Notes: generated from the sequence alone by a model not told the origin. 32,000 bases of DNA from Candidatus Saccharimonadota bacterium (GCA_016700375.1 CP065016.1:1-32000); one strand, 5' to 3'. Positions 1-32,000 are shown, counted from the stretch's first letter. A program made the numbers and translations.

Positions 1-48
1 CCGATCCTGGGACCAGAACCCAGTGCCTTACCACTTGGCCAATCCCCA
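1..48 (-). tRNA. tRNA-Gln(CUG), 5' portion only (cut by window edge)
   Basis: The reverse complement reads TGGGGAT-TG-GCCAAGTGGTAAGGC-A-CTGGG-TTCTGGT-CCCAG-GATCGG. That gives the acceptor 5' strand, D arm and anticodon arm with U33, anticodon CTG and R37. It closely resembles canonical bacterial tRNA-Gln. A TATAAT sits upstream on the minus strand at 65-70. The 3' third would lie outside the window. Confidence 0.55.
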
Positions 49-181
49 ATGATTGGCGTTCACTATTATAACGTACGAGGGGGTTTGAATCGAGTCACCT
101 TCGGCGACCCCGTCGCCACATCTTTGCAAACCAGTTTGCAAGAGTGGACTCCCTTGCAACCCGCCACAGGCGGCTTTCACC

Positions 182-229
182 CCGATCCTGGGACCAGAAC
201 CCAGTGCCTTACCACTTGGCCAATCCCCA
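182..229 (-). pseudogene. Second, identical tRNA-Gln(CUG) 5' segment lacking a T arm and acceptor 3' strand
   Basis: It is 48/48 identical to 1-48 and ends at the same mature 5' nucleotide. Downstream on the minus strand it continues GTGAAAGCCGCCTGTGGCGG. There is no TTCGAAT-type loop and no run able to pair with UGGGGAU before the next copy. Confidence 0.5.
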
Positions 230-511
230 TTACATTATTGGCTATACGTGAGTGCAGAATTTCCGGTCTTATACATGCACTGGAGCAGTGCCTTGTCACG
301 ATAATCCGTCGGCTGAGGGATTATCGTGACCACATATTCTGCGGTCCCGTCGTCGACATGCTACAACTGAGTTGTAACCTGTCGAGCGACCTTGCAATGA
401 GCCACAGGCTCATCTCACCCGCCTCAGCTCGGCTTACTTTCGTTCGTCCGGGCTTCCGGCCTTGCGATTCGCCACAGGCGACTCTCACACTTGGCCAATT
501 CCTAACGAACA
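230..511 (-). ncRNA. Unclassified structured RNA-like region upstream of the tRNA-Gln-like units
   Basis: An extended -10 (TGCTATACT, minus strand, 518-526) lies upstream. A perfect 13-bp stem spans 295-330. An 8-bp stem at 360-378 has a G-U pair only on the minus strand. A helix pairs 505-511 with 441-447. A repeated hairpin module occurs at 390-419 and 460-488, and again at 152-181. The overlapping ORFs (49-582 plus strand, 321-527 minus strand) look spurious. Confidence 0.3.
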
Positions 512-565
512 GGGGAAAGTATAGCAAATCTTTAGGTTTGGCTCAAGGTTGGAGTGTAATTGAGC

Positions 566-766
566 ATGAGCAATTTTCTTAGAACCTACGATGTGATACC
601 ATCAAACGCTATGAGGTTTATTCTAACGGCTGTTATTGTCGGTGTATTTGCGTATCTGCCCGTCTGGGCGTTTGATAGTCTTGTTTTGCCACAGCTCAAT
701 AGTCTCAGCCATTTGTACCAATCGGCCGGAGACACAGCTGACCGAATCGCACCTGATAAAGAGTAG
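566..766 (+). CDS. Hypothetical small membrane protein (66 aa)
   Basis: ATG at 566 with GGAG about 11 nt upstream. One clear TM helix (FILTAVIVGVFAYLPVWAF). No recognisable family. Confidence 0.3.
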   Translation: MSNFLRTYDVIPSNAMRFILTAVIVGVFAYLPVWAFDSLVLPQLNSLSHLYQSAGDTADRIAPDKE

Positions 767-812
767 GAAAGCCCAAATAACGATTCATTACGACGAAGAA
801 GGCAAACCGGTC

Positions 813-852
813 GCTATGGATCCCCACGGCTTTCGCCGTGGGGATCCATAGC
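813..852. repeat. Perfect 18-bp inverted repeat (GCTATGGATCCCCACGGC-TTTC-GCCGTGGGGATCCATAGC)
   Basis: Read directly from the sequence. It shares the ATGGATCC termini with the other hairpin repeats in the window. No T-tract follows it. Confidence 0.8.
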
Positions 853-983
853 ACCACAAGCGCTTACGGGCATTTTGGCAAAGCAGATTTGCCATGGGAA
901 CAAATCACAATGTGGCGTAAGTAGACTATTGTTTGCGACAGGTAGATTCCTCTACAAGCAGTATACGATAGGCACACCTTCAA

Positions 984-1931
984 CTATGATTTTGAGTCGA
1001 CTATTATTTTGAGTTTTGGTTCAATTAGTTTTCGTGTGAGGTCAAGTAAGGCGAGTGAAATAAACGGAGTTAAGATTGCAAAGACGTACAGTATGGGAGC
1101 TGGTCGCGAACCGGCTGCAATAACAAGAAAGATATTTATCATATTGCAGACACTATGTGCGAGAACAGGGACATAGAACGAGCCAGTTTTAAAATACAGT
1201 AGGCTTGCAATTATGCCAAAGATGGTTAAGAAAACCACTTGTTTGTTCTGGCCTTCGCCACCATGAGACATGGCAAATACTACCGCGGAGATGGCAATTG
1301 GCATGACTATCATCAAGACGCGGCCGGCTAGACTACGAAATCGTGAAAATTTGTCGTAGAGCCCTCGCATAATAATACCTCTGTACACAATATCTTCGCC
1401 AAGTGGTGCACCGACTGCCATTGCAAACATGAGCATAAAATCACGCAAGAAGTTATCGCCCATAACAAGTTGGTCTGCAACCTTTTGACTGGCTGCTTTT
1501 ACCTCGGGGAAAAGGGGCGCGATGAGTTGGGCTATCAATACAAACAATATACCGCCGCCAATCGCCCATAAATAATCTGTACGATGTTTTGGTCGCACCA
1601 GCCCAAGCTCGGTTTGCTGATATTTTTTGCCACTCCAAAGCCGCATAGCAGTAATACCGAGTACAAATAGAAATAGATATTGCATGGGTAAGGCAATATA
1701 AGCGTTGTCGTTTACGAATTTTGTGAGACTCTCGGCACTTTGCATATTATTGCCAGCAAATGCTTGCAGTATAAATCCAGGCACAACTGCACCAACTATA
1801 GCGATAATGAAGCCGACGAAGGCGCGACCCAGACCCCATGTACCTGGCTGCAGATTAACCCAAGAAAAAGGCGCTTTTTTATTTTTTGATGACTCTGTAA
1901 GTATTGAATCTGATTTTCCCATACACTTCAT
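984..1931 (-). CDS. CPBP-family (CAAX/Abi) intramembrane metalloprotease
   Basis: Polytopic membrane protein carrying GAPLGEDIVYRG (the EExxxR-type motif), FAMSHG and HSVCNMI (the H..N motif). AAGGA lies upstream of the ATG. Confidence 0.7.
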   Translation of the reverse strand: MKCMGKSDSILTESSKNKKAPFSWVNLQPGTWGLGRAFVGFIIAIVGAVVPGFILQAFAGNNMQSAESLTKFVNDNAYIALPMQYLFLFVLGITAMRLWSGKKYQQTELGLVRPKHRTDYLWAIGGGILFVLIAQLIAPLFPEVKAASQKVADQLVMGDNFLRDFMLMFAMAVGAPLGEDIVYRGIIMRGLYDKFSRFRSLAGRVLMIVMPIAISAVVFAMSHGGEGQNKQVVFLTIFGIIASLLYFKTGSFYVPVLAHSVCNMINIFLVIAAGSRPAPILYVFAILTPFISLALLDLTRKLIEPKLKIIVDSKS

Positions 1932-1964
1932 TATATCCTTAGGACGTTCTATGCTTCAACCTTT

Positions 1965-2771
1965 TTATTCAATATCGCGGTAGCGGAAACCAAGCATAGC
2001 TACAATAGTGCCCAGCATAAAAACCAATAATAAATACATTACTAAGCCTCGTGGTGTTTTGCCGTGTAATATATCGAGCGGTGTAAAGTAGTGATACGGC
2101 AAGAATTTAACGGGCCATTTAAGCCAGTCGGTTAAGCTGCTGAGACTGGCAAGAATGTAGCCGCCAAACCCAAGCGTGACGGCAATGGTCGTGGCTGCAC
2201 GCTTTGTGAGTTTGCTTGCGGCTTGCAAGGCAAACGCTATAAAACCGTAGCTTAGCGAAAATACTCCATTGTAGAACGTGGCGAGCGTAAGCGCCCAAAT
2301 GCCGATGTGCAGCTCAAAAACTGGTGCAAATAGAATAAGTACCAACCAGGTGACTGAGGTGACAATGGCGAGTTCGGTACATAGTGCAAGTGCCTTACCA
2401 AGTAGTAACTTGCCGCGGGCAATTGGCCGCGCCAGCAAAAGCTCTAGGGTGTGTTCTTGTTCTTCGCGCCCCAGAATACCCGCGCCTCGAGTAATGGCAA
2501 GAATAATCCATATCATAGGGAGTGTTATGTAAAATAGTTGGGAATTGAGAAACTGGGCTGGGTTGCCCACGTCTATCTGGGCAGCTCCGCCGGTTTTCAG
2601 GCCACGCAGCTCCTTTGGCATTTGGTTTATCACGGCATTCATATCCGCAGCCTTATCACGGATAGACGGAAACAGCGCCAAAATGACAAAAGTCATTACT
2701 ACGCTGCCAATAGTCCACCAGAGTATAGCTTTTCGACGCCTGCGTAGCTCCCAAACAATGACATCTTTCAT
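1965..2771 (-). CDS. ABC-2 type transporter permease
   Basis: Six-TM-like hydrophobic profile, directly downstream of an ABC ATPase. I place the start at ATG 2771 (MKDVIVWELRRRR). The longer ORF to 2819 merely reads through a hairpin repeat. Confidence 0.6.
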   Translation of the reverse strand: MKDVIVWELRRRRKAILWWTIGSVVMTFVILALFPSIRDKAADMNAVINQMPKELRGLKTGGAAQIDVGNPAQFLNSQLFYITLPMIWIILAITRGAGILGREEQEHTLELLLARPIARGKLLLGKALALCTELAIVTSVTWLVLILFAPVFELHIGIWALTLATFYNGVFSLSYGFIAFALQAASKLTKRAATTIAVTLGFGGYILASLSSLTDWLKWPVKFLPYHYFTPLDILHGKTPRGLVMYLLLVFMLGTIVAMLGFRYRDIE

Positions 2772-2786
2772 ACGGTAATCGCTCCC

Positions 2787-2813
2787 GTCATCCCGAACTC
2801 GTTTCGGGATCCA
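2787..2813. repeat. GTCATCCCGAA-CTCGT-TTCGGGATCCAT hairpin repeat
   Basis: 8-bp stem 2790-2797/2803-2810. Related copies lie at 5787-5807 and 17743-17763, with compensatory stem changes. Confidence 0.8.
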
Positions 2814-2916
2814 TGCCATGCAGAAAGTAGCAGCTTTACTCGACGCATTGTTGCAGAAACAAGTTCAGCATGACGCATTCTTAACTCATAACTCTTATAT
2901 CTTAACTCTCGTTTTT

Positions 2917-3837
2917 TCATGCGCCGTCTCCGTAGTATTCCAAAAATTCGTCTTCTAGGTTCAGCTGCTCGGTCGTCAGCGCTGTGATGCTGCAGGTGCT
3001 GAGCACTGCGAGTGCCTCGGCAATGGTTTTCTTTGGCTGCACTACCACCGTGTGACCCTCGTGCGAAATAAATTTGAGCGCCCGGTTGGCGCGGAGTTTA
3101 TCGGCATCTTTGGGGTGCGCCAGAACAACCCGAAACGTTGTAGTTGCCAGGTTTTCATCGTTTTTCACTGATTGCTCATGTATGAGCCGACCATGTTTGA
3201 TTATGCCGACGCGGTCGCACATCCGCTGGGCTTCAGCTAGGTTGTGGCTGCTGACAAATACGGCCGCTCCGCGTGCGCTGGCTTCGCGAATGGTCGCGTA
3301 AAACACCTCTTGCATAAGTGGGTCGAGACCGCTTGTCGGTTCGTCGAGTATGAGGACGTCGGGCTGGTGCATAAGCGCTTGAATGATGCCTATTTTTTGG
3401 CGGTTGCCTTTGCTGAGTTCGCCAATTGGCTTTTCTGGCTCGGCTTCAAACCGCTGAATAAGCTCGGCCAGATACTCCGTTTTTAACCGGAGCCTGTCCC
3501 CGGCTTGATCGGGGAATTGCAGTTTTCCCAGATACGAAAACATCTCATTGCCGGTTACTCGCGGCCATAGCGCAATTTCACCCGACAGGTACCCAACGTG
3601 TTTTTTAACCGCCACAGTGTCTTTCACTATATCCAAGCCCATTATGCTCGCCGTGCCACTGGTGGGTTGGATAAAATTCAGCAGCAGCCGAATGGTTGTG
3701 GATTTGCCCGCGCCATTTGCCCCGAGAAACCCGTACACTTCACCTGGACTAACCCGTAAGGTTAGGTTATCGAGCGCTGGGGATGTTGTGCCTTGATATA
3801 GCTTGGTCAACTCCTGAATGTCAATACTATCGCTCAT
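2917..3837 (-). CDS. ABC transporter ATP-binding protein
   Basis: Walker A GANGAGKST, signature LSKGNRQK, Walker B ILDEPTSGLD, and an H-loop SSHN. Confidence 0.9.
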   Translation of the reverse strand: MSDSIDIQELTKLYQGTTSPALDNLTLRVSPGEVYGFLGANGAGKSTTIRLLLNFIQPTSGTASIMGLDIVKDTVAVKKHVGYLSGEIALWPRVTGNEMFSYLGKLQFPDQAGDRLRLKTEYLAELIQRFEAEPEKPIGELSKGNRQKIGIIQALMHQPDVLILDEPTSGLDPLMQEVFYATIREASARGAAVFVSSHNLAEAQRMCDRVGIIKHGRLIHEQSVKNDENLATTTFRVVLAHPKDADKLRANRALKFISHEGHTVVVQPKKTIAEALAVLSTCSITALTTEQLNLEDEFLEYYGDGA

Positions 3838-3843
3838 TATGTT

Positions 3844-3853
3844 TAGTATACTA
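3844..3853. promoter_or_regulatory. Palindromic TAGTATACTA giving a TATACT -10 box in both directions
   Basis: Only 22 bp separate the divergent ATGs at 3837 (minus) and 3860 (plus). TATACT lies 7 nt upstream of each ATG. Neither side has a Shine-Dalgarno sequence. Confidence 0.5.
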
Positions 3854-3859
3854 CGTTCT

Positions 3860-4423
3860 ATGCGACAGATTATTTTGGCAAGTACCTCGCCACGAAGGAA
3901 GGAATTGCTTAACGCAATGGGCTGGGATTTTACGGTAGTGTCGAGTGAGTTTCAGGAATACCTTGATGAAACACGGCTAGTTGAAGAAATTGCTATGGAA
4001 CTTGGCCGGGGAAAAGCGCTCTCCGTTGCAGAACGCTTCCCAGACGCAATCGTCATTGGCAGCGATACCATTGTCACCGTGGGCGAAACGCAACTTGGCA
4101 AGGCTGCAGACATCAACGACGCACGTCGAATGTGGCGGCTCATCACAAGCGCGCCAAACAAGGTTACTTCGTCACTGGCGGTTATTTGTAAGAGCGAAAA
4201 CGTTGAGCATGTCACCTACGACAACGCATGGGTGTATTTAAAACCCTTTAATGAAGCGGCCGTGGAGGCGTATCTTGCCACCGGTGACTACACCGACAAA
4301 GCTGGCGCCTACGCCATTCAGCACATTGGTGACCTGCTCGACCATATCGAAGGTTCCGAAGACACCATTCTTGGCCTTCCGACAGCACTACTAAAAGACA
4401 TCTTTAACAAGAACTTTTTATAA
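3860..4423 (+). CDS. maf: Maf-like nucleoside triphosphate pyrophosphatase
   Basis: ILASTSPRRKELL, GSDTIV and DKAGAYAIQ motifs. Start placed at ATG 3860 (MRQIILAS). Confidence 0.85.
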   Translation: MRQIILASTSPRRKELLNAMGWDFTVVSSEFQEYLDETRLVEEIAMELGRGKALSVAERFPDAIVIGSDTIVTVGETQLGKAADINDARRMWRLITSAPNKVTSSLAVICKSENVEHVTYDNAWVYLKPFNEAAVEAYLATGDYTDKAGAYAIQHIGDLLDHIEGSEDTILGLPTALLKDIFNKNFL

Positions 4424-4473
4424 TTTTTCAAAAAGTAATAAAAGGCATATCCTTTTTCATTTGGGAAAATGTG

Positions 4474-5658
4474 CTATTTGAAAAAGTCGGTGCTGGCGAG
4501 CTCCGGTGGGAGGAAGCCGTCGGGGTGCTGGTAGCCAGCTTCCCATTTGGCGCTACGGCCATAACCGAGGTCTTTCATGAGGCTGGTTGGGGCGTTACGG
4601 AGGCCGAGCGGGACGGGCAGGTCGGGGTACTGTGTGGCGGCGGCTTTTGCTTTGCCCCACGCGTCGTAGCTTTCACGGCTTTTTGGTGACTTAGCCAGTA
4701 CCACGGCGCAGTGGCTGAGGTTAATTTCGGCTTCGGGTAGGCCGATTCGTTCAACTGCTAGGAATGTTGAGACGGCTAAATTGAGCGCGGCAGGTGCGGC
4801 TAAGCCAATATCTTCGCTGGCAAAGACCACCATCCGGCGGGCAATAAACTTTGGGTCTTCGCCTGCCTGAAGCATCCGCGCCATGTAGTAGAGCGCCGCT
4901 GTTGGGTCGCTGCCGCGCATACTCTTTATGAACGCACTAATGATGTTGTAGTGCTGTTCGCCCTTTTTGTCGTAGCCAGGTAATTTTGTCTGGGCGGCCG
5001 TTTCGACCAGTTCTGGCGTAATGGTTTTGCCGAGCGCAAGCCGCTGAGCAAGCTCTAGGTTGCCGAGCGCCACACGGGCATCACCGCCGCTCAAGTCGGC
5101 TAGTAACTCCAGCGATTTCTTGGGCAAAACTTTCGCGCTTAACTTCATTTGTTTCGCGCTTCTCTGTAAAATGGCCATAATTTCACTTCGTTTCAGTGGC
5201 TCTAGTACAAGTACGCGGGCACGGGAAAGCAGGGGGTTTATAACTTCAAAGCTCGGGTTTTCGGTGGTTGCGCCTATGAGCGTAATAGTTCCGGCCTCTA
5301 CGTGCGGCAAAAAAGCGTCTTGTTGCGCTTTGTTAAACCGGTGTATTTCGTCCACAAACAAGATTGTTTGCATGCCAAGCCGCTGGTTTTGCTCCGCGCG
5401 GTCGATAACTTTCACCACATCTGCCTTGCCACTCGTCACCGCGCTAATTTCTACAAACTCGGCACCCGTTTCGGTCGCAATAATCCGCGCGAGTGTGGTT
5501 TTACCCGTGCCGGGCGGTCCCCACAGGATGAGGCTGGTCGGTTCTTTGTTCTGTACAATCTGCCGGATGATTTTTTGTGCGCCCACTAAGTGAGTTTGCC
5601 CCACGACATCGTCGAGCTTACTCGGTCTCATCCTCTCCGCCAACGGCCTCGCATCCAT
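4474..5658 (-). CDS. rarA: Replication-associated recombination protein A (AAA+ ATPase)
   Basis: MRPSKLDDVVGQTHL, Walker A GPPGTGKTTLA, Walker B LFVDEIHRFNK, and a conserved MgsA C-terminal region (GDARVALN-like, YYMARML). Confidence 0.9.
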   Translation of the reverse strand: MDARPLAERMRPSKLDDVVGQTHLVGAQKIIRQIVQNKEPTSLILWGPPGTGKTTLARIIATETGAEFVEISAVTSGKADVVKVIDRAEQNQRLGMQTILFVDEIHRFNKAQQDAFLPHVEAGTITLIGATTENPSFEVINPLLSRARVLVLEPLKRSEIMAILQRSAKQMKLSAKVLPKKSLELLADLSGGDARVALGNLELAQRLALGKTITPELVETAAQTKLPGYDKKGEQHYNIISAFIKSMRGSDPTAALYYMARMLQAGEDPKFIARRMVVFASEDIGLAAPAALNLAVSTFLAVERIGLPEAEINLSHCAVVLAKSPKSRESYDAWGKAKAAATQYPDLPVPLGLRNAPTSLMKDLGYGRSAKWEAGYQHPDGFLPPELASTDFFK

Positions 5659-5741
5659 ATATATAAGTATACTTCTTTTCTGTGGCCATAGCGCTTAGTT
5701 CACAGTGTTAAGCCAATCTCTCCATCATTCCCCCTGCTCCT

Positions 5742-5768
5742 GTCATTCCCGCGCAGGCGGTAATCCAT
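5742..5768. repeat. GTCATTCCCGC-GCAG-GCGGTAATCCAT hairpin repeat (imperfect)
   Basis: It has the same GTCAT...ATCCAT frame as the other hairpin repeats, with one stem mismatch. Confidence 0.6.
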
Positions 5769-5786
5769 GTTTTTTGGTATTTTGTC

Positions 5787-6267
5787 ATGCTGAATTCATT
5801 TCAGCATCCATACGTCTCCCTGACGTCCGTGGGTCTATCTTGCTCTACAGTCTCACTAAATCTTAACTCACGCAAGGCGGCTCTTGGACTGCCATACCGA
5901 CCAACTTTGCTCAGTCAAAATAACACACAGGTTTCGCCCTACAGGGCGACCTACTTTTTCTGCCGAAGAAAAAGTAAGCAAAAAGTCTCGGCCACAGGCT
6001 TCACCTCTCGGTCAGCAGCTGTCAGTTCTACAACCGACATGAGAACTCGTCAGACATGTATTGCCACCGGCAATACATGTCTTCCGAACGCGATGTGTTT
6101 GAATAACACATCGCTACTTGGTCAAGCCGTAAGGGCTTGACTGGCATCAAACAACTCGTGCCGCCTGTCGGAAGTTGTAGAACCTGACAACAGCTGAGCC
6201 AGGAGGCTACGCATGGCCATTTCTAGTTGTATCGCTTCCGCGACGATTGCTTCGGCCGTTCCGGCCG
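5787..6267 (-). ncRNA. Candidate large structured RNA, copy A (unclassified; strand tentative)
   Basis: It aligns block by block with 17743-18116. Hairpins at 5951-5977, 6024-6047, 6054-6080, 6174-6191, 6231-6244 and 6253-6267 have positional counterparts in copy B that differ in sequence but remain paired. No ORF is conserved along the whole length. Confidence 0.45.
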
Positions 6268-6281
6268 CATGCCGATATATC

Positions 6282-6316
6282 AAAAATATTCCCGGATTTA
6301 TTCCGGGAATATTTTT
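6282..6316. terminator. Bidirectional intrinsic terminator
   Basis: AAAAATATTCCCGGA-TTTAT-TCCGGGAATATTTTT forms a perfect 15-bp stem with an A-tract on one side and a T-tract on the other. Confidence 0.7.
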
Positions 6317-6440
6317 ACAATAGTGTTGAAAAGAGCAGTGAGCGGAAGCTAACGAGCCGGTAGGCGAGCTTTAGGGGGTGGAGCGAATATTCGAATTTAT
6401 TTCGGATATGAAGCGGAGGGGCGAGCCCCTCCTTTGTCAT

Positions 6441-7160
6441 TTACCACCAGTGGTTTGCTTGCCAGAATGCGTAGGCGGCTTCCCAGCTGCCGTAGCGGCG
6501 TGTCGCGTAGCCGTCGAAGTATGCATCTTGACAGGCATAGTCGGCACCGCAGGAAGTTCTAAGCACACCGTTGCAGTCCTGACCAAGGCCGTAGCAGCCT
6601 GTAGGGTTGGTAGCATTTGGGTTGTTGCCGCTTTCACGTGAGTATATGTAAGCTTTTGCAGCGTTGGCGCTAATGGGGTAGCTCGTAGCTGGTGCTGCCG
6701 ACCGGGGGGCTGCTGCGCGGTAGCTTGTTGTTACGGGCGTGGCAACCACAACGGGTTGAGGCAATGGCCGCTCGGCTAGGACTTCATCTGCCCTAGGCAC
6801 GCGAACTTGGTCGCCGGGATTAATGACGTTTGGATTTGCAATGGCCGTGTTGGCGAAAAACAGGCGCGTCCAGGTGGTGCCATGAGCTTCGGCAATCTTG
6901 CTGAGGCTATCACCCGGCTGTACCGTTACCATGACTGGCGCTGGAGCTGATGGTTCGGCGGAGGGAGCAGGCTTCACTTCATTTGCCTTTTTCTCCTCTG
7001 TTTGCTTCACTTCGTTTGCGTCGTCAGTCCTGGCCAGCATGACTGTGCTGACAAAATCTTTATCTTGTTGAAAGCCCAGCGTTTGAGCTGATGCATGTGG
7101 CATGGTGATACCACAGAGTACGGTCGCCAGTGCGACCGCTGTTCGTACGGTGTTACGCAT
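6441..7160 (-). CDS. Secreted LysM-domain protein with an Apf/transglycosylase-like C-terminal domain
   Basis: Signal-like N-terminus. LysM segment VTVQPGDSLSKIAEAHGTTWTRLFFAN..INPGDQVRVP. C-terminus YIYSRESGNNPNATNPTGCYGLGQ...RYGSWEAAYAFWQANHWW. AAGGAGG lies upstream. Confidence 0.75.
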   Translation of the reverse strand: MRNTVRTAVALATVLCGITMPHASAQTLGFQQDKDFVSTVMLARTDDANEVKQTEEKKANEVKPAPSAEPSAPAPVMVTVQPGDSLSKIAEAHGTTWTRLFFANTAIANPNVINPGDQVRVPRADEVLAERPLPQPVVVATPVTTSYRAAAPRSAAPATSYPISANAAKAYIYSRESGNNPNATNPTGCYGLGQDCNGVLRTSCGADYACQDAYFDGYATRRYGSWEAAYAFWQANHWW

Positions 7161-7508
7161 AAATACCCTCCTTAAGCGCAGTCCAAGTACAATCCCGGCG
7201 AATAGTATTGAGAGCCAGGGAGGACCGCTCGCGTCAAAAACTCCACCAAAAAGTTTTGGGCACGTGGCAGTAAGGCTAGTTCATAAGCATTTTGGAGTCA
7301 AGCAAAACGAGTGTTATTATGCAATATTTCCAGAGGCCAAAAACATGTTACTTTATTTACAACACAGTGTGATATTTATCACAACAAATTACCATGAATA
7401 AACACAAATAGCTAATATATTTTTAAATATTTTGAAGGTTTCTAAGAAACATGAAAACAAAGAGTAAACAGCAAAAGCGGTTTGTGGTATACTGTGGCTA
7501 CACAAGAG

Positions 7509-8858
7509 ATGATAGAATTTGTTTTGCTTTTTACCTCTCTGCTGCTAATACTCGCGTGCGGTGTCTTTGTCGCAGCGGAGTTTTCACTTATAGCGGTGAA
7601 CCGCACAACGGTAGAAAGGTTGGCCGCTAGAAGCGACGGAAGGGCTAAGGGAGTGCTTCGGGCACTAACCACGCTTTCGACACAGCTTTCGAGCGCGCAG
7701 GTGGGTATAACTATTACAAACCTCCTGATAGGGTTTTTGGCAGAGCCTGCCATATCGGAGCTGATTCGTCCATGGCTAGAAGCTCTGGGTATTTCAGGAA
7801 AGCTGGTCACAACACTTGCGGTGCTACTTGGTTTACTGCTTGCCACTGCACTCACCATGATATTTGGTGAGCTGGTACCCAAAAATCTCGCTATCGCAAA
7901 GCCTGTCGCAACTGCTAAGCGAGTGCAGGGGCCACTGCTGTTTTTTACCTCTGTTATGCAGTGGCCAATTCGTGTGCTGAATGGTAGTGCTAACGCGTTT
8001 TTGCGTAAAATCGGGATAGAGCCGCAGGAGGAACTGGCGTCTGCTCGCTCGGCCGACGAACTAATATCCCTTGTACGCCGTTCGGCCGAAAAAGGAACCA
8101 TTCCCCGCGAAACGGCCATTATGCTCGAGCGCTCGCTTAACTTTGGTGACCTCACGGCGCTTGATGTGATGACCCCACGAGTTCGTGTAAAGGCTCTGCC
8201 AAAAGACGCATATGTCAGTGATGTGTTTGAGCTTGCCAAGCACACAGGGCTATCCCGATTTCCGGTATACGGGCAGAGCCTCGATGATGTGGTTGGTTTT
8301 GTACACATAAAGCACGCGTTGGCGGTGGCGAGAGCAGAGCGCCGTAAGACCGCGCTCAGTACTATTATGCGGCCGCCCATTTTGGTGCCATCCACTATAG
8401 AGCTTGAGCCGTTACTCGAGAATCTGCGAGCAGGGGGATTCCAGATGGCGATTGTTATAGATGAGTTTGGTGGTATGGACGGCCTTGTGACCATAGAAGA
8501 TTTGCTCGAAGAAATTGTGGGAGAGGTGCACGATGAACATGACCGCATACGCTCCGATATCCGGCTTATGAGCGATGGAACATGGTTGCTTTCGGGGCTG
8601 CTGCGTCCTGACGAAGTCGGAGAAGAGCTGGGGATTTTTCTGCCCGAGGAAGAAGAAGTTGAGACCATTGGTGGGCTGATGCTGCATCATCTAGAGAAAA
8701 TCCCCGCGGTTGGCGAGTGGGCGGAACTGCGCTGTGTCGACCGAGAAGGCAACGAAATGATTGCGCTGCTCACAGTTGAACGTATGGACGGGCGACGGAT
8801 AGACCGTATACGGTTACTGCTCAGTACCCCTGGTGAAACAAGTGAGGGGGCGGTATGA
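7509..8858 (+). CDS. CNNM/DUF21 + CBS pair + CorC_HlyC domain protein (hemolysin-family, putative Mg/Co efflux)
   Basis: DUF21 N-terminus (AAEFSLIAV), CBS region, and a C-terminal IGGLMLHHLEKIPAVGE...RIDRIRL. Start placed at ATG 7509, downstream of TGGTATACT (7485-7493). Confidence 0.85.
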   Translation: MIEFVLLFTSLLLILACGVFVAAEFSLIAVNRTTVERLAARSDGRAKGVLRALTTLSTQLSSAQVGITITNLLIGFLAEPAISELIRPWLEALGISGKLVTTLAVLLGLLLATALTMIFGELVPKNLAIAKPVATAKRVQGPLLFFTSVMQWPIRVLNGSANAFLRKIGIEPQEELASARSADELISLVRRSAEKGTIPRETAIMLERSLNFGDLTALDVMTPRVRVKALPKDAYVSDVFELAKHTGLSRFPVYGQSLDDVVGFVHIKHALAVARAERRKTALSTIMRPPILVPSTIELEPLLENLRAGGFQMAIVIDEFGGMDGLVTIEDLLEEIVGEVHDEHDRIRSDIRLMSDGTWLLSGLLRPDEVGEELGIFLPEEEEVETIGGLMLHHLEKIPAVGEWAELRCVDREGNEMIALLTVERMDGRRIDRIRLLLSTPGETSEGAV

Positions 8859-9892
8859 GCGTAGAAATGGGGCTTTTTATTACCATCATGATGTTACTGG
8901 GCAATGCTTTTTTTGTGGGAGCAGAGTTTGCACTTGTTTCTGCCCGTCGGAGCAATATTGAGCTTGCAGCGTTGGCCGGTTCGCGTACCGCAAAAGTTAC
9001 GCTGCACGCCATGGAGCGTGTGTCGCTTATGCTTGCAGGTGCTCAGTTAGGCGTAACTGTTTGTAGCCTGGTGCTCGGTGCTGCCGGCGAACCGCTTATT
9101 GCGCATCTGCTAGATGAGCCTCTCCATGCTTTGGGAGTGTCGGCGGCATGGAATCACCCTATAGCATTTGCGGTTGCGCTATCGCTAATGGTGTATTTAC
9201 ACGTTGTTATTGGCGAGATGATACCGAAAAATATATCGCTTGCTACATCCACGAAAGCAGCACTCATTTTGGTTCCGCCCCTACACTTATTTGTGAAGAT
9301 GACTCGTCCGGTGGTGGTGACACTAAACGCCTTGGCAAATGCTATCGTGCGCGCAATGGGCATCCACCCAAGTGATGAAATCCGGAGCAGCTTTAGTCGT
9401 GACGAAGTGGCTGGGTTTGTCAAAGAATCTCACCGCGAAGGGCTGCTTAGCCGTGAGGAAGAGTCCCTGCTATCGAACACCCTTGATCTTGAAGACCATA
9501 GCGTGAAGCGGGTTATCATACCACTCAACCAGCTCATTGTTACTTCTGCGCATCCGACTCCAGCAGAAATAGAAAATCTCTGCGCTAGTACCGGTTTTTC
9601 ACGATTTCTGGTTCCGGGCAAAAAGGGCTCACTGCGCGGGTATTTGCACATAAAAGATGTGCTGCAGTTTGCAGACGAAAAAGCCCATGAACCGCTGGCT
9701 CCGAACCACATACGGCCACTCGGCATGATTCGCCCCGGCACAAGCTTGCGCAGCGCGCTGCTTAGTATGCAGCAGTCTGGGTCACACGTAGCACAGGTGG
9801 TCAACGGCCACGGGGTTGTAACGGGAGCGGCCATGCTCGAAGACGTGCTAGAGGAGCTCATCGGCACCATTCGCGACGAAACTAGGAAATAA
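8855..9892 (+). CDS. CNNM/DUF21 + CBS domain protein (paralog, no CorC_HlyC domain)
   Basis: GAEFALVSARR, IGEMIPKN and a CBS pair. Its ATG overlaps the upstream stop (ATGA at 8855-8858). Confidence 0.85.
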   Translation: MSVEMGLFITIMMLLGNAFFVGAEFALVSARRSNIELAALAGSRTAKVTLHAMERVSLMLAGAQLGVTVCSLVLGAAGEPLIAHLLDEPLHALGVSAAWNHPIAFAVALSLMVYLHVVIGEMIPKNISLATSTKAALILVPPLHLFVKMTRPVVVTLNALANAIVRAMGIHPSDEIRSSFSRDEVAGFVKESHREGLLSREEESLLSNTLDLEDHSVKRVIIPLNQLIVTSAHPTPAEIENLCASTGFSRFLVPGKKGSLRGYLHIKDVLQFADEKAHEPLAPNHIRPLGMIRPGTSLRSALLSMQQSGSHVAQVVNGHGVVTGAAMLEDVLEELIGTIRDETRK

Positions 9893-10149
9893 GCAGCATA
9901 CATTTTAGCTTGGGTCATTAGGGAGAATTGGATCTCGTGGAAGCAGACATGGTCTGATGCAGCAAAGGCAGGAGTTGACGTATACGCGGACCACCATCTT
10001 CTACTATACTTGTTTTTAGTAGAGTACCTCGATAGTCTCTATGTATACCTATTGAATATTGAAGATAGCTGACCTACCCTTCATGCAGTAGTATAGTACC
10101 GACAATACTATTGGATTATTAATAACATAGTCGTACAATCAAACGAAGA

Positions 10150-10644
10150 ATGAGCAATAGCAAAGAAATACAACCAGCGCAACAGGCACCGGTTAATCTG
10201 ACTATCAGTTGTGCGGATTGTCCGTTATCTCCCTGCCCGAAGCAATGGTACGCGGACGCAGTCAGGAATGGTATGGAGACTTTAGAGGAAGATACATTCA
10301 CATATGTATTAAACAATACTGATGCCACCGATCCATTAGATGCAGGTGCTAATCATCTCCTCGCAGCCGAATCTGCCGCAATAGAATTACTGAACGGCAA
10401 CATTGGAACATCCAATCAACAAATCACTATGGCAGGTGTACGTTATAGAGCTTTGAAGGCATTGGGCGAGCTGGGAAAGCTTGGGTGTCAAGGGCCAACC
10501 TACAAGAGGCGCCCCAGATTCTTAGAGTGGTTGGGTATCACCCAGCCAAAGCTTGTCTGCGGAATGAAAATGACGCCTCGACAATTCGGAAAACGTATGA
10601 ACAAAATATGGGAACTCAGTGAAGTCGAGACCCCGAGACTATAG
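10150..10644 (+). CDS. Hypothetical protein (164 aa), orphan
   Basis: Intact ORF in a region of lower GC. No recognisable motifs beyond a Cys-rich N-terminus (CADCPLSPCP). Confidence 0.5.
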   Translation: MSNSKEIQPAQQAPVNLTISCADCPLSPCPKQWYADAVRNGMETLEEDTFTYVLNNTDATDPLDAGANHLLAAESAAIELLNGNIGTSNQQITMAGVRYRALKALGELGKLGCQGPTYKRRPRFLEWLGITQPKLVCGMKMTPRQFGKRMNKIWELSEVETPRL

Positions 10645-10710
10645 CTTCATAAACGACACTATGGTATGATAGTGGACAACAAGGAGGCGTCCTCAGGGGC
10701 GCTTTATTTT

Positions 10711-10764
10711 ATGAAACAAGACCCGAGTAAAATCCGAAATATTGCTATCATTGCGCACGTTGAG
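10711..10764 (+). pseudogene. Diverged duplicate of the typA 5' end
   Basis: It encodes [18 protein letters not shown], compared with [19 protein letters not shown] at 10854. Fourteen consecutive codons give identical residues despite 10 nucleotide differences, all synonymous. The frame then departs from typA. Confidence 0.7.
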
Positions 10765-10853
10765 TGTATGAGACACCTGCAGGCAGGTTTCTCATCGCGC
10801 CGTCAAAAAGACGTAACTTTTTGTCGGGCTGCTCTTCCCGTTCGGAGCACAAC

Positions 10854-12683
10854 ATGAGCACTCAGGACCCATCAAAAATTAGGAATATCGCGATTATTGC
10901 GCACGTTGACCATGGGAAAACGACGTTAGTTGATGGGCTGCTGAAACAGAGCCATACCTTTCGTGAAAACCAAGCCGAAATGAGCCAAGAGCTCATCATG
11001 GACAGCGGGGATCAAGAGCGCGAGCGGGGCATTACCATTACGGCAAAAGTGACGGCGGTGCAGCACGGTGACTACCGTATAAACATTGTCGATACGCCTG
11101 GTCACGCCGACTTTTCGGGCGAGGTGGAGCGCACGCTGAACATGGCCGATGGCTGCCTGCTGATTGTCGATGCACAGGAAGGTCCTATGCCGCAGACCAA
11201 ATTTGTTCTGGAACGGGCACTTGAGGCGGAACTTAAGCCTATTGTGGTGATTAACAAAATTGATAAACCCGGTTCGCGCATTGCTGAGGTAGAGGATGAG
11301 CTAGCTGATTTGTTTTTAGAGCTCGCCGTTCATGAAGACCAGCTTCACTACCCGGTGTACTACGCCATTGGCCGAGAGGGCAAAGCTTGGGTTTCCGTCC
11401 CGGATGACGCGACGACAGAGGCCGATTTAACCCCATTGTTCGACGCGGTTATTGAGAAAATCCCGGCACCAACAGTTGAAGTCGACAAGCCGTTCCAAAT
11501 GCTGGTGACGGCACTGGCGTGGGACAACTTTAAGGGAAAGTACGCCATAGGCCGGATTACGCGCGGCAGAGTGAAGGCTGGTGACCAAGTGGCGCTCTGC
11601 AAAAAAGATGGCACGACTACGAAAGCTAAAGTTGAGCTGGTTTTTATGAGCCAGGGTATCAGCAAATACGAAGTGCCCGAGGGTGTGGCCGGAGACATTG
11701 TGCAGCTTACCGGCATTGCCGGTGCGCAAATAGGCGAGACCATTGCCGACGCACTGCAGCCCGAAGCGCTGCCAACCATAGAAGTTGAGGCGCCGACACT
11801 CCGTATATACCTTGGTCCGAACACCAGTCCGTTTAAGGGCAAAGAAGGCGAGTTCAACACATCGCGCCAAATTAGCGAACGCTTGCAAAAAGAACTAGAA
11901 ACAAACGTTGGTTTGCAGGTGAGCGATGATGGAATTGGCTTTACGGTGGCTGGGCGCGGCGAACTGCACCTGGGTGTGCTTATAGAAACCATGCGCCGTG
12001 AAGGGTACGAGTTTGAGGTTGGACGTCCACAGGTTGTAACGCACGTCGAAAACGGCGTAGAAGTTGAACCGGTGGAGGAAGTTATCATCGAAGTGCCAGC
12101 TGAGCATGTCGGCACTGTGCAAATGGAGCTTGGCCAGCGCCGCGCGACGCTAAAAGAACAATTTGCGAGCCCCAAGGGCGTTACTAAGCTTATATACGAA
12201 ATGCCGACTCGCGCGCTGCTCGGTATGCGCAACATTCTGCTCACAAATACCAAGGGCACTATAGTTATGAACACGCTAGTCACCGGCTATGCGCCGGTTG
12301 GTCAGGCACTCGAACAGCTGCGAAATGGCGTGCTCATTGCCTTCGAAACGGGTACGACTATGCCGTATAGCCTCGAGACGGCCGAAGCGCGCGGCGCGTT
12401 ATTCGTTGGTCCGGCTGCTCAGGTGTACGCCGGGCAAATCATCGGCCTTGCTAACAAACGCGAAGATATGGAAATAAACATCTGCAAAGCCAAACACCTT
12501 ACCAACATGCGCAGTAAAAGCAGTGACGGCGTAGTACAGCTAACGCCACCAACTATCTATAGCCTAGAGCAGTGCCTTGACTTCATCGAAAATGACGAGC
12601 TGCTGGAAGTGACCCCTGAGAACTTGCGTCTCCGCAAACGCGAACTCGACCCCAACAAACGCAAACGAAATAATAAATATTGA
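10854..12683 (+). CDS. typA: Translational GTPase TypA/BipA
   Basis: [25 protein letters not shown] and NKID G-motifs, with EF-G-like domains through to the C-terminus. Start placed at ATG 10854. Confidence 0.95.
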
Positions 12684-13433
12684 TTATCTATCAAAATTTA
12701 GTGGTCCCATCGCAATCGGGTCTATGGGAACCAAGGCTATCGAAGACGAATCTTCTTCGCTGACTAGGAGATTGCCTGGACGTAATCTCACTTTGCCCGA
12801 AAACTTATCAACGTAGAAGATGTCCGGTTCGATTTCACTTGTATCGATAAGCCCACTTGCACGCAACGCACGAACCATCAATGCTTCTGTTTCATTAGGG
12901 GGTGGCATCTGGTCATCCTTAAGACTTGGTTTATCAATGTAGGCACTCAGCATAGTGGTTCTTATGTATATCTCATATTCGGGGCGGCTAGGCTTGAATA
13001 CTAATAGGGGTTTTGGGGGTAGAAAAATGTATTTTTTCTCTCTTGGAACATCTGTTGTAAATGCATTCGTACCCTGCCTGCACAATTCATTTAGTCCGTG
13101 TGAAAGTGAGACCAGTGCTCTCGTCGCAGAAATTCCTACGAGCCCATCCATGTCGGTAGCGCGAATAGCCCTTTTTTGCGCAATCTCAAAGCCATCTAGG
13201 TTAATTCGGCTGACCACCCCGGCATAACCGCTTCCGACCCGACAAGATGAATCCGCTGTCTCCTTTGGGTCTGCCAGCAATATATCAATACTGCCTAACA
13301 ACTGTTCTTCGTAAACTGGGTTTATGGCTAACAGCCCGCCATTATCTCCAAAGTCGCTTACACCGTATTGATTCCATGGATTTTCTCCATCGGCTGACAT
13401 GTGTAAAGACTCACGTATTGATGTTAATCGCAT
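12684..13433 (-). CDS. Hypothetical protein (249 aa)
   Basis: Intact ORF. Its ATG abuts the stop of the upstream gene (TAAATG at 13431-13436). No TM segment and no recognisable motif. Confidence 0.55.
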   Translation of the reverse strand: MRLTSIRESLHMSADGENPWNQYGVSDFGDNGGLLAINPVYEEQLLGSIDILLADPKETADSSCRVGSGYAGVVSRINLDGFEIAQKRAIRATDMDGLVGISATRALVSLSHGLNELCRQGTNAFTTDVPREKKYIFLPPKPLLVFKPSRPEYEIYIRTTMLSAYIDKPSLKDDQMPPPNETEALMVRALRASGLIDTSEIEPDIFYVDKFSGKVRLRPGNLLVSEEDSSSIALVPIDPIAMGPLNFDR

Positions 13434-14300
13434 TTACAATACCGCGCCCTGGGTGGCGCCGTGGTTAGTTTGTGAGTCGTAGAGTTCATTTGCCGTGTTG
13501 AGCATGGTAACGTGGCTGTCTATAATGCTTTGAGTTTGGCGTGTTAGTGTGGCGCAGTCCATGTTGCCTGTGTTTTGGAGCGCTGTAGCGAGCCTGGTGG
13601 CGTACTCTATATCCAGAGCGGTGTGACCGTCTTCGTGGGTTTTGAGTGCATGGCTATACGCATCCCAAGTGGAAGTCACCGATGGTGGCGTAGTGCTCCC
13701 GGGTGAAAACATTGGCATAAACTGATTAACATGTAGGCCGACCCGGACATTTTCTAGACGGCAAACGCCATTTGTAGCCACAGGCGTGTATGCCCAATTA
13801 AGCTGGTAAGCGGTGAGGGCGTGATACGACCCGGCGGCACGCCGCGCAGGGCAGTTCAGCACAGCGGTGCGGAGTGCGGAAAGGCTACTACCATATACTT
13901 CATAGTGCGTGGGCGGGTCAATGACATTGGTTAGGCCTGTGGCGGTCGACGTGAGGCTGAGTGCATTCGGCAGGGTGTAGCCAGCACTCGTGCAGCTTTT
14001 TGGCTTTTCCATGGTCGCAACCACCGTTGGCTGGTTGGGTGCGCCAGCGGCCACTTGGGTGCTAAGGGTTTGAGGGGATGTAGGGGGCTGGGGTGTCGAG
14101 GGCGCGGATTCGTTTGTAGCGTAGGCTATTGGCGTTACGCTAGCGTTCGGAAAAAGCTGCCCGGTCACTCGGAAGAGGTTGCCGTATACGAGCATAAAGA
14201 GGCAGAATAAGTAGGCGACACCGGAGTAGCGTTTCTGGAACGCTGGCTTCGTACCTATATAGGACGCGTCTGAAACGCGTTTTTTACCTCTCAAAATCAC
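13434..14300 (-). CDS. DUF922-like putative secreted Zn-metalloprotease
   Basis: N-terminal TM anchor, a Pro/Thr-rich linker, then a domain ending in WDAYSHALKTHEDGH (HExxH). A GTG start at 14300 lies 9 nt after AAAGGAG. The TTG at 14306 is too close to the SD. Confidence 0.6.
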   Translation of the reverse strand: MILRGKKRVSDASYIGTKPAFQKRYSGVAYLFCLFMLVYGNLFRVTGQLFPNASVTPIAYATNESAPSTPQPPTSPQTLSTQVAAGAPNQPTVVATMEKPKSCTSAGYTLPNALSLTSTATGLTNVIDPPTHYEVYGSSLSALRTAVLNCPARRAAGSYHALTAYQLNWAYTPVATNGVCRLENVRVGLHVNQFMPMFSPGSTTPPSVTSTWDAYSHALKTHEDGHTALDIEYATRLATALQNTGNMDCATLTRQTQSIIDSHVTMLNTANELYDSQTNHGATQGAVL

Positions 14301-14379
14301 TCCCAAAAACTCCTTTACCCGTGGTCAATCCGCGAGTAAAGTATATTATAGCAAAAAAACACAAAAAAAGCAATATTAT

Positions 14380-14397
14380 GGTTTCATTTATGAAACC
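14380..14397. promoter_or_regulatory. Perfect palindrome GGTTTCAT-TT-ATGAAACC in a divergent promoter region
   Basis: 8-bp arms, read directly. It lies between the DUF922 operon (minus) and corA (plus), next to an A-tract (14353-14369). Confidence 0.4.
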
Positions 14398-14449
14398 AGT
14401 GTGTTACACTTACGGTAATAGACGCTAAACGAGCGAAAAAGCTCAGGGA

Positions 14450-15385
14450 ATGTTCTGCATGGTACAGATTTACTACAGCCGCGCACGCGAAAGAGCACTG
14501 CAAAAACTCGACACGCCTCGTGCTGGGTCTTGGATTGCTGTGACGAGTCCGTCAGAAAAAGACCTCGACATGCTGAGTGAAACGTACGGATTGGATCGGG
14601 ACACGCTTGAGGACGCCATAGATATATATGAAGCGCCGCGTATTGAGACATACCAAGGGGCTGTCTACCTCTTTACGCGCTATTGCCACCCCGAGGGAGC
14701 AGAAATTGCAACTGAGCCACTGCTGATTGTTTATACCAATGACTATATTTTCACCGTTTCACGTATAGAAACGACACTGCTCGACCGGTTGGTGCATGAC
14801 CAACTAGAGTTTGTGACGACACAAAAGACAAAAACCGTGCTTTGGATGCTCGACGAAATAAACAAATCGTATGAAAAGCACCTTACGAAAGTGGCGCGTC
14901 GGGTGTTGCAACTACGGGCCGAACTTCGACAGTCGCGTTTGAGCGCAAAGGAATTCGTGCGTATTATTGAGCTTGAAGAAGACCTCAACGAGTTTCTTTC
15001 GGCCCTACAGCCCCAGTCGCTTCTATTCAATTCGCTGCTGGGGGGCAAGTATCTGCGGCTGTACGAAGATGACCGCGATATGATAGAAGACATAGAACGC
15101 AGCACTGGCGAGCTGATTGGTCAGGTACAGGGGAGACTGCGCACGCTCGTGAACATGCGCCAGGCCTACGATGCGATTGCTACGACAAACCTGAACGCGA
15201 CGTTTAAGCGACTTACCTCTATTGCCATATTTCTAACCATTCCGACTATAGTAGGTGGACTGTGGGGGATGAATGTGGCAGTGCCGTTTGCCGACAACCA
15301 GTATGCGTTTGCGTTTGTGCTTGCGATAGTGCTCGGCCTGTCGGCACTGGCCGTGCTGCTATTTCGCAAAAACAAATGGCTGTAG
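14450..15385 (+). CDS. corA: CorA-family Mg2+/Co2+ transporter
   Basis: C-terminal two TM helices with the GMN motif (GGLWGMNVAVPF). The start could instead be ATG 14459. Confidence 0.85.
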   Translation: MFCMVQIYYSRARERALQKLDTPRAGSWIAVTSPSEKDLDMLSETYGLDRDTLEDAIDIYEAPRIETYQGAVYLFTRYCHPEGAEIATEPLLIVYTNDYIFTVSRIETTLLDRLVHDQLEFVTTQKTKTVLWMLDEINKSYEKHLTKVARRVLQLRAELRQSRLSAKEFVRIIELEEDLNEFLSALQPQSLLFNSLLGGKYLRLYEDDRDMIEDIERSTGELIGQVQGRLRTLVNMRQAYDAIATTNLNATFKRLTSIAIFLTIPTIVGGLWGMNVAVPFADNQYAFAFVLAIVLGLSALAVLLFRKNKWL

Positions 15386-15431
15386 TTCTCGGCTAGTGCA
15401 CGCGGAAGTCGTTTGCTATACTAGACCGAGC

Positions 15432-16511
15432 ATGAAACATCTTTTTCACCCGCAGTCTGTTTTTCGTATATTTGGATTTTCTATATTTGCTACGCTGGCA
15501 ACACTCATTGGCGTAACCATCGGCCTTGGCTGGAGTGCGTTGTTTGTCACCATCATCCTTATGATAGTTGAGCTTACCTTCAGCTTCGACAACGCTATCA
15601 TCAATGCCAAGGTACTTGAGCGTATGAGTAATTTCTGGCAGCTCATCTTCCTAACCGTCGGTATATTTATTGCCATATTTGGTATGCGCGTAGTGTTCCC
15701 TATACTCATTGTGTCCATTACCGCAGACCTTGGCTGGAAGACAGTGCTTGACCTAGCCCTCAATAACCCCAAAGAGTATGCACATCATCTTGAAGAGGCG
15801 CACCCAACTATATCGGCCTTTGGTGGAGCGTTCCTGCTTATGCTTGCGTTTCATTTCTTCTTTAGTGATGAGCGGCACACCATGTGGATTAAGCATATCG
15901 AAAAGCACCTTAAAAAACTGTCTCACTGGGCGTGGCCGTCTGTAGTTACAACCATAATGCTATTTTCAGTTGCCTCGCTACCCATTAACTCTCATGCCAA
16001 GACGACATTTATGGCTGGTGGGTTCGGTACGCTCACATACCTGCTTATACATGGTGCTATTCGCTGGATAGAAAAATATCAGGGCGTTGATGCCAAAAAA
16101 TCGGCCACAAAACAGGTTGGTCTTGCAGCGTTTATGAGCTTTATATATCTTGAGATTCTCGACGCGAGCTTTAGCTTTGATGGCGTTATTGGAGCATTTG
16201 CCATTACAAGCAATGTGGTGCTTATTGCGGCCGGACTTGGCATAGGCGCTATATGGGTACGTTCTATGACGGTGTTTATGGTACGACGCGGCACGCTTAA
16301 GAACTTTATTTATCTTGAGCACGGCGCACACTATACGGTGTTTGTACTGGCGCTTATTATGCTTTTTAGCGCGCTGTTTCATATACCGGAACTCATACCG
16401 GGGCTGGCCGGCATAGGCATTATAGGTGCTTCCATAGCTGCTTCTATACGGGTACGCAAAAAACTAGAAACGGGTGAGGCGGTCAACAAACCGGCACGAG
16501 TTCGCGGATAG
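15432..16511 (+). CDS. DUF475 integral membrane protein (TerC-like superfamily)
   Basis: Duplicated FSFDNAI / SFSFDGVIGAF motifs in a polytopic protein. ATG 15432 lies 9 nt after TGCTATACT. Confidence 0.7.
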   Translation: MKHLFHPQSVFRIFGFSIFATLATLIGVTIGLGWSALFVTIILMIVELTFSFDNAIINAKVLERMSNFWQLIFLTVGIFIAIFGMRVVFPILIVSITADLGWKTVLDLALNNPKEYAHHLEEAHPTISAFGGAFLLMLAFHFFFSDERHTMWIKHIEKHLKKLSHWAWPSVVTTIMLFSVASLPINSHAKTTFMAGGFGTLTYLLIHGAIRWIEKYQGVDAKKSATKQVGLAAFMSFIYLEILDASFSFDGVIGAFAITSNVVLIAAGLGIGAIWVRSMTVFMVRRGTLKNFIYLEHGAHYTVFVLALIMLFSALFHIPELIPGLAGIGIIGASIAASIRVRKKLETGEAVNKPARVRG

Positions 16512-16516
16512 CTCCC

Positions 16517-17749
16517 ATGAGTGTGAAGCGTCCATTCTACTTCGAAGTTAGGCAGCGTCTTCATGGCACTTTGGCTCGGAGCGGCATTATCCATACGCCG
16601 CATGGAGACATAAAGACCCCAGCGTTTGTAGTTGTTGGTACCAAGGCCAGTGTAAAGTCCATGACGCCAGAACAGGTGCGCGGTACTGGCGCCCAAGCAA
16701 TGCTAGCAAACGCCTATCATTTGTACCTACAACCCGGCCCGGAGCTGATTGAGCAAGCCGGCGGGCTGGCAAAGTTTACGCACTGGGACGGTCCCACATT
16801 CACCGATAGCGGCGGGTTTCAAGTACTATCACTTGGTAGTGGTTTCAAAAAAACCCTTAGCATGGAAGTTGAGGGTGTTTCGGCCGATGACGTAATTGCG
16901 CCGCGTAAAGAACGACAGGCGTGGGTAGATGATGACGGCGTGAACTTTAAGTCATACCTCGACGGTTCTATGCACCGTTTTACACCCGAACATTCTATGC
17001 AAATACAGCACGGCATAGGGGCGGATATGTGCTTTGCGTTTGACGAACTAACGTCACTAATGGACACGCGTGAGTATCAGGAAGAATCTATGCGCACACG
17101 TACCCAACCATGGGCAGCACGGAGCTTGAAAGAAATGCAGCGCCTTCGAAAGTTACACCCAGACCGTCCATATCAGGCAGTATTTGGTGTGTTGCAGGGG
17201 GCAAACTACGAAGATTTACGGCGTGAAACGGCGCAGTGGATGGCCGAGCGCGAGTTTGACGGCTATGGCATAGGTGGCGCAATTGAAAAACAGCGTCTGG
17301 GTGATATTGTGCAGTGGTGCAACGAAATTTTGCCCGAAGACCGGCCAAAACACATGCTCGGCATAAGCGAACCAGACGATATGTTTGCGGCGGTGGAGCA
17401 CGGCATAGACACGTTTGACTGCGTGTCGCCCACGCGCGTTGGACGTAACGGCGCGTTTTATACCCAAGAGGGTCGCAAGAACATTCGCGGCGCCAAATAT
17501 CAGCGCGATTTCACCCCGTTGCTAGAGGGCTGCCTCTGTTACCCCTGCCAGAATTTCACCCGGGCGTATGTGCAGCATCTGTTTCGAGCCAAAGAACTAC
17601 TGGCAAATACACTCATGTCTATACACAACGAATATTTTATTGTTGGGTTAGTCGACCAGATGCGTGCCAGCATAGAGGGCGGCACGTTTTACGAGTTTCG
17701 TGACGCTTGGCTCGCCCGGTACTACCACCCACACCCTCCGTCATCCTGA
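16517..17749 (+). CDS. tgt: tRNA-guanine transglycosylase (queuine tRNA-ribosyltransferase)
   Basis: TPHGDIKTPAFVVVGT, DSGGFQV, GYGIGG, and the zinc site CLCYPC...H. Confidence 0.9.
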   Translation: MSVKRPFYFEVRQRLHGTLARSGIIHTPHGDIKTPAFVVVGTKASVKSMTPEQVRGTGAQAMLANAYHLYLQPGPELIEQAGGLAKFTHWDGPTFTDSGGFQVLSLGSGFKKTLSMEVEGVSADDVIAPRKERQAWVDDDGVNFKSYLDGSMHRFTPEHSMQIQHGIGADMCFAFDELTSLMDTREYQEESMRTRTQPWAARSLKEMQRLRKLHPDRPYQAVFGVLQGANYEDLRRETAQWMAEREFDGYGIGGAIEKQRLGDIVQWCNEILPEDRPKHMLGISEPDDMFAAVEHGIDTFDCVSPTRVGRNGAFYTQEGRKNIRGAKYQRDFTPLLEGCLCYPCQNFTRAYVQHLFRAKELLANTLMSIHNEYFIVGLVDQMRASIEGGTFYEFRDAWLARYYHPHPPSS

Positions 17750-18116
17750 ACTCGTTTCAGGATCCATGCACTTTCAATACCCTCTGTGTCCACTATGTCT
17801 TATACTTATAGCCTCGCTAAACCTTAACTCATGCATGGCAGTTCTCGGCCTGCCAGCCGACTTCCTCTTTTGCCGTAAAAGAGGAAGCGAGAAACCTCGG
17901 CCAAAGCTCCCGTTCTTGGTCAGCTGTTGCTCGTTTTGACAACTGACGCAACAACTCGTCAGTGTACTATTGCCACCGGCAATAGTACACTTCCTCAAAC
18001 AAGTCGCGCCACCTGTCGGAAGTTGTCAAACACGACAACACCTGAGCCAGGACCTTCCGCATGGCCAGTACAATTTATGTCGCTCACGCGACGACTTTAT
18101 AGAGGCCTGCGGCCGC
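17743..18116 (-). ncRNA. Candidate large structured RNA, copy B (unclassified; strand tentative)
   Basis: It fills the gap between convergent tgt and yhhQ. Hairpins at 17743-17763, 17837-17854, 17861-17887, 17923-17955, 17962-17990, 18022-18039, 18079-18092 and 18104-18114 are collinear with those of copy A. Confidence 0.45.
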
Positions 18117-18184
18117 TTTTGTTGGGTGTTGATTATTGATAGTTTGTTGATAACTCGGTTGTTGAACGTTGGTTGTTGCGAACG

Positions 18185-18871
18185 CTAATCGTCGAGGCTA
18201 ACGCTGAGGGGGGTGAAGTTAGTCTTTTTGTCGTAGTGGTCTTCGTGTTCACGGCTTTTTAGCCAGGCTATTACACGGTAGGTTACGGGGAGCATTAGCG
18301 TTTCTACGGTTACCTTGAACACAATTCCCACCAGAATGTAGTTGACCATCTGGCTGCTGGTAATAAGTCCGTAAAATGCCACCATACAGAAAATGGTTGT
18401 GTCTATAGCTTCACCCAGTAGCGTCGATGCCACAAGGCGTTGCCAGAGTTTTTTGCCACCACTACGAACTTTCATTTTTGCTAAAACGAATGAATTTACA
18501 AATTCGCCCACCAGGTACGCGACCAGACTGGCGGCCACTATACGGGGCACAAACCCAAAGACCGTGTTGAACTCGGCTACATTTGGCGCGCCTGCAACGG
18601 AGGGTAGGGCTTGTACGGCCGTTAAGACGGCTATCATAAGGACTAGCCAGAAAAAACTAACCCATATTGCGCGGCGGGTGTGTTTGTAGCCGTACACTTC
18701 GGTCATAACATCACCCAATATGTAGGCGAGTGGGAATAGTAGTGCGCCACCGTCGGCAATAATTGGTCCTACGGCAATCAGCTTCATAGCGCCGAGGTTG
18801 GAAATAATGAGTGTTGCCACGCTCGCGGCGACTGCGAGGTCGTAGTACCGGTAATTTTTCGTTTTGGGCAT
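18185..18871 (-). CDS. yhhQ: Queuosine-precursor transporter (YhhQ/DUF165, VUT family)
   Basis: YRYYDL...ISNL..K, PLAYILGDVMTEVYGY, and a polytopic profile. GAAGGAG lies upstream. Confidence 0.8.
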   Translation of the reverse strand: MPKTKNYRYYDLAVAASVATLIISNLGAMKLIAVGPIIADGGALLFPLAYILGDVMTEVYGYKHTRRAIWVSFFWLVLMIAVLTAVQALPSVAGAPNVAEFNTVFGFVPRIVAASLVAYLVGEFVNSFVLAKMKVRSGGKKLWQRLVASTLLGEAIDTTIFCMVAFYGLITSSQMVNYILVGIVFKVTVETLMLPVTYRVIAWLKSREHEDHYDKKTNFTPLSVSLDD

Positions 18872-19056
18872 GCAGCAAAAACTCCTTCTAGTGGATTATT
18901 GTTCTATACTGAGTGCCACATCCCCGCTCGGCCGGTTAATTAGCCCCACGAGCTTTCGTATTTAGGGGAAGTATAGTTGTAAATAACCCATAAATAAAGT
19001 CTTCACAAATATATTAAACATTGTATAATAATCTAGAATAATCACAAGGAGATAAT

Positions 19057-19542
19057 ATGCCTTATTCTGTAGAAGCACATCTTAGCCAACTTGAGGAGTT
19101 TACTGCTCGGACACTCTCCAGCAGGGGCGGAATGGATTTGGGGGATTGGAACTTGGCTTGGGATGATTATAACGCTCTTGATTTAGAAGCGACAGTACCA
19201 GCAGACGATGATGGCCAAGCTCAGTCAATTCATAATTTGGCGGAAAGTGTTATAGCAAGCTTGAATCCCGTAGATGCAGATGCGCCCGGTGATGATATCG
19301 GGGTAAGATTTGATAGGGCAACGGGTGGCTTTATGCGTGCCTATGCATTATCAAAAGGCGTGCGTCTGACAGACGGTACGCTCGCACTTGCAAATGGATT
19401 TATCGACGTCGTGGTACCTAAGGCAGTCGCTGAAATAAAAGGAGGCGATGCGCGGCATTTTGTTGTTGAAAGATGGGCTGGTAGACTTGCCGTTGTACGC
19501 AACGCAATTATCATGACAGACGCTGTGGACTATTGGGAGTAA
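19057..19542 (+). CDS. Hypothetical acidic protein (161 aa), orphan
   Basis: Strong SD (AAGGAG) and a TATAAT at 19024-19029. AT-rich upstream region. No recognisable motif. Confidence 0.55.
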   Translation: MPYSVEAHLSQLEEFTARTLSSRGGMDLGDWNLAWDDYNALDLEATVPADDDGQAQSIHNLAESVIASLNPVDADAPGDDIGVRFDRATGGFMRAYALSKGVRLTDGTLALANGFIDVVVPKAVAEIKGGDARHFVVERWAGRLAVVRNAIIMTDAVDYWE

Positions 19543-19545
19543 TTC

Positions 19546-21222
19546 CTAGGTAATTGCGGCTTTGCCGAGGGTGATGATGTGTTTTTTACGGTAGGTGTCG
19601 AAGGCAGTTTTGTCGTTGCCGTGCTGGCGGATGAAGGCACTCATTTTCTCGCTACCTATGTAGTGAGGTAGCATGACGTACGAAGCGCCATGTTCGTATA
19701 ACTCTGCCGCCCGGTCATAGCTGGTGGCATGGCAAATGAATATGCCGTTTTCGTTTTTGCTGAGGTAGTATTTTAGGAGCTCGCGGTTGGTAGTGTGTCC
19801 TGGTAGTATGCTCACTACCATCTCTGCTTTGGCAAGACCAATTTCTTCTAGTAGTTCGTAATCGGTTGCGTCGCCGTACACATGGTGAATGTGCTGCCGT
19901 TCGAGTGTTTCTATAACATCGGGGTTGTAGTCCACCACAATGTACTTTTTCTTCATATCACGAAAGGTGTTCACGAACTCGTGCCCGCCTTTGCGGTAGC
20001 CGAAAAGGAATAGCTTATAGTCGGGTGCTTTGCCGTGGTCGGCGTAGGCGTTTGGCCGTTCAAATGGCGTGAGCCATTTTGCAAAAATGCGGTAAAGTTG
20101 GTCGTTATACTTCATAAGATAGCTCGAGGCGGCAATGGTTATAAGCGCCGTAAGAGTGAGGGCATTGAGCATGCGAGCGCTTGCCATTTGTTCGCTCACA
20201 GCCAGCGTAAGGACAATGATGGAAAATTCGCTCACTTGCGAAAGGTGCGCCGCAGTCTTAAACCCGGTTTGTTTGGTGAACCCAAGCAGCCCCATACCGG
20301 TAGACACGCTAAAGGGCTTTACAAACAGTGCTATGGCCGAAAGCAGCAGCGCGGGCACAAACGCATCAGACATACCGCCGGGCGTCATGGTGCTGCCCAG
20401 GCTTATGAAAAAGAGCACCAAAAAGAAGTCTCGTAGCGGCTTTAGCCGGGTACTAATCTCTTGTGCATACGGCAGTGAAGCCAGAGACACGCCCGCAAAC
20501 AAAGCACCGACTTCCAGTGAGAAACCACTTACATCAAACACCGCGGCAACACTAAATGCCCAGGCCAACGCAAAGGTAAAAAGGAACTCTTGGTTTGCTG
20601 CAAAAAACTTTGCCAGTTTATCCATGACAAACCAGCCTATGAATGTGAGTGTGCCACCGAGGAGCAAGCCTTTGCCCACGAGCCCGTAGAGCTGGTCGGT
20701 GCCACCGCCGTCTTTTGCGGTTGCCAGAAACACGAGTGCAATGGTGGCGGCTAAGTCTTCGACGAGCAGTATACCTATGGCAACTTGTCCATACAAACGG
20801 TGCTGTTCCCGTTTGTCTACCAGATTTTTTACGACCACAATGGTGCTACTAAACAGCATGGCAACGGCCAACACCACCGACTCAGACCGTGGCAAATCGA
20901 GCAGATTACCGACGCCGTAAGTGAGGCCGCCAACCAGCAGTGTGTTTAGTAGAAAAACCAAAAACACAGGCTTGCCGGTATTTTTTATGACCCCAACGTT
21001 CAGGCCCAGACCGACAATGAAAAGCAGCAGGGCAATACCAATTTGACTAAACGAATCAAATGCCTCGCGGTTTTGAATGAGGTCGAGTGCGGCTGGCCCG
21101 CAAACAATGCCCGAGAGTATGTAGCCAATAATAAGGGGCTGCCGTAGCAAGCGCATCACAATCGAAACGCCAGCTGCCACGGCGAGCACGGCTGCAAGTT
21201 GCAAAAATATCGATGATTCCAT
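19546..21222 (-). CDS. Kef-type cation:proton antiporter (CPA2) with a C-terminal RCK/TrkA-N domain
   Basis: About 12 TM segments, then a Rossmann-like KLFLFGYRKGGHEF...VVDYNP...GDATD. Start placed at ATG 21222 (MESSIFLQLAAV). The longer ORF to 21441 is an unsupported extension. Confidence 0.8.
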   Translation of the reverse strand: MESSIFLQLAAVLAVAAGVSIVMRLLRQPLIIGYILSGIVCGPAALDLIQNREAFDSFSQIGIALLLFIVGLGLNVGVIKNTGKPVFLVFLLNTLLVGGLTYGVGNLLDLPRSESVVLAVAMLFSSTIVVVKNLVDKREQHRLYGQVAIGILLVEDLAATIALVFLATAKDGGGTDQLYGLVGKGLLLGGTLTFIGWFVMDKLAKFFAANQEFLFTFALAWAFSVAAVFDVSGFSLEVGALFAGVSLASLPYAQEISTRLKPLRDFFLVLFFISLGSTMTPGGMSDAFVPALLLSAIALFVKPFSVSTGMGLLGFTKQTGFKTAAHLSQVSEFSIIVLTLAVSEQMASARMLNALTLTALITIAASSYLMKYNDQLYRIFAKWLTPFERPNAYADHGKAPDYKLFLFGYRKGGHEFVNTFRDMKKKYIVVDYNPDVIETLERQHIHHVYGDATDYELLEEIGLAKAEMVVSILPGHTTNRELLKYYLSKNENGIFICHATSYDRAAELYEHGASYVMLPHYIGSEKMSAFIRQHGNDKTAFDTYRKKHIITLGKAAIT

Positions 21223-21285
21223 TATGTATATTGTGTCATGACGCTGATGCATCGCGCAACTGAGATTGTTCGGTATACTACGTGT

Positions 21286-22317
21286 ATGACGCAGGCAAGA
21301 ATTTTTATACGGAACAGCGATTCCCGCGGCCTCTTTGAATTGTTTCTGGTTTCGGCTGTCAGCAGTATACTCCTGCTCCGATTTTATTTGCACGTCATGG
21401 GATATCCTTCCGTTGGGGGCACAAAGTATCATGTGGCGCATATGTTGTGGGGTGGCGTACTTATGCTAATTGCTTTTGTACTCAACTTTGCGTTTCTAGG
21501 TAAGGCGGTCCAGCGTGTTGTAGCGGTTGTGGGCGGTGTTGGGTTTGGTGTATTCATAGATGAAATAGGCAAACTCATTACGCGCGACAACAACTACTTT
21601 TTCCGCCCTGCTGTCGGCATAATATACGCAATTTTTGTTGCGCTTTACCTTGCTATCTCCTTCTTAACACGTGAGCAAAAACTAACCAGTGAAGAATACC
21701 AGCTAAATGCCCTGCGGCAGCTCGAAGAAGCGGTGCATCAGGATATGGATATTCACGAGCGAGCTAACACGAGGCAGTTGCTCCTGCGCGCAAACCAACA
21801 GTCGGTGCTGACGAAAAAACTATTACAGCTTTTGAAAAGCCTGCCTGTTACGGACCGCCGAAAACGGGGATTATACCAGCGAATGCGCCGTCGTTTTGCG
21901 TTCGGTTACACAAAACTTTGGCAGCAGCGCACTTCTTCTGGACTAATTCGATGGTTTTTTGTGCTAGAGACCCTTGTGTTTGTGGCTGCCGTGGTCGGTG
22001 CGATTTATGCAAATGTCAGCGATGTTCAGGAATTTTTTGCAGGGAAGGCAAGTTACGGGCACAGCCTTGTAGTTGGCCAAGCTGCCACAACGGCAGTCTC
22101 CGCTGTATGTGTGGTTTTTGGGCTGGCTTGGCTGAATGGCTCAAGGCTTCACGCCTTTGAGTGGTTTCGTCGTGCTACGCTCATAAACCTTTTGCTTACG
22201 CAGTTTTTTGAATTTAGCAGGGTTGAGTTCGCCGCTTTACCTGGTTTTTTGTTTAGTCTTGCGCTTCTTGGGGTCATAAACGCCGTTATTGCCGAAGAAA
22301 TTCGCCGCCAAGATTGA
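21286..22317 (+). CDS. Hypothetical membrane protein (343 aa)
   Basis: TM clusters at the N- and C-termini flank a charged, helical middle. ATG 21286 lies 6 nt after TATACT (21274-21279). Confidence 0.55.
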   Translation: MTQARIFIRNSDSRGLFELFLVSAVSSILLLRFYLHVMGYPSVGGTKYHVAHMLWGGVLMLIAFVLNFAFLGKAVQRVVAVVGGVGFGVFIDEIGKLITRDNNYFFRPAVGIIYAIFVALYLAISFLTREQKLTSEEYQLNALRQLEEAVHQDMDIHERANTRQLLLRANQQSVLTKKLLQLLKSLPVTDRRKRGLYQRMRRRFAFGYTKLWQQRTSSGLIRWFFVLETLVFVAAVVGAIYANVSDVQEFFAGKASYGHSLVVGQAATTAVSAVCVVFGLAWLNGSRLHAFEWFRRATLINLLLTQFFEFSRVEFAALPGFLFSLALLGVINAVIAEEIRRQD

Positions 22318-22329
22318 TATTAGATGGGT

Positions 22330-23124
22330 CTATTTCTTTAGGATTTTTGCGACGAGCTTGCCGTAGCGGGTGGTGAGGTCATGGGTGTTCAGGAAGGTGT
22401 GGAGACGGACGTTTTTGTTGCGAGCTAGTAGCTCTACATTGCTGCTTACTACCACTTGGTCTAGGCTGCCATAACAGACATCTATGGGTAAGCTGAGCCG
22501 TCTGACGTCATTTATGATGGTTTGTTTTTCGACACATTCCTTCAGAGTGCGCATAAACGGTACCCATGTTTCTGGTTGTTTTATAACACCGCGCGGCAAT
22601 GGCGCGAGGTACATGAGCTTACGAAACGATTCGGGGTTTATGCGCGGGTCGTCGCGCAGGAATTTGTATATATTGAGAAGCAAGCCAGTTAGTTTTCGAG
22701 CAGCTTTGCTTTTTATGTGTGATAAGGGTGGGTACACAGGTGGGCTTAGTAGGATTAGCCGGCTAATATTCGCTTCGTGTTCGGTGGCGTAGCGAGCGGC
22801 CAGTAGCGAACCAAGTGAATGGCCGATTAGTAGAAATGAGCTTCCCAGGTGAAGTTTGTTCATGGTACGGTAGAGGGCGCGCATGTGGTCGTCCATGGTG
22901 TAGCCCAGCCATTGTGGCTTGGGAGATTCTCCAAAACCGAGTAAGTCTATGGTAATACAGTGGTAGTGTGGCTCGAGGTAAGGCAGGACTTTGCGCCAAT
23001 CGTCGCCACTGGCAGCGATGCCGTGTAACAACACAATAACCGGCTTGGATGCATCGCCGCTGCGAGCAACATGCAGGCGGTAGGGGCGGCCAAAAATGCC
23101 ATGCCAGAGGTAATCAAACATCAC
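22330..23124 (-). CDS. Alpha/beta-fold hydrolase
   Basis: VLLHGIAASGDDW and the nucleophile elbow GHSLGS. Confidence 0.8.
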   Translation of the reverse strand: MMFDYLWHGIFGRPYRLHVARSGDASKPVIVLLHGIAASGDDWRKVLPYLEPHYHCITIDLLGFGESPKPQWLGYTMDDHMRALYRTMNKLHLGSSFLLIGHSLGSLLAARYATEHEANISRLILLSPPVYPPLSHIKSKAARKLTGLLLNIYKFLRDDPRINPESFRKLMYLAPLPRGVIKQPETWVPFMRTLKECVEKQTIINDVRRLSLPIDVCYGSLDQVVVSSNVELLARNKNVRLHTFLNTHDLTTRYGKLVAKILKK

Positions 23125-23244
23125 TCAAGCATATCGTGGAATACAAACGATGTAAAATCTGCTTTTCTATGCTGTCAGTAACTTTCATCACATACTTTTG
23201 CGTTCCGCTAGGTTACAGTTATGCATGGAAATTGATTTTCCGCG

Positions 23245-23271
23245 AAAAAGGCCGAAAGTACCGGCCTTTTT
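23245..23271. terminator. Bidirectional intrinsic terminator
   Basis: AAAAAGGCCG-AAAGTAC-CGGCCTTTTT. It lies 25 nt downstream of the Fur-family gene stop. Confidence 0.7.
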
Positions 23272-23295
23272 AAATACGAAACAGACGGAATCTGA

Positions 23296-23709
23296 TTACG
23301 CTTGGCAGCTCTCGCAGGTGCCGGTGAGTTCTATTTGGTGGGTGGTAAGGGTGAAATTGCGGCGTTTCGCCAGTGCTTGCAGGCGCTTCTCGAGTGCGGG
23401 GTCTTCGGGGAGTGCAATGCTGGCACCGCATGAGCTGCAGGTGGCGTGGTGGTGGTGTTCGTGAAAGGCTTCGCCGAGTTCCAGACGGTATTTCCACCCA
23501 TTTGGTATACGTATGATGATGCCTAGCCTTTCAAACAACTCAGTCGTGCGGTATACGCTAGCGCGGTCAACGCCCGTGCAGGCTGCTACTAGCTCGGCCA
23601 TGGTCAGACTTTTGTGGTGCTGCAACCCCTTGAACACCGCCTGACGTGGCTTCGTCAGACTGACACCGGCCTGCTTTAGCGATTTTTCAAATATTGCCTG
23701 ACTACTCAT
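23296..23709 (-). CDS. Fur-family metalloregulator (Zur-like by context)
   Basis: Winged-helix N-terminus, then HEHHHHATCSSCG and CESC metal-site motifs. Confidence 0.85.
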   Translation of the reverse strand: MSSQAIFEKSLKQAGVSLTKPRQAVFKGLQHHKSLTMAELVAACTGVDRASVYRTTELFERLGIIIRIPNGWKYRLELGEAFHEHHHHATCSSCGASIALPEDPALEKRLQALAKRRNFTLTTHQIELTGTCESCQA

Positions 23710-23737
23710 GTTGCAATGGTATCATAAATTGCGACAT
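23708..23737. promoter_or_regulatory. Candidate Fur-family operator: ATGTTGCAAT-N10-ATTGCGACAT
   Basis: 9/10 inverted repeat overlapping the regulator's start codon. The adjacent 12-bp palindrome TTTTTGCAAAAA (23737-23748) repeats the TTGCAA half-site. Confidence 0.35.
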
Positions 23738-23776
23738 TTTTGCAAAAAATTATGTGTTTATGATGTACTAATTTGT

Positions 23777-24538
23777 ATGAAGCAGGTATCACCAAACCAA
23801 CTCACTGATGCATTTAGCGCCTTTAGCGATGCGGCATCGCCGTACGGTGGCCTCGTGCAAGCAGAGGTACCTCGTCCGTCATTTCAGGAGTTAGTGCTAT
23901 GGGCGATTCGTGAAAGGGTGGCAATAGAGCCTGATGGCTATATAAAAATAAGACCCCGCGCCAAATTGCCAGGATTTGCCGGCCTAAGGGCGATAGTACT
24001 TATCCCCAGGCGTAATCAACAGCCTAATAGAGTAGCGGGCATAGTTCTCGAGGATGAAGAAAGAATAGGCGTCCTTGGGGGCCATGAGGTGTTCTCGCCG
24101 TTAGTGCAATCGCAACTCGATACCCTCTACCTAAACAATCGGCGCTCTGTGCTTGAACACCCAGGCGGTCAGCCGCGAGCAGGCTATGGGGGCCATGCTG
24201 TAGTGGGGGCATCTGCCCTGGCATTGCGCGGGAACCCACATCAGGCACTACATGACTTCACACCCAAAACATTTGGAGCCGAGCTTACCCGGCAGGGGTT
24301 GCAGGATATTCATGTAGGTCGCAACCAAGTCATCCCGCTAAGACAAGGAGCATTTACTCTCAGTCAGGTAGGGCTAGAAGTAGCTGGCCATTACCAGCCT
24401 CACACCTCCGACATGCTTGGCAGTGGTCTAACCGGTGAGGCTGCCAATGTCGCCTGGACGGCCGCCGCTGCCATATCAAACCCTGAGACCCATGGCAGAC
24501 TGAACTTTGCACGTAATTTAGCAGCAATGACGATGTAA
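23777..24538 (+). CDS. Hypothetical protein (253 aa)
   Basis: Intact ORF divergent from the Fur-family gene. Start placed at ATG 23777. No recognisable motif. Confidence 0.5.
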   Translation: MKQVSPNQLTDAFSAFSDAASPYGGLVQAEVPRPSFQELVLWAIRERVAIEPDGYIKIRPRAKLPGFAGLRAIVLIPRRNQQPNRVAGIVLEDEERIGVLGGHEVFSPLVQSQLDTLYLNNRRSVLEHPGGQPRAGYGGHAVVGASALALRGNPHQALHDFTPKTFGAELTRQGLQDIHVGRNQVIPLRQGAFTLSQVGLEVAGHYQPHTSDMLGSGLTGEAANVAWTAAAAISNPETHGRLNFARNLAAMTM

Positions 24539-24541
24539 GCT

Positions 24542-25003
24542 ATGCAAACTGAGCTGTATCAACCAGACACTTTTTCTGACACGTTGCCGGACGCACCGAT
24601 TGCAGAGCAGGTCAATGATTGGGACGCATTCTTTGCGGGTGCAGTTGCATTGTCGGAAGGAGAGGTCGTGGCACAACTGGGTGCAACGTTTGACGACTTG
24701 GCCGCGCGTGTTGCAGAAGGACCTTCCGATGAAGAAGCAGTTGCCGCCGTACGCTCATTGCTGGTAGAGGTTAAAGCCCGTGGCTACGTTGAGCAGGCGA
24801 TGCAGATGGCGATGACGCTCGGGGCTATGGCCTGTACTCACAACCACATGCAGGGGCTGGCGAACGAAGTTGGCAGTATGTTTGACGACGCATTTTCATC
24901 GCATGGGAAAGATGATGGGCACAATCACGACCGCGAAAATGATTCACATGACGCAAAAACCTGCGCCGACTGCAAAGCGGGCCGGGCGTGTCGCAAGAAG
25001 TAG
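24542..25003 (+). CDS. Hypothetical acidic protein with a His/Cys-rich C-terminus (153 aa)
   Basis: CTHNH and a C-terminal HGKDDGHNHDRENDSHDAKTCADCKAGRAC. It starts 3 nt after the upstream stop. Confidence 0.55.
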   Translation: MQTELYQPDTFSDTLPDAPIAEQVNDWDAFFAGAVALSEGEVVAQLGATFDDLAARVAEGPSDEEAVAAVRSLLVEVKARGYVEQAMQMAMTLGAMACTHNHMQGLANEVGSMFDDAFSSHGKDDGHNHDRENDSHDAKTCADCKAGRACRKK

Positions 25004-25083
25004 CTGTTTTGCGACAGATTTGCAGAGAGCGGACGGAAACGATTAAATGATACAAAGTAAATATACAGGGAGTAAGAGCAAGT

Positions 25084-25944
25084 ATGGCTACATATGGACA
25101 CGTAATATTTTTTTCGTTGGTAGGCGGACTGTTTTCGCTCATAGGCGGGGCGTTGCTGCTCAGCCGTGAAAAAACGGCGCTTGCACTGGCCAAGTACGCG
25201 ACGCCGTTTGCGGCCGGAGCGCTTGTTGCCGCAGTATTTATGGATTTGCTGCTCGATGGGCTTGAAGAAGCTCATGCGAAAACGCTGTTGCTATCTACAG
25301 TCATTGGCGTGGTGCTGTTCTATCTGATGGAACGGTTTATTCACTGGTTTCATCACCATCATCGCGCAGATGAAGGGAAGTTTGTCTCAGAGCACCATGA
25401 TAGTACGTTGCCGCTTATTATTGCAGGCGATACAATTCACAATGCCTTGGACGGCGTGGCTATAGCGGCTTCGTTTCTTATTAGCGTGCCCACGGGCATC
25501 GTCACTACTATTGCCGTGGCAGCACATGAAATCCCGCAAGAAATTGGTGATTTTGGGCTCATGCTTCACAAAGGCTTGTCGCGTAAAAAAGCACTACTCG
25601 TAAATGCGCTCAGCGCATTGGCTACAACAATTATGGCAATCCTCACGTTTGCAGTTGGAAGTGCGGAAAAACTCCCTATGGGTGTGCTCATTGGATTGAG
25701 CGCAGGGTTTCTGCTGTACATAGCCATGAGCGACATCATCCCTGAGCTACACAAACACGATAAAGGCCGCAAATTTGTTGATTGGCAGCCGCTTATGCTC
25801 ATACTCGGTATAGTTACGGTGATATTGGCCGTGCAAATCGCGCACCAGTACATAGATGCTGGACACGAGCACGAGCACACATCGGAACATGCGGCGGTCG
25901 AGTCACATCACGACGCTGACCATGAGCATGCGGCTCACGAGTAA
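25084..25944 (+). CDS. zupT: ZIP-family metal (zinc) transporter
   Basis: HNALDGVAIAASF and AHEIPQEIGDFGLML motifs. His-rich loop and tail (HWFHHHHR; HEHEHTSEH...HHDADHEH). Confidence 0.85.
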   Translation: MATYGHVIFFSLVGGLFSLIGGALLLSREKTALALAKYATPFAAGALVAAVFMDLLLDGLEEAHAKTLLLSTVIGVVLFYLMERFIHWFHHHHRADEGKFVSEHHDSTLPLIIAGDTIHNALDGVAIAASFLISVPTGIVTTIAVAAHEIPQEIGDFGLMLHKGLSRKKALLVNALSALATTIMAILTFAVGSAEKLPMGVLIGLSAGFLLYIAMSDIIPELHKHDKGRKFVDWQPLMLILGIVTVILAVQIAHQYIDAGHEHEHTSEHAAVESHHDADHEHAAHE

Positions 25945-25999
25945 TGTAGCTATAAAGTCATGATGTTCAGGGCAGGCTCTTGCCTGTATACTGAAATAT

Positions 26000-27082
26000 A
26001 TGGAAATGGTGGCAATTATTGTCCTGGGGGTTTTAGCGGCAGCTTTGGGCGGAGCGCTTGTATATGTATTGACTCACGCGAGCACAGATAATGGCCAGAG
26101 CGCCCTGCTGCTAAAAGAAGATTTACGCAATCTCAGCGAGGACATCACCAAGCTCAAAGAGGGCGTGCAGACGCAAATTAGCGACCGGCTCGATAAATCT
26201 CAGTCTGCTATGTTTGGCGCGCTCCAAAAACAATCGACTGAGAGCAACAAAATTATCACCGAGATTACCCGGAACCTCACCGAGCTAAAGGAATCGAACA
26301 AGCGGGTGGTAGATGTGGCCGATGAGCTCAAGACACTCCAAAACGTACTGCAAAACCCAAAGCAGCGCGGAGGGTTGGGCGAATACTACCTCGACACGGT
26401 GCTGGGGAACGTGCTGCCACCGCATGTGTACGAAACGCAGTACAAGTTCAAAGACGGCGAGATTGTGGATGCCGTCATAAAACTAGACAAGGGTCGTCTA
26501 CTGCCGATAGATAGCAAGTTTAGCTTAGAAAACTACAACCGGCTCATTGAGGAAAAAGACAAAACACAGCGTGAAATCATAGTAAAAACATTCAAGTCCG
26601 ACCTTAAACTACGTATAGACGAAACCAGTAAATACATTCGCCCCAGTGAAAACACGCTCGACTACGCCTTTATGTTCATACCCAGCGAGGCCATTTACTA
26701 CGACCTGCTGGTTAATAACGTGGGGGCAACTGGCACCAATGCGCGTGACCTCATAGAATACGCCTTTATAGATAAGAAAGTCATCATCGTCAGCCCCACA
26801 ACGCTGCTAGCGTACCTGCAAACGGTTATGCAAGGGCTCAAAAGTTTGCAAATAGAAGAGCAAGCCAAAGATATTCAAAAACGGGTGGGCGAGCTGGGCA
26901 AGCACATTGCGGCGCACGACAGCTTTATGCAAAAACTTGGCAATGCGCTTGGGACTACGGTGAATCACTTCAATGCCGCACACAAAAGCCTCGGCCGTAT
27001 GGACCGCGATGTTGTGAAGATAGCCGACACGACCGCCAGCGTCGAACCGCTCTTGCTCGACAAACCGCAAGCCAACGACTAA
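26000..27082 (+). CDS. rmuC: DNA recombination protein RmuC
   Basis: N-terminal TM segment, a long coiled coil, and a C-terminal nuclease-like core (DAVIKL...LPIDSKF...AFMFIPSEAIY). Confidence 0.85.
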   Translation: MEMVAIIVLGVLAAALGGALVYVLTHASTDNGQSALLLKEDLRNLSEDITKLKEGVQTQISDRLDKSQSAMFGALQKQSTESNKIITEITRNLTELKESNKRVVDVADELKTLQNVLQNPKQRGGLGEYYLDTVLGNVLPPHVYETQYKFKDGEIVDAVIKLDKGRLLPIDSKFSLENYNRLIEEKDKTQREIIVKTFKSDLKLRIDETSKYIRPSENTLDYAFMFIPSEAIYYDLLVNNVGATGTNARDLIEYAFIDKKVIIVSPTTLLAYLQTVMQGLKSLQIEEQAKDIQKRVGELGKHIAAHDSFMQKLGNALGTTVNHFNAAHKSLGRMDRDVVKIADTTASVEPLLLDKPQAND

Positions 27083-27116
27083 ACGACTAGGTCTTATCAC
27101 TATTAGAGCGTAATCT

Positions 27117-27386
27117 TTATTTCAATACTACGTAGATAAAAAAGAAAAAGATCGGTACAACAATTAAGACTGCGGTGCAGACAACTTTGTAGACCTCGCT
27201 TCGATTGGCTCGCATACTAATCGCAAAACGCAGCGCTTCTAATTGTTCATCTTCAATAGGGCTTCGTCGTGGTAACGATGCTAACTCCGATATTCGAGCC
27301 CGACGCCGCCATGCCTTATATCTGTCCACACCAACTATAACCACGAAGAAGGAAAGGGCTAGGGCAGTATCCAAGGTAAAATTCAT
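27117..27386 (-). CDS. Hypothetical small membrane protein (89 aa)
   Basis: Two TM helices. TACAAT lies 8 nt upstream of the ATG, matching the pattern seen at other genes here. Confidence 0.45.
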   Translation of the reverse strand: MNFTLDTALALSFFVVIVGVDRYKAWRRRARISELASLPRRSPIEDEQLEALRFAISMRANRSEVYKVVCTAVLIVVPIFFFFIYVVLK

Positions 27387-27455
27387 TAGGATTTATTGTA
27401 CCAAACCATGATGGGCAGAATTATGCCCGCGGGTTTCTATGCCATACTGAGAGAC

Positions 27456-28586
27456 CTATTTCTTAACTTGTTTGCGGACGCTTGCAGTTAGTTTGCGGGC
27501 GGCAAGGGCGGCGCATTCGGATTTTGCGTCGGTGTACATCATTTGTTCTGGCGGGGTTTTTTGTGTCCAGGCGCTGGGACCGCGCAGGGCACCGACCACA
27601 CCGAGCTCTCGGGCAACTTTCAGGTAGCGAATGGCATCTATCACAACCCCCGCGCTGTTTTCGCTGTCTTGCACCGAAAGCTTGAGGTCCATGGTAATCG
27701 GTGCACCGCCAAAGCCTTTAAGGCGGATATTGAAGTAGGCAACTTTATTGTCTTTTAGGTAGGGGAGGAAGGTGCTCGGCCCGGCGAACAGGCTGTGTTC
27801 TGGTACCGGTATGCCGCGTATGTCGTTTTGGGCGCGAATGACGTTTTCTTTACTTTTCTTTTTACTGGCCAGCCGCGACTGCACCATCATGTTGTTGAAG
27901 TCGGTGTTACCGCCAATGTTGAGCTGCTGGTGAAACTCCACCTCTGCACCGCGGTCGAAGGCAAGCTCTTGCAGGACCTGGCTGACCACACTCGCACCAA
28001 TCTGCGAGCGCATGTCGTCGCCTATAAGCGGCAGGCCGGCATCGATAAACTTTTGCTCCCACTTGGGGTCGCTGGCAATGAAAACTGGTATGCAGTTTAG
28101 GAACGCTACACCCGCATCTATAGCGCACTGGGCGTAGAACTCTGTCGCTTCCTGGGAACCAACCGGCAGGTAGTTTATGAGTATATCTGCCTTACCGTCT
28201 TTGAGTGCTTTTACGACATCTACCGGTTTAATCTTTGCAACACGGAAGCCGAATTCTTCTGGCTGTTCGAGCATGTAGTCGCTGACGCCGTCGAGTGGGT
28301 GACCCATTTGCACGACGGGTCCGGCCGAAACCTTTTCTTGAAACACTCGGGCGCAGTTTGGCTGAGCAAAGATGGCTTCGCCGGTGGTTTTGCCCACCTT
28401 GCGCGGGTCAACGTCAAATGTCGCTACGACGTCTATGTCACTGGTGCGGTAGCCGCCAATGTCGGCGAACATGACGCCCGGAATGTTCTCGCCCTTGTGC
28501 TCTCGGTAATATTCAAGCCCTTGGTAGAGTGAAGAAAAACAGTTTCCAACACCCACCACAGCAACTTTGATAACCTCTTTTTTCAT
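27456..28586 (-). CDS. ino1: Inositol-3-phosphate synthase (MIPS)
   Basis: KVAVVGVGNCFSSLYQGLEYY NAD-binding N-terminus and full-length similarity to prokaryotic MIPS. ATG 28586 is preceded by TAAGGAG. Confidence 0.85.
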   Translation of the reverse strand: MKKEVIKVAVVGVGNCFSSLYQGLEYYREHKGENIPGVMFADIGGYRTSDIDVVATFDVDPRKVGKTTGEAIFAQPNCARVFQEKVSAGPVVQMGHPLDGVSDYMLEQPEEFGFRVAKIKPVDVVKALKDGKADILINYLPVGSQEATEFYAQCAIDAGVAFLNCIPVFIASDPKWEQKFIDAGLPLIGDDMRSQIGASVVSQVLQELAFDRGAEVEFHQQLNIGGNTDFNNMMVQSRLASKKKSKENVIRAQNDIRGIPVPEHSLFAGPSTFLPYLKDNKVAYFNIRLKGFGGAPITMDLKLSVQDSENSAGVVIDAIRYLKVARELGVVGALRGPSAWTQKTPPEQMMYTDAKSECAALAARKLTASVRKQVKK

Positions 28587-28674
28587 AGTAATGCTCCTTA
28601 TGGTACTGCATTGTACTGGTACATGAACATATAAAACCAATACATAGTTATTACATCAGGTATAATAAATATTT

Positions 28675-29571
28675 ATGGATGATAGTCTACGGAAGTTTGT
28701 GGCAGTGGTGGAGGCCGGTACGTTCACGCGGGCAGCTGAGTTGCTCCATATTTCCCAACCTGCGCTGAGTGTGGCAGTCGCCAAGCTCGAAAAAAACATT
28801 GGCGAAAAACTTCTAGAGAGTAATGGCCGACATGGGGTTGTTCTTACCGAAGCAGGTAAACTTGTCTATGCGGCTGCGTTAGAGCACCGCAAGGTAGCGC
28901 AAAATCTCAAGCTCGAACTTATTTCACTGGGAAGTCAGAAAGTGCCGCTCAGGCTGGGGCTTATCGACAGCGTGGCGGTGTTACTGGCGAACTTGCCGCA
29001 GCAACTCAAGCTGCTAGAGTCGACAACCGAACTCGGTCTGTATGTGGCAAACTCGGCCTCTTTGCGTCGGGGTGTGCTGCAAAGTGAGCTCGATGTCGCC
29101 ATTATCGTCGCCGACGACCAAGCCGATAACCGACTCGAAATTGCCGCTGTTACTGCCGATAAGCTTGTGCTCGTCTGTTCTCCCGAAATGCAGGAAGTTT
29201 TCCAGACTCGGATTGATAATCGAGAACCATTGCCATTTTTGTCGTACGTACGCTCTTCTACGACGTTCAAAATAATTGATACTGAGTTACGGCGCTCGAG
29301 AATCGAAACCCAAGCCGTACTGTACTCAAGCAGCCCAGATGTAATGCTCGGAATGGTAGGACGTGGCAAGGGTGCGGCGGTATTGCCTCGGCTGCTCGTT
29401 AAAGACAAGATAGAAGCTGGAACGCTCTCTGTACTAGGTTACAAAGCAGAGCCGTTTGAAATACAGCGTCGTCTTCACGTAGTAACACTAAAAGGTCGCA
29501 CCATACCGCCCCGTTTGGTCGGCCTAGCCCTGGCCATGCGCGAGCAGCTTAAGGCATATACCATTGTCTAA
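28675..29571 (+). CDS. LysR-family transcriptional regulator
   Basis: N-terminal HTH (FVAVVEAGTFTRAAELLHISQPALS) and a substrate-binding C-terminal fold. Divergent from ino1. Confidence 0.85.
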   Translation: MDDSLRKFVAVVEAGTFTRAAELLHISQPALSVAVAKLEKNIGEKLLESNGRHGVVLTEAGKLVYAAALEHRKVAQNLKLELISLGSQKVPLRLGLIDSVAVLLANLPQQLKLLESTTELGLYVANSASLRRGVLQSELDVAIIVADDQADNRLEIAAVTADKLVLVCSPEMQEVFQTRIDNREPLPFLSYVRSSTTFKIIDTELRRSRIETQAVLYSSSPDVMLGMVGRGKGAAVLPRLLVKDKIEAGTLSVLGYKAEPFEIQRRLHVVTLKGRTIPPRLVGLALAMREQLKAYTIV

Positions 29572-29615
29572 TTCGTCTGGGATGTTCTAATAACAGAGGG
29601 GCATTTTACTTGGGA

Positions 29616-30428
29616 TTACAGCCAGCCGACCGACACCGCCAGAAGCAGCAATATGCCAAGTACTATGCGGTAAATAGCGAATGGTTTGAAATTGTGGTGA
29701 GCGATGTAACGTAGCAGCCAGCTGACGGCCAGGAGCGCCGTGAAAAATGCTGCTACGAGTCCAATAACTATGCCTGCCCAGCCCCCAGATATACTTGGAA
29801 TATCTGCAGAGTATTTTGCGAGCTTGTAAGCACTGGCCAGCACTAGCACCGGTATGCTCAGGTAAAACGAAAATGCCGTGGCCGTTGGGCGGTTCAGCTT
29901 CACGGCGAGTCCGCTGACGATGGTTGCGCCGCTTCGCGACACGCCGGGCACCATGGCAACGCATTGGCCGAGCCCAACCAGGAGCGCTTGCTTTGGAGTT
30001 ATGGTATCGAGTGGAACAAGTTTTTCTGTGCGGTGCACGGGCTTGTTATCGACCAGCCATAAAATGATGCCGCCGATAATGAGAGCAAATGCTATGACCA
30101 CAGGTATGGATATAGCTGTCGAAATCTTGTCAAACGCCAAACCAATAACGCCAGCCGGTATGGTACCGAGGGCTAGAATCTTCCAGAAGTTGAGTGCTGC
30201 ACTTTCACGTCGCAGTAGCCCTACTGACTTCTGCCATAAATCGCGCCGGTAGTACCACACCACCGCAGCAATGGCACCTAGCTGGATAACCACCGTGAAT
30301 AGTTCGTGTGTATCTTTGAAGCCTATGAGCTCCTGAGTTAATATCAAATGTCCGGTGCTAGAAATAGGTAAGAATTCTGTTATGCCTTCGATAACGCCCA
30401 GCAGTAACGCCTGTAAAAATTCAATCAT
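29616..30428 (-). CDS. uppP: Undecaprenyl-diphosphate phosphatase
   Basis: EGITEFLPISSTGHL and PGVSRSGATI motifs. ATG 30428 lies 7 nt after TATACT. Confidence 0.9.
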   Translation of the reverse strand: MIEFLQALLLGVIEGITEFLPISSTGHLILTQELIGFKDTHELFTVVIQLGAIAAVVWYYRRDLWQKSVGLLRRESAALNFWKILALGTIPAGVIGLAFDKISTAISIPVVIAFALIIGGIILWLVDNKPVHRTEKLVPLDTITPKQALLVGLGQCVAMVPGVSRSGATIVSGLAVKLNRPTATAFSFYLSIPVLVLASAYKLAKYSADIPSISGGWAGIVIGLVAAFFTALLAVSWLLRYIAHHNFKPFAIYRIVLGILLLLAVSVGWL

Positions 30429-30533
30429 ACTTCCAAGTATAACACCGGCCAGCACTGGGTTTACTAATTATATTCCAGGCCACAATACCCCGGCCGTCAG
30501 GCCGTGGGAAGTTTATTCCTAATGCCCGCCTTC

Positions 30534-30682
30534 CTGACCCACACTCACTTCTTACTCCTGTGTCATCCCGACCCCCGTATCAAGTACGGGGTAAACTCCG
30601 TGGAGGGATCTCGTTAGGCGTACATCAGACAGGATCTTTCGGTTTCGCTCTAGATGACATTCAACAAGTGAGTGTGTGTCAG
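30534..30682. mobile_element. 149-bp MITE with terminal inverted repeats and a 9-bp target-site duplication
   Basis: The TIRs are CTGACCCACACTCACTTCTT (30534-30553) and the reverse complement of 30663-30682, CTGACACACACTCACTTGTT (18/20). The element is flanked by CCCGCCTTC at 30525-30533 and 30683-30691. The interior carries a GTCATCCCGA..GGGATC hairpin. Confidence 0.7.
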
Positions 30683-30782
30683 CCCGCCTTCAGAGGAGTG
30701 ACAAGCCAGATATATAATAACTTTGAGTTTCAGGGGGTTATGTGTTAGAAAACCTCGCGTTGTTTAACTTTTCCAGCTTCCT

Positions 30783-31592
30783 TCATAGGCCGCTCGTACT
30801 GGTAAAAGTACCACATAGTCGCTCGAGCGGCGTCGCCTTGTCAATGCCTTTGTGTGGGCGTACACAGTTGTAGTAATTCACAAACCTGGTAAGGGCTTTG
30901 GCTCGCTCCTCACGACTGTTAAATACCTCGGCGTTATGCCAGCTCTCCATTAGTGTTCGGATGGCTCGTTCGGCTTTGCCATTCGTCTGCGGACACTTCA
31001 CTTTGGTGAACTTCTGGGTGATGCCAGCCTCGCCACAGGCTTTCATGAAAGCATGTTCACCGTAACGGCCTTTGTACTCGGTGCCATTGTCGGTTAAGAT
31101 TCGTTCAATACCATAGGGGCATTGAGCCAGTACAGTACTGAGGAAATCCGCGCTACTGAACATGCTCTTGTCGGGGTAGATACCAACGTACAGCTCTCTT
31201 GAGTAGTCATCAATAGCCACAAACAGATATTCATGGCCGTCCAGCTTCGTTTCGCCCGTAAGTAGTGGTAGACGTTTAGTATCCATATGCAACATCTCGC
31301 CTGGATAGTCTTTCTCGTAACGTTTGGCAGTCCGGGCTAGTTTATCTTGGATTGATCGCTCAATTTTGCCCAGCCGCTTTAAGCCGTACTCCAGGCATTG
31401 GTAGCGTTTGTTAGTACTGACGTGCAGGCTGTAGTCATCCCGCCGAGCCCGAGTGAGGATCTTTTGTATAGTGGGGTAGGACACCCCATATTTGGCAATG
31501 AGATCTTTCTTACGTAAGTTGAGGACAAAATAATCCTCTGCCAATGCTTTACGTTGAAACGGCATGAGCCGTGTTCGTTTATGTACTACCAT
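30783..31592 (-). CDS. DDE transposase (rve integrase core), IS481-like
   Basis: N-terminal HTH (YGVSYPTIQKILTRAR). The catalytic residues are probably among HMDTK, AIDDYSREL, LTDNGTEY and QTNGKAERAI. Confidence 0.85.
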   Translation of the reverse strand: MVVHKRTRLMPFQRKALAEDYFVLNLRKKDLIAKYGVSYPTIQKILTRARRDDYSLHVSTNKRYQCLEYGLKRLGKIERSIQDKLARTAKRYEKDYPGEMLHMDTKRLPLLTGETKLDGHEYLFVAIDDYSRELYVGIYPDKSMFSSADFLSTVLAQCPYGIERILTDNGTEYKGRYGEHAFMKACGEAGITQKFTKVKCPQTNGKAERAIRTLMESWHNAEVFNSREERAKALTRFVNYYNCVRPHKGIDKATPLERLCGTFTSTSGL

Positions 31593-31596
31593 AGTG

Positions 31597-31660
31597 GTAG
31601 CCTCCTCTCGTTGGGTTAGTTAGTTGGTTGTACTCTAACTTTTACCATGGAGGAGGCTAC
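31597..31660 (-). promoter_or_regulatory. 5'-UTR hairpin sequestering the transposase RBS
   Basis: GUAGCCUCCUC (31660-31650) pairs with GAGGAGGCUAC (31607-31597). The latter contains the GAGGAGG SD, 4 nt before the ATG. Confidence 0.5.
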
Positions 31661-31788
31661 TTTGGTTGTCTAGAAAGTTAAATAACGCTCGGGGATTTTA
31701 CAGGTTATGTATTGATTGTTAATAATGCTAATGCTAGGATAAGGCAAGGTTAATATTCCTTAATTTTAGATAGCATGGAGGACATGGA

Positions 31789-32000
31789 ATGAGTGATTTT
31801 TTTCAGCAGGCTAGAAATATGCAAGTGGGAGGGGGCGCGACAAGCAGCCACTCAAACGTTTTAGCGTCCACTCCCATGCCATCATCTCTAAAAGAGATAG
31901 TATCTGCTTGGGAGGCGATAAATAAAGAACTTTCAAGTAAAGGGTATACGTCTTTCAGCTTTGACTTGAGCGATACCGGGCTTGCTCGGGCTACGACCGG
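31789..32000 (+). CDS. Hypothetical protein, N-terminal 70 codons (runs off the window)
   Basis: ATG 31789 is preceded by GGAGG (31777-31781). The frame is open to the window end. The region is low in GC. This ORF is absent from the supplied track because it has no stop codon. Confidence 0.4.
   Translation, partial: MSDFFQQARNMQVGGGATSSHSNVLASTPMPSSLKEIVSAWEAINKELSSKGYTSFSFDLSDTGLARATT

Follow-up and report, generated by a model that had tools for sequence, protein, structure and literature searches.

A previously undescribed family of large structured RNAs represented twice in a 32-kb stretch of a Candidatus Saccharimonadota genome

The minus strand of the DNA analysed here (a stretch of 32,000 nucleotides from Candidatus Saccharimonadota bacterium, GCA_016700375.1 CP065016.1:1-32000, referred to below as the window) carries one structured element twice, in diverged form, at positions 6268-5784 (copy A) and 18116-17740 (copy B); the element is a member of a previously undescribed RNA family. 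The two copies are probably paralogous genes for a new class of large, trans-acting, tertiary-folded ncRNA, which would serve as a scaffold or as an RNP component. The initial annotation had proposed a block-by-block alignment of the two segments on the minus strand, and direct comparison of the copies bears this out, with all six of the shared blocks that it listed being present in both A and B in unchanged order. The copies are 75% identical in their core and, in the comparison of A with B alone, 16 of the 102 predicted pairs are altered on both sides yet kept. A joint motif consisting of TCCTGGCTCAG-N20-TTCCGACAGG is found 2 times in the window versus 0.00 expected, and a nhmmer profile and a covariance model (CM) each retrieve exactly two copies from it, viz. 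A and B. Relative to shuffled sequences, copy B folds with z = -5.8 on the minus strand and z = -7.0 on the plus strand. Copy A is located between the terminator of a LysM-domain gene (6441-7160) and rarA (4474-5658), and copy B between the converging 3' ends of yhhQ (18185-18871, Vut_1) and tgt (16517-17749), where the 3' end of the copy B RNA overlaps the last tgt codons on the opposite strand (ORF end 17749). The other genes in the window are those of an ordinary chromosome (ABC transporter, Maf, two CNNM/CorC, BipA, CorA, TerC, NhaP, Fur, ZIP, RmuC, inositol-1-phosphate synthase, LysR and BacA), and a single rve-type integrase gene is present at 30783-31592. The parts of the two copies are listed below, where designations beginning with L refer to loci in other genomes and metagenomes.

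5784-6268, minus strand: copy A, long form of about 485 nt, from P1 to the terminal hairpin P12 plus GAC (CM match to the core 6002-6207, 145 bits; nhmmer match 5944-6269, E = 1e-72)
6253-6267, minus strand: A, P1, 5'-terminal GC hairpin CGGCCG-GAA-CGGCCG, the 5' edge of the conserved unit (from the onset of similarity between loci)
6231-6244, minus strand: A, P2, hairpin GUCGC-GGAA-GCGAU with a GNNA loop (closing pair in the family G-C in 8, A-U in 6 and G-U in 4)
5990-6218, minus strand: A, long irregular arm, closed by GGCCA (6214-6218) with UGGCC (5990-5994) (helices H2-H7 88-97% paired, with compensatory changes)
6194-6204 with 6004-6015, minus strand: A, pairing within the arm of UCCUGGCUCAG with CUGACCGAGAGG (same basis as the arm, helices H2-H7)
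6164-6173, minus strand: A, conserved 10-nt bulge UUCCGACAGG (same letters in most copies, partly forced by the search patterns)
6086-6146, minus strand: A, module of 61 nt with two hairpins, which is optional and follows UUGUUUGA (carried by A, L006 and L008; not in the ortholog L019)
6054-6080, minus strand: A, P6, apical hairpin with variable lower stem and conserved tip AUUGCC-GGU-GGCAAU (11 of 15 pairs changed on both sides)
5949-5979, minus strand: A, P9, hairpin with U-rich/A-rich stem and YGGY loop, then GUCG (at least 8 different stems in the family)
5924-5943, minus strand: A, P10, hairpin UGUAGG-GCGAAA-CCUGUG, then a U-rich run (conserved CGARA loop; three G-U pairs in A)
5934-5948, minus strand: A, alternative hairpin CGCCC-UGUA-GGGCG, mutually exclusive with P10
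5787-5900, minus strand: A, 3' extension domain (P12 and flanks kept in 6 long-form copies including the divergent L017), with a second P10-like hairpin (5875-5894), UGAGUUAAG (5862-5870), UAGUGAGAC, ACGUAUGG and P12 (5787-5807)
17740-18116, minus strand: copy B, long form of about 377 nt (CM match 17910-18055, 157 bits; nhmmer match 17850-18116, E = 1e-77)
18117-18184, minus strand: B, CA-rich leader, 7% G, between the yhhQ stop codon and P1 (common to L029, L014/L018 and L024)
18102-18116, minus strand: B, P1, GCGGCC-GCA-GGCCUC (from sequence and onset of similarity)
18079-18092, minus strand: B, P2, GUCGC-GUGA-GCGAC (from sequence and covariation in the family)
17899-18066, minus strand: B, long arm, GGCCA (18062-18066) with UGGCC (17899-17903) (from covariation), containing UCCUGGCUCAG (18042-18052), the bulge (18012-18021) and P6 (17962-17990)
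17836-17888, minus strand: B, P9 (17861-17887), GUCG and P10, UGGCAG-GCCGAGAA-CUGCCA (17836-17855) (from folding and stems in the family)
17743-17831, minus strand: B, 3' domain with UGAGUUAAG (17823-17831), UAGCGAGGC and the terminal hairpin P12 (17743-17763) (from A/B pairing and comparison of P12 in the family)

The first structural model was a two-copy consensus of 62 pairs mapped on an alignment of 20 sequences. The mapping was done by hand, followed by a covariance-model refit, because RNAalifold on the raw 20-sequence MAFFT alignment gave only part of the structure. In this model 92.8% of the cells are paired and 32 pairs are changed on both sides, whereas in a control in which the 3' partners were slid by 1-3 columns the corresponding values are 29-47% and 9-15 pairs. 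The covariance model is of the central 146 positions, and after realignment of 23 sequences its 50-pair core is 92.4% paired with 27 of the 50 pairs compensatory, in comparison to 29-49% and 5-13 compensatory pairs when the partners are slid. The long-range helix H7 is 97% paired in the 23 sequences, and 5 of its 8 pairs are compensatory. Of 500 shuffles, none reached the observed values for percent paired, number of compensatory pairs or covariation score; this shuffle control is anticonservative for related sequences, but the margin is still large and the helices vary independently. The compensatory changes are thus in excess of both the shifted-register and the shuffled controls. Among the paired cells there are 55 G-U/U-G versus 18 A-C/C-A combinations, which indicates that the minus strand, as was originally proposed, is the sense strand of the RNA. 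Further, one pair is G-U in 14 and A-U in 9 of the 23 sequences, and as such a pair would read as an A-C mismatch on the other strand, it argues against a purely DNA-level palindrome. Based on these comparisons, covariation shows an RNA-level structure under purifying selection. The claim made from A and B that a large RNA is being selected for its structure is in this manner extended to 23 sequences.

Three of the stems which the initial annotation had matched between the two copies, viz. P2 (6231-6244 and 18079-18092), P6 (6054-6080 and 17962-17990) and P9 (5951-5977 and 17861-17887), are found at precisely these positions and they exhibit compensatory differences. However, the fourth of its stems, in which AGUUCU/AGAACU (6024-6047) of copy A was equated with GUUGUUGC/GCAACAGC (17923-17955) of copy B, joins non-homologous columns; in the 23 sequences the two versions are 77% and 71% paired, which is no better than shuffles, and the strands involved pair instead over a long range in H7. 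The three extra hairpins described for copy A are real, those at 6090-6114 and 6121-6141 making up the 61-nt module and the one at 5934-5949 being the alternative to P10. Their description as expansion segments is correct insofar as the module is optional and missing in the ortholog L019, but it is incomplete, because the module occupies two different sites in different copies: a homolog of it is present at a second site in L034 (1150-1211), and both sites are directly after UUUGA.

The predicted RNA would be a discrete minus-strand transcript that begins at or just before P1, which in the family is a GC-rich hairpin of the form GCGGCC-N3-4-GGCCGC, followed by P2 with its GNNA loop and a linker with AACUAG that leads into the long arm. 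This arm, about 230 nt in length, is closed by GGCCA/UGGCC and contains the pairing of UCCUGGCUCAG with CUGACCRAGA, an invariant ACAAC/GUUGU helix, the 10-nt bulge UUCCGACAGG (for which the variants UUCCGAAAGG, UUCCGUCAGG and UACCGUCAGG occur in the family), H7, and a purine-rich internal loop, UUGUUUGA ... GAGUU, with the potential for tandem G-A pairs. The conserved bulges and internal loops (UUCCGACAGG, UUGUUUGA/GAGUU and CCAAGA) are located between freely covarying helices. In P6 the tip AUUGCC-GGU-GGCAAU is fixed across the family, but the lower 5-7 pairs differ in almost every subfamily. After the arm would come P9, in outline an 11-13-bp hairpin with a U4/A4 top, a YGGY loop and a conserved GUCG following it, whose stem has at least 8 different versions in the family, most of them perfectly paired and about 9-13 bp long, and P10, a 6-bp hairpin with a CGARA loop and at least 7 different stems. 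In the long forms, A and B included, a 3' domain is added that contains UGAGUUAAG, UAGUGAGAC and, at its end, a hairpin in the frame ACGUAUGGAU[stem]AUGAC, so that the predicted RNA would end in a hairpin plus GAC; this frame is kept even in L017, and P12 is conserved with compensation in the 6 long-form copies. The size ranges from about 255-300 nt for the minimal form to 375-485 nt for A and B. The shortest natural version is L042 (255 nt), where the whole apical part (the bulge, H7 and P6) is replaced by two other hairpins and the element ends with P10 followed by AUUUCUUAUUU. The P8'/P9 region occurs as variants I and II, which are combined with different cores, and L020 is a truncated relic.

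The wider search for homologs that had been proposed for the two segments led to 23 additional full or partial copies beyond A and B, all of them from Saccharimonadia MAGs or metagenomes. A scan of 185,579 species-representative genomes with a two-block pattern gave 15 matches, of which 7 are true homologs: 5 in MAGs named Candidatus Saccharimonadales or Saccharibacteria and 2 on separate contigs of a MAG whose title is just 'bacterium', with a pair of copies in each of two MAGs. The remaining 8, in which the spacing differs, fall in coding sequences from unrelated bacteria and were rejected. An independent pattern identified 13 more true copies in metagenomes from activated sludge, digesters and rhizosphere, and look-ups of YhhQ homologs yielded five more. 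For L017, the most divergent copy, the best named relatives of the neighbouring proteins are from Saccharibacteria or Saccharimonadia. BLAST against phages and plasmids and three pattern scans of IMG/VR gave only chance coding matches. As far as sampled, the distribution shows a family that appears to be restricted to Saccharimonadia (Saccharibacteria). Because all of the homologs were retrieved by window-derived patterns or by synteny, the conservation of the 'invariant' blocks is overstated, an effect already visible from the bulge variants UUCCGAAAGG, UUCCGUCAGG and UACCGUCAGG and from the L042 form, and the taxonomic range is perhaps understated.

None of the 4227 models of Rfam 15 matches the window at the gathering threshold, and at E<=10 there are only chance hairpin matches (mir-355, aspC, snoR30, RyhB and similar); in 12 homologous loci at E<=1 the only matches are two tRNAs elsewhere in L008, and ARAGORN finds no tRNA or tmRNA in the window. 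The view that the segments belong to no known family has thus held up. In the literature, including a 50-genome survey of ncRNAs and a paper on rRNA insertions in CPR, no description of the element was found, nor was any RNA of this kind found described for Saccharibacteria or the wider CPR. Several specific motif readings were rejected. A hammerhead reading of CUGACGAG is out, with only GAG conserved among the homologs; a CsrA sponge based upon the CAGGAUG tail motif is out, since what is conserved is AUGAC and not GGA; an HDV-like 5' ribozyme is out, P1 being a simple local hairpin; and mimicry of 16S helix 1 (GGCUC with GAGUU) is out by the compensatory pattern in L029. When the complement of the bulge was searched in the window as a seed target, the only exact matches were the copies themselves. 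Scans for sigma-70 promoters and for terminators were uninformative, as was a search for a -10 box at constant spacing from P1; they revealed no conserved promoter at such a spacing and no terminator on the minus strand.

The presence or absence of the element at given chromosomal sites was compared in relatives whose YhhQ is 61-89% identical and in which the gene order of the window is conserved. The pattern at each site was as follows.

Site yhhQ-tgt: occupied in the window, L004, L010, L034, L035 and L042; empty in L036 (CP064993.1, 120-bp spacer), L037 (genes overlap), L040 and L041
Site lysM-rarA: occupied in the window and L019; empty in L035 (234-bp spacer)
Site ino1-rmuC: occupied in L034 and L035; empty in the window, L036 and L037
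Site after the FMN reductase gene of L017: occupied in L017; empty in L164

The identity of the cores does not track the locus. L006 and L013 are both 95% identical to copy A; L006 is situated within the rpsP-KH-trmD operon, antisense to it, between the gene of the KH protein and trmD, and L013 has a Clp ATPase gene on one side and nusA on the other. Likewise, L034c2 shares 97% identity with L016/L021, whose neighbour is a pilus ATPase gene, and the value for L010 and L014, which come from a single MAG, is 96%. However, the cores of L034 and L035 at their shared locus are only 81% alike, with flanks that are 95-97% identical. Subfamilies are 58-75% identical and retain the structure, and one to three copies are seen per MAG or locus. 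Each locus has flanking genes of its own (LysM/RarA, YhhQ/TGT, Ino1/RmuC and further unrelated ones), and three copies, e.g. L006, are antisense to both neighbours; from these observations the element is shown to be independent, so far as the sequences indicate, of any particular neighbouring gene. In most comparisons between loci similarity sets in at P1 +/-2 nt, and in one at 6 nt upstream; the exception is two pairs sharing the CA-rich leader (the leader group comprises B, L029, L014/L018 and L024), for which it begins 70-83 nt upstream of P1. As this leader is found in copies at other loci, that of B may belong to the element. Contig breaks within the element are frequent, and flanks with tandem heptamer repeats are seen. 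An RNA with a housekeeping role is expected to be single, universal and syntenic, but here there are two copies within 12 kb and none in the syntenic stretches of L036, L037, L040 and L041. The site comparisons show a family that behaves as an accessory gene and not as a housekeeping RNA: close relatives have gained, lost and replaced copies, and modules have been recombined between them.

Of the known RNAs, those that resemble the element most in character are the orphan 'ornate' large bacterial ncRNAs OLE, ROOL, GOLLD and the raiA-motif RNAs, which are Rfam families (PMC12286853, PMC10861870). Similar to them, the element is several hundred nt long, with many covarying helices and conserved unpaired blocks between the helices, and it has no single downstream gene, a narrow taxonomic range and no assigned biochemical function; with ROOL and GOLLD it also shares the property of being a patchy accessory gene. 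However, it matches none of the four in sequence or structure, it belongs to CPR, at least two diverged paralogs are present per genome, and its apical and 3' domains are swapped; further, unlike ROOL and GOLLD it has no phage or prophage context, and unlike OLE no oapA-like partner gene. The conserved loops (GNNA, YGGY and CGARA) and bulges would form tertiary contacts and/or a surface for binding a partner, and if so, the anatomy of the RNA suggests that it would act in trans as a compact scaffold or RNP component, as is thought for the orphan ornate RNAs, and not in the regulation of a neighbouring gene. Classical trans-acting RNAs (RNase P, 6S, OLE) are not usually multi-copy, patchy and locus-hopping, and such a distribution would suit a selfish element as well.

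The main rival of the trans-acting reading, which we consider unlikely, is that the family is a non-autonomous mobile element, whose folded RNA would either be the intermediate in its mobility or serve as cofactor to a protein that has its gene elsewhere, as in ORF-less group II introns, stand-alone IS200/IS605 omega-RNAs or a SINE-like retro-copy; selection on structure would in that case serve the propagation of the element itself. Much of the distribution described above is in keeping with this: the occupied and empty sites in genomes of like gene order, the 95-97% identical cores at different loci in different MAGs (A with L006 and L013; L034c2 with L016), the diverged cores of L034 and L035 between near-identical flanks, the onset of homology near P1 with no promoter travelling along (the copies with the CA-rich leader excepted), the relic L020, the 61-nt module at two sites each just after UUUGA, and the frequent contig breaks and heptamer repeats. 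However, no mobilising gene adjoins any copy, the only transposases beside one being those of an IS982-like element that landed in the 3' domain of L004, and the copy number is low (1-3 per genome or MAG). Terminal inverted repeats and target duplications were not noticed in an informal look by eye, and the idea of decayed transposon ends, raised in the initial annotation as an alternative, accordingly lacks its usual marks. The retention of structure in subfamilies that are only 58-75% identical points to long-term purifying selection.

The specific carriers that could be invoked for a mobile element differ from the family in several regards. The HEARO or IscB-IsrB omega-RNAs and stand-alone IS200/IS605 copies are likewise structured RNAs of 200-400 nt, multi-copy and patchy, sometimes with no adjacent ORF, and carriers of the IS200/IS605 type also have no inverted repeats or target duplications. 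However, there is no HEARO or retron-type match, the genes beside about 20 loci are housekeeping genes with no IscB, IsrB or TnpB among them, and no variable guide abutting a constant scaffold was found; the 5' flanks consist of leaders of low complexity that are poor in G or C, and are not target-derived, P1 and P12 are unrelated, and the only other variable single strand is the P1-P2 linker of 6-11 nt. With ORF-less class C group II introns the element shares a structured RNA of a few hundred nt that would also be mobile DNA, the placement of copy A just after a terminator hairpin and an NUGCG start. Group II introns have the 5' consensus GUGYG and a 3' AY boundary, and the unit here starts with (A/G/C)UGCGGCC and has variable 3' ends. 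It is, however, intergenic, exon continuity is not evident, no intron-encoded protein or domain 5/6 signature is seen, there is no match to Intron_gpII or group-II-D1D4, and no 34-nt D5-like hairpin is present in the A and B sequences. A more specific proposal of the mobile kind, which is still more doubtful, is a gene-less, RNA-centred CPR element: a promoter-less self-folding RNA, possibly a ribozyme, that would start exactly at the 5' hairpin, be copied between intergenic sites via an RNA intermediate or a trans enzyme, and host a UUUGA-targeting 61-nt mini-insertion.

A role in cis, in which the element would be a 3'-UTR structure, terminator, insulator or regulator of flanking genes (e.g. 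an mRNA stabiliser, or control of read-through at P10), is improbable. Most copies are co-oriented with the upstream gene and are located 45-110 nt downstream of it, the G- or C-depleted unstructured leaders would insulate their folding from the mRNA, and P10 in L042, L013, L008, L026 and copy A is a GC hairpin with a U-rich run after it, which would suit an intrinsic terminator, with a hairpin competing with P10 in A, L022 and L026. However, copy B has no U-tract or other terminator-like 3' end. In addition, the neighbours are unrelated between loci, three loci are antisense to both of them, and about 50 conserved unpaired positions in 250-480 nt are far beyond the needs of a terminator or stabiliser.

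It is very improbable that the family is a diverged version of a known RNA (RNase P, 6S, SRP, tmRNA, a group I/II intron or an IscB/IsrB omega-RNA) that was missed by Rfam. CPR sequences are often divergent, the NUGCG start recalls the group II consensus, and the long irregular hairpin loosely recalls 6S RNA, in which a long imperfect hairpin likewise has conserved internal loops and the Bacillus paralogs 6S-1 and 6S-2 differ in sequence with a common fold. However, the element lacks the large central bubble of 6S RNA and has extra 5' and 3' hairpins, and its presence varies between close relatives. The Rfam searches at E<=10 for the window and E<=1 for the 12 homologs include no match to 6S or any of the others, ARAGORN reports no tmRNA, and no domain-5-like hairpin, exon context or adjacent IscB, IsrB or RT gene is seen. 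Further, the element is missing from the syntenic 20 kb of close relatives whose assemblies are large or complete (L036, L037 and L041), which is not the behaviour of an essential RNA.

The least probable reading gives the element no function as RNA and makes it a DNA-level repeat of the MITE, REP or BOX type or the remnant of a protein-coding gene: REP/BIME, BOX, Correia and MITE-like repeats such as the hairpin motif MRSC-65-2 (PMC11109978) are also modular, hairpin-rich, intergenic, multi-copy and variably present, both strands of the element fold well and several copies have long stop-free frames, but the element is far larger and multi-branched, with a low copy number, conserved unpaired blocks and a strand-specific excess of G-U, no duplication or inverted repeats are visible between occupied and empty sites (an analysis limited by the divergence of the flanks), indels of 61 and 51 nt break frames that are not shared between the copies, gene callers call nothing there, and the stop-free antisense translation as a query against a set of 5.8 billion proteins gave no protein match.

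Large and intricately folded bacterial RNAs to which no function has so far been assigned are rare, and the past classes (RNase P, group I/II introns, OLE, GOLLD/ROOL, and HEARO, which led to omega-RNA) each ended in new biochemistry. The family described here offers an experiment-ready system, in that nature provides a minimal variant of 255 nt (L042), swapped domains, and sites with and without the element in genomes that are otherwise collinear. Saccharibacteria are tiny symbiotic bacteria for which natural transformability is reported, and the CPR genomes, which are roughly 1 Mb in size, have little room for non-essential DNA. The maintenance in such genomes of several diverged copies of an element, each of up to about 500 nt, implies a real pay-off, either for the cell or for the element.

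Some copies of the structured RNA carry a module of 61-62 nt, which forms two hairpins in the layout GCCAGUCAAGCC..GGCUUGAC..GUAGCGAUGUG..CACAUCGCG and is found only within copies of this RNA. Its occurrences are listed below together with the disrupted copies, where L-numbers denote homologous loci from other Saccharimonadia genomes and metagenomes.

Window 6086-6146, L006 4335-4395, L008 4858-4918 and L034 1150-1211: two-hairpin module, 61-62 nt
L004 2790-4790: transposase gene and transposase-like ORF within the near-identical ortholog of copy B
L020 6300-6410: truncated RNA copy

The module sits at two distinct sites. It is located 3' of UUGUUUGA in copy A (the copy at the lysM-rarA site), L006 and L008, and in the second copy within L034 it lies between the GAC and AAC of the conserved helix of the long irregular arm. 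UUUGA immediately precedes the module at both sites, and L019, the ortholog of copy A, is without it. This module could represent either a mini mobile insertion or a peripheral domain that can be repositioned. In L004 the distal 3' domain is replaced by two ORFs, one (2856-3755) encoding an IS982-like transposase and the other (3818-4789) also transposase-like, with the break point directly after ..GGACACACAGAGGGTA. The truncated copy in L020 has nothing beyond the 5' strand of the arm, ending at UUGUUUGA, and it is flanked by a LexA/UmuD-like ORF and a gene for a Y-family polymerase (UmuC/DinB-like). The window itself contains a sole mobile-element gene in its 32 kb, which is 12 kb away from copy B (the copy at the yhhQ-tgt site):

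30783-31592, at the window edge: rve-family integrase ORF (IS3/IS481-like, 269 aa)

The 3' end of copy B, the 3' tails and the P10 hairpin (3' hairpin with a CGARA loop) involve these features:

17740-17763: terminal hairpin of copy B, on the opposite strand to tgt (16517-17749), which it overlaps
Window 5690-5790, L010 1-110 (minus strand), L034 10920-11110, L035 10960-11070, L016 990-1040 and L018 1880-2000: 3'-tail hairpin repeats
Window 5924-5948, with equivalents in L022 and L026: mutually exclusive hairpins at P10

At its terminal hairpin, copy B runs into the last codons of tgt. As the TGT ORF is 410 aa long in the window versus 405-409 aa in most relatives, among them the ones whose yhhQ-tgt site carries no RNA (L037, with 447 aa, differs), the insertion of copy B may have altered the C-terminus of TGT. 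The 3' tails contain 1-4 copies of a short hairpin with closing A-U/U-A pairs followed by GAC (..GAU-stem-AUGAC(A/G)G..), which in L034 are arranged as a tandem unit of ~65 nt, and between copy A and rarA weaker AAUGAC and AAUGAU motifs are seen. The stem covaries (AUCCU/AGGAU, AUUCU/AGAAU, AUCUC/GAGAU), and this hairpin may serve as a repeated protein-binding or processing signal. At P10, CGCCC-N4-6-GGGCG and the family-wide CGARA-loop stem followed by a U-rich run exclude each other, and their competition could act as a switch for read-through into the 3' domain.

The 5' flanks were examined at the following positions:

Window 18117-18184
L035 10690-10796
L034 10690-10736
L011 1-60
L016 600-680

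In nearly all RNA copies this flank is depleted either in G (7-15%) or else in C (1-12%), and several flanks contain tandem heptamer repeats, viz. GAGACAT x8 in L035 and the GTAGG type in L011. The leader at the yhhQ locus is CA-rich in the window, whereas it is GA-rich in L010, L034 and L035. No -10 box conserved at a fixed distance from P1 (the 5'-terminal GC hairpin) was found in the 5' flanks of the RNA copies.

Separately, the window is rich in genes for metal-ion homeostasis (two CNNM/CorC, CorA, TerC/DUF475, Fur and ZIP), and Rfam detected no riboswitch for Mg or Mn upstream of either corA or terC:

7482-9892, 14450-16511 and 23296-25944: metal-ion homeostasis genes

Lastly, UCCUGGCUCAG (window 6194-6204 and 18042-18052) coincides exactly with the universal 27F primer site of 16S rRNA over the last 11 nt of that site, and ~45 nt downstream of UCCUGGCUCAG there is a GAGUUGUUUGA block similar to the GAGUUUGA that precedes these 11 nt in 16S. 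Broader rRNA similarity around UCCUGGCUCAG was not found (no Rfam SSU match). A pairing like that of 16S helix 1 was also considered at this position, and it is contradicted by compensatory changes in L029. The likeness to the 27F site is probably a coincidence. Primers of the 27F type could anneal at UCCUGGCUCAG in these RNA loci.
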